64,000 nucleotides of DNA from Acidimicrobiia bacterium (GCA_038236695.1 JBBRZM010000004.1:24716-88715); one strand, 5' to 3'. Positions 1-64,000 are shown, counted from the first letter of the stretch. Notes: generated by a model not told the origin, from the sequence alone. Numbers and translations are program-made.

Positions 1-695
1 TTCGCGGTTCCGCCGCAACACCGAACATGCGTACCGTCGAAGCCGTGCTGGTGAAGACCATCGAGCGGGTGCTGCGTCATCCCGTCGACCTCACCTTTGC
101 GGGCCGCACCGACGCCGGCGTGCACGCGTGGGGCCAGGTGCTCAACTTTGACGCTGATCCCGGCCTCGACCCATGGCGGTTGCAGGGCTCGCTCAACAGC
201 ATGCTCGGTCCGGAGATCGTGGTGCGCTCCGTCGAGTTGGTCGATGCGCGCTTCGACGCGCGCCGCAGCGCGCAGTGGCGCGCGTATCGCTACACGATCG
301 TGAATCGACCGGTCGTCGACCCGTTTCTCGCCCGGTATGCGTGGTGGATGCCGCAAACGCTCGACCTCGCCGCGCTGCGATTGGGTGCCGACCCGTTCGT
401 CGGCCAGCACGATTTCGCGGCGTTCTGCCGGCAACGGCCGGAAGGCAAGACGACGGTGCGAAGGGTCATGCAGTCGAAGTGGGTCGAGCTTCCCGACAAC
501 GTGCTGCGCTACGAGATCACCGCGAGCGCCTTCTGCTGGCAGATGGTGCGCTCCATCGTGGGCACGCTCGTCGACGTCGGCTTGGGCAAGCTCCGGCCCG
601 GCGATCTCATGGGAATCGTGCGCGGACGCGACCGTGGGGCGGCCGGTCAGTTGGCGCCGCCCCACGGACTCTGTCTCTGGGAAGTCGGGTACTGA
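1..695 (+). CDS. truA: tRNA pseudouridine synthase A, 5' end cut by window edge
   Basis: Frame is open to the window start. Catalytic motif GRTDAGVHAWGQV, then RYEITASAFCWQMVRSIVG, both typical of TruA. Confidence 0.85.
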   Translation, partial: RGSAATPNMRTVEAVLVKTIERVLRHPVDLTFAGRTDAGVHAWGQVLNFDADPGLDPWRLQGSLNSMLGPEIVVRSVELVDARFDARRSAQWRAYRYTIVNRPVVDPFLARYAWWMPQTLDLAALRLGADPFVGQHDFAAFCRQRPEGKTTVRRVMQSKWVELPDNVLRYEITASAFCWQMVRSIVGTLVDVGLGKLRPGDLMGIVRGRDRGAAGQLAPPHGLCLWEVGY

Positions 696-715
696 GCCCG
701 AGTCGATGTTGTGCG

Positions 716-1285
716 TTATGGGCCTGTGCTCGACATGCGCGAACCGCCGGATGATCCCGAGTCGCCGGATGAGCTCGAGTGGGTTGTGGACGTGGTCGAC
801 GACGCTTTGGCCTTCGTCACGGTGATGACGAGCGTGGCCTGGCCCTTGGTGTCGGTGGCGCCGATCACGTTGACGTCATATTTCCCGTCGCTGAGCGAGT
901 AATACGACGAGGAGCCCGAAGAGCCGGAACCCGAGCTGTAGGAGCTGTCCGCCTTGAAACCGGCATCCTCCAGCTTCGACTTGTAGGCCTTCGCGCCGTC
1001 CTTGGTGGCCTTATACGCGATGGTCCACGTGTCGTTGCCGGACGCGGTGACCGAGCCACTGCTCACGATGTCGCTCGTGCTGTTGCTCGGGAGCGGGACG
1101 TCCGACTTCGGGAAGCCGTCGGGAAGTGAACCGCCGCCGATTGTGATGTTGCCGTTCTTGCCGTCACCGATAGTGATCTTCTTGCCGTTCTTGCTGACGC
1201 CGATCTTGTCGCTCCCACCGCCGCCGCAGGCTGCGACGCCAACCACAAGAGCACCCACGAAGAGTGCGGTCGCGAACTTTCGCAT
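716..1285 (-). CDS. putative lipoprotein, Ser/Gly/Thr-rich, tandem paralogue 1
   Basis: Start placed at MRKFATALFVGALVVGVAAC (lipobox) inside the longer ORF 716-1339. Shares the block GGGSLPDGFPKSDVPLPSNSTSDI with the next gene. Confidence 0.6.
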   Translation of the reverse strand: MRKFATALFVGALVVGVAACGGGGSDKIGVSKNGKKITIGDGKNGNITIGGGSLPDGFPKSDVPLPSNSTSDIVSSGSVTASGNDTWTIAYKATKDGAKAYKSKLEDAGFKADSSYSSGSGSSGSSSYYSLSDGKYDVNVIGATDTKGQATLVITVTKAKASSTTSTTHSSSSGDSGSSGGSRMSSTGP

Positions 1286-1416
1286 TTTCCTTGCCCCTTT
1301 TCCCCGGTGCAGACGCGGTCGCCGCGTCCGATCGGACAACGTTACGGCCGCCCCGGGTACGGGCGTACACCCGTTGCGGTCACTGGGTTCGATGCCCGAA
1401 ACGCGGGATGACCGGC

Positions 1417-1917
1417 TCAGGCCGCCGCAGTTGTGGCCGTCGTCGCCGCGTTCGCTCCGACGGTGATGAGCAGCGTGGGCGGGCTCGTGTCGCGGTCGAT
1501 CAGACTCACGGCGTACTTCGCGCTCTCGAACTTGTAGATGACATCGGAGCCGTTTTCGGCGCTCGGGTCGGCCCTGACCGCCTTGAACCGGCCGGCCTCC
1601 AGCTTGGCCTCGTAGGCCGCCGTCCCGTCGCTGGACACCTTGTATTGGACGACCCAGGTCTGAAGGCTGTTCGCCTCGCTGACGCCGCCGGCGATGATGT
1701 CGCTCGTCTTGTCGCTCGGGAGGGGAACGTCCGCCACCGGGAAGCCCTTGGGAAGTTCACCGCCGCCGCCGATCGGGGCGCTGCTGGTGCCGTGAGAGTA
1801 GCCGCGTTCCTTGTTGTCTTTGTTGAGCTGGTCTTTCACGTTCCCGCCGCTTCCGCACGCTGCGGCCCCCAACACAACGGCACCCACGAGGACTGCGGTC
1901 GCGAGCTTTCGCATCAC
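1417..1917 (-). CDS. putative lipoprotein, tandem paralogue 2
   Basis: MMRKLATAVLVGAVVLGAAAC lipobox. The block GGGELPKGFPVADVPLPSDKTSDI parallels the neighbour. Confidence 0.6.
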   Translation of the reverse strand: MMRKLATAVLVGAVVLGAAACGSGGNVKDQLNKDNKERGYSHGTSSAPIGGGGELPKGFPVADVPLPSDKTSDIIAGGVSEANSLQTWVVQYKVSSDGTAAYEAKLEAGRFKAVRADPSAENGSDVIYKFESAKYAVSLIDRDTSPPTLLITVGANAATTATTAAA

Positions 1918-2064
1918 TCTTACCCCTCTCGATGGCGCGGGCCTTTCGGGCGCGTGCGCTCCCGGGCCGCGTCAGCGGCTCGAGAAGGTTTCGTCGCCTG
2001 TTCCGAGCGACTTGAGCGGCGGTTCTTCCGGCCGCGACACACGGCGGGCGGGTAGGTTCGGACC

Positions 2065-3189
2065 ATGAGTCTGCGTCGCTCGGCCGATCCCCAGGTCGCA
2101 CGGTTCCACGAGCTGTGGAGCTCCGAGCTCGCCGGTGCCGCCCTGTACCGTGCGCTGGCGGAGCATGCCGACGAACACCGCAAACCGATCTTCTTGTCGC
2201 TCGCGGAAGCCGAGGAGCGCCACGCCGCGCACTGGGCCCGGCTGCTGCAGGAGCACGGGGTCACCAACCTCGAGCCGCCGCGCCTGCCGTTCCGCGTGCG
2301 GGCGCTCAAGATGCTCGCGAAACGACTCGGCACGGAGTCGGTGTTGCCGATCGTGCTCCGCTCCGAAGCGGCCGACGCCGACAAGTACCGCGGCATCGCC
2401 GAAGCACCCGCGTCGATGGCGGCCCAAGAAGCGGGCCACGGGAGGGTCGTGGCCGCGATGCGCGGCGGCGACACTGCCGGCGGCCGGATCGCCGCGTCGG
2501 AGGGTCGTCACCACGCCAACGTCGGTGGCGCGCTCCGGCCAACGGTGTTCGGCGTCAACGATGGACTGGTCTCAAACTTCTCGCTCGTGATGGGCGTCGC
2601 CGGCGGCACATCGTCCAAGAGCTTTGTGCTCCTTGCCGGGATCGCGGGCGTCGTGGCCGGCGCGTTCTCGATGGCCTCGGGCGAGTGGGTCTCGGTGCGT
2701 TCGCAGCAAGAGCTGTACGAGAACGAGCTGCGCATCGAGGAAGACGAGCTCGCCGCGTTTCCCGACGAGGAGCGCGAGGAGCTCGAGCTCATTTACCAAG
2801 CCAAGGGCATCCACCCCGTCGAAGCGAAGGCGCTCGTCGACAACATCATGGAGCGACCCGACGTCGCGCTCGACACGCTCGCGCGTGAAGAGCTCGGCCT
2901 CGACCCGGGTGCTCTGGGTTCGCCGTGGGTGGCGGCCGGCGCGTCGTTCGCCGCCTTCGCGGTGGGAGCGTCGCTGCCCGTCATCCCGTTCTTCTTCGCC
3001 GGCGGCGCCGCGCCGATCGTGGCGGCCGTGGTGGTCTCGGTACTGGCCCTCTTCGGCGTCGGCGCGGCGATCTCGGTGTTCACAGGCCGCTCCGCCGGAC
3101 GTTCGGGCTTGCGGATGGCCGTCATCGGCGCGCTGGTGGCGAGCACCACCTTCCTCATCGGCAAGGGTGTCGGCGCCGGCGTGGGCTGA
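2065..3189 (+). CDS. VIT1/CCC1-family metal transporter with N-terminal ferritin-like domain
   Basis: N-terminal ELAGAALYRALAE...EERHAAHW (ferritin/rubrerythrin-like), then VFGVNDGLVSNFSLVMGVAG and C-terminal hydrophobic helices. Confidence 0.75.
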   Translation: MSLRRSADPQVARFHELWSSELAGAALYRALAEHADEHRKPIFLSLAEAEERHAAHWARLLQEHGVTNLEPPRLPFRVRALKMLAKRLGTESVLPIVLRSEAADADKYRGIAEAPASMAAQEAGHGRVVAAMRGGDTAGGRIAASEGRHHANVGGALRPTVFGVNDGLVSNFSLVMGVAGGTSSKSFVLLAGIAGVVAGAFSMASGEWVSVRSQQELYENELRIEEDELAAFPDEEREELELIYQAKGIHPVEAKALVDNIMERPDVALDTLAREELGLDPGALGSPWVAAGASFAAFAVGASLPVIPFFFAGGAAPIVAAVVVSVLALFGVGAAISVFTGRSAGRSGLRMAVIGALVASTTFLIGKGVGAGVG

Positions 3190-3323
3190 CCCGACGTGCA
3201 GGCGAGGCGGTCGGGCCGTGGCCCCAATTGCCGCAGGGGCCCTGCTCGGGCTAGATTTTTAGTTCGTGCTCGCCGCAATTGCGGCGGTTCGAGCGCTCGC
3301 AGCACCGCCTCGCGAGGAGCACT

Positions 3324-3773
3324 GTGCGGACCTTCAGCCCCAAGCCTTCCGACATCGAGCGCGCCTGGCACGTCATCGACGCCGATGGCGCGGTCCTGGG
3401 CCGGGTCGCGACCGAGGTCGCCACGCTGCTGCGCGGGAAGCACAAGCCGACGTTTGCTCCGCATGTCGACAGTGGCGATCACGTGATCATCGTCAACGCG
3501 GCGAAGCTCGACATCGGACCACGCAAGGCCGCCGACAAGCGCTACTACCGCCACTCGGGATACCCGGGCGGGTTGCGCAGCGAGTCGCTCGAGCACCTGC
3601 TCGCGCGGTCCCCGGAGAAGGTCGTGCGGCTCGCGGTGAAAGGCATGTTGCCGAAAGGCCCGCTCGGTCGCCGGCTCATCAAGAAGCTGCGCGTCTACGC
3701 CGGCCCCACCCATCCCCACGCCGCCCAAATGCCCCAGCCCCGGCCGCTCACGTCGGCTCGGCGCGCCGGCTGA
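3324..3773 (+). CDS. rplM: 50S ribosomal protein L13
   Basis: [53 protein letters not shown] Shine-Dalgarno lies just upstream of GTG 3324, so the upstream ORF start 3279 was not used. Confidence 0.9.
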
Positions 3774-3790
3774 GCACCAGGAGATCTTTC

Positions 3791-4183
3791 GTGTCGAAGC
3801 CGCTCATCCAAACCACCGGTCGTCGCAAGGAAGCAGTCGCGCGGGTGCGGCTGCGTCCGGGGAGCGGCATCATCACCGTCAACGGGCGCACTTTCGAGGC
3901 CCACTTTCCGATTCTCACGCATCGTGTGATCGCGACCGAGCCACTGCGGCTCACGCAGACCGCCGACGTGTACGACGTCGACGCGACGATGGGCGGCGGC
4001 GGTGTGAGCGGGCAAGCGGGTGCATTGCGGCTCGGGATCGCGCGTGCGCTCGTCGCGCTCGACGACGAGCTGCGTCCACCGTTGAAGAAGGCCGGCCTCC
4101 TCACACGTGACGCGCGTGAGAAGGAGCGCCGGAAGTACGGGCTCAAGAAGGCTCGCAAGGCGCCGCAGTACTCCAAGCGGTAG
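3791..4183 (+). CDS. rpsI: 30S ribosomal protein S9
   Basis: GTG 3791 within the longer [17 protein letters not shown]... and the C-terminal [12 protein letters not shown]. Confidence 0.9.
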
Positions 4184-4265
4184 CGCACGCGGTGCTGCGC
4201 TGTCGGGCTGCCGTACGCGGCCGGGCGCGGCCAACTGGCGCCCGCACTGCACGAGAGATTGGCTC

Positions 4266-5615
4266 ATGACGCTGCGCTTCGGTACCGACGGTGTGCGCGG
4301 CGTCGCGAACGTGGAGCTCACGACGGAACTGGTGCTCGGACTCGGGCGCGCCGCGGCGCGAGTGCTCGGTACCGACGCTCCGTTCATCGTGGGTCGTGAC
4401 ACTCGGCGCTCCGGACCCATGGTCGAGGCCGCGCTCGTTGCCGGGTTGTGCGCCGAAGGCGCGGACGTCGAGCTCGTCGGGATCCTGCCGACACCCGGCG
4501 TCGCCGCGCTCGCGGCGGCGCGGCGAGCGCCCGCGGCAATGATCTCGGCCAGCCACAACCCGTTCCCTGACAACGGCGTCAAGCTCTTCGCGGCGGGGGG
4601 CCGAAAGCTCACTGCAGACGCGGAAGAGCGCGTCGAGATGGAGTTGGGGGCGCTGATCGGTTCGGGGCCGAAGCCCGGGGACTCCGGCACGGCCGTCGGC
4701 ACGGCACGACTTCTCCCCGGCGCGCGTGACGAGTACGTCACCAGCCTCGTCGGCGCGCTTGCCGGTCGAACGCTCGACGGGCTCCGCGTGGTACTCGACT
4801 GCGGTCACGGCGCGGCGTTCGAAGCTGCGCCGGAGGCCCTCCGCCGGCTCGGCGCCGACGTCGAGGTGCATAACGTGGAGCCCGACGGCACCAACATCAA
4901 TGCCGGCTGCGGGTCGACCGACCCGTTATCACTCCAGGCCGCGGTGGTCGCATCCGGTGCCCATGCCGGTCTTGCGTTCGATGGCGACGCTGATCGCGTG
5001 ATCGCGATCGACGAGCACGGCGACATCGTCGACGGCGACCACATGCTGTGTATCGCTGCCATTGATCTTGCGTCGCGTGACGCGCTGCGCGGCAATGCCG
5101 TCGTCGTCACGGTCATGTCCAACCTCGGGCTGCGACACGCGCTCACCGACCGGGGTATCGAAGTGGTGGAGACACCCGTCGGTGACCGCCACGTCATCAG
5201 CGCGCTCGACGAGCGCAAGCTCGCGCTCGGCGGTGAGCAGTCGGGCCACATCATCTTCGCCGACCACGCCACCACGGGTGACGGCACGTTGACCGGGATC
5301 ATGCTGCTCGATGCCATGGCCCGCACCGGCCGTCCGCTCTCGGCGCTCGCGGCCGTGATGACGTCGTTTCCCCAAGTGCTGCGAAACGTGCGGGTTGCCG
5401 ATCGAGCGACGCTCGATGCCGCGGCACTCGACACCGCGGTCGCCGCCAGCATCGCCGAGCTCGGTGACGGCGGTCGTGTACTCGTGCGGCCGTCGGGCAC
5501 CGAACCGGTGGTGCGAGTGATGGTCGAAGCCGCGTCTACGGGGCAGGCGGATCTGGTCGCGGCCCGCCTGGTTGACGCCGTCGAGCAGGCCTACGGCCGG
5601 CCGGCAACGTCGTAA
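4266..5615 (+). CDS. glmM: phosphoglucosamine mutase
   Basis: MTLRFGTDGVRGVAN N-terminus at ATG 4266. Phosphoserine loop ISASHNPFPDNG. Confidence 0.9.
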   Translation: MTLRFGTDGVRGVANVELTTELVLGLGRAAARVLGTDAPFIVGRDTRRSGPMVEAALVAGLCAEGADVELVGILPTPGVAALAAARRAPAAMISASHNPFPDNGVKLFAAGGRKLTADAEERVEMELGALIGSGPKPGDSGTAVGTARLLPGARDEYVTSLVGALAGRTLDGLRVVLDCGHGAAFEAAPEALRRLGADVEVHNVEPDGTNINAGCGSTDPLSLQAAVVASGAHAGLAFDGDADRVIAIDEHGDIVDGDHMLCIAAIDLASRDALRGNAVVVTVMSNLGLRHALTDRGIEVVETPVGDRHVISALDERKLALGGEQSGHIIFADHATTGDGTLTGIMLLDAMARTGRPLSALAAVMTSFPQVLRNVRVADRATLDAAALDTAVAASIAELGDGGRVLVRPSGTEPVVRVMVEAASTGQADLVAARLVDAVEQAYGRPATS

Positions 5616-5627
5616 TCTTCCATTTGT

Positions 5628-8600
5628 ATGTGCGGAATCGTGGCTGTCCTCACGCGGCGAAGCCGCCGAGAGCCGCCGGCGCTCGCCGAGCTCGTCACCC
5701 GGCTCGATGCTGCGGCGACGACGCTCGCGGGTGGCACGCCCCTCGTCGACGCGCTCACCGAGGCCGGCGATCACGTGGGCGCAGTCGACGCCGCACTGCA
5801 CGGCCCCCCGGGTGTGCGCGCGCTACTTTCCGATCCCGAACGCTTCGCCGCTATCGAGTCGCGACTCGACAATCTCATGCGCACCACCGAGCAGATCGAG
5901 GTCCGCCTCGACGCCGACCCCGCTGCGATGCCGCCGGCAGAGCTGGAAGCGGTCAACGCGGCACTGCTCCGGGTGAAGGATGCCCTGTGGTCGGCGCGCC
6001 GAGATCGCCTGCGCACCGCGGCCGCGGTCGCTGAGCTCGGCGGCGGCGACACGAGTCCGGCTGCGCTCGAAGCGTTCACGGCAGTGCATATCGCGTTGTC
6101 GGCGCTCGACCGTCTCGAAGTGCGGGGTCGAGACTCCGCGGGTCTTCATCTGCTCGTGCACGACCATGACCTCGACCTCGCCGACTCCGAGGTCGACACG
6201 CTCGTGCACGCGCGCGCGGCTGATCCACTGTTCGGCTCCGGTTCGGTCCGCACGCCGGGCGGCGCGCTGAGCTTCGTCTACAAAGCGGCGGCCGAGATCG
6301 GCGAGCTGGGCGACAACACGGCGGTGCTGCGCGCCGCGATCATGAACGACGCGCTGTTGCACCGCGCGATAGCCGCCGATTCGGCGCACGTGTCGGTGTT
6401 GGGCCACACGCGGTGGGCGAGCGTCGGCATCATCTCGGAAGCCAACGCGCATCCGCTCAACGGTGAGGAGATCGACAACACCGACGGTCCCTATGTCGTG
6501 GGTGCGGTCAACGGTGACGTCGACAACTACGCCGGTCTGCTCGCGGCCGACCAACTCCGGGTGGCACCGGAGATCACGACCGACGCGAAGGTCATTCCCA
6601 CACTGGTGTCGCGGCGGCTCGCGGGTCGACTCGATGTCGCCGAGGCGTTTCGTGCGACCGTCGCGTCTCTCGAGGGATCGGTCGCAGTGGCTGCAAGCGT
6701 GGGCGCCAATCCGGACGAGCTGCTGCTCGCGCTGCGGGGCAGCGGGCAGGCACTGTACGTCGGGCTCGCGCCCGACGCGTTCGTCGTGGCGAGCGAGCCG
6801 TACGGGCTCATCGAGGAGACGTCGTCGTACCTGCGCCTCGACGGCGAGACCCCGAGCGATCCCGAACGTGCGAGCGCGACCCGCGGTCAGATCGTCGTGC
6901 TCGACGCCGCGCGCGCCGGCGAGCTGGCCGGCATCCGTCGCCTCGCATACGACGGCTCGCCGCTCCCGGTCCTCGAGACTGAGCTGCAGCAGGCGCAGAT
7001 CACGACACGCGATATCGATCGCGGCGATGCTCCGCACTTCCTGTTGAAGGAGATCACCGAGGCGCCCGCGTCGTTCCGCAAGACGTTGCGAGGCAAGATC
7101 GTCGAACGGGACGGGCGACTCGCGGTCGGTCTGGCCGGCGAAACGCTGCCGGAGTCGCTGCGGGCGCGGTTGCGTGCGGGCGAGATCACGCGCGTGTTCG
7201 TGATCGGCCAGGGCACCGCGGCCATCGCCGGCCAGAGCCTCGCGGCCGCACTCTCGACCGCGGCCAGCAATCGATTCGCGGTCGAAGCACTGCCTGCGAC
7301 GGAGCTGTCGGGCTTCCGGCTTCGAGACGACATGTCCGACGCGCTCGTCGTTGCCATCAGCCAGAGTGGCACCACCACCGACACCAACCGCACGGTCGAC
7401 CTGGCGCGTGCGCGCGGCGCGGCGGTTGTCGGCATCGTCAACCGTCGCAACAGTGACCTGGTCGACAAAGCCGACGGCGTGCTGTTCACCTCCGACGGAC
7501 GCGACGTGGAGATGAGCGTCGCGTCGACCAAGGCGTTCTACGCGCAGATCGCGGCCGGTCTGCTGCTCGCGCTGGCGCTGGCCGACGAGGCCGGCGCGCT
7601 CGACGCTGCGTGGGCGCACGAGGTGCTCACCGCGATGCGCGAGCTCCCGGACGCGATGGCGCTCGTGGTGGACCACCGCGAAGAGATCGCGGCCATCGCC
7701 GCCCGCCACGCGCCGTCGCGGCGCTACTGGGCCGTCGTCGGTAACGGCAGCAACCGCATCGCGGCGCAGGAGCTTCGCATCAAACTTTCCGAGCTCTGCT
7801 ACAAGTCGATCGCGTGCGACATCACCGAAGACAAGAAGCACATCGACCTGTCGTCCGAGCCGCTCATCCTGGTGTGCGCGGCCGGGCTGACCGGCTCCAA
7901 CGCCGATGACGTCGCCAAAGAGGTCGCGATCTTCCGGGCGCACCAAGCTGCGCCGCTCGTGATCGCGACCGAGGGCGATGATCGCTTCGCCGCCGCGCTG
8001 GAGACAATCGCAGTGCCACCGGTGCACCCGATGCTCGCGTTCGTGTTGGCGGCGATGGCCGGACACCTCTTTGGCTACGAGGCCGCGCTCGCGATCGACG
8101 CCTCTGCGCGCCCGCTGCTCGAAGCGCGCGCCGCGATCGAAGACGCGATCTCCGAGAATGCGTGGCCCGACGACGCCCTCGCAGAACTGGCCGTCGAGCT
8201 CGAAGGTCCAATGACCCGTTTTCTCGACGAGCTGCGTGACGGCACGTATAACGGACACCTGGAGGCCAGCACGGCCGTGCGAATGACCTCGTTGCTGCGC
8301 TACGCGCTGGGTGTCGCGCCACTCGACCTGTATCAGCTCGAGCACGGCAAGATCGGCACGCCGAGCGCGGTGCTGCAGGATCTGACCGCCGCGCTCAGCG
8401 CGGGTATCGACGAGCTCACGCGTCCCATCGACGCGATCAAGCATCAGGCGAAGACAGTGACCGTCGGTATTTCCCGCTCCGACGAGACCCTGCTGCAGGT
8501 GCCGCTCGTGCACCAGCTCATGGAGACGGGAATCGGGCGCGACAGTCTGAGCTACCGCTCGCTGCGCACGCTCGTTGATCTCGATCCGGCGGTCGACGCG

Positions 8601-9056
8601 ATTACGGGTTTCACGCGATATCACATCGAGGGCGACGTCGAGGGCGATACCGCGACGATCCACGTGGTCGACCGGGGCGGCATCGCGCGTGATCTGCCGT
8701 CGCGCACCGAGAGCGACCCGGCACTTCGGGGCACCAAGCACCGCGCCGCGGTCGAGCGCGAGATCACCGTCGTGCGCGGCGCGCACGACGGACGCACGCT
8801 GATCATCGTGCCCGAGGTCAAGGGCAACCAGACGATCGGGATGACGCTGCTCCACGTGTCCTTCCGCGACCAGCTCGCGCCCGACGTGTTCCGGGCCGTG
8901 CTCCAGGGCTACAGAGGTCGGTACGCGGCGCTGAAGGACGCCGTCACCGAGACCGAGCCCGAGTTCGATGACGCGGTCCTGGGGCGGCTCGGCGTCGTCG
9001 ACGTGCTCACACTGCCCGTACACGTCCTCGCGCAACGGTGGCGCGCGAGCCAATGA
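5628..9056 (+). CDS. GlmS-like glutamine amidotransferase (class II) with two SIS domains, atypically long (1142 aa)
   Basis: MCGIV N-terminal Cys, LEVRGRDSAG, GHTRWAS...NAHP, SIS motifs ISQSGTTTDT and VVGNGSNRIAAQELRIKLSE, GlmS-like tail KHQAKTVTVG. Large insertions and a 195-aa C-terminal extension are also present. Confidence 0.7.
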   Translation: MCGIVAVLTRRSRREPPALAELVTRLDAAATTLAGGTPLVDALTEAGDHVGAVDAALHGPPGVRALLSDPERFAAIESRLDNLMRTTEQIEVRLDADPAAMPPAELEAVNAALLRVKDALWSARRDRLRTAAAVAELGGGDTSPAALEAFTAVHIALSALDRLEVRGRDSAGLHLLVHDHDLDLADSEVDTLVHARAADPLFGSGSVRTPGGALSFVYKAAAEIGELGDNTAVLRAAIMNDALLHRAIAADSAHVSVLGHTRWASVGIISEANAHPLNGEEIDNTDGPYVVGAVNGDVDNYAGLLAADQLRVAPEITTDAKVIPTLVSRRLAGRLDVAEAFRATVASLEGSVAVAASVGANPDELLLALRGSGQALYVGLAPDAFVVASEPYGLIEETSSYLRLDGETPSDPERASATRGQIVVLDAARAGELAGIRRLAYDGSPLPVLETELQQAQITTRDIDRGDAPHFLLKEITEAPASFRKTLRGKIVERDGRLAVGLAGETLPESLRARLRAGEITRVFVIGQGTAAIAGQSLAAALSTAASNRFAVEALPATELSGFRLRDDMSDALVVAISQSGTTTDTNRTVDLARARGAAVVGIVNRRNSDLVDKADGVLFTSDGRDVEMSVASTKAFYAQIAAGLLLALALADEAGALDAAWAHEVLTAMRELPDAMALVVDHREEIAAIAARHAPSRRYWAVVGNGSNRIAAQELRIKLSELCYKSIACDITEDKKHIDLSSEPLILVCAAGLTGSNADDVAKEVAIFRAHQAAPLVIATEGDDRFAAALETIAVPPVHPMLAFVLAAMAGHLFGYEAALAIDASARPLLEARAAIEDAISENAWPDDALAELAVELEGPMTRFLDELRDGTYNGHLEASTAVRMTSLLRYALGVAPLDLYQLEHGKIGTPSAVLQDLTAALSAGIDELTRPIDAIKHQAKTVTVGISRSDETLLQVPLVHQLMETGIGRDSLSYRSLRTLVDLDPAVDAITGFTRYHIEGDVEGDTATIHVVDRGGIARDLPSRTESDPALRGTKHRAAVEREITVVRGAHDGRTLIIVPEVKGNQTIGMTLLHVSFRDQLAPDVFRAVLQGYRGRYAALKDAVTETEPEFDDAVLGRLGVVDVLTLPVHVLAQRWRASQ

Positions 9057-9433
9057 TCGTGGGCGTGGGCACCGACGTCGTCGAGATCGATCGCTTCCAC
9101 CTCGCGATGCAGCGCCGTTCGCAGCTCGGGGAACGTTTGTTCAGTCCCGAGGAACGTGAGTACGCGGCGCGTCATCGCGATCCCACGCCTCGCCTGGCGG
9201 CGCGCTTTGCCGCGAAGGAAGCGGTGATGAAGGCGCTGGGTGTGGGGCTGGGTGCATTCAAGCTGCGTGATGTGGAGGTCGTACGCCAGTCGAATGGAGC
9301 ACCCGTGATCGTGCTGCACGGCCGCGCCTCGACGCTTGCCGACGACCGGGGCGTCGATTGCTGGCATCTGTCGCTGACGCACACCGGGTCGATGGCGATG
9401 GCCGTCGCTATCGCCTCGTCGACGAGGACCTGA
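9053..9433 (+). CDS. acpS: holo-[acyl-carrier-protein] synthase
   Basis: MIVGVGTDVVEIDRF. ATGA overlap with the upstream stop codon. Confidence 0.85.
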   Translation: MIVGVGTDVVEIDRFHLAMQRRSQLGERLFSPEEREYAARHRDPTPRLAARFAAKEAVMKALGVGLGAFKLRDVEVVRQSNGAPVIVLHGRASTLADDRGVDCWHLSLTHTGSMAMAVAIASSTRT

Positions 9434-9434
9434 C

Positions 9435-10916
9435 GTGCGCCCGGTGCTCACCCCCGAAGAGATGAGCGAGTCCGACCGCCGCACGATCGAGGCCGGCACG
9501 CCGCAAGCAGTGCTGATGGAGCGAGCCGGTCACGCGGTCGCGCGAGCCGTCCGGCGACTCACTGGTGGCGCGTACGGTGCCCGGGCGCTGATCGTCTGCG
9601 GCAAGGGCAACAACGGCGGCGACGGACTGGTCGCGGCGCGGGTGCTGACCGAGTGGGGCGTACGGGTCGACGTGATGAAGCTGTCCGACGGTATCGACCG
9701 CTTCTCGTTCACCCGCGCCCTGCGGCGCGAACCCGTGTTCGTCGACGCCATGTTCGGCACCGGCTTTCACGGCGAGCTCGACGACGACGCAGCGTGGGTG
9801 ACGACGGCGCTCGGCGCGCCCGGCGTGAAGGTCGTCGCCGTCGACATTCCATCCGGAGTCGATGGGAGCACCGGCGCGGTCGTCGCTGACGCCGTGCGCG
9901 CCGACGTCACCGTCACGTTCGCCGCGCTGAAGCCCGGTCTCGTGTGTCAGCCGGGACGCAGTCACGCGGGACGCGTCGAGGTCGTCGACATCGGTATCGA
10001 GCTCGCCGTCGAGTCCGGCGCGGTCGCACTCGGTGAGACCGAAGCGGCCGACGTGGAAGCCTGGCTGCCGAAACGCGACGTCGACACCCACAAGTGGGCC
10101 GTCGGTGGTGTCATGGTGGTCGGCGGCTCGGGCGGGATGATCGGCGCGCCCACACTCGTGAGCCACGCGGCGTTGCGTGCCGGCGCCGGCATCGTCTGGT
10201 GCGGCCTCCCGGGTACCGACGCGGCGGCGCGTGCATCGGGCACCGAGGTGATCACCAAGGCGTTGCCGGAGACGTCCGAAGGCTCGCTCGACGAGGCGGC
10301 GGCCGGGGTCGTGCTGCAAGGCCTCGACCGTTTCGGCGCGCTCGTCGTCGGTCCCGGCCTGGGCGGCGACGACCACACGCGCCGTGCGGTGGCCGACCTC
10401 GTTGCCGCGGCGCCCGTTCCGCTCGTGCTCGATGCCGACGGGCTCAACGCGCTGCACGGTGACCTCGGTCCACTCCACAAGCGGCACACGGCACAGAGCG
10501 AGGCCACCGTGCTCACGCCCCACGCGGCGGAGTTCGAGCGGCTGTTCGGGCGCCCCGTCGGCGACGACCGCGTCGAGACTGCACGCATAGCGGCGCAAGA
10601 CTCCGACTGCGTTGTACTGCTGAAGGGCTCCACCACGGTCATCGCCGCGCCTGACGGCCGCGCTGCGCTCAATCCCACTGGCGGCCCGTGGCTCGCGACC
10701 GCGGGCACGGGTGACGTGCTCTCCGGCATCGTTGGGGCGTTCATCGCTCGCGGCATGCCGGCTTTCGAAGGCGCGGTCGCCGCCGCCTGGGTACACGGAC
10801 GCGCTGCCGATTTCGCCGAACCGGCCGGGGTGACGGGGATGATCGCGAGTGACCTCGTCGCGGCGATTCCCCGTACGCTTATGGCCATCGACCGAGGCGA
10901 ATTGAGGGAGACCTGA
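9435..10916 (+). CDS. nnr: bifunctional NAD(P)H-hydrate repair enzyme (epimerase/dehydratase)
   Basis: YjeF-N motif GKGNNGGDGLVAAR. C-terminal kinase-fold motif ATAGTGDVLSG. Confidence 0.85.
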   Translation: MRPVLTPEEMSESDRRTIEAGTPQAVLMERAGHAVARAVRRLTGGAYGARALIVCGKGNNGGDGLVAARVLTEWGVRVDVMKLSDGIDRFSFTRALRREPVFVDAMFGTGFHGELDDDAAWVTTALGAPGVKVVAVDIPSGVDGSTGAVVADAVRADVTVTFAALKPGLVCQPGRSHAGRVEVVDIGIELAVESGAVALGETEAADVEAWLPKRDVDTHKWAVGGVMVVGGSGGMIGAPTLVSHAALRAGAGIVWCGLPGTDAAARASGTEVITKALPETSEGSLDEAAAGVVLQGLDRFGALVVGPGLGGDDHTRRAVADLVAAAPVPLVLDADGLNALHGDLGPLHKRHTAQSEATVLTPHAAEFERLFGRPVGDDRVETARIAAQDSDCVVLLKGSTTVIAAPDGRAALNPTGGPWLATAGTGDVLSGIVGAFIARGMPAFEGAVAAAWVHGRAADFAEPAGVTGMIASDLVAAIPRTLMAIDRGELRET

Positions 10917-11386
10917 TGCCGGCGACGACCCAGGTGAGCGCGGTGATGACGAGTGATGTCATCACTCTCCGCCCCGACCAGACGGTCGAGGCCGCGGCCG
11001 ACGCGCTGGCCGAGCGCCACATCGGCGCCGCACCGGTCGTCGCTGATGACGGCACGCTCGTCGGCCTCCTGCGCGACGAGGATCTCATCGTCTCCGAGGC
11101 GAGGCTTCACGTACCGACGGTCATCTCGTTCCTCAACGCCGAGATCGTGCTGCCGAGCGCGATGCACAAGTTCAAAGAGGAGCTGTCGAAAGCCGTCGGC
11201 GCGACGGTCGCCGAGGTGATGACCACCGAGTTCAAGTCGGTGATGGCCACCGACTCGCTGGAAATGCTCGCGACGCTCATGCACGAGAGTGACGTCACCC
11301 ACGTGCCGGTCGTGGGCGATGACGGCAAGCTCGTCGGCATCGTGTCGCGCGGTGATCTCGTCCGCTTCCTCGCTGAGACCACCTAG
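10916..11386 (+). CDS. CBS domain pair protein
   Basis: Two CBS-like repeats: VMTSDVITL...APVVADDGTLVGLL and VMTTEFKSV...VPVVGDDGKLVGIVSRGDL. Confidence 0.7.
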   Translation: MPATTQVSAVMTSDVITLRPDQTVEAAADALAERHIGAAPVVADDGTLVGLLRDEDLIVSEARLHVPTVISFLNAEIVLPSAMHKFKEELSKAVGATVAEVMTTEFKSVMATDSLEMLATLMHESDVTHVPVVGDDGKLVGIVSRGDLVRFLAETT

Positions 11387-11390
11387 GCCG

Positions 11391-12518
11391 ATGGCCGAGA
11401 TATTCCGGCCGGTGTGGAGCGAGATCGATCTCGACGCCGTTCGGGCCAACGTCGCCGCGCTGCGCGCCGCGGCCGAGCCCGCCGCACTCCTCGCGGTCGT
11501 GAAGGCCGACGGCTACGGGCACGGCGCGGTACCCGTTGCACGCGCTGCGCTCGACGCCGGTGCGGCCTGGCTCGGCGTCGCGTTGGTCGAAGAAGGCGTG
11601 ATGCTCCGCGACGCCGGGATCGACGCGCCGATCCTGCTCTTATCCGAGCCGCCACCCGTGGCCGCGGCGGCCGTGATTGCCGCGGCGCTGACGCCCGTCG
11701 TGTACACACCCGCCGGTATCGAGGCGCTGGCGAAAGCAGTGGTCGCGGCCGGACGCGAATCGGCGCTGCCCGTCCATCTGAAGGTCGATACCGGGATGCA
11801 TCGCGTCGGGTGTCACGTCGAGGAGGCACTCGGCCTGGTCGAGGCGATCGGTCAGCGTGGCGAGCTCCAGCTCGAAGGGATCTGCACCCATTTCGCGGTG
11901 GCCGACGAGCCTGACGACACGCACACCGTCGAGCAGCTGGCCCGATTCGACGCGCTGCTGGCGACGCTCGACGCCCGCGGTTTGCGCCCGCCGTTGGTGC
12001 ACGCCGCCAATTCGGCCGCGTTGCTCGCGTTTCCCCCGGCGCGCTACGACCTCGTGCGCGCCGGCATCGCCATCTACGGCGTGGCGCCCGCGCCCGGCTT
12101 TTCGTCATCGGTCGCGCTCGAGCCTGCACTCGCGTTCACGGCGCGTGTGTCTCACGTCAAGCGGCTTCCCGCCGGGGCGCGCGTCTCCTACGGGCTGCGC
12201 TACGAGCTCGCACACGACGCATGGATCGCGACGGTGCCGGCCGGATACGCCGATGGTGTGCCGCGCAATCTCGCGTCGGTAGGCGGCGAAGTGCTGCTGC
12301 GCGGTCGCCGGTATCCGATCGCCGGCACGGTCACGATGGACCAGCTCATGGTCGATACCGGCGACGACCCGGTCGACATCGGTGACGAGGTCGCGCTGAT
12401 CGGCCGCCAGGGCGACGAGGAGATCACCGCGAACGAGTGGGCCGAGCGACTCGGCACGATCGGCTACGAGATCGTGTGCGGGATCGGTGCTCGCGTGCCG
12501 AGACGGTACGTGCCGTGA
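11391..12518 (+). CDS. alr: alanine racemase
   Basis: PLP-lysine motif VVKADGYGHG. ATG 11391 (MAEIFRPVWSEIDLDAV) inside the longer ORF. Confidence 0.9.
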   Translation: MAEIFRPVWSEIDLDAVRANVAALRAAAEPAALLAVVKADGYGHGAVPVARAALDAGAAWLGVALVEEGVMLRDAGIDAPILLLSEPPPVAAAAVIAAALTPVVYTPAGIEALAKAVVAAGRESALPVHLKVDTGMHRVGCHVEEALGLVEAIGQRGELQLEGICTHFAVADEPDDTHTVEQLARFDALLATLDARGLRPPLVHAANSAALLAFPPARYDLVRAGIAIYGVAPAPGFSSSVALEPALAFTARVSHVKRLPAGARVSYGLRYELAHDAWIATVPAGYADGVPRNLASVGGEVLLRGRRYPIAGTVTMDQLMVDTGDDPVDIGDEVALIGRQGDEEITANEWAERLGTIGYEIVCGIGARVPRRYVP

Positions 12519-13528
12519 GAAACCCGAAGCTCCGCACGGTGCTCACGCTCGCGGGCGTTGCCGGCGGCGCGGTCGGTGCCCTGTACGGCGCACAGCGCCT
12601 CGCCGCGACACGCTTGCGCCACCGCCCCGATCTCGACGGAGGGCGCACGTTCGAGCCGACCTTTGACGAAGCCCGTCGCATCGACACGCACGACGGCGGC
12701 AGCCTGTACACCATCAGCCGCGGTGAGGGACCGCCGATCGTGCTGTCGCACGGGGTCACGCTGTCGACCCGTATCTGGACGCCGCAGTTCGACGCGTTGC
12801 CCGAAGCCGGCCTGCAAGTGATCGGCTTCGACCACCGCGGCCACGGCACGTCGCTCGCGGGCACGAGCGGACACTCGATCGACAATCTTGCCGACGACGT
12901 GCGCTCGATCATCGAGGCGCTCGACTTGCACGACACGGTGCTCGTCGGGCATTCGATGGGTGGGATCGGAGTCCAGGCGTTCGCAATCCGGCATCCCGAG
13001 CTCGCCGCGGCGCGTGTGCGTGGCATCGTGCTGCTGTCGACGCTCGCCAAGACGCACCTCAGCGGTTCGCGAAAGCTGCGTTGCGCGGTCGAGCAACTGT
13101 CCGACAAGGCGTTCTCGCTTCCCGACGTGATGGCCACTCCCAACTTGGGTCTGGTGCTCGCGCGCTTCGGGCACGGCCGCCATCCGCAGCTCAGCCACGT
13201 CGAGCTCAACCGGCAGCTCATCGCCGATTGCGACCGCGAGACGCGCCGGATCGCGACCAGGGCACTGTTCGGCCTCGACCTCACCGCCGGCCTCCCGAGC
13301 ATCCGGATCCCGACGCTGGTGATCTGTGGCACCGCGGACCTCATCACGCCGGCGCCGGAATCGCGGCGCATCGCCGAGCTGATCCCCGGTGCCCGCCTCG
13401 AGCTGTTCAAGGGCGGAGGCCACATGCTGATGCTCGAGCGGGCCGACGAGCTCAACCGGCTGCTCATCGATTTCGCCCGCGAGGTCGGCGCGCTGCCGTC
13501 GGTCCCGGCCTCCGCGGCTGGCCGGTGA
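12515..13528 (+). CDS. alpha/beta hydrolase fold protein
   Basis: Nucleophile elbow VGHSMGG and an HGV..S oxyanion region. GTG 12515 overlaps the alr stop (GTGA). Confidence 0.7.
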   Translation: MRNPKLRTVLTLAGVAGGAVGALYGAQRLAATRLRHRPDLDGGRTFEPTFDEARRIDTHDGGSLYTISRGEGPPIVLSHGVTLSTRIWTPQFDALPEAGLQVIGFDHRGHGTSLAGTSGHSIDNLADDVRSIIEALDLHDTVLVGHSMGGIGVQAFAIRHPELAAARVRGIVLLSTLAKTHLSGSRKLRCAVEQLSDKAFSLPDVMATPNLGLVLARFGHGRHPQLSHVELNRQLIADCDRETRRIATRALFGLDLTAGLPSIRIPTLVICGTADLITPAPESRRIAELIPGARLELFKGGGHMLMLERADELNRLLIDFAREVGALPSVPASAAGR

Positions 13529-13593
13529 CCCGGCAAGTTTCTGGATCTTTCCCGCGTTAGCGGCGAAAGGGACAGTCGGGTAGCCTCGCCACT

Positions 13594-14232
13594 ATGCGCC
13601 GCTTCACACAACTTGTCGTACTCAGCGCGTGCGGTGCGGCGCTCGCGGCGGGCTGCAGCGGCGGCGGTTCGGGGAGCGCGCGGCGAAGCACTCCGAATGG
13701 GCGACCCCCAGTCTCGTCGAGCACGACGACGACCGCGCCCAAGGTCGTGCGCATCGACTTGAGCAAGCCCATTCCCGGCGGATCGCTGCACGGCACCCCG
13801 CGCCCCAGGTTGGAGAACACTGGAACGGACTACGTCGCGATCTTCAAGTCGCTCACAGCCCAGTGGCGGTGGTGGGGCGAGAATCCCGACACCGCCACCC
13901 TCGACGCGATCTACGTACCGGGCACCGCCGTCCACGACGCCAAGGTCGCCGACGCGCACAAGCTAATCGACACCAACCACCGGTGGGCCGATGACAACTA
14001 CCGGCTCATCTCGGTCGACGTCCGCGCGGTGCAGCCCCAGGCCGTCTCGCTGCGGGTCGTGGACAACCGGGACAACGACAAGATCGTCGACGCGGCCGGT
14101 GTGCAGTTCGGCCCGCTTCTGCCCCACGGCACGCCGTTGTCGTACGACATCGTGTTGCAGCCCGACAACGACGGACGGTGGCGGACATACGCCGTGCATC
14201 TTGTCGTGGACGATCCGACAGTGCAGTTGTGA
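13594..14232 (+). CDS. putative lipoprotein, function unknown
   Basis: MRRFTQLVVLSACGAALAAGC lipobox. G/C-rich third codon positions. Confidence 0.55.
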   Translation: MRRFTQLVVLSACGAALAAGCSGGGSGSARRSTPNGRPPVSSSTTTTAPKVVRIDLSKPIPGGSLHGTPRPRLENTGTDYVAIFKSLTAQWRWWGENPDTATLDAIYVPGTAVHDAKVADAHKLIDTNHRWADDNYRLISVDVRAVQPQAVSLRVVDNRDNDKIVDAAGVQFGPLLPHGTPLSYDIVLQPDNDGRWRTYAVHLVVDDPTVQL

Positions 14233-15044
14233 AGGCCAAGCTCCTGGTGGCGCTCACGATCGGCGTCCTCGCGATGCCGTTCGGTGTCGCACACGCGGAC
14301 GGAACAGATCCGGCCGTCGGCGGCGGGAGCGTGAGCGACGATGGCGGTGTCACCGTTGGCATCGGACTGGCGGGCGCCGAGGGCCACGACGGCAAGCCCG
14401 GCGCGGGGAACGCGGCGACGGTGTCGCCGTATCGCTACCAGTGGGTGCGGGCGACCGCGGTCGGCAACCAGGGCGTGGGCGGGTTGTGTGCGATCCCCGG
14501 CGATCCGTTCGGGGGCTTGCCTTGGGTCCGCAACACCTATGACCTGGCGGGCAACCTCGTCACGTGGGACATCGTGTGCCTGCCGGCCCAGACCACGCAG
14601 GCAACGCTGCCGGCGTTGCCGCCGGTACCGACGATCGCCGACATCTGGGCGGTCGCGCTGAAGCAGATCCCACGGCCGGTGCTCGGCGCCGACCCGGCAA
14701 CTGGTCTCACGGGCCTCGACACGCACCTCTGGTACGACGGGCCGGAGACGGTCTCGATCGGCGCCACGATCGGCGAGTGGACAGTCATCGGCACCGCGCA
14801 TCTCGTGAGCGCGACGTTCGACACCGGCGACGGCACCAGGACTGCGGCCGCGCCCCGTCCTCAGACCGATGTGACCTACGAACGCAAAGGTGACCGCACC
14901 CTCGTGATCACGGCGCGCTGGGAAGCCGATGTCGTCATGACCGGACCCGGCGTCACGGCCCGACCGACGGCGATCGGCGCCGCGCTCTTGCGCAGCACCC
15001 AGCCGTACCACGTGCGAGAGGTCCGCAGCGTGCTCGTGCCGTGA
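14229..15044 (+). CDS. putative secreted protein, function unknown
   Basis: GTG 14229 overlaps the upstream stop. [23 protein letters not shown] signal-peptide-like N-terminus. Confidence 0.5.
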
Positions 15045-15727
15045 TCGCGGCGCTGTTCCCAGGCGCGTCGAGGCAGGTCACCGGTACCATGCCGCTGAGC
15101 AAGCAGCATCCGTGCCGACTCGGAGCCGCCGTGCCCGTCGATCTCGAGCCCCGTTCGTTCGCATCCTTCGCCGAGCTCGAGCGTGAAGCGCTCGGCTGTC
15201 TGCGCTGCCCACTTTCTGAGGGTCGTACCCAGGTCGTCTTCGGCGTCGGTGACCCGAACGCCGACTTGATGTTCGTGGGTGAGGGGCCGGGCGAGCAGGA
15301 AGATCTGCAGGGGGAGCCGTTCGTCGGCCGGGCCGGTCAGCTGCTCACGCAGCTCATCGAGGGCATCGGGCTCACCCGGGCCGACGTCTACATCGCCAAC
15401 GTCGTCAAATGCCGGCCGCCCGGCAACCGTGACCCGCTGCCGTTCGAGATCGCGCAGTGCAGCCCGTTCCTCGAAGCGCAGCTTGGCTTCATCGCGCCGA
15501 AAGTCGTCGTCACGCTCGGCAACTTCGCCACCAAGCTGCTGCTCGACACGAAAGAGGGGATCACGAAGCTGCGGGGGCGAGAGTTCCCGTTCCGAGACGG
15601 CGCGGTCCTCATTCCCGCGCTGCACCCGTCCGCCGTGTTACGCAACGGCGGGCAGGCATTGGCCCAAGCGCGCGCCGACTTCGTGATCATGAAGCGCGCG
15701 CTCGCGGCGGGGGCTGAGTCGCAATGA
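15041..15727 (+). CDS. uracil-DNA glycosylase, family 4
   Basis: [23 protein letters not shown] and HPSAVLR motifs, with Cys residues CLRC...C...C consistent with a 4Fe-4S family-4 UDG. GTGA-coupled start. Confidence 0.8.
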
Positions 15728-16221
15728 ACGAGCTGCGCGCAGTCACTGAGTCTGCGCTCGAGACGCTCGAGATCGCAGCGCGCGTGGGCGCGGTGCTCCG
15801 AGCCGGCGACCTGGTCGTGCTCGAGGGCGGCCTCGGCGCAGGCAAGACGGTGTTCGCGAAGGGTGTCGCACGCGCACTGGGCGTCACCGACACCGTGGTG
15901 AGCCCGACGTTCACGATCGTGCGTGAGTACCGCGGCCGCATGCCGCTCGTGCACGTCGACGTCTACCGGCTCGACACGATTCAAGAGGTCGAGGACCTCG
16001 GCATCGACGAGATCATCGCCGACGACCGGGTGACGCTCGTCGAGTGGGGCGATGTGATCGCGTTTGTGCTTCCCGCGGAACGGCTCATCATCCGGCTCGA
16101 ACTGGGCGAGCGTGACGACTCCCGCCGCATCACCGCGCTCCCGATCGGCGCACGCTGGGCCGACCGCGCCGACGCGCTCGCTGCCGCACTGCAAGCCACG
16201 GCGCGCGTGGGGGGTGCGTAG
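15724..16221 (+). CDS. tsaE: tRNA t6A biosynthesis ATPase TsaE
   Basis: P-loop GGLGAGKTVFAKG. Position upstream of tsaB-rimI-tsaD. Confidence 0.85.
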   Translation: MNELRAVTESALETLEIAARVGAVLRAGDLVVLEGGLGAGKTVFAKGVARALGVTDTVVSPTFTIVREYRGRMPLVHVDVYRLDTIQEVEDLGIDEIIADDRVTLVEWGDVIAFVLPAERLIIRLELGERDDSRRITALPIGARWADRADALAAALQATARVGGA

Positions 16222-16224
16222 TCG

Positions 16225-16920
16225 ATGCTGTTGCTCGCGCTCGACACCTCCACGGCTCGAGTCAGCGTCGCGGTCGGCTCCGACGGCGACGTGATCGGCG
16301 ACGTGCAGCTCTCGGGCCGCCAACGCCACACCGAACGGCTCGCGCCGGCCATCGCCTACCTGTGCGCGGAGCTCGACATCGAGATGCGTCAGCTCTCGGC
16401 CATTGCCGTCGGCATCGGTCCCGGGCTCTTCACCGGGCTGCGGGTCGGTGTCACCACCGCGAAGGTGATGGCCCAGGCGCTGCGCATCCCGATCGTCGGG
16501 ATTCCGAGCTTGGATCTCGTCGCGTACCCACTTCGGCACACGCGCCGGCTCGTCGTCGCGATCCTTGACGCGCGGCGCCACGAAGTGTTCCACGCTCGGT
16601 ATTGGACCGTTCCCGGCGGCGTGCAACGCGCGTCCGAATACGAGGTCGGTGCGCCCGGCGACTTGGTGGTCGAGCTCGAGGCCGAGGGCGCGGAGACGTT
16701 GCTCGCCGGTGATGGCGCGCTGCGTTACCGTCACGAGTTCGAAAAGCTCGAACGCGCCGAGTTGGCCGGCACTGCGTTCGCGTCGCCCAGCGCAGCCGCC
16801 CTTGTGGAGCTCGCGACTGCGCGCATGGAGCGGGAGGAGTTCGCGGCGCCATGGGACATCCACCCGCTCTATCTCCGCAAGAGCGACGCAGAGATCGAAT
16901 GGAACCGGCAGGTGTCATGA
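16225..16920 (+). CDS. tsaB: tRNA t6A biosynthesis protein TsaB
   Basis: MLLLALDTSTARVSVAV N-terminus and GIGPGLFTGLRVG. Confidence 0.8.
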   Translation: MLLLALDTSTARVSVAVGSDGDVIGDVQLSGRQRHTERLAPAIAYLCAELDIEMRQLSAIAVGIGPGLFTGLRVGVTTAKVMAQALRIPIVGIPSLDLVAYPLRHTRRLVVAILDARRHEVFHARYWTVPGGVQRASEYEVGAPGDLVVELEAEGAETLLAGDGALRYRHEFEKLERAELAGTAFASPSAAALVELATARMEREEFAAPWDIHPLYLRKSDAEIEWNRQVS

Positions 16921-16946
16921 CCCGGCGATCGCGGTAACACGTACCA

Positions 16947-17504
16947 ATGGCTGCGGAACGAGTGCCCCAACCGCTGATGGTCGACGTGGTCCCGATGCGG
17001 CGCCGTCACGTGCGATCGGTGCTGCGAATCGAGGCGCAGGTCTACCCCCAGCCGTGGAGCATGTCGCTGTTCATGAGCGAGCTCGCGTTGCGTTCGACAC
17101 GGGCATACTTCGTCGCGCGTATCGGTCGCGAGGTCGTGGGGTACGCGGGACTGATGATGACGATGGAAGACGGCCACGTCACCACGATCGCCGTCGATCC
17201 GAAGTGGCACCGACAGCAGGTCGGCACCCGGCTGATGCTCGGGCTCGCCCGTGAGGTCCGGGCCCGTGACGCCGAGAACCTCACCTTGGAAGTGCGCCTG
17301 TCCAACAAGGCCGCCCAGGACATGTACCGCAAGTTCGGCTTCGCGCCCGTGGGGATCCGCAAGAACTACTACGCCGAGACCAGCGAGGACGCGCTCGTGA
17401 TGTGGTCACGCGAGATCGGCACGCCGGCGTACGGCGAGCTGCTCGACGGGCTCGAGCGCCAGCTCCGCGGTCACACGCACTACGAAGAGCCCAAGCGCTG
17501 GTGA
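16947..17504 (+). CDS. rimI: ribosomal-protein-alanine N-acetyltransferase (GNAT)
   Basis: GNAT core IAVDPKWHRQQVGTRLM and YRKFGF. Conserved position between tsaB and tsaD. The exact start is uncertain. Confidence 0.8.
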   Translation: MAAERVPQPLMVDVVPMRRRHVRSVLRIEAQVYPQPWSMSLFMSELALRSTRAYFVARIGREVVGYAGLMMTMEDGHVTTIAVDPKWHRQQVGTRLMLGLAREVRARDAENLTLEVRLSNKAAQDMYRKFGFAPVGIRKNYYAETSEDALVMWSREIGTPAYGELLDGLERQLRGHTHYEEPKRW

Positions 17505-18496
17505 AGATCCTCGGCATCGAGACGTCATGCGACGAGACGGCCGCCGCGGTGGTGGAGGACGGCCGGCATCTGCGTTCCTCGGTGGTGTCGAGCCAGATCG
17601 ACCTGCACGCTCCGTACGGCGGCGTCGTGCCCGAGATCGCGAGTCGGGCGCACGTCGAGCTCATCAACCCGGTGATTGCCGAGGCGCTCGTGGAAGCAGG
17701 CGTCGAGCTCGGTGACCTCGACGCGGTGGCCGCGTGCCACGGCCCGGGGCTTGCGGGCGCGCTGCTCGTCGGTGTGAGCGCGGCCAAGGCGATTGCGCTG
17801 AGCACCGGGCTGCCCTACGTCGAGGTCAACCATCTCGAGGCGCACCTCTACGCCGCGTGGCTCGAGGAGCCCGACCTCGAACCGCCGCTGGCCGTGCTGA
17901 TCGTGTCCGGCGGCCACACGATGCTGGTGATCATGGAGGGCCACGGGCGCTACCGAGTGCTCGGCCAGACGGTCGACGACGCCGCGGGGGAGGCGTTCGA
18001 CAAGGTCGCGCGCTATCTCGGGCTCGGCTATCCCGGCGGTCCTGCGATCGACCGGCTCGCGGCGACGGGCGACGCCGAAGCGATCCGGTTCCCGCGCCCG
18101 ATGCTCGACGACAGCTTCGACTTCTCGTTCTCGGGGCTGAAGACCGCGGTCGTGAACCATGTGCGGCGCCACCCCGACGCGGAAGTGCGCGATGTGGCCG
18201 CGTCGTTTCAGGAAGCGGTCGTCGACGTGCTGGTCGAGAAACTCGTTGCCGCGGCGGACGAGGCCGGCGCGCGCACCCTTGTGCTCGGAGGTGGCGTGGC
18301 CGCGAACTCGCGGCTGCGCGAGCGCGTCCTCGACGCGGCCGACGCCGGCGGCCGGCGCGCCTTCGTGCCGCCGCTGTCGTTGTGTACCGACAACGGGGCG
18401 ATGATCGCGGCGACCGCGTGGTGGCGGTTCCGTGCCGACGGGCCGTCGCCGCTCTCGGCCGGCGCGACCCCCGATCTGCGCTTGCCCAGCGTCTGA
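17501..18496 (+). CDS. tsaD: tRNA N6-adenosine threonylcarbamoyltransferase
   Basis: VKILGIETSCDETAAAV at GTG 17501 (GTGA overlap with the rimI stop). The longer ORF start 17402 was not used. Confidence 0.9.
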   Translation: MKILGIETSCDETAAAVVEDGRHLRSSVVSSQIDLHAPYGGVVPEIASRAHVELINPVIAEALVEAGVELGDLDAVAACHGPGLAGALLVGVSAAKAIALSTGLPYVEVNHLEAHLYAAWLEEPDLEPPLAVLIVSGGHTMLVIMEGHGRYRVLGQTVDDAAGEAFDKVARYLGLGYPGGPAIDRLAATGDAEAIRFPRPMLDDSFDFSFSGLKTAVVNHVRRHPDAEVRDVAASFQEAVVDVLVEKLVAAADEAGARTLVLGGGVAANSRLRERVLDAADAGGRRAFVPPLSLCTDNGAMIAATAWWRFRADGPSPLSAGATPDLRLPSV

Positions 18497-18558
18497 GGAC
18501 CCCATCGAACGCCCCCACGGCCGGGCTTGCCGGGTCGGGAGGCGGCTGATACCTTGGG

Positions 18559-18585
18559 CTGGCACTCCACACCTGCGAGTGCTAA
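18559..18585 (+). promoter_or_regulatory. CIRCE-like HrcA operator upstream of groES
   Basis: CTGGCACTC-N9-GAGTGCTAA versus consensus TTAGCACTC-N9-GAGTGCTAA. The right arm is perfect and the left arm has 2 mismatches. It lies ~80 nt upstream of groES. Confidence 0.7.
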
Positions 18586-18663
18586 CCGTTCGAGTCCCAG
18601 CGTGACACCCGTTTCGACACACGAGCGGCTCCCGCCCCACCCGCCCGCCCAGGAGGCCTATCC

Positions 18664-18975
18664 ATGAATCTGCAGCCGCTGGAAGACCGGATCGTCGTTC
18701 GTGCCGCGGAGGCCGAAGAGACGACCGTGAGCGGCCTGGTCATCCCCGACACGGCCAAAGAGAAGCCCCAGCAGGGCGAGGTGCTGGCCGCCGGCCCGGG
18801 CCGTCGCTCCGACCAGACCGGTGAGCTGATCCCTGTCGATGTTGCCGTCGGCGACACCATCGTGTACTCGAAGTACGGCGGCACCGAGATCACGGTCGAC
18901 GGCGAAGACCTGTTGATCCTCACCAGCCGTGACGTGCTCGCCAGAGTCGTCGGTGACAAGAAAAAGAAGAAGTAG
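18664..18975 (+). CDS. groES: co-chaperonin GroES
   Basis: [46 protein letters not shown]. Confidence 0.95.
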
Positions 18976-19030
18976 TCCACCACCACCACAAAATCGACTC
19001 GAAGCGGCAATCGATGGGCGCCGCTTCGGC

Positions 19031-19057
19031 GCGTCCGGCGCGTCCGGCGCGTCCGGC
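19031..19057. repeat. 9-bp tandem repeat x3 (GCGTCCGGC)
   Basis: Read directly from the sequence, in the groES-Nudix intergenic region. Confidence 0.9.
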
Positions 19058-19084
19058 ACGACACGCGTCGGTACGCTCGGTCGG

Positions 19085-19777
19085 ATGACCGAGCCGCCGG
19101 TGACCGGCCGGGGCGGAGAGCAGCGCATCCCGCGTCCTGTGGGAGCGCAGGCCGGTGGTGCACCGCCATGGTCCGGGCTCGCCGCGGCGAGCCGTCAGCT
19201 CTCGCTGGCTTCGGTGCGGGCGCGCCTCGAGACGCTGCCGCCGCCGCAGCCGCCCGAGCTGGTGGCGCCGGGCAGCCGCGGTGCCGCGGTGCTGGTGCCG
19301 CTGTTCGAGGCCGACGGTGAGGCGCGGGTCATCCTGACGAAACGGCCCGAGACCATGCCGTCACACCGAGGCGAGATCGCGTTCCCCGGCGGCAAGTTCG
19401 AGCCTGCGGTCGATACGTCGCTGCGTGATACCGCCCTGCGGGAAGCCGAGGAAGAGGTCGGGCTTCGGCGCGAGCACGTCGAGGTGATCGCCCAGCTCGA
19501 CTCCTTCGCGACGGTGGCGTCCCGCTTTCACATCACGCCGTTCGTCGGCGCGCTTCGAGACCGGCCGGCGCTGACCGCCGACCCTCGGGAGGTCGTCAGC
19601 GTCTTCGATGTTGTGCTCGCCGACCTTCTCGACGACGACGCGTACCGGGAGGAGCGTTGGGACCTGTTCGGCGCCGAACGCTCGATCTACTTCTATGAGC
19701 TGCCGGGCGAGACGATCTGGGGCGCGACCGCCCGAATCCTCACCGCGCTCCTCACGCATCTGACCGCGGACCTCTGA
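19085..19777 (+). CDS. Nudix hydrolase, CoA-pyrophosphatase-like
   Basis: Nudix box GGKFEPAVDTSLRDTALREAEEEVGL. ATG 19085 chosen inside the longer ORF. Confidence 0.7.
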   Translation: MTEPPVTGRGGEQRIPRPVGAQAGGAPPWSGLAAASRQLSLASVRARLETLPPPQPPELVAPGSRGAAVLVPLFEADGEARVILTKRPETMPSHRGEIAFPGGKFEPAVDTSLRDTALREAEEEVGLRREHVEVIAQLDSFATVASRFHITPFVGALRDRPALTADPREVVSVFDVVLADLLDDDAYREERWDLFGAERSIYFYELPGETIWGATARILTALLTHLTADL

Positions 19778-19853
19778 AGCACCCTCGGCGCTCCCCGGCG
19801 AGCGCCATGCGGGCGGTATCCTCGACTCTTCGGCGCAACGACGGGAGACCGGT

Positions 19854-21014
19854 GTGGAGATCGAGATCGGGATCGGCAAGTCGGGCCGGCGTGCCTACGG
19901 GTTCGACGAGATCGCGATCGTGCCCAGCCGCCGCACCCGAGATCCCGAGGACGTCGACATCTCCTGGGACCTCGACGCGTTCCATTTCGAGCTGCCCCTG
20001 ATCGCCTCGGCGATGGACGGTGTCGTGTCACCCCGGGTGGCGATCGAGACCGGTGAGCTCGGGGGCCTCGCGTGTCTCAATCTCGAAGGGCTCTGGACGC
20101 GTTACGAGGACCCCGATGTGCTGTTCGAGGAGATCGCCGAGCTGTCGGTCGAGAAGGCAACGCGCCGGATGCAGGAGATCTACGCCGAGCCGATCAACGA
20201 AGAACTGATCGGCAAGCGCATCCGGGAGATCAAGGAGGCCGGCGTCACCGCGTGTGCGTCGCTCACGCCGCAGCGGGTCGAGCGCTACTCGAAGCTCGTG
20301 CTCGAAGCGGAGCTCGACGTGCTGGTGATCCAAGGCACGGTCGTGTCGGCCGAGCACGTGTCGAAAACCGTCGAGCCGCTCAACTTGAAGAAGTTCATCC
20401 GCGAGTTCGACGTGCCGATCATTGTCGGTGGCTGCGCGTCGTACTCCACGGCTCTGCATCTCATGCGCACCGGCGCGGTCGGCATCCTCGTCGGCGTCGG
20501 TCCGGGTCACGCGTGCACGAGCCGCGGCGTGCTCGGGATCGGCGTGCCCCAGGCAACTGCCATCGCGGACGCGGCCGGCGCACGGATCCGGCATCTCGAC
20601 GAGACCGGCGTGTACGTACACGTGATTGCCGACGGTGGCATGCGCACGGGTGGCGATGTGGCCAAGGCGATCGCGTGCGGTGCCGACGCAGTGATGATCG
20701 GCTCGCCGCTCGCGAGCGCATACGAGGCGCCGGGACGCGGCTTTCACTGGGGCATGGCCACGTTCCATCCCACGCTGCCGCGCGGCGCGCGCGTCGACGC
20801 GGGTCGCAAGGCGTCGCTGGAGGAGATCCTCATCGGCCCGGCCCACGAAAACGACGGCTCGCTCAACCTGTTCGGCGCGTTGCGCACGTCGATGGCCACC
20901 ACCGGCTACGAGACGGTGAAGGAATTCCAAAAGGCCGAAGTGATGGTGGCGCCGTCGCTGCTCACCGAAGGCAAATCGCTCCAGCGTTCACAAGGCATCG
21001 GCATGGGGCGCTAG
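19854..21014 (+). CDS. guaB3: GuaB3-type IMP dehydrogenase-related protein (no CBS insert)
   Basis: [39 protein letters not shown]-terminus and a TIM-barrel IMPDH-like core without a CBS pair. Confidence 0.8.
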
Positions 21015-21032
21015 CGAGTTGCGTCAACCCCT

Positions 21033-21081
21033 ACCGTTTGTGCAGAAGTGGTTCCTATGACGTCCGCTGGTGCACAAACGC
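21033..21081 (+). repeat. 49-nt conserved hairpin element, copy A
   Basis: ACCGTTTGTGCAGAAGTGGTTCCTATGACGTCCGCTGGTGCACAAACGC. The 10-bp arms CGTTTGTGCA/TGCACAAACG are inverted. 44/49 identical to copy B. Confidence 0.85.
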
Positions 21082-22616
21082 AGCATGACACCGTGCTCGT
21101 CGTCGACTTCGGTGCGCAATACGCGCAGCTGATCGCGCGGCGGGTGCGCGAGGCCCACGTGTACTCCGAGATCGTGTCGCGGTCGATGCCGATCGAAGAA
21201 ATGCTCGCGAAGCGTCCGGCCGGCATCATCTTCTCGGGCGGTCCCGCATCCGTGCATGTCCCCGGCGCCCCGTCGATCGATCCCGCCATCTATGAGGCCG
21301 GCGTTCCCGTCCTCGGGATCTGTTACGGCTCGCAGCTCGTGGCACAGCAGCTCGGCGGCGAGGTGCGCGAGACGGGCGGCGGCGAATATGGACGCACCGC
21401 GCTCAAGCTCGAACCGCGCGCCGGCTCACCCCTGTTCGCCGATCTCGCCGCGCAACAAGACGTGTGGATGAGCCACGGCGACGCGATCGTCGCCGCGCCA
21501 CCCGGCTTCGTCATCACCGCGTCGAGCGCAGCCGCGCCCGTCGCCGCGCTCGAAGACCGTGACCGCGCGATCTACGGCGTGCAGTTCCACCCCGAGGTCG
21601 CCCACACCGCGCACGGTCAGGACATGCTCAAGCGGTTCCTGTTCCAGGTGTGCGGTTGCCGGCCGTCGTGGACGCACAGTTCGATCATCGAGCAGGCGGT
21701 CGACGAGATCCGCGCGCAAGTGCGCGACGAGCGAGTGATCTGCGGGCTGTCGGGCGGTGTCGACTCCGCCGTCGCGGCCGCGCTCGTGCACAAGGCGATC
21801 GGCGACCAGCTCACGTGCGTGTTCGTCGACACCGGCTTGTTGCGACTCGGCGAAGCCGAACAGGTGGAAGAGACATTCCTGCGCCAGTTCCACGTCGACC
21901 TGGTGCACGTCAAGGCGGCCGACCGTTTTCTCGACGCACTCAATGACATTCTCGAACCCGAACGCAAGCGCAAGATCATCGGCGAGACGTTCATCCGGGT
22001 GTTCGAGGAGGTGGCGCGCGACCTCGAAGACGCGCGCTTCTTGGTGCAGGGCACGCTGTACCCCGACATCGTCGAGTCGGGCGGCAGCGACAACGCCATC
22101 ATCAAGTCGCACCACAACGTCGGTGGCCTTCCCGCCGACATGGATCTCGAGCTCGTGGAGCCGCTGCGGCACCTGTTCAAGGACGAGGTGCGTGCCATCG
22201 GCGAGGAGCTCGGGCTCCCCGAGGAGATCGTCTGGCGCCAGCCGTTCCCCGGCCCCGGTCTCGCGGTGCGCATCATCGGCACGATTACGCCCGAACGACT
22301 CGACACGCTCCGACGGGCCGACGCGATCGTCATCGAGGAGATCAAGCGGGCCGGGCTCTACCGGGAGATCTGGCAGAGCTTCGCGGTGTTGCCTGCGGTG
22401 CGCACGGTGGGCGTGATGGGCGACGACCGCACCTACGAGTACCCGATCGTGATCCGGGCGGTCTCGAGCGACGACGCGATGACTGCCGACTGGGTCCGCC
22501 TGCCCTACGACGTGCTCGAGCGGATCGCCTCCCGGGTGATCAACGAGGTGCCCGGGGTCAACCGGGTCGCCTACGACGTCACCAGCAAGCCGCCGGGCAC
22601 GATCGAGTGGGAGTGA
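21057..22616 (+). CDS. guaA: GMP synthase (glutamine-hydrolysing)
   Basis: [17 protein letters not shown] (GATase), SGGVDSAV (ATP pyrophosphatase), C-terminal TIEWE. The start is either ATG 21057 or GTG 21048, and both lie inside repeat copy A. Confidence 0.9.
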
Positions 22617-22697
22617 GCCCCTGCGCATGATCGAGCGGGAGTGAGCCGCTGATCGCGCGAGACTCGGCCGCAGATGATCGAGGGGGAGTAGGAGCCG
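22601..22697 (+). repeat. three dispersed copies of the guaA 3' terminus (GATCGAGNGGGAGTRR)
   Basis: GATCGAGTGGGAGTGAGCC (22601), GATCGAGCGGGAGTGAGCC (22629) and GATCGAGGGGGAGTAGGAGCC (22677). Copies 2 and 3 are preceded by AT, giving ATG ATC GAG NGG GAG stop. Confidence 0.85.
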
Positions 22698-22699
22698 AC

Positions 22700-23719
22700 A
22701 TGGACGATCTGGAGCAGACCGCGCGGGCGCTGGTGGCGCCGGGCAAAGGCATCCTGGCGGCCGACGAGAGCAGCGGCACGATCAAGAAGCGTTTCGACGT
22801 CATCAACGTGGACTCCACCGAGGAGCACCGCCGCAACTACCGCGAGATGCTGTTCACCGCCGAGGGCGCGGGCGACTACATCAGCGGCGTGATCCTGTAC
22901 GACGAGACCATTCGCCAGGACGCGGCCGACGGCACTCCGCTCGTGCAGCTCCTCGAGCGTGAGGGCATCATCCCCGGGATCAAAGTCGATCTCGGCGCGA
23001 AGCCGCTCGCGAAATCGCCGGGCGAGACCGTCACCGAAGGTCTCGACGGTCTGCGTGAGCGCCTCGTCGAGTACCGGGGCCTCGGCGCCCGGTTCGCCAA
23101 GTGGCGGGCGGTGATCAACATCGGCGACGGGATCCCGACGCGCTACTGCCTCGACGTCAACGCCCACGCGCTGGCGCGCTACGCGGCGTTGTGCCAGGAG
23201 GAGGGCATCGTCCCGATCGTGGAGCCCGAAGTGTTCATGGACGGCGATCACACGATCGAGCGCTGCTATCAGGTCACCTGCGACACGTTGCACCACGTCT
23301 TCGACGACCTCTTTGACCAACGGGTCGAGCTCGAGGGCATGCTGCTCAAGCCCAACATGGTGCTCTCCGGCAGCGACGCTTCGACGCAGGCGAGCGTCGA
23401 CGAAGTCGCCGACGCGACGCTGCGCTGCTTCAAGATCGTCGTGCCCGCGGCGGTGCCGGGAATCGTGTTCCTCTCCGGTGGGCAGAGCGACGAGATCGCC
23501 ACCGCGCACCTCAACGCGATCAATCAACGCGGTCCGCACCCGTGGCAGGTCAGCTTCTCGTACGGTCGCGCGTTGCAGGCGCCCGCGCTCAAGGCCTGGA
23601 AGGGCGAGCCGAGCAATCTCGATGCCGGCCGGCGGGCCTTCTTGCACCGGGCCCGTTTGAACAGCGCGGCCCGTTCGGGAAGCTACACACCCGAGATGGA
23701 GCAACAGATCGCGAGCTGA
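22700..23719 (+). CDS. fba: fructose-bisphosphate aldolase, class I
   Basis: GKGILAADESSGTIKKRF N-terminal motif and the LLKPNMV Schiff-base lysine region. Confidence 0.85.
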   Translation: MDDLEQTARALVAPGKGILAADESSGTIKKRFDVINVDSTEEHRRNYREMLFTAEGAGDYISGVILYDETIRQDAADGTPLVQLLEREGIIPGIKVDLGAKPLAKSPGETVTEGLDGLRERLVEYRGLGARFAKWRAVINIGDGIPTRYCLDVNAHALARYAALCQEEGIVPIVEPEVFMDGDHTIERCYQVTCDTLHHVFDDLFDQRVELEGMLLKPNMVLSGSDASTQASVDEVADATLRCFKIVVPAAVPGIVFLSGGQSDEIATAHLNAINQRGPHPWQVSFSYGRALQAPALKAWKGEPSNLDAGRRAFLHRARLNSAARSGSYTPEMEQQIAS

Positions 23720-23748
23720 TCGGTCGCGAGCCTGCAGGGGGTGGCAAG

Positions 23749-24186
23749 GTGCGAGCGCTGGTGCAGCGGGTCACCGAGGCGCGCGTTTCGGTCGACGACA
23801 AGGTGGTCGGCGAGATCGGCGCGGGGCTCTGCGTACTGGTTGGCGTGACCCACGACGACGGCGACGCGACCGCGTTCAACCTCGCGGCCAAGATCTGGAA
23901 CCTGCGAGTGTTCGACGATGACCGCGGGAAGATGAACGTGCCGGTCGGCGAGCGCGGTGGGGAAGTGTTGGTGGTGAGTCAGTTCACCCTCTACGGCGCC
24001 ACGACGCGCGGGCGGCGACCGTCGTGGTACGCAGCGGCGCCGCCGGAGCAAGCCGACCGCCTGATCGGCGTGCTCGCAACCGAGCTCGAAGCCCTCGGCG
24101 CGAAGGTCGCCCGCGGGATCTTCCAGACCGAAATGCAGGTCGCGCTGGTCAATGACGGCCCCGTCACCTTGATGCTCGAAGTGTGA
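23749..24186 (+). CDS. dtd: D-aminoacyl-tRNA deacylase
   Basis: VRALVQRVTEARVSVDDKVVGEIGAGLCVLVGV and SQFTLYG. GTG 23749 inside the longer ORF. Confidence 0.85.
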   Translation: MRALVQRVTEARVSVDDKVVGEIGAGLCVLVGVTHDDGDATAFNLAAKIWNLRVFDDDRGKMNVPVGERGGEVLVVSQFTLYGATTRGRRPSWYAAAPPEQADRLIGVLATELEALGAKVARGIFQTEMQVALVNDGPVTLMLEV

Positions 24187-24351
24187 CGCCACCTCCCTGG
24201 GCGCCGCAATTACGCCATACGGCAACCGATAGCCCCCCTCGGGCGTCTTACCGTTGGGCTGCGGCACAGCAGCCATGCGACGACTACCCTTTGCCGTCTC
24301 CCAGCTTCGAGGTCCCAAGGGGCCCGGCTGAGGACCTGATCGGGCCGGAGC

Positions 24352-24633
24352 GTGATGGAACGGATCGAGTCGACGCACAGCGTCTGGATGTTCGACACGG
24401 AGCGCATGCGCTTCCGTCGAGTGCCGCGCGGTGCTGACCCGTCATCCCCGTCGCTCGAGAGCGATTGGGAGCCGTACTTCGGGCTCGAGGTCGATCAGGA
24501 GAGCGGCGCGTTCACCGTCGCGCTCAACGAGGACCGCACGCGGCTGTTGCGTGCGTGGCGGGATGTCGGCGCGAGCGACGGCACCGCCGAGCTCGCGCTC
24601 GAGCCGTCGGCTGAAGGTTCGCTCGACGGCTGA
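24352..24633 (+). CDS. small hypothetical protein (93 aa)
   Basis: G/C-rich third codon positions throughout. I recognise no motif. Confidence 0.45.
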   Translation: MMERIESTHSVWMFDTERMRFRRVPRGADPSSPSLESDWEPYFGLEVDQESGAFTVALNEDRTRLLRAWRDVGASDGTAELALEPSAEGSLDG

Positions 24634-24707
24634 GCCCGACTCCGCGCTCGCTCAGACCACGACGACCGAACACGCGTACGGGTTGTCACAGCGCGCCGGT
24701 ACGATGA

Positions 24708-27101
24708 GTGTTGATGACCGACCCCGCGCTCGCTGAACCCGCGCGCTCACCCGCCGACTCGTCGCCGCCCGACCCCTCAGCGTCCACCCCCGCGCAACCG
24801 GCCGCGCATCGAGCGGCAGTCGACTTCCTGGCCGGGCTCAACCCGGTGCAGCGGGAAGCCGCGACAGCGCCCGACGGCCCGCTGCTCGTGATCGCCGGCG
24901 CCGGATCGGGCAAGACGCGCGTCCTCACCCACCGGGTCGCGTACCTCGTCGGCGAACGGCAGGTCTCGCCGTTCGGCCTGCTCGCGATCACGTTCACCAA
25001 CAAAGCGGCGGGCGAGATGAAAGAGCGCGTCGCATCGTTGGTCGGTCCGGTCGCCCGCAAGATGTGGGTCTCCACGTTCCACTCCGCGTGTGCGCGGATC
25101 CTGCGGCGCGAGGCTCCGCGCCTCGGCTACCGGTCGTCGTTCACCATCTACGACCAGTCCGATGCCGTGCGCCTGGTCGACTACGTGCGCCGCGACCTCA
25201 ACCTCGATCCGAAGCGCTTTCAGCCTCGCCGGATCCATGCCGCGATCTCGGCCATGAAGAACGAGCTCATCGGACCGGAGCAGGCAGTTGCCAACGCGTT
25301 CACGCCGCCCGAGAAGCGCATCGCGGAGGTGTACGTCGAGTATCAACGGCGCCTGCTCGAAGCGTCGGCGGCCGACTTCGACGATCTGCTGACGCTCGCG
25401 GTCAAGCTGCTGCGGGAGCACCCCGACGCGCTGGCGCGATGGCGCCATCGATTCGGGCACGTGCTCGTCGACGAGTTCCAAGACACCAACCTTGCGCAGT
25501 GGGAGCTGATCAAGCTCCTGAGCGAGGAGCACCGCAACGTCATGGTCGTGGGCGACGCCGACCAGTCCGTCTACCGCTTCCGGGGCGCCGACTACCGCAA
25601 CCTGTTGCGGTTCGAGGAGACGTTCCCCGAGGCGACCGTCATCGTGTTGGAGCAGAACTACCGCTCGACCCAGCGGATTCTCGACGCCGCCAACGCGGTG
25701 ATCGCCAACAACGCCGCGCGGCGCCCGAAGCACCTGTGGACGGAGCAGGTCGGCGGCGAGCTGATCACCCGCTATCACGCCGAAGACGAGCACGACGAGG
25801 CCACCTTCCTCACGCATGAGATCAACCGGCTCACCGACACGGAGGGGCATCGCTTCGGCGACCTCGCCGTCTTCTACCGCACCAACGCGCAGAGCCGCGT
25901 CATCGAGGAATCGCTCGTGCGTTCCGGGATTCCATACCGGGTCGTCGGCGGGGTGAAGTTCTACGACCGGCGCGAAGTCAAAGACGCGCTCGCGTACCTT
26001 CGGGCCCTCGTCAACCCCGACGACGAAGTGAGCTGGAAGCGAATCGTCAATACGCCGAAACGCGGCGTCGGCGATACGTCGGTGGCGAAGATCGACTCGT
26101 ACGCGCACGGCGCCGGGCTCACGTTCCGCGACGCGATGCATGAGGCCGCGGCCGCTGGTGTCACCGGCAAGGCGCTCGGTGGCATCCGCGACCTCCTCGA
26201 GATGATGACCCGCCTCGAGGGCGAGGCCGACCACGGCGTCGTGTCGATTGTCGAAGGCGTGCTCCATCGCACCGGTTACCTCGCCGAGCTCGAAGCCGAG
26301 CGGTCGATCGAGTCTCAGGGGCGCATCGAGAACCTGCAGGAGCTCATCGGCGTCACGCGCGAGTTCGACGCCGCGCTCGACGCCGGTGACTTGACCGGTT
26401 TGCCGGGCATCGCCGGCGTCGGCGCGGAGCCGGGTGAGGGGGAGCCGCCCATCCCGACCGGCCTGGCGCGTGTGCAGGCGTTCCTGGAAGCGGTGTCGCT
26501 CGTCACCGACCTCGACGATCTCGAAGGTGAGCAGAGCGCGGTCACGCTCATGACGCTGCATGCGGCGAAAGGACTCGAGTTCGACGTCGTGTTCCTCACC
26601 GGCCTCGAAGACGGCATTTTCCCGCACCTCCGGAGCCTCGGCGATCCCGACGAGCTCGAGGAAGAACGCCGGCTCTGTTACGTGGGCATCACCCGGGCGC
26701 GCGAGCGGCTCTATCTCTGCCACGCCTGGAGCCGCACACTCTTCGGCGCGACCGACTACTACCCGCCGAGCCGCTTCCTCACCGAGATTCCCGAAGAGCT
26801 GGTGCATTCACTCGGCGAAGAACGCACACGCCGCGGCGTCGGCGGGCACCGCGACGCGGTGGTCTCTGCCGCCGCGCGGGGATCGGAGCCCGGGCTCGGT
26901 CCGGCGCCGGCGCCAACCGGGGCCCGCGGCGCGGAGCAACTCGGCCTGCGCGTCGGCGACGACGTCGCCCACGAGAAGTTCGGCGAGGGTGTGATCCTCG
27001 ATCTCGTCGGCAACGGCGACAAGACCGAAGCGGTGATCCGCTTTCGAGAGGCCGGCGAGAAGCGCCTGCTGCTCGCCTGGGCGCCCCTCCAGAAGCTCTA
27101 G
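24708..27101 (+). CDS. pcrA: ATP-dependent DNA helicase PcrA/UvrD family
   Basis: Walker A AGAGSGKTRVLTHR, DEFQDTN, VGDADQSVYRFRGA, TLHAAKGLEF. The true start may be ATG 24714. Confidence 0.9.
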   Translation: MLMTDPALAEPARSPADSSPPDPSASTPAQPAAHRAAVDFLAGLNPVQREAATAPDGPLLVIAGAGSGKTRVLTHRVAYLVGERQVSPFGLLAITFTNKAAGEMKERVASLVGPVARKMWVSTFHSACARILRREAPRLGYRSSFTIYDQSDAVRLVDYVRRDLNLDPKRFQPRRIHAAISAMKNELIGPEQAVANAFTPPEKRIAEVYVEYQRRLLEASAADFDDLLTLAVKLLREHPDALARWRHRFGHVLVDEFQDTNLAQWELIKLLSEEHRNVMVVGDADQSVYRFRGADYRNLLRFEETFPEATVIVLEQNYRSTQRILDAANAVIANNAARRPKHLWTEQVGGELITRYHAEDEHDEATFLTHEINRLTDTEGHRFGDLAVFYRTNAQSRVIEESLVRSGIPYRVVGGVKFYDRREVKDALAYLRALVNPDDEVSWKRIVNTPKRGVGDTSVAKIDSYAHGAGLTFRDAMHEAAAAGVTGKALGGIRDLLEMMTRLEGEADHGVVSIVEGVLHRTGYLAELEAERSIESQGRIENLQELIGVTREFDAALDAGDLTGLPGIAGVGAEPGEGEPPIPTGLARVQAFLEAVSLVTDLDDLEGEQSAVTLMTLHAAKGLEFDVVFLTGLEDGIFPHLRSLGDPDELEEERRLCYVGITRARERLYLCHAWSRTLFGATDYYPPSRFLTEIPEELVHSLGEERTRRGVGGHRDAVVSAAARGSEPGLGPAPAPTGARGAEQLGLRVGDDVAHEKFGEGVILDLVGNGDKTEAVIRFREAGEKRLLLAWAPLQKL

Positions 27102-27149
27102 AACTTGGGCTGCGTGACGCCGGCGCGCGCGGGGTAGGGAGCCTCCGAG

Positions 27150-27893
27150 GTGTCCGGAGTCCCGATGCAGCACGTGCTGGCCGTCGATCACGTCAACCGC
27201 ATTCTCGCCCTCGACAACGGCGAGATGGTCCTGCGCGTGCTCCTGGCGTTGGTGCTCGGCGCCGCCGTGGGCATCGACCGCGAGATTGACGCCCAGCCGG
27301 CCGGCTTTCGCACCCACATCCTCATCTGTCTCGGCGCGGCGCTGTTCGGGCTGATCTCCACGCACGCGTTCTCGCCGTTCCAGTCGATCCGTACGACGAG
27401 CAACGTGCAGATCGACGTCACGCGCGTCGCGTCACAAGTCGTCGTCGGTGTGGGCTTCCTCGGCGGCGGCGCGATTCTCAAGTACGGATCGAACGTGCGC
27501 GGCCTCACCACAGCCGCGTCGATCTGGGTAACCGCCGCGATCGGGCTCGCAGTCGGTCTCGGTTACTACTGGCCTGCGGTCGCTGTCACCGTCGCCGTGC
27601 TGACCGCCCTGATCGGGCTGCGCGGGTTCCGGCGTTTGATCCGGCAGCGGTTCGCGCGCCAACAGGAGGTGGTCACGTTCACGCTGGCGGCGGGCGCGGC
27701 CCCGGGCCCCCTGCTCACCGCGCTCCACGACCGGAGCGACCTGGCTGTCCGGGGCTTGCGGATCGACACCGAAGACGGCCACACGGAAGTCGTGGTCACG
27801 TTGAAGACTGCCGCGGGTATTGGGCTCGAACCGTTGCTGTCGGAGATGGCACAGCGGGATGACGTCGACGAGTTCGCGATCGAGGACCGCTGA
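27150..27893 (+). CDS. MgtC/SapB family membrane protein
   Basis: RVLLALVLGAAVGIDRE motif, 4-5 hydrophobic helices and a soluble C-terminal domain. Confidence 0.75.
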   Translation: MSGVPMQHVLAVDHVNRILALDNGEMVLRVLLALVLGAAVGIDREIDAQPAGFRTHILICLGAALFGLISTHAFSPFQSIRTTSNVQIDVTRVASQVVVGVGFLGGGAILKYGSNVRGLTTAASIWVTAAIGLAVGLGYYWPAVAVTVAVLTALIGLRGFRRLIRQRFARQQEVVTFTLAAGAAPGPLLTALHDRSDLAVRGLRIDTEDGHTEVVVTLKTAAGIGLEPLLSEMAQRDDVDEFAIEDR

Positions 27894-28343
27894 TCAGCCC
27901 GCAGGTGGCTGCTCACGATGTCGGAGATCGACCAGCACTACACCCTGCTGATCGCCGGCCTTCGGAATGTCGGTGTGGAAACGAGCGAGCCGGGTGCTGC
28001 TCACTTTGTGATCGTGGCAGTCGACGAAGCTGTTGATGGAGCCTTTCCAGCGCACCCGACACTTGGCTTCGGCCGGGAGATCGGGCACGAGCGCAACCAA
28101 CTCGCCGCGCTCGAGCGCGAGTAGGAAGCCGGTACCGCCGAACGGGTTCGCGAAGTAGACCGGTCCGCCCTTGGCGGTACTGCGCTGCAACGTACCGGCG
28201 TCGCCGAGCGCGAGCGGCTTCCGCGCGTTTGGCTTCCCGCTGTTGGTGGCGACGAGGATCCCCGCGGCGACGAGCAGCCCCGCGACGATCACGGCCGCGC
28301 CGGTGATCAGCAGAAGCCGCAGGTCGTTGCGCTTCGACGCCAT
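27894..28343 (-). CDS. membrane-anchored hypothetical protein
   Basis: [32 protein letters not shown], a single TM helix. Start chosen to avoid overlap with the divergent gene at 28483; ATG 28484 is an alternative. Confidence 0.4.
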
Positions 28344-28482
28344 GCCCGGGTGTAACCGTCGTCGGTCCGTCCAGTCCAGTCGGCCGCGGACGCCCGCTTG
28401 GGCGATCTCGAGGCCGTGCAAGTATCGTTTGCGCAGGTCCGGCGGTACGTCGGCAGCGCCGGTCGCCTCCCGGAGGGTGCTC

Positions 28483-28899
28483 ATGAAGCGGCGGTATCGC
28501 GTGGTCATCGCCAAGCCGGGCCTCGACGGCCACGACCGGGGCGCCAAGGTGATCGCCCGTGCACTACGCGACGCCGGCTTCGAGGTCATCTACACCGGCC
28601 TGTTCCAGACTCCCGAGCAGGTGGCGGAGACGACGCTGCAAGAAGATGCCGATGCCGTGGGGCTCTCGGTGCTCTCGGGGGCGCACTTGGCGCTGTTCAG
28701 CCGAGTGCTGGCACTGCTGCGCGAGAAGGGCGTGGGTGACGTCGTGGTGTTCGGCGGCGGCATCATCCCCGATGACGACGTCGTCGCGTTGCGTGACGTC
28801 GGTGTCTCGGCGCTGTTCACGCCGGGCACATCGTTGCAGACGATCGTCGGCTGGCTCGAGGAGACGCTCGACGCCCGGGAGGCACAACTCGCATCCTGA
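28483..28899 (+). CDS. stand-alone cobalamin (B12)-binding domain protein, acyl-CoA mutase small-subunit type
   Basis: [34 protein letters not shown] carries the DxHxxG B12-binding signature. Only 138 aa. Confidence 0.8.
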
Positions 28900-28954
28900 C
28901 GAGGTGAATTCCGGTCGCGCCATTGTTCGCAATCTTTTCGAGTGGGAGTAATCG

Positions 28955-30097
28955 TTGGATCTCTTCGAGTATCAAGGCAAGCAACTGTTCGCGCGTTTCG
29001 GCATCCCGGTATCACCCGGCGAAGCGGTCACCACGGTCGACGGCGCGGTCGAAGCGGCGGAACGCATCGGCTTCCCGGTCGTGGTCAAGGCCCAGGTGCA
29101 AGTCGGTGGTCGGGGCAAGGCCGGCGGCATCAAGCTCGCCGCGGACGCCACGGAGGTTCGCCGCCACGCGAGCAACATCCTCGAGATGGACATCAAGGGC
29201 CACCTCGTCCACACCGTCTGGATCGAGCAGGCCAGCGACATCGCCGACGAGTACTACGCGTCGTTCACGCTCGACCGGGCTGCGAAGCTGCATCTCGGTC
29301 TGCTGTCGTCACAAGGCGGCGTCGACATCGAGCAGGTCGCGGTGACTGCACCCGAAGCAATCGCGCGGCTGCATGTTGACCCGTTCGCCGGGCTGACCGA
29401 GGCGCAGTGCCACAGCTGGGTCGATGCCGCGTCGCTCGCGACCGAAGCGCGCGACGGCGCCGTCGACATCCTCATGAAGCTCTACACGTGTTACGTCGAG
29501 GGCGACTGCGACCTGGTCGAGATCAACCCGCTGATCCTCACGCCCGATGGGCGCGTGCACGCGCTCGACGCCAAGGTGACACTCGACGACAACGCGTCGT
29601 TCCGGCATCCCGAGTGGAGCGAGTACGAGAAGACGCAAGTGCTCGACGATCGGGAGCGGGAGGCGAAGAGCAAGGGTCTCAACTACATCGGCCTCGATGG
29701 CACGGTCGGGATCATCGGCAACGGCGCCGGCCTCGTGATGAGCACCCTCGACGTCGTGAACCAGGTCGGCGGCACCGCGGCGAACTTCCTGGATGTCGGC
29801 GGCGGCGCGGGCGCCGACCTGCTCGCGAACGCGGTCGAGCTCATCAACCACGACGCCAACGTGCGCTCGATCTTCATCAACATCTTCGGCGGCATCACAA
29901 AGTGTGACGAGGTCGCCAACGGGATCGTCGAGGCACTCAGGCGGGTCGATCTGCGTTCGCCGATCGTCGTGCGTCTCGACGGCACCAACGCGGCCGAGGG
30001 CCGCGAGATCTTGTCGAGTCACGAGTCCGACATGTTGATCGCTTCGCCGACGATGCTCGGCGCCGCCCGCACAGCAGTGGAGCTGGCGACCCGATGA
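28955..30097 (+). CDS. sucC: succinyl-CoA ligase beta subunit
   Basis: TTG start reading MDLFEYQGKQLFARFGIPV, with a GGGAG Shine-Dalgarno upstream. Confidence 0.95.
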   Translation: MDLFEYQGKQLFARFGIPVSPGEAVTTVDGAVEAAERIGFPVVVKAQVQVGGRGKAGGIKLAADATEVRRHASNILEMDIKGHLVHTVWIEQASDIADEYYASFTLDRAAKLHLGLLSSQGGVDIEQVAVTAPEAIARLHVDPFAGLTEAQCHSWVDAASLATEARDGAVDILMKLYTCYVEGDCDLVEINPLILTPDGRVHALDAKVTLDDNASFRHPEWSEYEKTQVLDDREREAKSKGLNYIGLDGTVGIIGNGAGLVMSTLDVVNQVGGTAANFLDVGGGAGADLLANAVELINHDANVRSIFINIFGGITKCDEVANGIVEALRRVDLRSPIVVRLDGTNAAEGREILSSHESDMLIASPTMLGAARTAVELATR

Positions 30098-30984
30098 GCA
30101 TCTTCATCGACGAGACCACCAAAGTCGTCTACCAGGGACTGACCGGCAGTCAGGGGCGTTTCCACGGGCTGCGCAACAAGGTCTACGGCACCCAGGTCGT
30201 CGCGGGCACCAACCCGAAGAAGGCCGGCACCGACGTCGAAGGCGTTCCCATCTTCGCGACTGTTGCCGACGCCAAAGCCGCGACCGGCGCCAACGCGTCG
30301 TGCATCTTCATTCCCGCGCCTGGTGTGGAGGGCGCGGTGATCGAAGCAGCCGAAGCGGGCATGGAGCTCGTCGTGGTGATCACCGAGGGTGTGCCCGCGC
30401 AGGACGAGGCGCGTTTCTACAACCGGCTGCGGGCCAAGTTTCCCGACGTGCAGCTGCTCGGTCCCAACTGTCCCGGCATCATCAGCCCCGGCAAGTGCAA
30501 CATCGGCATCACGCCGGGCGAGATCGCGTTGCCCGACGGACCGGTCGGCATCGTGAGCCGTTCCGGCACGCTCACGTACCAGGCGCTGTACGAGATGACC
30601 CAGCACGGTCTCGGCCAGACGACGTGTGTGGGTATCGGCGGTGACCCGGTGCCCGGCACGAGCTTTATCGACTGCTTGGGCCGCTTCGAGGACGACGACG
30701 ACACGCGCGCCGTGATCATGATCGGCGAGATCGGCGGCTCGGCGGAAGAGGAAGCGGCCGAGTTCATTGCCAGCAAGATGAGCAAGCCGGTGGTGTCGTA
30801 CATCGCCGGCGTTACCGCGCCCGCCGGCAAGAAGATGGGCCACGCCGGCGCGATCATCTCCGGCTCGAAAGGCACTGCCGCGGCGAAGATCGCCGCGCTC
30901 GAGGCTGCCGGCTGCCGCGTCGCCCAGAACCCCACGGAGATCGGCACCCTCATGGTCGAGGTTGTCGGTAATCTCGCCGGGTGA
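30094..30984 (+). CDS. sucD: succinyl-CoA ligase alpha subunit
   Basis: SRSGTLTYQ and the phosphohistidine loop MGHAGAII. ATGA overlap with sucC. Confidence 0.95.
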   Translation: MSIFIDETTKVVYQGLTGSQGRFHGLRNKVYGTQVVAGTNPKKAGTDVEGVPIFATVADAKAATGANASCIFIPAPGVEGAVIEAAEAGMELVVVITEGVPAQDEARFYNRLRAKFPDVQLLGPNCPGIISPGKCNIGITPGEIALPDGPVGIVSRSGTLTYQALYEMTQHGLGQTTCVGIGGDPVPGTSFIDCLGRFEDDDDTRAVIMIGEIGGSAEEEAAEFIASKMSKPVVSYIAGVTAPAGKKMGHAGAIISGSKGTAAAKIAALEAAGCRVAQNPTEIGTLMVEVVGNLAG

Positions 30985-31304
30985 CATACCCACCGGCCGG
31001 ATACCCGCCCTCGTCGCAGCCTGCTGCGCCCGGGTGGGGCACGCCGGGTGGCTACGCCGTGCGCCGTCCGAGCGTCAGCGGGCTCGCGATCGCGTCGCTT
31101 ATCACCGGCCTCCTGTTCTGCTTCATCGTGACCGCGCCGGCAGCCGTCGGGTTGGGTTACGCCGCGCTCGACCAGATCAAAGCGTCGAACGGCTGGAAGA
31201 CAGGCCGAGGCATGGCGATCGCCGGGATCGTGCTCGGCTATCTGACAATCGGCGGGCTGGGCGTCGCCGGCCTCGTCTGGCTGGGCAACATCCTCGCAAC
31301 CTGA
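30981..31304 (+). CDS. small membrane protein, DUF4190-like
   Basis: Pro/Gly-rich N-terminus, then two hydrophobic helices (GLAIASLITGLLFCFIV, GMAIAGIVLGYLTIGGL). GTGA overlap with sucD. Confidence 0.6.
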   Translation: MTYPPAGYPPSSQPAAPGWGTPGGYAVRRPSVSGLAIASLITGLLFCFIVTAPAAVGLGYAALDQIKASNGWKTGRGMAIAGIVLGYLTIGGLGVAGLVWLGNILAT

Positions 31305-31324
31305 GCGGGCCACGCCGCACGCGA

Positions 31325-31350
31325 ACGGCCGCGCCCGAAGGCGGGGCCGT
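31325..31350. terminator. GC-rich hairpin between convergent genes (possible bidirectional terminator)
   Basis: ACGGCCGCGCC-CGAA-GGCGGGGCCGT, with 10 of 11 positions paired and a CGAA tetraloop. No U-tract. Confidence 0.4.
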
Positions 31351-31373
31351 CGTGCGTACGACCGACCGATGGA

Positions 31374-31886
31374 TCAGACGGTCGGCGGCGGACCACCGGC
31401 AGGCGGACCGGGCGGCGGACCGCCAGGCCCGGGGCCCGCGGGACCACGCGTGCCGGCCGGATCCTTCGACGTCAAGAACGCGCCGTAGGTCATCGCAGCG
31501 GCCAGGACGAGGCCGACGTAGATGCCGTAGGCGCGGTCGAGGGTGACGATGCTGACCTTCTTGCCGATGAGCAGCTGCAGGACGATGAGCGCGAGGGAAA
31601 CAGCCGCAGCGATCAGCTGTACCTGGCCCCAGCCCATGTTGCCGAGCTTGTCGGGCAAGTTGACGTCGGCCAAGGCTCGCACCAAGACGAACGCCACGAG
31701 CGCAATGGCGATCAGGATCGCGAGAAGGCTGACGAATGATCCCCAACCGTTCTTGGTGTACGTCCCGGCGAACGAACCGGCCCCGTAGTCCTTCTTGAAC
31801 CAGGGCAGGAATGAGTCGATCAACAAGAGGATCCCGGCGCCACCGATGATCTTCTGGCCCAAGCTGAGTTCATTGATCTTGTCCAC
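31374..31886 (-). CDS. multi-pass membrane protein with Pro/Gly-rich C-terminus
   Basis: GTG 31886 preceded by a GGAGG Shine-Dalgarno. VDKINELSLGQKIIGGAGILLLIDSF..., tail GPAGPGPGGPPPGPPAGGPPP. Confidence 0.5.
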   Translation of the reverse strand: MDKINELSLGQKIIGGAGILLLIDSFLPWFKKDYGAGSFAGTYTKNGWGSFVSLLAILIAIALVAFVLVRALADVNLPDKLGNMGWGQVQLIAAAVSLALIVLQLLIGKKVSIVTLDRAYGIYVGLVLAAAMTYGAFLTSKDPAGTRGPAGPGPGGPPPGPPAGGPPPTV

Positions 31887-32037
31887 TGAAATGAAACCTC
31901 CGTCGCAGGCAAGGTGCCCGCGCAGGGCACAGCACGAAGCTGAGCACGGACGCCTTTCAATTGCAAGGATCATGGCGCAATGCGGCGCAAAGGTATACGT
32001 GGGACCGCCGCAAATTGCCTCGGCTAGGTTGAGCCCC

Positions 32038-32604
32038 GTGCGGCGGATCGCGATGCTCGCGTCGGGAGGCGGGACCATCTTGGAAGCGATCCTCGGGTCC
32101 CGGTTGCCGGTGGCGCTCGTGGTGGTCGACCGACCCTGCGGCGCGACCGAGATCGCCCGAGCCGCCGGTGTACCGGTCGAGATCGTCGAGCGCGACAGCT
32201 ATGGCGACGACTTCGACCGCGTCGCCTACACGCACCGGGTAGTGGACACGCTCGAGCGGCACCAGATCGATCTCGTCGCGATGGCGGGGTTCGGCACGAT
32301 CCTGGAGAAACCCATTCACGATGCGTTCCCGGGAACAATCGTCAATACCCATCCTGCGCTGCTGCCTGCGTTCAAGGGCTGGCACGCGGTGCGAGACACC
32401 ATGGCGGCGGGCGTCAAGGTGACCGGCTGCACCGTGCACATCGCCACGCTCGAGGTCGATGACGGTCCGATCCTGGCGCGGGAGGAAGTGCCGGTGCTGC
32501 CCGACGACACGGTCGAGACGTTGCACGAACGGATCAAAGAAGTGGAACGTCGCCTCTACCCGCGCGTGTTGCGCGAGCTCGCCACGCAAGGAGACGCGAA
32601 GTGA
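32038..32604 (+). CDS. purN: phosphoribosylglycinamide formyltransferase
   Basis: VRRIAMLASGGGTILEAIL and NTHPALLPAFKG. GTG 32038 inside the longer ORF. Confidence 0.85.
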   Translation: MRRIAMLASGGGTILEAILGSRLPVALVVVDRPCGATEIARAAGVPVEIVERDSYGDDFDRVAYTHRVVDTLERHQIDLVAMAGFGTILEKPIHDAFPGTIVNTHPALLPAFKGWHAVRDTMAAGVKVTGCTVHIATLEVDDGPILAREEVPVLPDDTVETLHERIKEVERRLYPRVLRELATQGDAK

Positions 32605-34121
32605 GCCCGACGCGCGTCCGTCGGGCGCTGCTCTCCGTCTACGACAAGAGCGGGCTGGTTGAGTTCGCGCGCGGCTTGCAAGAACTGGGCGTGGAGCTTG
32701 TCTCGTCGGGCGGCACCGCGACCGCGCTCGCCGACGCCGCGATTCCAGTGACGCGCGTGGAAGATCTCACCGGCGCACCGGAGATGCTCGACGGGCGGGT
32801 CAAGACGTTGCACCCGATCGTGCACGGCGGCATCCTCGCCGACCTCGGCAAGGAACAACACCGCGCCGATCTCGACGCGCACGGTATCGAGCCGTTCGAG
32901 CTCGTCGTCGTCAATCTCTATCCGTTTCTCGACCGGCCCGACATCGAGACGATCGACGTCGGCGGCCCCACGATGGTGCGCGCCGCGGCGAAGAACCACG
33001 CGTGGGTCGGCGTCGTCACCAGCCCGGCGCAGTACGAGCGTGTGCTCGAGGAATTGCGCGGGAACGACGCGACGCTCGGCCCTGACACGCGCCGCGCGCT
33101 GGCGCTCGACGCGTTCGCCGCAACTGCGGCGTTCGATGCCGCGATCGTGCGGTGGCTCCAGCGCGACGAAAAACTGCCGCGCTACCTCGTACTGCCGCTC
33201 CAACGCACCCACGAGACGCTGCGCTACGGCGAGAACCCGCACCAGCAGGCGGCTCGCTATCGCGCGATCGGCACCACCAGCTGGTGGGACGGCGTCGAGC
33301 AGCACGGCGGGCTCGCGCTCTCGTACCTGAACCTCTACGACACCGAGGCGGCGTGGCAACTGGTGCACGACCTCGGAGACGAGCCCGCGTGCGCAATCAT
33401 CAAACACGCGAATCCCTGCGGCGTCGCGGTCGCCGATGACCTCACGACGGCGTACCGCCTGGCGCTCGAGTGCGACGAGCGCTCCGCGTTCGGCGGCATC
33501 GTCGCGTTGAACCGTACACTCGACGAGGCAACGGCGGCAGCCATGGTCGCCGGTCCGCAGGCTGATGTCGTCATCGCGCCGTCGTATGACGCGATCACGA
33601 TCGACGCGCTGGCGAAGAAGCGCAAGAACACCCGCGTGTTGCGCGCGCCGCCACCCGAGCCGCCCACGATCGACGTCCGGCAGATCTCGGGCAGCTTCCT
33701 CGTTCAGGAGCCGCACCATTTCGCCGCGGACCGCAGCAGCTGGAAAGTCGTCACCAAACGGGCGCCCACCGACGAGGAGTGGCGCGACGCGGAGCTCGCG
33801 TGGCGCATCTGCGGACACGTGAAGTCGAATTCGATCGTCCTGGTGAAAGACCGTCAGGCGGTCGGGATCGGCGCCGGCCAGCAGAACCGCGTCGAGGCGG
33901 GCGAGATCGCGGCGAAGAAGGCGGCCGGCCGCGCCCGAGGCGGCGCGTGCGCGAGCGACGCCTTCTACCCGTTCCCCGACGGCATCGAAGCCGCGGCCGG
34001 CGCCGGTGTGGCCGTGATCGTGCAACCGGGCGGCGCGATGCGCGACGAGGAGAACATCACCCGCGCCGACGAGCTCGGCGTCGCGATGGTGTTCACGGGC
34101 GAAAGGCACTTCCTCCACTGA
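32601..34121 (+). CDS. purH: bifunctional AICAR transformylase / IMP cyclohydrolase
   Basis: RALLSVYDKSGLVEFA, GGTATAL, C-terminal MVFTGERHFLH. GTGA overlap with purN. Confidence 0.95.
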   Translation: MSPTRVRRALLSVYDKSGLVEFARGLQELGVELVSSGGTATALADAAIPVTRVEDLTGAPEMLDGRVKTLHPIVHGGILADLGKEQHRADLDAHGIEPFELVVVNLYPFLDRPDIETIDVGGPTMVRAAAKNHAWVGVVTSPAQYERVLEELRGNDATLGPDTRRALALDAFAATAAFDAAIVRWLQRDEKLPRYLVLPLQRTHETLRYGENPHQQAARYRAIGTTSWWDGVEQHGGLALSYLNLYDTEAAWQLVHDLGDEPACAIIKHANPCGVAVADDLTTAYRLALECDERSAFGGIVALNRTLDEATAAAMVAGPQADVVIAPSYDAITIDALAKKRKNTRVLRAPPPEPPTIDVRQISGSFLVQEPHHFAADRSSWKVVTKRAPTDEEWRDAELAWRICGHVKSNSIVLVKDRQAVGIGAGQQNRVEAGEIAAKKAAGRARGGACASDAFYPFPDGIEAAAGAGVAVIVQPGGAMRDEENITRADELGVAMVFTGERHFLH

Positions 34122-34981
34122 TGACGGCCAGGCTGCTCGACGGCAACGCATTCCTCGAGGCGATGAAAGAAGAGCTCCGCGCGCGAGTGAAAGACCTCGG
34201 CGCGCAGGGCGTCACGCCTGGTCTCGGCACGATCCTGGTCGGCGATGATCCCAACAACGCGTCGTATGTGCGCCGGAAGCACGCCAACTGCGCCGAGGTG
34301 GGCATCGCGTCGTTCAATCAGGAGCTGCCGGCGCAGGCCACGCAAGCCGAGGTGTTCGACGCGATCGCCACGTTCAACGCCAACCCGTCGATCGACGGGT
34401 TCATCGTGCAACTTCCGCTTCCACCCCAGTGCGACGAGGAAGCCACGCTCCGAGCGGTCGACCCCGACAAGGATGCCGACGGACTCCACCCGATCAACCT
34501 CGGGCGGCTGATGATGGGTGTCGACGCCCCGATTCCGTGCACGCCCGCAGGCATCCAGGCACTCCTCGTGCACGCAGGCGTGCCGATCGAAGGGCGCCAC
34601 GTGGTGATCGTGGGACGGGGCCTCACGATCGGCCGCCCCCTGGCCAACCTGCTGAGCTTGAAGCGGCCCAACGCCAACGCGGCCGTGACCGTCGTGCACA
34701 CCGGCGTCGCCGACCTCGCGGCCTATACGCGCCAGGCCGACATCCTCGTGGCGGCGGCGGGCAGCCCGGCGATCATCACCGTCGACATGGTCAAGCCGGG
34801 CGCCGCCGTGGTGAGCGGCGGTATCACCTGGGGTCCTGACAAGAAGCTCATCCCCGATGTCGACGAGGCCGTCGGCGAAGTCGCCGGGTGGATCACGCCG
34901 CGTCTCGGGGGCGTGGGGCCCACGACGATTGCGATGCTGATGCGCAACGCGGTTGACGCCGCCGCCCGCCGCGCCTCGTGA
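34121..34981 (+). CDS. folD: bifunctional methylenetetrahydrofolate dehydrogenase/cyclohydrolase
   Basis: MTARLLDGNAFLEAMKEEL, GFIVQLPLP, VVIVGRGLTIGRP. The ATG overlaps the purH stop by 1 nt. Confidence 0.9.
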   Translation: MTARLLDGNAFLEAMKEELRARVKDLGAQGVTPGLGTILVGDDPNNASYVRRKHANCAEVGIASFNQELPAQATQAEVFDAIATFNANPSIDGFIVQLPLPPQCDEEATLRAVDPDKDADGLHPINLGRLMMGVDAPIPCTPAGIQALLVHAGVPIEGRHVVIVGRGLTIGRPLANLLSLKRPNANAAVTVVHTGVADLAAYTRQADILVAAAGSPAIITVDMVKPGAAVVSGGITWGPDKKLIPDVDEAVGEVAGWITPRLGGVGPTTIAMLMRNAVDAAARRAS

Positions 34982-35012
34982 TCCCCACGTCGCATCCGGA
35001 GCGAAGCGGCCC

Positions 35013-35237
35013 ATGACCGCATCGAGCGAGTTCGAGCAACCACCCGCACACGCCACGTGTCCGCTGTGCGACCAACCGGTCTCACCGGCCGACCAGCGTT
35101 GCGCCGCGTGCGGTTACGACCTCGCGGGGCTGGGCGGGCGGCCCGGTCCGTTCTCGCGCGCCGCGCTGTGGTGGACTGCAGCCGGGTTTGTCGTCGTGTA
35201 CCTCGTCACGTTGCTCATCGTGGCGCTCACGAACTGA
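35013..35237 (+). CDS. small zinc-ribbon plus TM protein
   Basis: CPLCDQPV...CAACGYD (CxxC-N13-CxxC) followed by one hydrophobic helix. Confidence 0.4.
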   Translation: MTASSEFEQPPAHATCPLCDQPVSPADQRCAACGYDLAGLGGRPGPFSRAALWWTAAGFVVVYLVTLLIVALTN

Positions 35238-35266
35238 TCGCCCGCAGCCCGACGTAAAGGAGTCGC

Positions 35267-36460
35267 ATGGCCGAGAAGATCACGTTCGTCGACGGCGAGC
35301 TCCGCGTGCCCGACGATCCCATCATCCCGTTCATCAGAGGCGACGGCACGGGTGTCGACATCTGGCCCGCGGCGCAGCTCGTGATGGACGCCGCGGCGGC
35401 CAAGAGCGGCCGGTCCATTGCGTGGACCGAGGTGCTCGCCGGACAGAAGGCGTTCGACGCGACCGGCGAGTGGCTACCCGAAGCAACCGTCGAAGCATTT
35501 CGCGACCACCTGATCGGCATGAAGGGCCCGCTCACCACACCGATCGGCGGCGGCATCCGTTCGCTCAACGTGGCGCTGCGTCAGATCCTCGACCTGTACG
35601 TGTGCCTGCGTCCCGTGCGCTGGTTCCAGGGTGTGCCCTCACCGGTGAAGCACCCCGAGAAAGTCAACATGGTGATCTTCCGGGAGAACACCGAAGACAT
35701 CTACGCCGGCCTCGAGGTCGAAGAAGGCACGCCCGAGGCGCGCAAGCTGATCGAGCTGTTGCACGACGCGTTCGGGTGGAACATCCGCGCCGATTCCGGC
35801 ATCGGCGTCAAGCCTGTCTCCGAGACCGGTTCCAAGCGCTTGGTGCGCGCCGCGATCAACTACGCGGTGCGGCGGAACCGCTCGTCGGTCACGCTGGTGC
35901 ACAAGGGCAACATCATGAAGTTCACCGAGGGTGCGTTCCGCAACTGGGGCTACGAAGTCACACGTGACGAGTTCAGCGACATCGCGGTGGGCTGGGACGA
36001 TTGCGGCGGCGATCCCGGCGACAAGATCCTCGTGAAGGACGCCATCGCCGACATCACGCTGCAACAAGTGCTGACGCGACCCGATGAGTTCGACGTGATC
36101 GCGACGCTGAACCTCAACGGCGACTACTTGTCCGACGCGCTCGCGGCGCAGGTCGGCGGCATCGGCATCGCGCCGGGCGGCAACATCAACTACGTCACCG
36201 GTCACGGTGTGTTCGAAGCCACCCACGGCACCGCCCCGAAATACGCGGGGCTCGACAAGGTCAACCCCGGTTCGCTGTTGCTCTCGGGTGTGCTGATGTT
36301 CGAGCACCTCGGCTGGCAGGACGCCGCCGACGACGTGGTGCGCGCGCTCGAGGCGACCATCTCGGAGAAGATCGTCACCTACGACTTCGCCCGGCTGATG
36401 GAGGGCGCCACCGAGGTCAAGACCTCGGAGTTCGCCGCCGCCATCGTCGACCGCCTCTAA
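35267..36460 (+). CDS. icd: NADP-dependent isocitrate dehydrogenase
   Basis: [20 protein letters not shown] and [20 protein letters not shown]. Confidence 0.9.
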
Positions 36461-36463
36461 CCC

Positions 36464-36512
36464 ACCGTTTGTGCAGAAGTGGTTCCCTGAGCGTCCGCTG
36501 GTGCACAAACGC
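36464..36512 (+). repeat. 49-nt conserved hairpin element, copy B
   Basis: ACCGTTTGTGCAGAAGTGGTTCCCTGAGCGTCCGCTGGTGCACAAACGC, starting 4 nt after the icd stop. Confidence 0.85.
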
Positions 36513-36592
36513 CGGGGTTACGGCCCGAGCCGGGCGGGCCCGATCGGCGCAGCCGGCGAGAATCCGCGATCCTGGTCGGTACCGAACTCCGG

Positions 36593-37408
36593 TTGGAGGC
36601 TTCAGGGCACATGGTGCTCGCCGAGCTGAACGTTCGCCACACGCGGCGCCACATGCCGACGCGCCGGGTCGCGCTCGGCGACGCCTATCTCCCCACCAGC
36701 GGGCCCGCGTACGGCGCGGTGCTGCTCGGCGCAATCGTGGCCGCGCACTTCGATCAGCTCGAAGAGGAGCAACAGGAGCTCTTCCCGCAGTTTCTGCGCG
36801 ACGCACGCGGCGGGCTGGGCGTGCCCCGCATCGCGTTGCGGTACCGGCTGCAGACCGACACGCACGGGCTCGACCGATCGCGGCACCGCATCGTCAACGA
36901 AGATGCGAATGGCCCCGGGTACTGGGTGCTCGAGCTCGACGTCCATGGACGCGCCGCACCGCAAGTGCTGGGCGCGGTCATGGCGGCGGCGTCACTGCCG
37001 CCGAGCGCCCGTGACATCGTCTTCCGTGCGATCGAGACGGCCGCGGCGCGGCCCGGGCAGCTGCCCGAAGGCTTCGTCGTGCACCGGCTGTATGAGGGCG
37101 TACCCGGCGCCCGGCCCACCGCGCCCGGCACCACCTGGCGGCCCTACGGCAACGGCGACGACGCGAACCCGTGGCGCGGCGTCACTGCGGAGCGGCGCTG
37201 GGCGATGGAGGTGCTCGGCCTCCGAGCGGGCATGGATCTGCAGCGTGACGACGTGCAGCAGCGCTTTCGACGGCTGCTGCGCTTGGCCCATCCCGACCAG
37301 GGCGCGCAGTCGACCGGCGCCGCGGAGCGGATCGCCGAGCTCGCCGACGCCCGGGAGCTGCTGCTCTCCGTGATCGCCACCTCGTCGACGAGGGCGGCGC
37401 GCGGGTAG
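36593..37408 (+). CDS. hypothetical protein with C-terminal J-domain-like segment
   Basis: The C-terminus [34 protein letters not shown] contains an HPD tripeptide in a DnaJ-like context. I do not recognise the ~190-aa N-terminal part. The start is uncertain. Confidence 0.55.
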
Positions 37409-37448
37409 CTTCAGGCAGTTCACACCCCCGAGCGTCCGAGGTCGTGTC

Positions 37449-38432
37449 ATGAGCTCGCCCGTCCACGTCACCGTCACCGGCGCGGCCGGCCAGATCGGCT
37501 ATGCCTTGGTGCACCGCATCGCGTCGGGTCAGCTGCTCGGTCCCGATCAGCCCATCGTGCTGCGCCTCCTCGAGATCGAGCCCGCCCTCCAAGCGCTCGA
37601 AGGCGTCGTCATGGAGCTGGAGGACGGCGCCCACCCGCTGCTCGAGGGGATCGAGGCTACGGCCGACCTGAAGCACGCCTTCGACGGTGCGTCATGGTGC
37701 CTGCTGGTGGGTTCGGTGCCCCGCAAGGCGGGCATGGAGCGCTCCGACCTGCTCAACATCAATGGCGGGATCTTCAAGCCGCAGGGACAGGCCATCAACG
37801 ATCACGCCGCGAGCGACGTGCGCGTGCTCGTCGTCGGCAATCCGTGCAACACCAATTGTCTGATCGCGCGCAGCAACGCCCCCGACGTCCCCGCCGACCG
37901 CTGGTTCGCAATGATGCGTCTCGACGAGAACCGGGCCAAGTCCCAGCTTGCGCACAAGGCCGGCGTCCGCGTGCGCCAGGTCACGAACATGGCGACTTGG
38001 GGCAATCACAGCGCCACGCAGTTCCCCGACTACGCACACGCACAGATCGACGGCATACCGGTGCCCGAAGTGATCACCGATACCGCATGGTTGCACGGGC
38101 CGTTCATCGAGACCGTGCAGAAGCGCGGTGCGGCAGTTATCGACGCGCGCGGCGCGTCATCTGCGGCGTCGGCCGCGCACGCCGCCATCGACTCGGTCAA
38201 CAGCGTCTGGCAGGCGACGCCCGAAGGCGACTGGCATTCACTGGCAGTCATGAGCCGCGGCGAGTACGGCGTGCCCGAGGGATTGCAGTTCGGGTTTCCC
38301 GTTCGCAGCGATGGCAAAAGCTGGAAGATCATTGAAGGTTTGGCGCACGACGGATTCGCCCGCGGGAAGCTCGCCGTCACGACCAACGAGCTCATCGCGG
38401 AGCGTGACGAGGTGCAAGCACTCCTCGGTTGA
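37449..38432 (+). CDS. mdh: malate dehydrogenase
   Basis: [17 protein letters not shown]-binding motif, then VGNPCNTN. Confidence 0.9.
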
Positions 38433-38538
38433 CGCGAGTGCGCGCGCAGTGCGCGCGATCACCACCGCTCACCAGCGGAGCTGCGCGCGGCGGGTCGCAC
38501 GTGGCAGCATGCGTGCTGCACCTGGCGGAGGGAGCTCC

Positions 38539-39030
38539 ATGGCGGACCTACGGTGGTGGCGACACGAGTCGCCGGTTGGTGATCTGGTTGTCGTAATGGG
38601 GGACAGCGGGTTGCGCAAACTGATCGTCGGCGGCGCTGTCGACGTCGACACGATCGACGGCGTCGCGTACCCCGAACGTGACAACGAGGTCGCGACCGAG
38701 CTTGACGAGTACTTCGCCGGCCGTCGTCGTCGCTTCACCATGCCGGTCGATCTCTCGTCAGTCGCAGCGCCGTTTCGCCGCACCGTCCTCGAGACGTTGT
38801 ACCGCGAGGTCGGATTCGGCGAGACCATCACGTACGGCGAGCTCGCCGCGCTCGCGAGACGGCCCGGTGCGGCGCGTGCCGTGGGTTCCGCGATGGCGAC
38901 CAATCCCATTCCGATCGTCGTGCCGTGCCACCGCGTGCTCGCTGCCGGCGGACATCTGGGCGGGTACGGCGGCGGCCTCGGCATGAAGCGAGGCCTGCTC
39001 GGCCTCGAAGGGGTCGGCATCGAGGGCTGA
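38539..39030 (+). CDS. ogt: methylated-DNA--protein-cysteine methyltransferase
   Basis: Active site IPIVVPCHRV. ATG 38539 inside the longer ORF. Confidence 0.85.
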   Translation: MADLRWWRHESPVGDLVVVMGDSGLRKLIVGGAVDVDTIDGVAYPERDNEVATELDEYFAGRRRRFTMPVDLSSVAAPFRRTVLETLYREVGFGETITYGELAALARRPGAARAVGSAMATNPIPIVVPCHRVLAAGGHLGGYGGGLGMKRGLLGLEGVGIEG

Positions 39031-39045
39031 GCCGGGGTCACGCGA

Positions 39046-39738
39046 TTGAATGGTGGCGTGAGCGACGAGCTTCCGCCTGCGACCCGCCGGGAACGCACCC
39101 TCGAGCTCGACCGGGTCGTCAACTTCAGTGACGGGGTCTTCGCAATCGCGATGACGCTGCTCGTGCTCAGTCTGCACGTGCCGCTCACGCTCGACACCAA
39201 GTACTCCGGTCATGCCCTGGACGAGCATCTGTGGCGAGAGTTCCACGATATGTTGCCGAACCTGTTCGGCTACGGGCTCAGCTTCTTCGTGATCAGCCGC
39301 ACCTGGCTTGCGCACCACCGCGCGTTCCGGGTAATCGAACGCATCGACCACACGTTCATCACGCTCAATCTCACGCTGCTCGCATTCGTCGCGCTCGCGC
39401 CGTTCCCGACCGAGGTGTTCGGCACGTATCCGCAGTCCCGCACGGCGACTGTCGTGTACGCGGCGAGCATCAGCGCGGTCAGTCTCATGTTCACAGCCCT
39501 CTGGCTGTACGCGGCGTACGGCGGTCGTCTCATCGTGCCCGGTACGCCGCGCGAGTTCATCGTGCACTCGACGCTGCGAGGTCTCAGCCTCCCCATCGTC
39601 TTCCTCGTCTCGATCCCGATCGCGTTGGGTGTCGGCCCGCCATGGGCCCAGTGGTCATGGACGCTGGTCGTGCCCGCGCGCATCGCGCTCGGGCGTCGGT
39701 ACGGTCGGATCACGCGTCTGGCCGAACGTTTGGGGTGA
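39046..39738 (+). CDS. TMEM175/DUF1211-family membrane protein (putative K+ channel)
   Basis: RVVNFSDGVFAIAMTLLVL signature and six hydrophobic segments. Confidence 0.7.
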   Translation: MNGGVSDELPPATRRERTLELDRVVNFSDGVFAIAMTLLVLSLHVPLTLDTKYSGHALDEHLWREFHDMLPNLFGYGLSFFVISRTWLAHHRAFRVIERIDHTFITLNLTLLAFVALAPFPTEVFGTYPQSRTATVVYAASISAVSLMFTALWLYAAYGGRLIVPGTPREFIVHSTLRGLSLPIVFLVSIPIALGVGPPWAQWSWTLVVPARIALGRRYGRITRLAERLG

Positions 39739-39809
39739 CTTGCGCCATTAACCGGCTGCGCGCGGCGGGGCGCGTTGGCAGCGCGTCCGCAGAGGGCGCA
39801 TGATGGAGT

Positions 39810-40760
39810 GTGACCGCCGAAGGCAGGAGCGCCATGATCGTCAGTACACCCGCCGACGAAAACCGCCACCGGGCGTCGGGCGAGACCTGGTTCAACGAGT
39901 CGTGGTACTTCGATTTCTCCCGGGCGGACGGCACCGGCGGCTACGTGCGGCTCGGCTTGTACCCCAACCAGCGGGTGGCGTGGTTCTGGGCCTACCTCGT
40001 GACGCCCGACGAGGGATTCATCGTCGTACGCGACCACGAGGTGCCGCTCCCCAAGGGCGATGCACTCGAAGTGCGGGCCGACTCGCTGTGGGCCGAGCTC
40101 GTGTGCGAGACGCCGATGGAGCACTGGGGCCTCGGGATGGAAGCGTTTGGTGTCCGCCTCGAAGAGCCGGCCGACGCGTACCGCGGCGAGATCGGCGAGC
40201 GGCTCCCGGTCGGACTCGACCTCGAATGGGAAGCCGTCACGCCCGTCTACGACTATCCCTATCCCGACGGTCATCTCGGCGCGCACTACGAGCACGCCGG
40301 GATCGTGCACGGAGAGCTCCTGATCGGCTCCGACCGCATCCCGTTCGAAGGGCGGGGCGAGCGCGACCATTCGTGGGGCGAGCGCGACTGGTGGCAATAC
40401 GGCTGGCACTGGACGGCGTTCCAAGTCGGTCAGGCGCTCGCGGTCAACTTCGTGCAACCCGACGGCGTCGATCTCGCGTTGGGCGCGGTGTGGCGCGTCG
40501 GCGACGAGGTCGAGCCAGTGACCGCCGCGCGCGTCGAGACGCACTTCGGGGCCCACGGCATTCCGACCGCGGCCCGTTACGTGATCAACCACGAGCTCGA
40601 AGTCGATGTCGAAGTGATCGCCGCCGCGCCGGTGCCGTTGACGGCACCCGACGGCCGAACCGGCGCGTTCCCGCGTGCGCTGTGCCGGTACACCACCGTG
40701 GAAGGCACCGGCACCGGCTGGGGTGAGTGGCTGCAGGTGGGTGAGCAGGCCGGAAAGTAA
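39810..40760 (+). CDS. conserved hypothetical protein (possibly CrtC/AttH-like beta-barrel)
   Basis: ETWFNESWYFDF and GERDHSWGERDW motifs. The assignment is tentative and the start is uncertain (ATG 39834 is an alternative). Confidence 0.5.
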   Translation: MTAEGRSAMIVSTPADENRHRASGETWFNESWYFDFSRADGTGGYVRLGLYPNQRVAWFWAYLVTPDEGFIVVRDHEVPLPKGDALEVRADSLWAELVCETPMEHWGLGMEAFGVRLEEPADAYRGEIGERLPVGLDLEWEAVTPVYDYPYPDGHLGAHYEHAGIVHGELLIGSDRIPFEGRGERDHSWGERDWWQYGWHWTAFQVGQALAVNFVQPDGVDLALGAVWRVGDEVEPVTAARVETHFGAHGIPTAARYVINHELEVDVEVIAAAPVPLTAPDGRTGAFPRALCRYTTVEGTGTGWGEWLQVGEQAGK

Positions 40761-40800
40761 TCAATGCGGCGCAGGCCGGGCCGGCTGCAAAGATGGCGTG

Positions 40801-41274
40801 ATGTTCAGCGGTCGAATCGTCGGTATCTATACCGCACCGGCGGCGGGCACGCCCATGGTCGGTCACGACGAGGTGCGCGCCATCGCCGGCGTCGGACTCG
40901 ACGGCGATCGCTACGCCGCGGGTACCGGAAAATACTCCGATCGCGGTGACCGTCGGGATGTCACGCTCATCGAACGTGAAGCGATCGCGGGCGCGGGCAT
41001 CGAATACGAACTCGAGTTGGCCGAGCACGAGACGCGTCGCAACCTGATCACCGAAGGTGTGCCGCTCAACCACCTCGTCGGCAACACGTTCCGTGTCGGC
41101 GACGTGGTGTTACGCGGGATCCGGCTCGCGGAGCCGTGCTCATACCTCGCCGGCCTGGTCGAGCGCCCCGGCATCTCGCGCGCACTGCTGCATCGTGGAG
41201 GCTTGCGAGCGGAAGTGGTGAACGACGGTGTGATCAACGTGGGTGACACCGTGGAACCAACGCCGAGGGTCTAG
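40801..41274 (+). CDS. MOSC domain protein
   Basis: MFSGRIVGIYTAPAAGTPMV...GVGLDGDRY...NLITEGVPLN...RLAEPCSYL. The stop TAG lies inside the CTAG at 41271-41274. Confidence 0.75.
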   Translation: MFSGRIVGIYTAPAAGTPMVGHDEVRAIAGVGLDGDRYAAGTGKYSDRGDRRDVTLIEREAIAGAGIEYELELAEHETRRNLITEGVPLNHLVGNTFRVGDVVLRGIRLAEPCSYLAGLVERPGISRALLHRGGLRAEVVNDGVINVGDTVEPTPRV

Positions 41275-41311
41275 ACCTGCGGGTTCACGGGTTGAGGTGA
41301 CAGATGGACCG
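41275..41311 (+). repeat. left terminal repeat (IR-1), includes a 32-mer identical to 43802-43833
   Basis: CGGGTTCACGGGTTGAGGTGACAGATGGACCG at 41280-41311. CTAG lies 16 nt upstream of the GTTGAGG core. Confidence 0.85.
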
Positions 41312-41451
41312 AAGCGCCGCGCGGCCCGCGTATCGCGCCGCGGCGAGACGTACACGTCAATGATCTGCCCGAACTGGTCGATGGCGCGGTACACGTAGCG
41401 CCACCGTCCGGCGACCTTCACGTAGGTTTCGTCCACGAACCAACGATCGGC
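41311..41451 (-). pseudogene. IS6-family transposase fragment (DDE region only)
   Basis: ADRWFVDETYVKVAGRWRYVYRAIDQFGQIIDVYVSPRRDTRAARRF matches the IS6/IS26-type DETYVKV...YLYRA.D motif. It is cut off at the IR-1 junction, with no N- or C-terminal parts. Confidence 0.7.
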
Positions 41452-42619
41452 AACCCCGGAGCGAGCCGATGAGACGCCGGATACCGCGACGGCGACCCGG
41501 GCGGGCGACCCGACCCGGCCGGCTCGGCGCGGTCCGCCGCCGCGACGGCGTGGAAGCCCCGCTCCGGCTCGACGGCGCCCGCGGGAGGCTCGATTGCGGC
41601 ACCGACCGTCGTCGGGCCGGCGGCCGGCGACGCCGACGCCGACGCAGCCACCAGTACATGGCCAGCGCGATGGGCACGCACACGGCCACGATTACCCACG
41701 GGCTGATGACGAGCATCCGCTTCGTGAGCACGATCTCCTTGGTCGCGCTCTCGGTCTTGCCGGGATAAACGATGTGGACTCGCAACGTGACGAATCCGAC
41801 CGGCCACGCCGGCTCGCCGACGACCTCGAAGGAGCGGGCTCGGCCAACGGGCAGCAGCGACTTCTCGATGCGCTGCTGCGTCGGTATCTTGCCACCGGGC
41901 CACGCGGTCGTGTCGTTCTCGCCCCAGAACCGCACCTGGGCGTGGCCGATGTTGCGGACCCGCAGCGTGCCGTCGATTTCGTTCCCGACCACGACGCTCG
42001 AGAGGTGGACGGGGCCAAGGCCGAAGCGCGGGACGCGAAGGCGGGCCGAGATCTTCCGCACGCGCGGCCCGGGGACGTCGATGGTGAAGAAGCCGCCGAT
42101 CTGGTTGATGAGAGTAACGCTGCCGCTGCCCGACTTCACCGGGCTGACCACGAACCCGATGAAGTAGAGGTCGGGGTCGATCCGGTCCGGCATCCTGACC
42201 GTGACAAAGACATCGTCGAAGCCCTGGGCCGGGACGGTCAGGTCGCCGGCCGGGAAGTCGACCCGCCCCTGCCACTTCGGGTCGGGCTTGGAGGTGACGT
42301 TGACCCGCCCGTCGTCACCGAAGTTGAGCCCGCGACCGATCATGGTGACGGTGACGGGTGCGTCGCCGGGATTGACGACCCGCACATGCACCTTCGACGT
42401 CTCTCCCGGGGCGATCGACACCGGCTCGGGCGGGACCGAGACCGCGAGCGGGCGGGGAGTCTTCGTGCCACTCGTCACGGGCGTAGGCGACGAAGCCGCG
42501 AGAGCGGACAGCGGCGTGCCCAGCAGCGCGCCGACGACTGTGAACGTGACGGCGAGAGCGGCCGCTCCCGAGACGAGCCGCGGCCGCCGCGAGCTTCTCC
42601 GCCTCCCCACCGCCCGCAC
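41357..42619 (-). CDS. membrane-anchored two-domain surface protein (DUF916/DUF3324-like architecture), 3' end probably non-native
   Basis: GTG 42619 lies 2 nt after the upstream stop. N-terminal signal/anchor, beta-rich domains (VSIAPGETSKVHVRVVNPGDAPVTVTM; LRVRNIGHAQVRFWG), and the TM helix ISPWVIVAVCVPIALAMYWWL followed by RRRRRRR. A ~100-aa Arg/Pro/Ser tail then runs into the IS6 fragment. Confidence 0.6.
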   Translation of the reverse strand: MRAVGRRRSSRRPRLVSGAAALAVTFTVVGALLGTPLSALAASSPTPVTSGTKTPRPLAVSVPPEPVSIAPGETSKVHVRVVNPGDAPVTVTMIGRGLNFGDDGRVNVTSKPDPKWQGRVDFPAGDLTVPAQGFDDVFVTVRMPDRIDPDLYFIGFVVSPVKSGSGSVTLINQIGGFFTIDVPGPRVRKISARLRVPRFGLGPVHLSSVVVGNEIDGTLRVRNIGHAQVRFWGENDTTAWPGGKIPTQQRIEKSLLPVGRARSFEVVGEPAWPVGFVTLRVHIVYPGKTESATKEIVLTKRMLVISPWVIVAVCVPIALAMYWWLRRRRRRRPPARRRSVPQSSLPRAPSSRSGASTPSRRRTAPSRPGRVARPGRRRGIRRLIGSLRGCRSLVRGRNLREGRRTVALRVPRHRPVRADH

Positions 42620-42621
42620 AG

Positions 42622-43638
42622 TCAGGTGTAGTTGGGGGTCGCGGTGTAGGTGACGGTGTCGGTAAACACCGCCGCCGGCACCGAGTAGTCGATCGCCACG
42701 CGGTTTGAGACCGTGATCGTGTCGGGAGTACCGCCGGTCGCGTTGGCCCGGCTGGCGACCTGCTCACCGACGCCGCTCACGTAGCCCGCGTACTTCGAGC
42801 CCGAGAACGCCGCGTCGGCCGTCGCGCCGGTCGCCGTGACCGCGTAGCCAAACTTGGGCGCGCCCGGCCATGTCACCGAGGCGGCCTTGTTGGCGGACAC
42901 ATCGGCGATGGTCGGCGTACCCGACGCCGTGCTCTGAAGGCCGGTGGCGAGGTCGTTCACCACCAGCGTGTAGCCCGAGTTGGCGTTGGTCGCCACGGTG
43001 AGGCCCACAGCCTGGCTCTGGTCCGCGAGTGCGGGCAGGCTCGGGTCCATGTCGAGCTCGAACGAGGTCGTGTCGATCGTGAAAGTCAAGCTCTTGGCGA
43101 TCGTCACGGTGATCGCGGTGTTGGTGGCCGCCATGACGACCGCGTTCGAGTTCGTCGGGCCGTCGATCACCGCCGCCGCCGCCGTCTTGGTCGTGATCGC
43201 GGTTGTGTAGCTGGCGGCAGCCGGGTTGGTGAGCCCCGAGAACTCGAGGTAGATCGGGATACCGATCGGGATGCTGACCGGGGCCGTCACGGTGTACGTG
43301 ATGGTGTTCCCGGCTCGAGCCACCGTCCCAGAGCCGATCCCGTAGTTCCTCACGATGACGGGCGTGCCGCCGAGCGTGCCGGCGGAGACAGTCATGGTGA
43401 TGAGACCGATTATGCCAGCCGTCGCGGTCTTGAACGAGTAGCTGTAGCTGACAGGGGTCGCGTTGGCCTGGTTGTTCGACACCGACCAGTTGACGGTGGT
43501 CAGCGCGGCCGCGTGGGCCGAGGGAGCGCTCAAGACAAGCCAGGACGACACGAGCGCGACCAGTACGAGCAGCGTGAGCCGCCGCCGACCGACCGGGCGT
43601 ACCGGACTGACCTGAGTGGCGTGAGTGGCGTGATTCAT
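42622..43638 (-). CDS. secreted Thr/Ala/Val-rich beta-type surface protein (WxL/SCPU-like, unassigned)
   Basis: ATG 43638 preceded by a GGAAGCGGAG Shine-Dalgarno. Signal peptide ...LVLSAPSAHA|AAL. No Cys. C-terminus FTDTVTYTATPNYT. Confidence 0.65.
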   Translation of the reverse strand: MNHATHATQVSPVRPVGRRRLTLLVLVALVSSWLVLSAPSAHAAALTTVNWSVSNNQANATPVSYSYSFKTATAGIIGLITMTVSAGTLGGTPVIVRNYGIGSGTVARAGNTITYTVTAPVSIPIGIPIYLEFSGLTNPAAASYTTAITTKTAAAAVIDGPTNSNAVVMAATNTAITVTIAKSLTFTIDTTSFELDMDPSLPALADQSQAVGLTVATNANSGYTLVVNDLATGLQSTASGTPTIADVSANKAASVTWPGAPKFGYAVTATGATADAAFSGSKYAGYVSGVGEQVASRANATGGTPDTITVSNRVAIDYSVPAAVFTDTVTYTATPNYT

Positions 43639-43796
43639 CTCCGCTTCCCTTCCGCGGCTCTGTTCACCGCGCCTTATGGCACGGGGCTTCCCTTTACATG
43701 GCAGGGAGCCTTAACTCTTTATCGGCCGGCCCCCGGGTGGACTGAAGCCGATTTGCGAGAAATCAACCGTGTGGTCCAGGTCGGCCAGCCCTCTAG

Positions 43797-43833
43797 CGCT
43801 TCGGGTTCACGGGTTGAGGTGACAGATGGACCG
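43797..43833 (+). repeat. internal terminal repeat (IR-2), same orientation as IR-1
   Basis: 32-mer identical to 41280-41311, preceded by CTAG at 43793-43796 with the same 16-nt spacing to GTTGAGG. Confidence 0.85.
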
Positions 43834-43836
43834 TGG

Positions 43837-44271
43837 TCATGCTGCTCGCTTGGGCCGGTGGGTGTCGAGGACTTGGCGGGGGGTGCGGACACGCATGAAG
43901 TCGCGGTGATTCTTGCGGTGATTCTTGCGGTGATTCTTGCGGCGGGTGATGTAGGTGATGAGCTGGTGACGGTTGAGGAGCTTCTGCACGCCACTCGCCG
44001 AGATTTGGAAGCCGACGACCCAGGTCGGCGTCGCGTTCGGCATCGCCGGAAACCTGCGGCCCTTGGGTATCAACGCGTCGAGCCTGTAGGCCGAAACCCG
44101 GGACCGTCACCGGTAGAACGTCGTACGCGACACACCGAACACTCGGCATGCTTCCGATACGGTCGTCGCCCTGGCATGTTCCAAGACGCGGACACGCCGG
44201 TGGTAGATGATCTCTGTGGGCGTCACGGTGATGGACTCCTTTGGGTCTGTGGAAGGAACCACAGGGTCCAT
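43837..44271 (-). pseudogene. IS481-like transposase remnant (frameshifted and deleted)
   Basis: MDPVV...VTPTEIIYHRRVRVLEHARATTVSEACRVFGVSRTTFYR then a stop at 44107. It continues in another frame: PKGRRFPAMPNATP...GFQISASGVQKLLNRHQLI. Confidence 0.6.
43903..43942. repeat. 12-bp tandem repeat x3.3 (GCGGTGATTCTT) inside the transposase remnant
   Basis: Read directly from the sequence. Encodes (RKNH)x3 on the minus strand. Confidence 0.9.
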
Positions 44272-44295
44272 CACCGGGCCCCCGAACTCGGGGAC

Positions 44296-44324
44296 CTGCA
44301 ACCTCAACTCGTAAACAGCAAGTA
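44296..44324 (-). repeat. right terminal inverted repeat (IR-R)
   Basis: The reverse complement TACTTGCTGTTTACGAGTTGAGGTTGCAG aligns with IR-1 and IR-2. It abuts CTAG at 44325. Confidence 0.7.
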
Positions 44325-45593
44325 CTAGACCGCCGCGTCGAAGCGCGGCCGAAGCGGCAGGCCACTGCGACCGCCATCCGGCTTCACTGCCAGCACCTGA
44401 TGCACCTGATTGTCCCCGCCCTCGAAGTTGACCGCGGACGCGGCCATGTAGAGCCGCCAGACGCGAGCCCGCGCCGCGCCGACCTCGGCGACCGCCTCGG
44501 ACCACTGCGACTCGAGATTGCGTACCCATGCCCGCAAGGTAAGTGCGTAGTGCTCGCGGAGGCTCTCGAGATGACGGGCCTCGAGGCCGGTGCGCTGGAT
44601 CGCCGTCACCACGGACCCGACTTCGTGGAGCTCGCCGTCGGGGAAGACGTAACTGTCGATGAACCCACGGCGGGCGAAGCGTGCCCTGCCCCTACGGTTG
44701 CCGTTCCACGGACGCGAGATGGCGTGATTGAGGAGCCGTCCGCCGGGTGCAAGTAACGCGTGGCACCGGTTGAAGTAGACCTCGAGTTGCTGGAGACCGA
44801 CGTGCTCGAACATGCCGATCGAGCTGATCGCATCGAACGGGCCGTCGCCAACGTCGCGGTAGTCCTGGAGCCGCACCTCGACCCGGTCGGAAAGGCCGAC
44901 TTCGGCGATGCGCTTCTCGGCCAGCTCGGCTTGGCGGCGCGACAGCGTGACCCCGACGGCTTCGACGCCGTGATGCTTGGCTGCGTGGAGCAGCATCCCG
45001 CCCCAGCCGCAGCCGATGTCGAGCAGGCGCATGCCCGGCTGTAGATCGAGCTTGCGGCTGATCAGCTCGTGCTTGTTGGCATGCGCGGCGGCGAGCGTGT
45101 CGGTGTCGTCGGTCCACACTGCGCAGGAGTAAGTGAGCGACGGACCGAGGACGATCCGGTAGAAGTCGTTGGACACGTCGTAGTGATGGGCGATCGCGGC
45201 GGCGTCTCGTTCTTTGCTGTGACGGCGACCGTGCAGCCGCGCCTCTTCCGGTGGTGCCGGAAGAGGCCGCAGACCACCGACACCGACGAGCTTGCACGCG
45301 GCCAACCACTGGTCTTTCGACAGCTTGAAGGAGGACAGCTGGTCACGCAGCCGGAGGGCGGCGAAGATGTCGCCTTCCACGTCGAGGTCGCCGGCAACGT
45401 ACGCGCGCCCGAAGCCGAGCTCTCCGGGGGAGGTGACGATGCGTCGCATCGCGTCGGGAGATCTGACGACGATCGCGACCGGCGCGTGTTCGGGGCCGCT
45501 GCGGCTGCCGTCGTAGGCACGGAACTCCACTGGGAGGTCAGGACCCAGAATCTCTTCGATTAATGACGCGATCGGTTGCCGGTTCAGCCGCAC
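44325..45593 (-). CDS. cfa: cyclopropane-fatty-acyl-phospholipid synthase family SAM methyltransferase
   Basis: LLDIGCGWGGMLLHAAKHHGVEAVGVTLS SAM motif and the typical CFA/mycolic-acid MT length. The stop CTA lies inside the CTAG at 44325. Confidence 0.85.
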   Translation of the reverse strand: MRLNRQPIASLIEEILGPDLPVEFRAYDGSRSGPEHAPVAIVVRSPDAMRRIVTSPGELGFGRAYVAGDLDVEGDIFAALRLRDQLSSFKLSKDQWLAACKLVGVGGLRPLPAPPEEARLHGRRHSKERDAAAIAHHYDVSNDFYRIVLGPSLTYSCAVWTDDTDTLAAAHANKHELISRKLDLQPGMRLLDIGCGWGGMLLHAAKHHGVEAVGVTLSRRQAELAEKRIAEVGLSDRVEVRLQDYRDVGDGPFDAISSIGMFEHVGLQQLEVYFNRCHALLAPGGRLLNHAISRPWNGNRRGRARFARRGFIDSYVFPDGELHEVGSVVTAIQRTGLEARHLESLREHYALTLRAWVRNLESQWSEAVAEVGAARARVWRLYMAASAVNFEGGDNQVHQVLAVKPDGGRSGLPLRPRFDAAV

Positions 45594-45645
45594 GACCGCG
45601 TCTCTACCCCATGCCAGAGCAGTTGACGCAGTGTGCGCACGAAGC

Positions 45646-47109
45646 TCAGAAGTCGACCGCGGAAAGCTCCGGAATCCAGTCCTCCGCGCGCGCGACCGCT
45701 GCCCTCCAACGGTCCCGGTCGAGGGTGCGCGCCGGTTCGACGCGCGACCGTGGCCGCCACGTGGCCGCGAGCTCGTCGTCGCCTGACCAGGTGCCGACGG
45801 CCAGGCCGGCGAGGAACGCAGCGCCCAGCGTCGTCGCCTCGACGACCGGTGAGACTTCGACCGGACGCTGCGCGGCGTCAGCGAGCGCGTGCACGAATGT
45901 GGGGTTCGCGCTCATGCCACCGTCGATCCGCAAGGTCGGCACCTGCAACTGGGCGTCGGCTTCGGCTGCTTCCAAGAGGTCGGCGCCGCGATGCGCAATG
46001 CCCTCGAGTACGGCCCGCACGAGCCGAGGACGGTCGGTGCCGCGGGTGAGCCCGAGCACGGTGCCGCGTGCGCCGAAGTCCCAGTAGGGCGTACCCAGGC
46101 CGAGCAGGGCGGGCACGTACCAAACGTCGCCGGTGTCATTGCACTGCGACGCGATCTCGTGCGAGTCGGCCGCACTCGTGATGATGCCGAGGTCGTCGCG
46201 CAGCCACTCGACGTTGGTGCCGGCCGACAACATGATCGCCTCGAGACCCCACAGGTCGACGCGCCCGGCGCGCCGCACGATGATCGGGAAGGTGCCGGCC
46301 GGCCCGCGTGTGTCGAAGGACGGGCGGGTGTCGCCGACGACGACGTCGAGCATGCCGCCGGTGCCGAACGTGATCTTCGCGTTGCCGGGCCGCACGCAGC
46401 CTTGACCGATCAGCGATGCCTGCTGGTCGCCCGCGAGCCCATCGATCGGCGGCGCGCCGGGCAGGGCGCTCGCGCCGCCGAGCTCGCCGGTGGAGTCGAC
46501 GATCCGGGGGAGCGCGTCGGGCGCGATACCCAACGCGTCGAGGACGTGCGGTGCCCACTCGGCGCGACCCGATTCGACCAACCCGCTGATCGCGGCGTTG
46601 GTGGCGTCGGTGACGTGCAGTGCGCCTTCGGAGAGGGTCCACGCGATCCAGCTGTCGACCGTGCCGACACACAAGTCGCGGGTCCGTTGCGGGTCGACGG
46701 CATCGAGGAGGTACTCGATCTTGGTCGCGGCCTGGTTGGGTGCCAAGCGGAGTCCGTCGGCACGCAGTTCGAGGCAGCGGCCGACTGTGCGCAGGTCTTG
46801 CCATCCGAGCCCGGGCCCGGTGGGCTCGCCCGTGGCGCGGTCCCACACGACCGCGGAGCCGCGCTGGTTCGCGATCCCGACCGCATCGACGGGTCCGCCG
46901 GCATCGAGCGCAGCGCGGGCGAGGTCGAGGGCCGCGCGAGCCATCACCGTCGCGTCGAACTCGACCAGGCCGGGCGCGGGCGACTCAGGCAGCACGGCGC
47001 GCGTGTGTTCCGCGGTGATGGTCGCGTCGGGCCGCACGACCGCGGCGCGCACGGACGATGTGCCGATGTCAACGACGAGGATCCCACCCGCTTCGCTCAT
47101 GTCCCCCAT
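45646..47109 (-). CDS. FGGY-family carbohydrate kinase, glycerol-kinase-like
   Basis: ILVVDIGTSSVRAAVV, GIANQRGSAVVWD, GGMSANPTFVHALADA. The start is ATG 47109 or 47100, inside the longer ORF. Confidence 0.8.
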   Translation of the reverse strand: MGDMSEAGGILVVDIGTSSVRAAVVRPDATITAEHTRAVLPESPAPGLVEFDATVMARAALDLARAALDAGGPVDAVGIANQRGSAVVWDRATGEPTGPGLGWQDLRTVGRCLELRADGLRLAPNQAATKIEYLLDAVDPQRTRDLCVGTVDSWIAWTLSEGALHVTDATNAAISGLVESGRAEWAPHVLDALGIAPDALPRIVDSTGELGGASALPGAPPIDGLAGDQQASLIGQGCVRPGNAKITFGTGGMLDVVVGDTRPSFDTRGPAGTFPIIVRRAGRVDLWGLEAIMLSAGTNVEWLRDDLGIITSAADSHEIASQCNDTGDVWYVPALLGLGTPYWDFGARGTVLGLTRGTDRPRLVRAVLEGIAHRGADLLEAAEADAQLQVPTLRIDGGMSANPTFVHALADAAQRPVEVSPVVEATTLGAAFLAGLAVGTWSGDDELAATWRPRSRVEPARTLDRDRWRAAVARAEDWIPELSAVDF

Positions 47110-47126
47110 TTCATCGGGCGCGGCGC

Positions 47127-48629
47127 TCAGGGCCAGACAGGGTCGCCCCAGGGGCTGGCGAGCCCGAGCTTGCCGGGATTGAGAATGCCGCGCGGATCGA
47201 GCACCTGCTTGACCGCGACGAGCACGTCGAACGCGTCGCCGAGCGCTTCGTGCACGAAGCGGGCCCGATTGAGCCCGACACCATGGTGATGACTGAGCGC
47301 ACCGCCGTGCTCGAGCACCGCGCGGGTGCCGGCATCCCACGCGGCCCGGTAATACTCCTCGCGCGCATCGGGAGGTGGCTGGCCGGCGAACGTGAAGTAG
47401 AGGCACGCACCGTCGGAGTAGGCGTGTGATTCGTGCGCCGAGGCGACGAGCGTGTGGTCAACGCCCTGAATCGCGGCCACGGCGTCGTGGTAGATGGCCG
47501 GGAGGGCCGACCACCGGGCCGCGATCTCCATCGTGTCGACCACGAGCCCGCGTGTGATCAGCGCCTCGAGCGCCGACACGTCGTTGCGGTGTGCCATCCA
47601 CTGCTCGACCAGACCGACGTCGAGTGCGGTGCCGCCGCTCGTCGTTGCTTCTTCCTCGACGATCTGCATCACGGGGTCGATCAACGCGCCGTCGCCCTCG
47701 TCGAGCGCGAGCAGGACATGACGGTCGCCGGTCTTGAAGCTGCGGTCGGCCTCGATCGCGTCGTACAAGCGCAGCACCGCGGGAGTCGCGCCGCGGTGCA
47801 ACACGCGCCGGCACGTCTCGAGGCCCGCCTCGAACGTGTCAAAGCCGTACGCGGTGCGCCGCTCCTGCGCCGGCGCGGCGTGCAGCCGGAGCCGGGCGCC
47901 GGTGATGACCCCGAGCGTTCCCTCGCTGCCGACGAACAGCTGGGTCAAGTCGGGCCCGACCGCGGCACGGGGCGCGCCGCCGGTGTGGATGATGCGACCG
48001 TCGGCGAGCGCGACGTCGAGACCGATGACGATGTCTTCGATCTTTCCGTAACGCGTTGACATCTGCCCGGCGCCGCGGCACGCGAGCCAGCCGCCCACGG
48101 TCGACAGGTCGATCGATTGCGGCCAGTGGCCGACGGTCACCTGATGTTCGGCCCGGACCGTCTGCTCCAACCAGGTGCCGAACGTGCCGGCGCGCACGTC
48201 GAGGATCATCGATTGTCGGTCGACGGCGATGATCCCGTCGAGGCCACACAGGTCGAGGAGCACACCGCCGTGCACGGGCACGCTCGCGCCGCAGACGCCG
48301 CTGCGACCGGCGGCCGGCGTCACGGGCACTCGCGCTTCGTTGCACACCTCGAGCACCGCCGCGACCTCGGCTGCCGACGAGGGACGGGCGACGGCCGCGG
48401 CGCGGGCGGCGACCTGGTTGTCGAGCGCCCAGATCATTGCCAGCGGCCACCAGTCGCGGCTGGCCTCGGCGAGCTCCGAGGCCTCGACGGTCACGGCCGC
48501 GCATGCGCTCCGAAGCCGGGTGAGCAGGGCGTCGTCGACGGTGACCGCCGGCGCCCGGAGGTGTGAGGTCGTCTCCGACGGATGGCCACCGAGCGAGATC
48601 GGAGGTGTGGGCGCGCCGCTCGCGCTCAC
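47127..48629 (-). CDS. FAD-linked oxidase (GlcD / alkyl-DHAP-synthase-like)
   Basis: SRDWWPLAMIW, PVTPAAGRSGVCGASVP FAD-binding region. GTG 48629 overlaps the glpD stop (GTGA). The 741-aa ORF was not accepted as one gene. Confidence 0.75.
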   Translation of the reverse strand: MSASGAPTPPISLGGHPSETTSHLRAPAVTVDDALLTRLRSACAAVTVEASELAEASRDWWPLAMIWALDNQVAARAAAVARPSSAAEVAAVLEVCNEARVPVTPAAGRSGVCGASVPVHGGVLLDLCGLDGIIAVDRQSMILDVRAGTFGTWLEQTVRAEHQVTVGHWPQSIDLSTVGGWLACRGAGQMSTRYGKIEDIVIGLDVALADGRIIHTGGAPRAAVGPDLTQLFVGSEGTLGVITGARLRLHAAPAQERRTAYGFDTFEAGLETCRRVLHRGATPAVLRLYDAIEADRSFKTGDRHVLLALDEGDGALIDPVMQIVEEEATTSGGTALDVGLVEQWMAHRNDVSALEALITRGLVVDTMEIAARWSALPAIYHDAVAAIQGVDHTLVASAHESHAYSDGACLYFTFAGQPPPDAREEYYRAAWDAGTRAVLEHGGALSHHHGVGLNRARFVHEALGDAFDVLVAVKQVLDPRGILNPGKLGLASPWGDPVWP

Positions 48630-50284
48630 GGGCCGAGTCTCGCGTCGAGCGCGATCTCCGGCAGATCGGCCGAGACACGCTCGTGCGTGACCGAGGCCCG
48701 GTACGCGTCGACTGCAGCCGCCTGCGCGGAGGCGTCCCACCCGAGATCCGGTCCGATCAACGCCGCGACCTCGTCGGCGACGGCCGCCGATGCGTCGCGC
48801 GCGAGCAGCCGCGCGCGCGTGCGGCGCGCGAGCACGTCGTCGAGGGTGCGTGCCATCTCGGCGCGCACCGCGTACACGGCCTCGGCCCGCAGGTAGGGCA
48901 GTCCCGGCACGAGCGTGTCGCCGAGCGTGGCGTCCTCGGCAATAAGAAGGCGAAGCTCGTCGGCGAGCGTCCCGTAGCGAAGGCCGAGGTGTTCGTGGCG
49001 GCTGGGTTCGTTGGTGGACGGCGGGGCGGTGAACGACTCGCCACCGAGCAGCCGGAGCCGCTTGGTGCGGCACTTCAACCCGCGCCGGCCGAGGTCGCGC
49101 GCCACGAGATCGACGGTGTCGGCGGACATGCGGCGGTAGGTCGTGAGCTTGCCGCCCGTGATCGTGATGACGCCGCTCTCGGAGCGCCGCACGGCGTGGC
49201 GACGCGAGAGGTCGGCGGTGCGAGAGCTGGCCGCCGTGCGCAGCAGTGGCCGGAGCCCGGCCCAGGTGCCGACGATGTCGTCTTCGGTCACCTTCTCCGT
49301 CGTGGCACCGTTGAGCGCGCCCAGGAGATACGACACGTCCTCGGCCGTGCACTGCGGATCGTCGATCGAGCCGTCGTAATCGGTATCGGTCGTGCCCACA
49401 TACGTGAGATCACCCCATGGGACAACGAACACCGACCGCCGGTCGCGCGGGACTGGCACGATCGCGGCGATGTCGTTGCGGACCTTCGTCCACGGCACCG
49501 TGATGTGCACTCCCTTCGCGGGGCGGATCGACTGTGGATGCGCACCCTCGTCGAGCGCCCGCACCTCGTCGGCCCACACGCCCGCGGCGTTGACGACGCT
49601 CGCGGCCCGCACGTCGAGCTGCGTGCCGTCGGCTTCGACCCGCGCACCGTTCACATGGCCCCGTTCGTCCTTCAGGAGCGACACGGCCGACGTGTGGTTC
49701 GCAAGCACCGCGCTGTTCGCGGCAGCCGTGCGGGCCAGTGTCAGCGTCAGCCGGGCATCGTCAGTCTGCGCGTCGTAGTAGATGTATGCGCCGGCGATAC
49801 GTTCACGCGCCAGCGTGGGCATGTGGGTGAGGGCCTCTTCGGTGTTGATCTTGCGGTGAAGCTTGCCGACCCGGAGCCCGCCCGTGAGGTCGTACATCCA
49901 CATCGCGCTGCCGAGAGCGCGAGCGAGCTTGCGGTTGATCAGGCCGCCCTTGGTGAAGATCGGGATGAGGAACGGCAGCACGCGCACGAGGTGGGGAGCG
50001 TTGCGCAGCGCGACTTGACGCTCGGCGAGCGCTTCGTAGACAAGGCGCACTTCGCCCTGCTGCAGGTAGCGGATGCCACCGTGCACGAGCTTCGATGATT
50101 TCGACGAGGTGCCCGACGCGAAATCGTCGCGTTCCACCAGGGCCGTGCGCAGGCCTCGCGAGGCCGCATCGAGCGCGACACCCGCGCCGGTGATGCCGCC
50201 GCCGATCACGAGCAGGTCGAACTGCTCATCGGCGAGCCGGCGGAGCGCGTCGGCGCGCTGGAACAACGACGACGTGGCAGCCAT
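48626..50284 (-). CDS. glpD: glycerol-3-phosphate dehydrogenase (FAD)
   Basis: FDLLVIGGGITGAGVALDAASRGL dinucleotide fold. ATG 50284 (MAATSSLFQ). Confidence 0.9.
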   Translation of the reverse strand: MAATSSLFQRADALRRLADEQFDLLVIGGGITGAGVALDAASRGLRTALVERDDFASGTSSKSSKLVHGGIRYLQQGEVRLVYEALAERQVALRNAPHLVRVLPFLIPIFTKGGLINRKLARALGSAMWMYDLTGGLRVGKLHRKINTEEALTHMPTLARERIAGAYIYYDAQTDDARLTLTLARTAAANSAVLANHTSAVSLLKDERGHVNGARVEADGTQLDVRAASVVNAAGVWADEVRALDEGAHPQSIRPAKGVHITVPWTKVRNDIAAIVPVPRDRRSVFVVPWGDLTYVGTTDTDYDGSIDDPQCTAEDVSYLLGALNGATTEKVTEDDIVGTWAGLRPLLRTAASSRTADLSRRHAVRRSESGVITITGGKLTTYRRMSADTVDLVARDLGRRGLKCRTKRLRLLGGESFTAPPSTNEPSRHEHLGLRYGTLADELRLLIAEDATLGDTLVPGLPYLRAEAVYAVRAEMARTLDDVLARRTRARLLARDASAAVADEVAALIGPDLGWDASAQAAAVDAYRASVTHERVSADLPEIALDARLGP

Positions 50285-50344
50285 TGCGCGCAGGTTACCG
50301 CCCGGTAGATGCTGGTCGCCGTGCCGGAGCGGCAACCGGCCCTG

Positions 50345-50836
50345 CCGGCGTCACCCGTGACCGCCGCCGGCTGTTCGCCGGCCGCACCGAAGTCGGTCAA
50401 GGCCTCTACGAGATCGACCCGGCCGGAACACGACCGCCACGGCTGGTCACCGCGCCCTGGGATAGCAATGCCTTTGCGTTCGGTCCCGACGGGCTGCTCT
50501 ACGGGCCGAAGAAGGGTTTCAACGGCGCCGGTGCGGTCGAAGAGGCCGACGTGAAGACCGGCGTGATCAAAGAAGTCAAGGTCGGGTTCAACTATCCGGT
50601 CGCGGTGAAGTTCGACGCCAAAGGCCGGTGCAATGTGTTGTCGACCGCGCCCGCGGCTCCAGCGCCTTGACATGAAGACGGGCGTCCTCACCGACGTCGC
50701 CAAGCCGCTCACGCCGATCGTCGACAACTTCGCGTTCGACGGGCACGGCCGGATCTTCATCTCGAGTTTCACCGAGCCGGTACTCACCGTCGTTGCGGCT
50801 GACGGTACGACGTCGATGCTGAATATCGGGAGCTGA
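50345..50836 (+). pseudogene. remnant of a beta-propeller (SMP-30/NHL-like) protein, N-terminally truncated and frameshifted
   Basis: GLYEIDPAG...FAFGPDGLLYGP...VAVKFDAKGR in one frame, then LDMKTGVLTDVAKPL..NFAFDGHGRIFISS in the +1 frame. The frame switches near 50650. Confidence 0.5.
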
Positions 50837-50854
50837 CGCGTCCCGCGCACGCGC

Positions 50855-51208
50855 TCAGATCACTTCGCCTGCTGTGTCGTCGTCGGTGACGATTGGGAGC
50901 CCGGCCGCGACCCACGCCTGCAACCCGCCGGAGATGTTGACCGCGTCGTGGCCCCAGGCCAGCAGCGCTGCGGTCACCTTGGCCGAGCGGGCACCCGAAC
51001 GGCAGACGACGACGATCTCCTTGTGGACAGGAAGCTCGGCGCGGCGCATCTGCATCTCGCGCAGCGGTATCCACACCGCGCCCGCGACATGGCCGGCGCT
51101 CCACTCGTCGTCCTCGCGCACGTCGAGCAGCAACGCGCCGGCGTCGATCCGGCGCTTGCTCTCCTCGGCGTCGGCCGCCGGCACCGGCGTGCCGCGCTGC
51201 ACGTTCAC
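50855..51208 (-). CDS. single-domain rhodanese (sulfurtransferase)
   Basis: Active-site loop VVVCRSGARS. GTG 51208 overlaps the upstream stop (GTGA). Confidence 0.75.
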   Translation of the reverse strand: MNVQRGTPVPAADAEESKRRIDAGALLLDVREDDEWSAGHVAGAVWIPLREMQMRRAELPVHKEIVVVCRSGARSAKVTAALLAWGHDAVNISGGLQAWVAAGLPIVTDDDTAGEVI

Positions 51209-52587
51209 CTTCGAGCCCTCTCGAGCGCACTCCAGGCCTCGTAACCACCGAGCAAGTCGCTCACGTCGTCGAAGCCACGCGCGGCAAGCACACTCGCGGC
51301 GATCGCCGACCGGTAGCCGCTCGCGCAATAGACGACCGTGGGCCGCGTCGGGTCCAACCGCTCCAGCTCGGCAGTGAGCCGGGGAAGCGGTGCGCTGTGC
51401 GCGCCCGCCAGCGCGCCAGCGCTGAGCTCAGCGGGGTTGCGTACGTCGAGCACCTGGACCGCGTCGAGACGGGCCAGCCGATCGGCGAGCTCGTTCGCAG
51501 TGAGACGCGAGCTGCGCACGACCTGATCGGGCCGTGCCAGGAACGCGGAAACGGACTCGTCGAGCACGCCGACGATCCGGTCGAAGCCGATGCGCGCGAG
51601 CCGCACCTTCGCTTCGAGCCCGGCGCCAGGTTCGGCGACGAGCACGATCGTCTGCTCGGCGCGCAGCACATCGCCCACGTACTCGGCGAAGCGGCCCCGG
51701 AGGCCGACGTTGATCGCGCCGCGGAGGTGGCCCGCGGCGAACTCCGCCGGCTCGCGCGCGTCGAGCACGACCGCGCCCTCCCGCTGCGCGGCGAGCACGT
51801 CGTCGATCGTCATCGGCGCGGGCGGTGTCTCCTCCTCGAGCAGCGAATGCGTTTCGCGGTTGCGCTGCGCGTCGAAAGAGAAGTAACCGGGCTGCAAGGG
51901 CTGCCCCTCGGTCACGAGCGTCACGAACTCGTCTTCGTTCATCGGCTGCAACGCGTAGTTGTGCGCTCGCTGTTCGCCGATCGTCGACTGCGTCTCGGTC
52001 GACAGTTGCTTGCCGCACGCGGAACCGGCGCCATGCGCAGGGAACACCCGCGTGGCGTCGGGCAGGGGGAGCAACTGGTCGCGCAGCGAGTGGTAGAGCT
52101 CGTGAGCGAGCCCGTCGACGGAGAGGCCGGCCGAAACGAGAAGGTCGGGTCGCCCGACGTCGCCGATGAACAGCGTGTCGCCCGTCAGTACGCCGTACGG
52201 AATGTGATCGTCGCGGTGTTCGTAAACGACGAGGCTGATCGACTCGGGGGTGTGCCCGGGTGTCGCGAGCACCCGGAGCGTCACATCGCCGAGGAGCAAT
52301 GTGTCACCGTCCGCAAGTCGTTCGATCGGGAAGTCGACGCGGACGGCCTCGCCGTACGAGATCACGGCGCCGGTTCGCGACGCGAGCTCGAGATGGCCAC
52401 TGAGGAAGTCGGCGTGCACGTGCGTCTCGATGACCCGTTCGATGGCGAGTCCCTGCGCGTCGGCGTCGCTGACGTATCCCGAGATGTCTCGCTGCGGGTC
52501 GACCACGACGGCACGACCCGTGGTCTCATCGCCCACGAGGTACGACGCGTGCGACAAGCAATCGAGGTAGTACTGGGTGAAGATCAC
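51205..52587 (-). CDS. MBL-fold persulfide-dioxygenase-like enzyme fused to two rhodanese domains
   Basis: VIFTQYYLDCLSHASYLVGD, metal motif THVHADFLSGH, C-terminal rhodanese loop VVYCASGYRS. GTGA-coupled start at 52587. Confidence 0.8.
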   Translation of the reverse strand: MIFTQYYLDCLSHASYLVGDETTGRAVVVDPQRDISGYVSDADAQGLAIERVIETHVHADFLSGHLELASRTGAVISYGEAVRVDFPIERLADGDTLLLGDVTLRVLATPGHTPESISLVVYEHRDDHIPYGVLTGDTLFIGDVGRPDLLVSAGLSVDGLAHELYHSLRDQLLPLPDATRVFPAHGAGSACGKQLSTETQSTIGEQRAHNYALQPMNEDEFVTLVTEGQPLQPGYFSFDAQRNRETHSLLEEETPPAPMTIDDVLAAQREGAVVLDAREPAEFAAGHLRGAINVGLRGRFAEYVGDVLRAEQTIVLVAEPGAGLEAKVRLARIGFDRIVGVLDESVSAFLARPDQVVRSSRLTANELADRLARLDAVQVLDVRNPAELSAGALAGAHSAPLPRLTAELERLDPTRPTVVYCASGYRSAIAASVLAARGFDDVSDLLGGYEAWSALERARR

Positions 52588-54008
52588 GATTCGAGCTGAG
52601 CGAACAAGTTGGCGTACTGCTCGAGGTGGCGGTCGCCGAGGAACTCGTTGATCGCGCGCTGGTGGCCGCTCTCCGCCAGTTGCTTGGCGTACGCGCCGTC
52701 GTCGAGCAATCGGTTGAGTGCCTCGCCGAACGAGCCGAGGTCGTGGGGATCGTCGATGAGGATGCCGTGCACACCGCTCACGATCTGGTCGGAGATCCCG
52801 CCGACGGCCGACGCGACAACGGGTCGCGTTTTCCACATGGCCTCGGCGACAGTGAGCCCGAAACCCTCCGCGATCGATTTTTGGGTCACGATCGTCGAAT
52901 GGCGCTGCAGCGCGTTGACGATCGTCGCGGCTTCATCGGAGTCGGTCATCGGCACGCACGCGAGGTGGATGCGACGGCGGGAACGCGCGGGCAGCTTCCG
53001 CCACGTGTCCATGCAGTCGTGCAGGATCATTGCGCCCTCGGGATCATCGGTCACGCCGGCGACGCTGGGCCCTGCGAGCACGAGATGCACCTCCTGTGCC
53101 GTGACGTACTCGCTGAACGCGGTCATCACCCCGGCCATGTCCTTCATGGAGTCCCAGCGCGACGCCTGCATCACGAGCGGCGCGTCGGCTGGGGGCGCGG
53201 GACCGGTCTGCAGGATGTCGACGTGGCGGTCGATGCGGCCGGGCGAACCGTCGCGTCGGGTGAAGGTTGCGAGGGGCTGATGGCCGCCACCGTCGATGAT
53301 GCCGACGTACTGGAGCGCGACCACCACGTCGTCGGGCGTCATCGGCTCGTTCTTCGCCGAAAACGGGTCGATCGACGGTGGAATCACGTGGAGGCGAGTG
53401 CGGTCGAGCCACGGCGGCGCGAACTGGGCCCGCGAGAACACGAACGCGTCGACCGGCTCGAGATACGGCCGGAGGAACTCCCACCCGAGCTCCGCATGCT
53501 CGTTCATGTAGTCGACACCAATGTGACAACGCCACACGACGGTCGCGCCGGCCTCCTTGACCCGTGCCGCAAGGCCGGCCGTCTGCGGATCATGCAGCAG
53601 CACGATGTCGCGCGGGCGCACGTCTTCCAGCAGCGCGGGCACGTTGTCGGCCAACGTCGCCTCGTAATGGGCGCGTTCACTCGAGGAGAGCGCACCGCCG
53701 TCGCCGGGTGAGTTGTACAGGTGGTTGTGCAGACGCTTCGTGATCTTGAAGAACTCGGGATTGCCCTCGATCACGTCCCACTGGGTGTCGATCCCCGCCC
53801 CTCGCACGTAGGCGAGCAGACTCGTGAGCATCTCGGCGACACCGCCGCCGGTCGCGGTGGAATTGACGTTGAGCACGGTACGGCCCGCGAGCAGTCCGCG
53901 TCCGACGGCCGCGACGGCCTCGAATCTGGCGGAGCGCTCGGCACCGATGACCGGCGTGAGGCGTGCGGGGCTGAGCGCCTGCACATCGACCCGCTCCAAT
54001 GTCGCCAT
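52584..54008 (-). CDS. GT4 glycosyltransferase, TreT (trehalose glycosyltransferring synthase)-like
   Basis: LNVNSTATGGGVAEMLTSLLAYVRGAGIDTQWDVIEGNPEFFKITKRLHNHL resembles the TreT N-terminal region as I remember it. C-terminal GT1/GT4 EGFGLTVAEAMW. Confidence 0.65.
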   Translation of the reverse strand: MATLERVDVQALSPARLTPVIGAERSARFEAVAAVGRGLLAGRTVLNVNSTATGGGVAEMLTSLLAYVRGAGIDTQWDVIEGNPEFFKITKRLHNHLYNSPGDGGALSSSERAHYEATLADNVPALLEDVRPRDIVLLHDPQTAGLAARVKEAGATVVWRCHIGVDYMNEHAELGWEFLRPYLEPVDAFVFSRAQFAPPWLDRTRLHVIPPSIDPFSAKNEPMTPDDVVVALQYVGIIDGGGHQPLATFTRRDGSPGRIDRHVDILQTGPAPPADAPLVMQASRWDSMKDMAGVMTAFSEYVTAQEVHLVLAGPSVAGVTDDPEGAMILHDCMDTWRKLPARSRRRIHLACVPMTDSDEAATIVNALQRHSTIVTQKSIAEGFGLTVAEAMWKTRPVVASAVGGISDQIVSGVHGILIDDPHDLGSFGEALNRLLDDGAYAKQLAESGHQRAINEFLGDRHLEQYANLFAQLES

Positions 54009-54064
54009 GCGGTCAGCCTTTCAGGGACTCCTGCCCGGACGTAGATGTTGGCACGATCACAGGC

Positions 54065-54706
54065 TCAGTTTCCCGGGGCGACGAGCAGCTTGCGCACTTC
54101 CTCGTCGGTCGTCGGTGAGAAATCGTCGTACCAGGCACCGACGGCGCCGAAGCCGGCCGGGCGCACCGGGCAGACGAGGGCGTCGACCTGCGACTCGAGC
54201 GACCGGCACGTCTCGGGCGCGCCCACTGGCACGGCCACGACGATGCGGGACGGATCGCGGCGGCGTAACGCTGCGACCGCGGCAGTCATCGACGCGCCGG
54301 TTGCCAGGCCGTCGTCGACGAGGATCGCCGTGTGGCCGGTGACGAGCGGTGGGGGGCGGTCGTCGCGATACTCGCGCTCGCGACGGTGCAGCTCGCGCTC
54401 CTCGATGGCGGCAACGCGTTCGATCTCGTCCGGCGGTACGCGTGCCTTCGCGATCACGTCGTTGTTGAGCACGCGCACGCCGCCGGAGGCGATGGCGCCC
54501 ATCGCGAGCTCCTCGAATCCCGGCACGCCGAGCTTGCGCACGAGGAACACGTCAAGCGGCGCGTGCAACGCACGGGCAACCTCTGCAGCCACCGGTACGC
54601 CACCACGCGCCAGGCCCAGGACAATCGTGCGCGGTTGGTCGGCGTAGCGCTCGAGGAGCCGGGCCAACGCGCGGCCGGCCTCACTCCGATTCGCGAACTT
54701 GGTCAT
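54065..54706 (-). CDS. phosphoribosyltransferase-family protein
   Basis: IVLGLARGGVPVA and the PRPP-binding loop AILVDDGLATGASM. Confidence 0.7.
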   Translation of the reverse strand: MTKFANRSEAGRALARLLERYADQPRTIVLGLARGGVPVAAEVARALHAPLDVFLVRKLGVPGFEELAMGAIASGGVRVLNNDVIAKARVPPDEIERVAAIEERELHRREREYRDDRPPPLVTGHTAILVDDGLATGASMTAAVAALRRRDPSRIVVAVPVGAPETCRSLESQVDALVCPVRPAGFGAVGAWYDDFSPTTDEEVRKLLVAPGN

Positions 54707-54787
54707 ACCACCATGATCCCCTTGGGCGGCCCGGCGTCAACAAACGATGCGACGTCACGCGGGACGGGTTGTGGATCCGGGAGCGGT

Positions 54788-55897
54788 TCAGCGGCGGCGA
54801 GCGGTTGCGGCCCCCGCCTTCCGCTTGGCCGCCTTCTTCTTGACCGCCGCCTGCTTGGCGGGCTTCTTGGCGCCCGCCTTCTTCTTGGCCGCCGGCTTGG
54901 CGCCCATCTCCTTGACCGCTCGGCTCTTCGCTCGCTTCTTCGCCGCTGATGCCTTCTTGGCGGCAGGCTTGCGTGCCGGCGACGCGGTCTTCGCGACCGT
55001 ACGCCCTTTCTTGGCCGGGCGTCGCTTCGCCACGACCGGTGCGAGCGCGAGGTCGATGCCCCGGCGAGGCGCGTCGACCGCTTGCACGACGAACTGACGC
55101 GTCTCACCCTTTTTCAGCACCGACTTGACGCTGGTCGGAGGCGGATCGCCGAGCCCCGCGAGCGGCGCGTAACAGCGCACACCATCGACCGTCACATGGC
55201 CGCCGTGCGACGAGAACTCCACCACCTCACCGGTCACCTCCGAGCCGATCGGATGGTCGATGACGAACTTGAGGAACCGCTTGGGCTCATTGACCGCTGC
55301 CGGTTGTGCCGTGGACGGCTCCGCCGGTGACTTTCGGCCGCCGCGCTTGCGCGGCCGCTTCTTGGGCTTTGCCTCTGGAGCGAGCGCGCTCTTCGTCGCC
55401 TCCTCGATCGCGGCCTTGACCTCCTTCTTGCTCTTGCCGTCGCTCTTCGCATCGCGCATCGCCTTGTCGCTCTTCGCCCCCCGCACGGGCGACCGAAGCG
55501 AGAAGATCCAACCGACTGCGGGTACCGGCTTGCCGCCGATCAGCCGTCCCGGGTCGAAGAGCCAGGCGTACTGGCCGTGGAACTCCTGGAACGAGTCGTT
55601 GGACAGCACGGCGGCGCCGGTGCGGTCGGCGATCTGGAGCAGGAAGCCGTCGCCACGCCCGATTGCACCGGCCGGTGGCGAGACCAGCACGCCCTTCTCC
55701 TCGGCCTTGTCGTAGCGCTTGCGTTCCGCGGAATCGATGCGGTGCTCGAACGACGCGTCGACCACAACGGTGATGTCAGCGGCCGGGTACTCCTCGCGAA
55801 AAGCCGTGACTGCGTCGTCGAGCTGCTTGAGGCTCGGCGTGCTCCGGCCCTCGGTCGCGATGTTGGAGCCGTCGATGACGACATGGTGGGTGGTCAT
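54788..55897 (-). CDS. Zc3h12a/NYN-like RNase domain, S1-like domain and Lys/Ala-rich basic tail
   Basis: HVVIDGSNIATEG and GDGFLLQIADRTGAAVLSNDSFQEF (Zc3h12a-type NYN). GSEVTGEVVEFSSHGGHVTVDGVRCYAPL (S1-like). Tail AKKASAAKKRAK...AAKKKAGAKKPAKQAAVKKKAAKRKA. Confidence 0.6.
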   Translation of the reverse strand: MTTHHVVIDGSNIATEGRSTPSLKQLDDAVTAFREEYPAADITVVVDASFEHRIDSAERKRYDKAEEKGVLVSPPAGAIGRGDGFLLQIADRTGAAVLSNDSFQEFHGQYAWLFDPGRLIGGKPVPAVGWIFSLRSPVRGAKSDKAMRDAKSDGKSKKEVKAAIEEATKSALAPEAKPKKRPRKRGGRKSPAEPSTAQPAAVNEPKRFLKFVIDHPIGSEVTGEVVEFSSHGGHVTVDGVRCYAPLAGLGDPPPTSVKSVLKKGETRQFVVQAVDAPRRGIDLALAPVVAKRRPAKKGRTVAKTASPARKPAAKKASAAKKRAKSRAVKEMGAKPAAKKKAGAKKPAKQAAVKKKAAKRKAGAATARRR

Positions 55898-55980
55898 CGC
55901 CGTAGTTCAGCCGCGATGTCGCGCACGCGCCAGCGCGGCGGGTTGCACACCGGCCGCGACACCCCACCCTCCGGCGCCCA

Positions 55981-57567
55981 CTACGTGACGCCCAACCGGT
56001 CGGCGGCGAGCTCACGAAGGACCCGGTAGTTGGCCTTTCCGGCCGCGGAGCGGTCGAGCGAATCGACGAACAGAAAACGCTTCGGCTTCTTGTACCCCGC
56101 GAGCTTCGAGCGGCAGAACGCCTCCAGCTCGGCCTCGTCGAGGTAGTGGTTTTCGGTCACTTGGACGAGCGCGACGACCATCTCGCCGAAACGCGCGTCG
56201 GGTACGCCGACGACCACGCAGTCGAACACGCCCTTGTGCTTGCGGAGCATCAGCTCGATCTCCTCGGGATACACCTTCTCGCCGCCGCTGTTGATGCACG
56301 CCGAACCGCGACCGAGGAGCTTGATGGTGCCGTCGGCATCGACCGTCGCGTAGTCACCCGGAATCGAGTAGCGCACCCCGTCGACCAGCTTGAACGTCTC
56401 GCGGGTCTTCTCCGGATCGTTGTAGTAGCCGAGCGGGATGTGTCCCGTCACCGCGACGAGGCCGATCTCCTCGGAGCCGGGCGCAACTTCACGGCCGGTG
56501 TGCTCGTCGAGCACCTTCACGCGCGCGTTGACGGCGAAGCGCGCCGGTTTGATCACCAGGTCGTCAGACGTGGCCTCGCTGCGGGTCATCATCCCTTCCG
56601 ACGCGCCGAGCGAGTCGAGGAGCGTGGTGTGGGGGAGATGCTTCAGCAGCCCCACCTTCGTCTCCGGGCTCCACGTGACGCCCGACGAGGTGATCGCGCG
56701 CAGCGATGTGAGATCCCAGCGGTCAGGATCGCGATCGAGTGCCACGAGCAACGGACGCGCAAACACGTCGCCGACGATCGTGAGCACCTGCACGGCCTCG
56801 CGCTCCACTGCATCCCACACCGCGCGGGGGTCGAGACCCGGCTCGTCGAGCAGCACGACGGTGCCGCCGCCGCTCAGGGTGGAGAGCGCGATGAAGAGGC
56901 CGGTGCCGTGCATGAGCGGACATGCGGGCAGGCACGTGCCCGCGCGCTTTCCGGCCCGCGCCGCGGCGATCGGGTCGGGCGGCTCCGTGCCCGGCCGGCC
57001 CAGGCTCCATAACGCGGCGTAGAGGTCGTCGTTGCGCCACATCACGCCTTTCGGCATGCCGGTGGTGCCGCCGGTGTAGAGAAAAATGAGGTCGTCGGCG
57101 CTCGGCACGCGCTCGCGCCAGTCGCTCGTCGGCTCGTTGCTCGCGATCGCGGTCTCGTAGGGCGCACCCGTCTCGAGCGTGACCGGCCGCCACTTCTTGC
57201 CGATGCGCTTCACCGCCTGCTTCACCGTCGCCGCGAACGCAGGGCCGTGGATCACGGCCTTCGAGTCGGAGTTGTCGATGACGTAGTGCGTTTCGTCGAC
57301 GAGGTAGCGGTAGTTGATGTTGACCGGCGTGGCCCCGAGCTTGAGTGCGGCGAAGAACGTCTCGAGGTACTCGGGGCGGTTGGTCATGTCGATCGCCACC
57401 TTGTCGCCGGCGGCGACCCCGTGGTCGTACAAGTAGGTGGCGAGGCGCGCTGAGCGATCGTCGAACGCGCCGAAGGTGACCCGGCGATCGCCGCAGACGA
57501 GGGCGTCACGGTCGGGGACGGCCAGCGCGATGCCGTGCCACACGTGCGCGAAATTCCAGTCGGACAT
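55981..57567 (-). CDS. fadD: acyl-CoA synthetase (AMP-forming)
   Basis: LYTGGTTGMPKGVMW AMP-binding motif. ATG 57567 (MSDWNFAHVW) inside the longer ORF. Confidence 0.85.
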   Translation of the reverse strand: MSDWNFAHVWHGIALAVPDRDALVCGDRRVTFGAFDDRSARLATYLYDHGVAAGDKVAIDMTNRPEYLETFFAALKLGATPVNINYRYLVDETHYVIDNSDSKAVIHGPAFAATVKQAVKRIGKKWRPVTLETGAPYETAIASNEPTSDWRERVPSADDLIFLYTGGTTGMPKGVMWRNDDLYAALWSLGRPGTEPPDPIAAARAGKRAGTCLPACPLMHGTGLFIALSTLSGGGTVVLLDEPGLDPRAVWDAVEREAVQVLTIVGDVFARPLLVALDRDPDRWDLTSLRAITSSGVTWSPETKVGLLKHLPHTTLLDSLGASEGMMTRSEATSDDLVIKPARFAVNARVKVLDEHTGREVAPGSEEIGLVAVTGHIPLGYYNDPEKTRETFKLVDGVRYSIPGDYATVDADGTIKLLGRGSACINSGGEKVYPEEIELMLRKHKGVFDCVVVGVPDARFGEMVVALVQVTENHYLDEAELEAFCRSKLAGYKKPKRFLFVDSLDRSAAGKANYRVLRELAADRLGVT

Positions 57568-57694
57568 CGGGTCGGAGGTTACGCGGCACCACGGCAAGGC
57601 AGGCGAAGACAGACGAGCTGACGAATGACAGGCGTGTAACCACCCTCGGGCCCGATCGGGGTCCGTTGTGTGGCGCCGGTTCGCTACAGCCCCA

Positions 57695-57743
57695 GCGTTT
57701 GGTACTGAGCGTGGCCTCTGGGAACCACTTTTGAACAAACGGT
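57695..57743 (-). repeat. 49-nt conserved element, copy C (diverged, about 36/49 identical to copy B)
   Basis: Minus-strand reading ACCGTTTGTTCAAAAGTGGTTCCCAGAGGCCACGCTCAGTACCAAACGC, in the fadD/phosphoesterase divergent intergenic region. Confidence 0.7.
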
Positions 57744-57794
57744 CGTTGCGTGGAGCTCCGTGCGCTTCGTCCATCCATCGGGTAAGCAATCGGC

Positions 57795-59210
57795 ATGACT
57801 GACCGATATCTCTCTCGTCGCGACCTCCTCAAGACCTCGGCCGCCCTCGGCCTCGGGCTCGCGGCGGCGCCGTATCTCCACCTCGACGGCCTCAACGGGC
57901 TCGACGGGATCGCGGGCGCCGCGCTGAACGGAAAGAAGAAGCCGCCGTTACGCAAGCCGGGGTCTCGGCCCGACCCGAAGCGTCGCGAAGGCACCGACCT
58001 GTTGCCGAAGATCGATCACATCGTCGTCGTGATGATGGAAAACCACTCATTCGACAACTACTTCGGCATGCTGCGCCGCGGTGACGGGCTGTCGCTCGAC
58101 AAGCACGGGAAGCCGAAAAACACCAACCCCGACGGGGGGGGCAACCTCGTCCGTTCGTTTCACATGCCGAGCGCATGCCAGATCACCAAGAACCCGAATC
58201 AAGATTGGAACGCGAGCCACCTGTCCCTCGAGAATCACAACCAGGGATTCGTCAAGGCGTGCACGCCGGTGGCAATGGGTTACTGGACGGGCGACGATCT
58301 GCCCTTCTATTACGGGCTCGGCAAGACGTTTGCGTTGTGCGACCGCTGGTTCGGCTCGTGCCTCGCGCAGACGTATCCCAACCGTCGGTACCTGATGGCC
58401 GGAACGTCCTACGGCACGTTGACTACTAGCGTTCCGGAGCTGACGACGTTGGGCCCTCCGCCCAACGGCACGATCTTCGACCGGCTCGACGCGCACCACA
58501 TCAGCTGGAAGAACTACGCGTCCGACCTCGCGTCGATCGCGATCATTCCGCAAGCATTCTTGAAGAGTCAGAAGAACGTCTCGACCATTCCGCAGTACTA
58601 CAAGGATTGCGCGGCCGGCACCCTTCCGCAGTTCTCGCTCGTCGACCCGAAGTTCGTCACCCCGGAGACGAGCGAGGAGAATCCCCAAGACATCCGCCTC
58701 GGCGAAGACTTCGCCGCCCGGGCCATCAACGCGGCGATGACGGGAAAGGCGTGGAAGAACACGGTGCTCATCTGGACGTACGACGAGCACGGCGGCTACT
58801 ACGACCACGTCACACCACCCAGCGCGGTGAAACCCGACAGCATCGCGCCCAACATCCCAATGCCGCCCGGTGCGAGTGGTGGCTTCGACCGTTACGGCTT
58901 CCGGGTACCGGCCGTCATCGTGTCGCCGTACGCGAAGAAGAAGTACGTGTCGCACGTGACCCACGACCACACGTCGATTCTGAAGCTGGTCGAGACCAAG
59001 TGGAACCTCGGCGCGCTGACGTACCGCGATGCCAACGCCGACAACCTGCTCGACGCACTCGATTTCAAGAAGAAGCCCGCGTTCCTCCATCCGCCCAAGC
59101 TTCCGAAGTCGGCACTCGAGCGCGACGGCGCGTCGGCCAAGGCGTGCACGGCAGGCGATCCGAGCAACGCGATCCCGCCGGCCGACGCAGTGACCGCCGC
59201 GAAGACCTGA
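57795..59210 (+). CDS. Tat-secreted phosphoesterase family protein (phospholipase C / acid phosphatase type)
   Basis: Twin-arginine signal SRRDLLKTSAALGLGLAAAP. IDHIVVVMMENHSFDNYFG phosphoesterase motif. Confidence 0.8.
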   Translation: MTDRYLSRRDLLKTSAALGLGLAAAPYLHLDGLNGLDGIAGAALNGKKKPPLRKPGSRPDPKRREGTDLLPKIDHIVVVMMENHSFDNYFGMLRRGDGLSLDKHGKPKNTNPDGGGNLVRSFHMPSACQITKNPNQDWNASHLSLENHNQGFVKACTPVAMGYWTGDDLPFYYGLGKTFALCDRWFGSCLAQTYPNRRYLMAGTSYGTLTTSVPELTTLGPPPNGTIFDRLDAHHISWKNYASDLASIAIIPQAFLKSQKNVSTIPQYYKDCAAGTLPQFSLVDPKFVTPETSEENPQDIRLGEDFAARAINAAMTGKAWKNTVLIWTYDEHGGYYDHVTPPSAVKPDSIAPNIPMPPGASGGFDRYGFRVPAVIVSPYAKKKYVSHVTHDHTSILKLVETKWNLGALTYRDANADNLLDALDFKKKPAFLHPPKLPKSALERDGASAKACTAGDPSNAIPPADAVTAAKT

Positions 59211-59255
59211 CCGTCGGCGGATGGCGGATGGCGACCGAAACCGTCTCGCCTGCGT

Positions 59256-60983
59256 TCAGACCGCCGGGGGCGGGCCGGCCTCGCCGGTCTCGTAGCAGCG
59301 CAGCAAGCTCTGGAGCCACGCGCAGCTGTTGTCGAGACCACCGGGCCGATTCCGCGCCTGCCACAACCGGCGATGCTCGGCGATGACCGGGCCGAGCTCG
59401 CCGGCAAGCGCCCGTCGGTGCTCGGGCGAGATCGACTCGAGGCTGCCGTTGCCTTCGAGTCGGGCGATGCCGTCGTGCACGAGCACGCGCACGAGCGCGA
59501 TCGCGTTGCGGAGCTCGTCGCGCACGAGGACGCCGTCGTCACTGGGCGGACGGGAGCGGGCGATTCGGGCCTCGACGGCGTCGAGCTGTTCTGCGACGCG
59601 GTGCAGCTCGTCGACCGTGAGGCCCTTGGTGGGCCCGCGATCGAGGTGTAACTGCGGGAAGTAGAGATGCATGACGAGCGCGGAGACGTTCGGCACCTGC
59701 GGGCGGATCGCGAGATACAAGTCGCCGAGCTCGATGAGCGCGGCGCCGAGCTCGCCGCTCTCGTCATCGAACCGGTGCGCGTTGAGCGCAGCCGCGAGGT
59801 CGAGGTCGCGGTTGGTGTCGACGCACCATGACACGGCGGCGCCGTACGCGAAGCCGGGCTCACTGATCGGCAGGTACTGCAGATGGCCGAAGTCGCCCCA
59901 GTCGGTATTGAGGAAGCCGCTCGCTCCGTGTGAGAGGGCTGCGTCCATCGCGTTCGCGCAGTTGTCCCGCATGTTGGTGACGCGCCCGAGGATCGTGAGC
60001 CAGCTCGACGTGCCCGGACACACCCAGAAGCGCCGGCGGGCGGCCGCGAACGCCGCGGCCCGTTCGTCGAACGGATACCAATCGTCGTAGCCCCATTCGC
60101 AGACGGTCACCGTGTCGGGAAGCGCCCTGATGAGCTCCCCGCGGCCGGCGAGGATGTCGCCCCACACGAGCACTTCGTATCCATCGAGCTCGGGGAGCGC
60201 GCTCACGGTGCGGGTCCAAGCGATGTAGTCGTCGATGCGCTCGGCGCCCAGCTCCCACGGCTCGTCGAGGCCGACGTGGACGCGCCGGCTCGTGAAGTTG
60301 GCCAGCAACTCGTGGAGGAGTCCGCGCACGAGGTCGATCGAGCCGGGGTTCGTCGGCTCGATCGTGGTGGGCTCGCGGCGGCGACCGAAATCATCGGTGA
60401 ACCCCTCGGGTGTCATCGCGAGCGCGCGGTACCGGTCGTGGGCCAACCAGCGCTCCATATGGCCCATGCAGTTCTGGTTCGGTACCAGCTCGACATGCCG
60501 TTCGCGGCAGAACGAGTCGAGCGCCCGGACCTCGTCGGGCGTGAACGGGCTCGCTGTGCGCCACACGTCCTCATGGTCGTGGTACGCGAACGTGTGCTCC
60601 ATGTACAGCTGGACCTGGTTGACCTTCCAGGACGCCAGCCGGTCGATCAGCGCGTAGAGCGTGTCCATCGTCGGCACTTTGTCGCGCGAGACGTCCAGCA
60701 TCACGCCGCGTACCGGAAGGTCGGGCCAGTCACGGATCGTGACGACCGGCAGTGCGTCGCCGGGATGCTGTTTCAGCAGCTGCGCGAGCGTTGCGCGGGC
60801 GTAGAACTCGCCCGGCGTGTCGGCGGCAACGATCGTGATCGCGTCGGGTGTGATGTGCAGCTCGTAGCCCTCAGCGGGAAGCGACGGGTTGCGAGTGACG
60901 ATCGGTTCGCGCACCGTCGCTGCCGGCCCGTCGCCGACCTCGAGGTGACGCGGCGCGGGCAGCAGATCGAACGTCGAGGTCAC
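59256..60983 (-). CDS. glycoside hydrolase family 20-like protein (beta-N-acetylhexosaminidase-like), no signal peptide
   Basis: RGVMLDVSRDKVPTMDTL..., VHVGLDEPWE (GH20 D-E pair region). GTG 60983 overlaps the upstream stop. The 820-aa ORF was not accepted. Confidence 0.7.
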   Translation of the reverse strand: MTSTFDLLPAPRHLEVGDGPAATVREPIVTRNPSLPAEGYELHITPDAITIVAADTPGEFYARATLAQLLKQHPGDALPVVTIRDWPDLPVRGVMLDVSRDKVPTMDTLYALIDRLASWKVNQVQLYMEHTFAYHDHEDVWRTASPFTPDEVRALDSFCRERHVELVPNQNCMGHMERWLAHDRYRALAMTPEGFTDDFGRRREPTTIEPTNPGSIDLVRGLLHELLANFTSRRVHVGLDEPWELGAERIDDYIAWTRTVSALPELDGYEVLVWGDILAGRGELIRALPDTVTVCEWGYDDWYPFDERAAAFAAARRRFWVCPGTSSWLTILGRVTNMRDNCANAMDAALSHGASGFLNTDWGDFGHLQYLPISEPGFAYGAAVSWCVDTNRDLDLAAALNAHRFDDESGELGAALIELGDLYLAIRPQVPNVSALVMHLYFPQLHLDRGPTKGLTVDELHRVAEQLDAVEARIARSRPPSDDGVLVRDELRNAIALVRVLVHDGIARLEGNGSLESISPEHRRALAGELGPVIAEHRRLWQARNRPGGLDNSCAWLQSLLRCYETGEAGPPPAV

Positions 60984-62194
60984 CACCGGCCGAAGCGCGC
61001 GGCGTAGTGCTCGTCGGGCCAGTACACGATGTCGCGCGCCTTCAGGTCGTCGAGTTGCGCGTCGTCGTAGCCGAGCCACTCGAGGATGTCGCGCGTGTGC
61101 TGTCCGACGAGCGGTGGGGGACCGTGCACGACTCCCGGTGTCTCCGAGAAGTTGATCAGCTCGCCGAACTGGCGCATGAGGCCCATCGTCGGGTGCTCGT
61201 ACTCCGCGGCGAGCCCGAGCGCGACGTTGTCGGCGTCGAAGAGCGCGAGGTCGCCTTGGTGCGAGTCGAGCGGGATCTCGTTGGGCACACCCGCGTCGTC
61301 GAGCGCGAGCGACCACGAGATCGCGGTCTTGGCGAGGAACCGGGGCGCGAGCAACGCCTCGAGCTGTTTGCGATGCTCTCCCCGCGCGGTTCGCGTCGCG
61401 AACCGCGCATCGCCGGCAAGCTCGGGTACACCGAGCGCGCCACAGAGCGCGATCCACTCTGGTTCTCGTACCGCTGCGACCTGCAGCCATCCGTCCTGCG
61501 TTTCGTACAGGCGATAACACGCGTCCACGCCGTACAAACCCACATCGAGTCGAGGCCGCGGCACGGGTGCGCCGTCGACGAGCAGCGCGTCCGACGAAAA
61601 TACCGCGCCACCGTCGAGCAATGACGTCCACACCTCCTGGCCTTCGCCGGTCAGCCGCTGGTGATACAGCGCGGTGAGCACGCCGACGACCGAGAGCATC
61701 GCGTTGGCCGCGTCGCACATCCCGAAGCGGTAGTAGAGCGGCTGGTTCCCTTCGTGCGTCGCGCCGGCTTCGTACTCGAGCCCGGCCGCGGCCTGGTACA
61801 GGGGATCAAGGCCGCCGAAATGCGAGAGCGGACCCTCCCGTCCGTAGGCGTAGGTGTTGCAGTAGACGATGTCGGGCTTGATCCCCTTGCACGCGTCGTA
61901 GTCGATGCCGAGCCGCGTCGCGACACCCTGGGTCATGTTGTGGTGCACGATGTCGGCTCGCTCGATCAGCTGGTGCGCGATCACGAGTCCCTCGGACGTC
62001 TTGATATTGAGCGCGAGATCACGTTTGCCGCGCTGGCAACCGAAGAACGGCTTGCCGGCCATGCGCATGGCGTCGCCGGTGACGGGCTCGACCTTGATCA
62101 CGTCGGCACCGAGGTCGCCGATGATCATCGGTCCGAACGGGCCCGCGAGGTACTGGCCGAAGTCGATGAGCCGCACGCCCTCGAGCGCGTACAC
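60980..62194 (-). CDS. CoA-transferase family III (CaiB/BaiF)
   Basis: LEGVRLIDFGQYLAGPFGPMIIGDLGADVIKVEP. The GTG start directly abuts the upstream stop. Confidence 0.85.
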   Translation of the reverse strand: MYALEGVRLIDFGQYLAGPFGPMIIGDLGADVIKVEPVTGDAMRMAGKPFFGCQRGKRDLALNIKTSEGLVIAHQLIERADIVHHNMTQGVATRLGIDYDACKGIKPDIVYCNTYAYGREGPLSHFGGLDPLYQAAAGLEYEAGATHEGNQPLYYRFGMCDAANAMLSVVGVLTALYHQRLTGEGQEVWTSLLDGGAVFSSDALLVDGAPVPRPRLDVGLYGVDACYRLYETQDGWLQVAAVREPEWIALCGALGVPELAGDARFATRTARGEHRKQLEALLAPRFLAKTAISWSLALDDAGVPNEIPLDSHQGDLALFDADNVALGLAAEYEHPTMGLMRQFGELINFSETPGVVHGPPPLVGQHTRDILEWLGYDDAQLDDLKARDIVYWPDEHYAARFGRW

Positions 62195-63358
62195 CTAGCT
62201 GGCTCCTGTCACTGCGGTGAGCGCGTCGGCGCTGTAGCCGAGCTCGGTCCAGATCTCGTGGTTGTGCGCGCCGACCGGGGGAAGCGGCCCCTTGATCGCG
62301 CCCGCTGTGCCGAGCAGGTTGATCGGCACACCGATCTGTGTCGTGGACCCGAGCTCCGGATCGTCGACTTGCGCGACCATCCCGTTCGCCGCGAGCTGCG
62401 GATGCGGATCCGAGAGCGCTTCCTCCATCGTGATGACGGGCTCGACGGCGTAGTTGTTGGCCCGCAGCTCGGCGACCAACGTGTCGCGGTCGTGCTGTTT
62501 GTACGCGTCGCGCTGGCGCTGCGCGAGGTCGGCGCGCTGCGCAGGAGTCCAGTCCTGCATCTCGAGCGGAATGGGCGACGGAGGCGCACCGACGATCTCG
62601 TCGAGGCTCTTCAGCGGCGCAAGGCCGCTCATCACCGACAAGTGGAGGTACTCGCGATTCGCGCACTCGTAGATCAGCTGCTGGTGCACACCCGGCGGGT
62701 ACGTCTTGCCCATGAGGTCGTGAAACGGGGCGTCGGCGTGCTCGACGTGCTGCCAGATCTGCGTCGTATAGAGGAACGCTCCCTGGAGCAGCGAGGTGGA
62801 GACGTGCTGGCCGTGTCCCGTTGCTTCCCGCGCCACCAGCGCGGTGACGATGCCGGTCGGCACCAGGAACATCGCGCCCATGCTCGGCATCGGCATGTGC
62901 AAGAAGATCGGGCCCATGCGCCAGCCCGGCTGCTCCCACTGCTGACCCGACGCCGCCTGTACCAGCGCGTCGTAGCCGGGCCGGTCCGCGAGCCGGTGTC
63001 CCGGTGGGTAGCCGGGCACGGAGCAGTAGATCAGCCGCGGGTGCTGCGCGTGCAGCGCCTCATAACCGACGCCGAGCCGCTCCATCACGGCCGGGCGGAA
63101 ACTCTCCACGAGCACGTCGGCGGTCCCGGCCAGCTTCGTGAACGCGTCGATGCCTGCACCCGACTTCAGGTCGACGGTCACCGACCGGCGGCTGCGTCCC
63201 CACACGTGCGTGCCCGTGTAGTCGCGGAACGGATCTCCGCCGGGCGGCTCGACCTTGATCACGTCGGCGCCCTGTTCTGCGAGCAGCAGCACACCGAGCG
63301 GACCCGCGACGCCCCACGACAGATCGAGGATCCGAACTCCGTCGAGCGCTCCCGCCAT
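62195..63358 (-). CDS. CoA-transferase family III (CaiB/BaiF)
   Basis: LDGVRILDLSWGVAGPLGVLLLAEQGADVIKVEPPGGDPFR. ATG 63358 with a GGAGGA Shine-Dalgarno. Confidence 0.85.
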   Translation of the reverse strand: MAGALDGVRILDLSWGVAGPLGVLLLAEQGADVIKVEPPGGDPFRDYTGTHVWGRSRRSVTVDLKSGAGIDAFTKLAGTADVLVESFRPAVMERLGVGYEALHAQHPRLIYCSVPGYPPGHRLADRPGYDALVQAASGQQWEQPGWRMGPIFLHMPMPSMGAMFLVPTGIVTALVAREATGHGQHVSTSLLQGAFLYTTQIWQHVEHADAPFHDLMGKTYPPGVHQQLIYECANREYLHLSVMSGLAPLKSLDEIVGAPPSPIPLEMQDWTPAQRADLAQRQRDAYKQHDRDTLVAELRANNYAVEPVITMEEALSDPHPQLAANGMVAQVDDPELGSTTQIGVPINLLGTAGAIKGPLPPVGAHNHEIWTELGYSADALTAVTGAS

Positions 63359-63386
63359 GACGCGCTTCCTCCGTTCGGACCGGGTC

Positions 63387-63411
63387 GGTGAGGTTGGTGA
63401 GGTTGGTGAGG
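63387..63411. repeat. 9-bp tandem repeat x2.8 (GGTGAGGTT)
   Basis: Read directly from the sequence, ~30 nt upstream of the CoA-transferase start. Confidence 0.9.
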
Positions 63412-63462
63412 CAGCGTCGCACATCGCTGACGCGGGTGTCATTCGTCGCGCGTTTGACGCGA

Positions 63463-63476
63463 CGAACACATGTTCG
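63463..63476. promoter_or_regulatory. LexA-type SOS (Cheo) box
   Basis: CGAACACATGTTCG is a perfect CGAAC-N4-GTTCG palindrome. CATAAT, a -10-like hexamer, follows 8 nt downstream. It lies upstream of the small ORF and xseA, and is divergent from the CoA-transferase operon. Confidence 0.6.
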
Positions 63477-63552
63477 TTAGTGTCATAATCGCCTCGTGAG
63501 TCGGCGTCGAACGACTCTCCTGCGATTGCGGTGCGAATTCTCGGAGGGAATC

Positions 63553-63843
63553 ATGTCGGTCGATGAACGGCGACGACACGAGATGTATCGCAAGCTCGAG
63601 CAAGTACTCGGGTCCCACGACGCGACGACGCTGATGGAACACCGCCCGCCCACCGGATGGGCCGACCTGGTCACGAACCAATCACTCGACCTCCGCATCG
63701 AGTCGCTCGACCTCCGCCTCGCGGCGCTGGAGCAGCGCATCCGGGCCGACATTCGCGACCAAGTGCAACGGATCGTGTTCTGGTTCGCGCCCACGATGCT
63801 CACCGGCGTCGGGCTCGCGTTCGCGGCAGCCCGTCTCGGCTGA
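63553..63843 (+). CDS. small hypothetical protein with C-terminal TM helix
   Basis: GGAGGG Shine-Dalgarno 6 nt upstream of ATG 63553. Coiled-coil-like LDLRIESLDLRLAALEQRIRADI, then FWFAPTMLTGVGLAFAAA. Confidence 0.45.
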   Translation: MSVDERRRHEMYRKLEQVLGSHDATTLMEHRPPTGWADLVTNQSLDLRIESLDLRLAALEQRIRADIRDQVQRIVFWFAPTMLTGVGLAFAAARLG

Positions 63844-63850
63844 GCGACGC

Positions 63851-64000
63851 ATGGACGAACCCACGTTCACCATCAACGAGCTCAACACCGTGATCCGCGG
63901 CGCACTCACCGACGCGTTCCCGCACGAAGTCTGGGTGCGCGGCGAAGTGCAGCGCATCACAACCTCGCGCACCGGCCACACCTACTTCGAGCTGGTCGAG
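63851..64000 (+). CDS. xseA: exodeoxyribonuclease VII large subunit, 3' end beyond window
   Basis: MDEPTFTINELNTVIRGALTDAFPHEVWVRGEVQRITTSRTGHTYFELVE matches the XseA N-terminal OB-fold pattern (SV.ELN..I...L...F..VWV.GE......SGH.YF.L). Confidence 0.75.
   Translation, partial: MDEPTFTINELNTVIRGALTDAFPHEVWVRGEVQRITTSRTGHTYFELVE

Follow-up and report, generated by a model that had tools for sequence, protein, structure and literature searches.

The closest precedent for the element described here is TnRErm46, a cargo-carrying IS481-family transposon that targets CTAG and is flanked by NCTAGN repeats, the TAG of which supplies the parB stop codon (PMC6794481). Our locus shares with TnRErm46/ISRe46 of Rhodococcus equi the IS481-family ends around passenger genes, the CTAG-containing direct repeat, the use of the repeat TAG as stop codon of a flanking gene, and an actinobacterial host (PMC6794481). 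TnRErm46 has a working transposase, one pair of ends, a 6-bp NCTAGN repeat and a resistance cargo, whereas here we observe a deleted transposase, three ends (IRL, IRR and IRR'), the 8-bp repeat of the family and a surface-protein cargo; the terminal-repeat sequences of the two elements are unrelated.

The published norm for the IS481 family is a 6-bp NCTAGN duplication (PMC6794481, PMC2516522). IS481 of Bordetella pertussis and ISLxc2/ISLxx4 of Leifsonia xyli have a single-ORF DDE transposase of ~330-345 aa in 1.0-1.1 kb and combine CTAG with a duplication (PMC3053399, PMC2516522), as does the Acidimicrobiia IS group treated below. In those elements the duplication is 6 bp and some take the target TAG as the transposase stop (PMC3053399, PMC2516522), whereas in the Acidimicrobiia group the transposase stop is a TGA ~50 nt inside IRR, the duplication is NNCTAGNN, and the protein shares just ~35% identity with plasmid transposases annotated as IS481 family.

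Three further classes of element offer partial likenesses. Mobile insertion cassettes (MICs) and MITE-like derivatives are, like our element, non-autonomous, bounded by IS terminal repeats and dependent on a transposase acting in trans, whether or not they carry passenger genes; a classical MIC, however, lacks a transposase remnant and has just a single pair of ends, whereas here a 524-bp deleted IS and an extra solo end are present. ISEcp1-type units (IS1380 family) skip the proximal right end, use a distal one and take the intervening genes, as we propose here, but their surrogate ends are weakly similar, whereas our distal end is a genuine near-identical IRR copy. In compound and IS26/IS6 pseudo-compound transposons, too, cargo is enclosed by IS-derived sequences, and our locus contains an IS6-family fragment. 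We rejected a compound transposon, as there are not two complete IS copies but a 524-bp deleted IS and a 35-bp solo end, and we ruled out an autonomous unit transposon of the TnRErm46 type, the transposase having lost its DDE core and carrying an in-frame stop.

We analyzed a stretch of 64,000 nucleotides from an Acidimicrobiia bacterium (hereafter the window). Its segment 41277-44322 (~3.05 kb) is, as a whole, best explained as a non-autonomous transposon bounded by two IS481-family ends, a reading to which we assign a probability of roughly 0.78 (Table 1). The element cleanly exemplifies a known kind, the same logic having been reported for TnRErm46 and other IS481-family elements; it leaves current understanding unchanged, and its practical value lies in annotation.

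Table 1. Positions of the genes, IS-derived sequences and target copies at the locus, counted from the first nucleotide of the window.
Feature	Position	Strand	Remarks
MOSC-domain gene, 157 aa	40801-41274	+	Pfam PF03473, E 3e-09
Left target octamer GTCTAGAC	41269-41276		Same as empty-site octamer; L021 reads ...gagggTCTAGACcgcc...
Solo right end (IRR') of IS481-family IS	41277-41311	-	29/35 to IRR consensus
Internal IS6-family transposase gene fragment, 143 bp	41312-41454	-	PF13610, E 1.7e-17; NF033587, E 1e-18
Cargo gene 2	41357-42619	-	Predicted signal peptide, β-rich ectodomain, C-terminal transmembrane helix, Arg-rich tail
Cargo gene 1, predicted secreted 338-aa protein	42622-43638	-	Two predicted β-sandwich (Ig-like) domains
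Cargo operon upstream region	43639-43790	-	Unlike upstream of closest native cassette
Octamer flanking inner IS end, CTCTAGCG	43791-43798		CGCTAGAG in transposase orientation
Internally deleted non-autonomous IS481-family IS, 524 bp	43799-44322	-	Aligns to L014
IRR of inner IS	43799-43833	-	30/35 to consensus
Transposase remnant	43837-44262	-	In-frame TGA 44107-44109; DDE core gone
12-bp tandem repeat GCGGTGATTCTT, 3.3 copies	43903-43942		Repeat D4; in transposase remnant beside large deletion
IRL	44296-44322	-	30/35 to consensus
Right target copy TACTAGAC	44323-44330		CTAGAC from target; TA adjoining IRL not
cfa, cyclopropane-fatty-acyl-phospholipid synthase, 422 aa	44325-45593	-	Pfam PF02353, E 1.8e-93

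Insertion at the stop codons of two convergent genes

All four sequence observations of the initial annotation were found again, each at the position given there. It had placed the insertion where the convergent MOSC and cfa genes end, and both ORFs in the window do end in GTC TAG, with stops that overlap in CTAG once the insert is absent, as the gene overlap in a relative (L021) shows. The MOSC ending lies at 41269-41274, with the stop TAG (41272-41274) inside the left target copy, and that of cfa on the minus strand at 44330-44325, the stop being the reverse complement of 44325-44327 in the right target copy. The MOSC product has an exact match in the Logan contig L033 and an L021 orthologue that is also 157 aa long; the cfa product has a 100%-identical database protein (P0001).

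The empty site predicted in the initial annotation, CCGAGGGTCTAGACCGCCGCG, exists exactly in L021, a metagenome contig with 97.6% nucleotide identity over 3.7 kb to the window minus the insert. Its junction reads ...ccaacgccgagggTCTAGACcgccgcgtcgaagcgcgg... with a single CTAGACC, and there is a 4-bp overlap between the genes called as cfa and MOSC. A second relative (L002, 89% nucleotide identity to the window) likewise has an empty site with a single CTAGACC, and the IS core is absent from it. Segment 41277-44322 is an insertion relative to these two relatives and is younger than the 2.4% divergence from L021, with the states before and after insertion both exactly available.

As had been pointed out, CTAGACC stands at both outer flanks (41271-41277 and 44325-44331). 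Because the empty site with one CTAGACC exists in L021 and L002, the duplication is real and not a chance match; CTAGAC occurs once in each of the relatives and twice in the window. The 7 bp originally proposed for it hold with certainty for six (CTAGAC), the seventh, C, being also the first base of the IS, which is conserved at the terminus. The TA at 44323-44324 adjoining the left IS end, included by the initial annotation in the inverted copy, is not target-derived. An empty target in relatives, together with target bases duplicated at both junctions, is what marks a transposition product. With CTAGAC duplicated, both genes retain a GTC TAG ending of their own and are undamaged.

That the 3 kb is instead ancestral at the locus and was lost by precise excision in relatives is very improbable, even with just two relatives with a direct cfa-MOSC junction examined. 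Two independent exact excisions would be needed, because the 97.6% and 89% relatives both have a clean single CTAGAC and overlapping stops; moreover, the insert is bounded by transposon ends, it is a tetranucleotide outlier, and its cargo cassette is found in unrelated contexts elsewhere. In the comparison of composition that had been suggested, the insert stands out in tetranucleotide distance (0.265, against 0.160 ± 0.018 for other 3-kb windows, none of 110 reaching the insert value) but not in GC content or GC3, which are like those of the flanks.

We give still less credence to an assembly chimera in which the insert was wrongly joined at short repeats. The source is probably a metagenome-assembled contig, and the Logan graph breaks at a 32-mer that occurs twice in the window: in the independent Logan assembly of SRR19962014, contig L033 (window 38917-41309), which spans the MOSC/CTAGAC/IS-end junction, and contig L001, which reproduces the internal 2.55 kb of the insert, both break inside it, as expected of a repeat longer than the assembler word length (taken as k=31). 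However, L033, which begins at 38917, continues unbroken past the MOSC stop and CTAGAC and reaches the IS end, and the structure is coherent, with outward inverted ends of one IS family and a duplicated target that is seen empty in relatives.

CTAG carries a stop codon on both strands. Within the window it is depleted 19-fold, to 10 sites, six of which terminate coding-like frames (the two duplicated-target copies among them), and 4 of 13 other copies of the IS group also sit on a gene's TAG. Since CTAG is depleted in the window and lies mostly at stop codons, placement at gene ends is expected. This shows why insertions of this kind can be harmless: a CTAG-seeking element often lands at gene ends, and the duplication hands each neighbor a stop.

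Three IS ends and their parent group

The identical 32-mer CGGGTTCACGGGTTGAGGTGACAGATGGACCG is present at 41280-41311 and 43802-43833, as first described, and a search tolerating up to 3 mismatches gave no other site in the window (chance expectation 0). Three copies of the core GTTYACGRGTTGAGGT are present, two on the plus strand and one on the minus strand at 44301-44316 (0.01 expected). The constant spacing noted earlier also stands, a distance of exactly 16 nt separating CTAG (41271-41274, 43793-43796 and 44325-44328) from GTTGAGG at each of the three ends. Compared with the IRL and IRR consensus of the family, the ends agree at 29-30 of 35 positions; they are inverted and point outward, and their terminal repeats are intact and of the IS481 family. 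IRR' consists of a complete ~27-bp terminal repeat plus 8 nt, with its tip outward toward MOSC, aligns to IS positions ~1087-1116 only, and differs from the inner IRR at 1 of 35 nucleotides (34/35 identical; repeat D3). Truncation, at 41311, concerns only this outer-left end, the sequence past the inner 32-mer being natural IS interior.

The same terminal repeats are found beside CTAG at 12 Acidimicrobiia/Actinomycetes MAG loci and in 11 metagenome contigs. Intact copies are 1117-1125 bp long, with an imperfect terminal repeat of ~27 bp (CTTCCnGnnCACGnGTnGAGGTnnCAG). The assignment of the ends to the IS481 type is supported by intact 1.12-kb relatives that share these terminal repeats: NF033577 (IS481) is the best-matching model for the transposase they encode. 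The L010 copy is 1121 bp long and contains one open frame (357 codons), with a single 345-aa ORF; it shows the single ORF without programmed frameshift, the ~1-1.3-kb length and the terminal inverted repeats of the IS481 family. With NF033577, its transposase reaches 215.4 bits (E 1.1e-63), slightly short of the curated cut-off of 224 and far more than the 103 bits obtained for IS3, and its best plasmid tblastn matches are all annotated as IS481 family, with ~35% identity over >90% of the length. Frameshifts seen in other MAG copies could reflect decay or errors of long-read sequencing.

Every copy with visible flanks abuts CTAG. Perfect 8-bp NNCTAGNN duplications flank five copies (L007, L010, L013, L014 and L025), and five further copies match at 6-7 of 8 positions. 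In agreement with the initial annotation, the parent group therefore has the CTAG target and flanking duplication published for the family (PMC6794481, PMC2516522). The locus appears to define a new IS481 subgroup with its own ends and 8-bp target, which is useful for annotation. An intact IS with identical ends was not found in the 64 kb of the host genome or among the MAG and metagenome copies, the best intact ones having ~80% DNA identity and the best transposase fragments 64-78% identity.

The inner IS aligns to positions 1-307 (82%), 384-438 and 997-1125 of the intact 1125-bp IS of L014 and lacks positions 308-383 and 439-996. Against L014 and L012, nucleotide identity is 77-82% over 1-307 and 997-1125 and 80-89% over 384-438; both ends and the transposase gene are homologous to these copies, bearing out the earlier view of the right-end remnant as IS481-like. 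Helix-turn-helix domains are detected at the N-terminus of the remnant, which is non-autonomous because the catalytic domain is absent.

Cargo cassette and IS6 fragment

The cargo is a conserved two-gene cassette, whose products are predicted from sequence to be a secreted protein with two β-sandwiches and a protein anchored in the membrane. Cargo gene 1 has 462 homologues, all hypothetical proteins of Actinomycetota metagenomes. The AlphaFold model of its product has a pLDDT of 81.6, and Foldseek returns cohesin, MSCRAMM adhesins, pilins and BslA, at low TM-score. The same cassette is found in unrelated chromosomal contexts without IS ends in L017 and L018, and the window cassette is 84% identical to L017 at the nucleotide level over 41462-43663. 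The blastn alignment ends 25 nt upstream of cargo gene 1; the upstream region travelled with the cargo operon, and no sigma-70-like promoter was found in it. The locus flags the two cargo genes as horizontally mobile.

At the other side, homology to native cassettes stops near 41462. The native last ~9 codons of cargo gene 2 are replaced by read-through into the IS6 fragment, giving 417-420 aa here versus 386-389 aa in homologues. This fragment, absent from the initial annotation, is directly joined to the left 32-mer, has the homology of an IS6/IS240-type DDE transposase and covers positions 66-112 of 202 of the NF033587 model. No IS6 terminal repeats are found on it; it is a deletion scar, and without ends it cannot have acted in the final move.

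Route of the 3-kb segment to the locus

The inner pair of ends has unmatched flanks (CGCTAGAG versus GTCTAGTA), whereas those of the outer pair match, as reported initially. Beyond CTAG, the inner-end octamer matches neither outer flank; it probably survives from the donor site. Since its flanks are mismatched, the inner mini-IS did not insert on its own. The proposal that the whole 3 kb moved as a unit is the simplest, most parsimonious reading, although neither a donor locus nor another copy of the unit turned up, the cargo-1 cluster of the protein collection having one member and the 29-mer no match in a metagenome scan.

In the transposase direction (minus strand), the order is IRL, core-less transposase gene, IRR, cassette with its upstream region, 143-bp IS6 scrap and solo IRR'. 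An IS481-family transposase, acting in trans from an intact copy elsewhere or supplied by the inner IS copy before its decay, would have paired IRL with the distal IRR' and not with the proximal IRR. The junctions between cargo, IS6 scrap and IRR' would have formed by deletions in the donor before the move. The whole segment would then have inserted into the palindrome GTCTAGAC at the overlap of the MOSC and cfa TAG stops, and repair of the staggered cut would have duplicated CTAGAC. On this reading, a dead IS and a stray second end packaged neighboring genes and moved them between uncultured Acidimicrobiia genomes.

The same outer duplication and unrelated inner flank are predicted if a plain IS481-family IS first inserted at the MOSC/cfa CTAG, making the duplication, and a circle or plasmid with a further IS copy and the cargo then integrated by homologous recombination between the two copies, deletions later removing most of the left IS copy and of the incoming DNA and leaving IRR', the IS6 scrap and the cargo. 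The 3 kb would then never have transposed as a unit. The IS6 scrap and truncated IRR' show that deletions occurred in this DNA, solo IS ends left by deletions are known in other genomes (L003, L016 and L024), and the 34/35 likeness of IRR and IRR' is as expected of two copies from one IS lineage. We nevertheless regard this route as an outside chance. It requires a longer series of steps, with an insertion, a recombination and two or more deletions in situ, all within the 2.4% divergence from the empty-site L021; no relative with a plain IS at the MOSC/cfa site was seen; and the outer IRR' keeps exactly a complete terminal repeat, as a transposition substrate must have.

A point against the single move of the transposon is the length of the duplication: 6 bp (7 with the ambiguous C) versus the usual 8 bp NNCTAGNN of this IS group. 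Tentatively, and with doubt attached to the pair of ideas as a whole, we suggest that CTAG depletion and stop-codon use steer the IS group to gene termini, and that the mismatch is mechanistic and not mutational, two bases at the IS tip having been replaced (GTCTAGAC to TACTAGAC) while CTAGAC was duplicated. A '6+2' pattern is also seen in L005 and L026, where the 6-bp match is kept and only the dinucleotide beside one tip differs; in L008 and L022, one base of this dinucleotide differs. The pattern would be consistent with a 2-nt spacer from the donor flank having been carried into the new site, perhaps through a circle junction if transposition followed a copy-out/paste-in route; the TA beside IRL would then be a fossil of the donor site.

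An insertion between the convergent MOSC and cfa genes

Judged from its sequence, the insert of about 3.05 kb (window 41277-44322) between the convergent MOSC and cfa genes appears to be a non-autonomous, cargo-carrying derivative of an IS481-family element. The initial annotation, which had described an IS481-type-bounded insertion at this site, was essentially right, and the observation is real. An identical 32-mer occurs at 41280-41311 and 43802-43833, with no other copy in the 64 kb at up to three mismatches. The core GTTYACGRGTTGAGGT is present three times (expected 0.01), the inverted copy at 44301-44316 marking the third end. CTAG lies 16 nt from every end (41271-74, 43793-96 and 44325-28), the outermost ends are flanked by CTAGACC, and both neighboring genes end in GTC TAG at the borders of the insert, all as originally described.

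Features of the insert and its flanking genes (window coordinates)
Feature	Position	Strand	Remarks
MOSC gene	40801-41274	+	Pfam PF03473; ends GTC TAG at 41269-74
Solo right end (IRR')	41311-41277	-	35 nt; complete terminal repeat
IS6 scrap	41454-41312	-	internal piece of an IS6-family transposase; model 66-112 of 202; E 1e-18
Cargo	43790 to about 41462	-	upstream region and two genes
Deleted IS	44322-43799	-	524 bp; matches positions 1-307, 384-438 and 997-1125 of the L014 element (1125 bp)
Cyclopropane-fatty-acid synthase gene (cfa)	44325-45593	-	PF02353, E 1.8e-93; ends GTC TAG at 44330-44325

An exact look-up of the cfa protein (window ORF; P0001) returned no record, and the empty site was found via the cfa homologue P0002 and P0293, a member of the 90% cluster of the window cfa. 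In L002, a 1.98-Mb contig whose cfa homologue is 89% identical to the window protein, cfa and MOSC converge with a 4-bp overlap at the junction ...gggcgaCTAGACCgccgcg..., and L002 lacks the IS core. The JGI contig L021, reached through P0293, is a closer relative, with 97.6% identity over 3.7 kb to the window minus the insert and one repeat copy. Its junction, ...ccaacgccgagggTCTAGACcgccgcgtcgaagcgcgg..., is exactly the empty site predicted in the initial annotation. The ancestral site was therefore GGTCTAGACC, a palindrome in which the two stop codons overlapped, and the insertion is more recent than the 2.4% divergence of the window and L021 lineages. Two remoter cfa relatives, L019 and L020, were set aside as site evidence, since other genes adjoin cfa there and the site is uninformative. 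In the L019 region 3757-5063, a dienelactone-hydrolase/peptidase-S9-type gene lies between cfa (77% identical) and MOSC, and the stop codon of cfa is followed by a hairpin whose loop contains CTAG. The boundary between cfa and MOSC thus seems to be variable.

Contigs from the Logan assembly of SRR19962014 independently reproduce the left junction (L033, equal to window 38917-41309) and the interior of the insert (L001, equal to window 41282-43831), making an assembly artefact unlikely. Both contigs stop within the 32-mer, as expected of a de Bruijn word shorter than the repeat, the Logan word length presumably being k = 31.

Related insertion sequences and the target duplication

A scan of the genome collection with a 21-nt degenerate pattern spanning both end types yielded 14 loci. 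Twelve are in MAGs of Acidimicrobiia or Actinomycetes, where 2 nt separate CTAG from the repeat; the remaining pair, L006 and L015 from Pseudomonas, are without CTAG or IS context and were treated as chance. Seven MAG loci have a matching inverted end about 1.09 kb away, with a CTAG beyond it, defining IS elements of 1117-1125 bp with the tips CTTCCn...nGGAAG. A second scan, of metagenomes, added further copies. The element in L010 contains a single uninterrupted frame, whose 345-aa product has helix-turn-helix and rve/rve_3 domains and scores 215 bits (E 1e-63) against the NCBIfam IS481 model and 103 bits against IS3. Searched against 72,556 plasmids, this product finds its best matches at about 35% identity, every one of them annotated 'IS481 family transposase'. 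Because the IS481-model score is 9 bits short of the NCBI curated cut-off, we describe the group as a probable divergent clade of the IS481 family. The parent group would be a previously undescribed Acidimicrobiia subgroup of that family.

The assignment of the ends to the IS481 type is supported by the genome scan, in which the same termini occur on IS copies with an IS481-like transposase. The end sequences for this IS are CTTCGGGTTCACGGGTTGAGGTGACAG and CTTGCTGTTTACGAGTTGAGGTTGCAG, and the three ends in the window fit the left- and right-end consensus of the family at 29-30 of 35 positions. The proposed search for an intact parent recovered relatives, at about 80% nucleotide identity in the genome scan, but no intact IS whose ends are identical. 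Querying metagenomes with a 29-mer taken out of the 32-mer gave 0 matches, and the reconstructed transposase remnant, searched as a protein, retrieved fragments alone (64-78% identity). Solo or truncated ends are found in L003 (1731-1806), L016 (1828-1864) and L024 (5816-6036), as well as in L030 and L032, so that decayed copies are common in genomes and metagenomes of Acidimicrobiia and Actinomycetes.

Among copies with both flanks visible, the 8-bp direct repeat NNCTAGNN is perfect in L007, L010, L013, L014 and L025; agreement is 7/8 in L008 and L022, 6/8 in L005, L026 and L011, and 5/8 in L023. With the flank boundaries of the insert set by the family-defined tips (CTTCC...), the left flank (41269-76) is GTCTAGAC, identical to the ancestral site, and the right flank (44323-30) is TACTAGAC. 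The right copy has TA at 44323-24, adjoining the left end (IRL), where the target in the L021 empty site has GT. With the left copy unchanged from the ancestral site and TA in place of GT on the IRL side, six base pairs, CTAGAC, of the 7-bp duplication CTAGACC first claimed are certain, while C41277 also serves as the first, conserved base of the IS terminus. A single substitution per copy of an 8-bp repeat was considered in view of GACTAGAC in the 89% relative, and is rejected as L021 shows the target to be GTCTAGAC. Two adjacent substitutions at 44323-24 are unlikely in a lineage 2.4% diverged. An 8-bp repeat imperfect solely in the tip-adjacent dinucleotide, a '6+2' pattern, is also seen in L005 and L026 and partly in L008 and L022, suggesting that two donor-flank bases may have been carried over at one end.

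Architecture, cargo and probable movement of the element

The IS has lost its DDE core through two deletions, and an in-frame TGA at 44107-09 replaces a Trp found in relatives. Within the transposase remnant and adjoining the large deletion, a 12-bp tandem motif, GCGGTGATTCTT (3.3 copies, 43903-43942), encodes RKNH repeats. Comparison with L003 and intact copies identifies the sequence from 43834 onward, inside the inner right end, as natural IS interior. This refutes the idea that both 32-mers are cut at one position, the inner one continuing into natural IS. IRR' differs from the inner right end by 1 base and has its tip outward, facing MOSC. The IS6 scrap, missed in the initial annotation, is without IS6 ends and joins the truncated cargo gene 2 on one side and IRR' on the other.

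Cargo gene 1 encodes a 338-aa protein with a signal peptide, modeled with confidence as two β-sandwich domains (pLDDT 81.6). Among solved structures, it comes closest to cohesins, Gram-positive adhesins, pilins and BslA. Because all these matches have a low TM-score, the label 'secreted Ig-like surface protein', and nothing more specific, is justified. In the product of gene 2, a signal peptide and a β-rich ectodomain are combined with a transmembrane helix at the C-terminus and an Arg-rich tail; about nine last codons are missing relative to homologues of 386-389 aa, and the frame reads through to a stop at 41357. Its single-sequence structure model (pLDDT 40) was unusable. Pfam and NCBIfam searches of the cargo gave nothing significant, the strongest being SCPU at E 0.072 and a DUF5671 match that covers the transmembrane helix; a possible likeness to Firmicutes WxL/DUF916 surface clusters found no support in these scans. 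Promoter and terminator scans were uninformative. The same gene pair is present in many Actinomycetota metagenome contigs of unrelated chromosomal context, including L018 and L017, the latter with 84% DNA identity over window 41462-43663; no IS ends were found near the pair in these contigs.

The compositional comparison of insert and flanks suggested earlier was informative in part. GC content and GC3 are similar and do not discriminate, but the tetranucleotide distance of the insert (0.265) is the most deviant, 110 3-kb windows having a mean of 0.160, an sd of 0.018 and a maximum of 0.212. This is consistent with acquisition from a foreign donor of similarly high GC; odd amino-acid composition and non-coding scraps may contribute to the deviation.

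The outer ends form an inverted pair from one IS family, the segment they enclose is missing in two relatives, and each outer junction carries duplicated target bases. These features are the signature of DDE transposition. The flanks of the inner pair differ, as had been stated (cargo-side CGCTAGAG, other flank GTCTAGTA). Since these are unrelated, the simplest account is that IRL paired with the distal IRR' and that the entire 3.05 kb moved; the earlier claim that the 3 kb, not the 0.5-kb remnant, was the mobile unit is kept at this strength. The transposase would have been supplied by an intact IS at another location or by the present copy prior to its decay. Both the cargo/IS6 and the IS6/IRR' junction are scars of deletions, which most probably took place in the donor. 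The same flanks are predicted if a plain IS inserted first, the cargo then entering when incoming DNA with a second copy of the IS recombined with it, followed by deletions in situ. This sequence of events is unlikely, as it needs more steps within a short divergence time, and a plain IS at the MOSC/cfa site is seen in no relative. The closest described case is TnRErm46, a published IS481-family cargo transposon, from which the present element differs in its dead transposase, its third end, the 8-bp target of its family and the type of cargo.

CTAG sites and other features of the window

The window contains 10 CTAG sites where base composition predicts 187, an approximately 19-fold under-representation. 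Three are the element's own, and six of the 10 provide the stop codon for a frame whose GC1/2/3 values are of coding type, two of these being the duplicated-target copies. As CTAG is targeted, scarce and often a stop codon, the placement between two stop codons is explained by target preference and the distribution of these sites, and needs no special cause. At other IS copies, the flanking CTAG supplies the TAG of a coding-like frame at 4/13 left flanks vs 0/8 right flanks, numbers too few for significance. In L008, L014, L022, L026 and the window cfa, the gene that ends in this TAG lies on the side of IRL and is oriented into the IS, sharing the direction of the transposase. The TAG in the NCTAGN repeat of TnRErm46 terminates parB (PMC6794481), and in ISLxc2/ISLxx4 the transposase stop codon comes from the target (PMC2516522).

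Elsewhere in the window, a 52-nt repeat (88% identity) is found at 21030-21081 and 36461-36512 and holds the inverted repeat GTTTGTGCA...(26 nt)...TGCACAAAC. One copy, at 21030-21081, is just upstream of an ORF, the start of which we take to resemble GMP synthase. The repeat has no match to an Rfam family and may be an operator or RNA element. An Rfam scan of the whole window at gathering thresholds gave zero matches, the tRNA family included; ARAGORN places a tRNA-His gene at 37968-38041.
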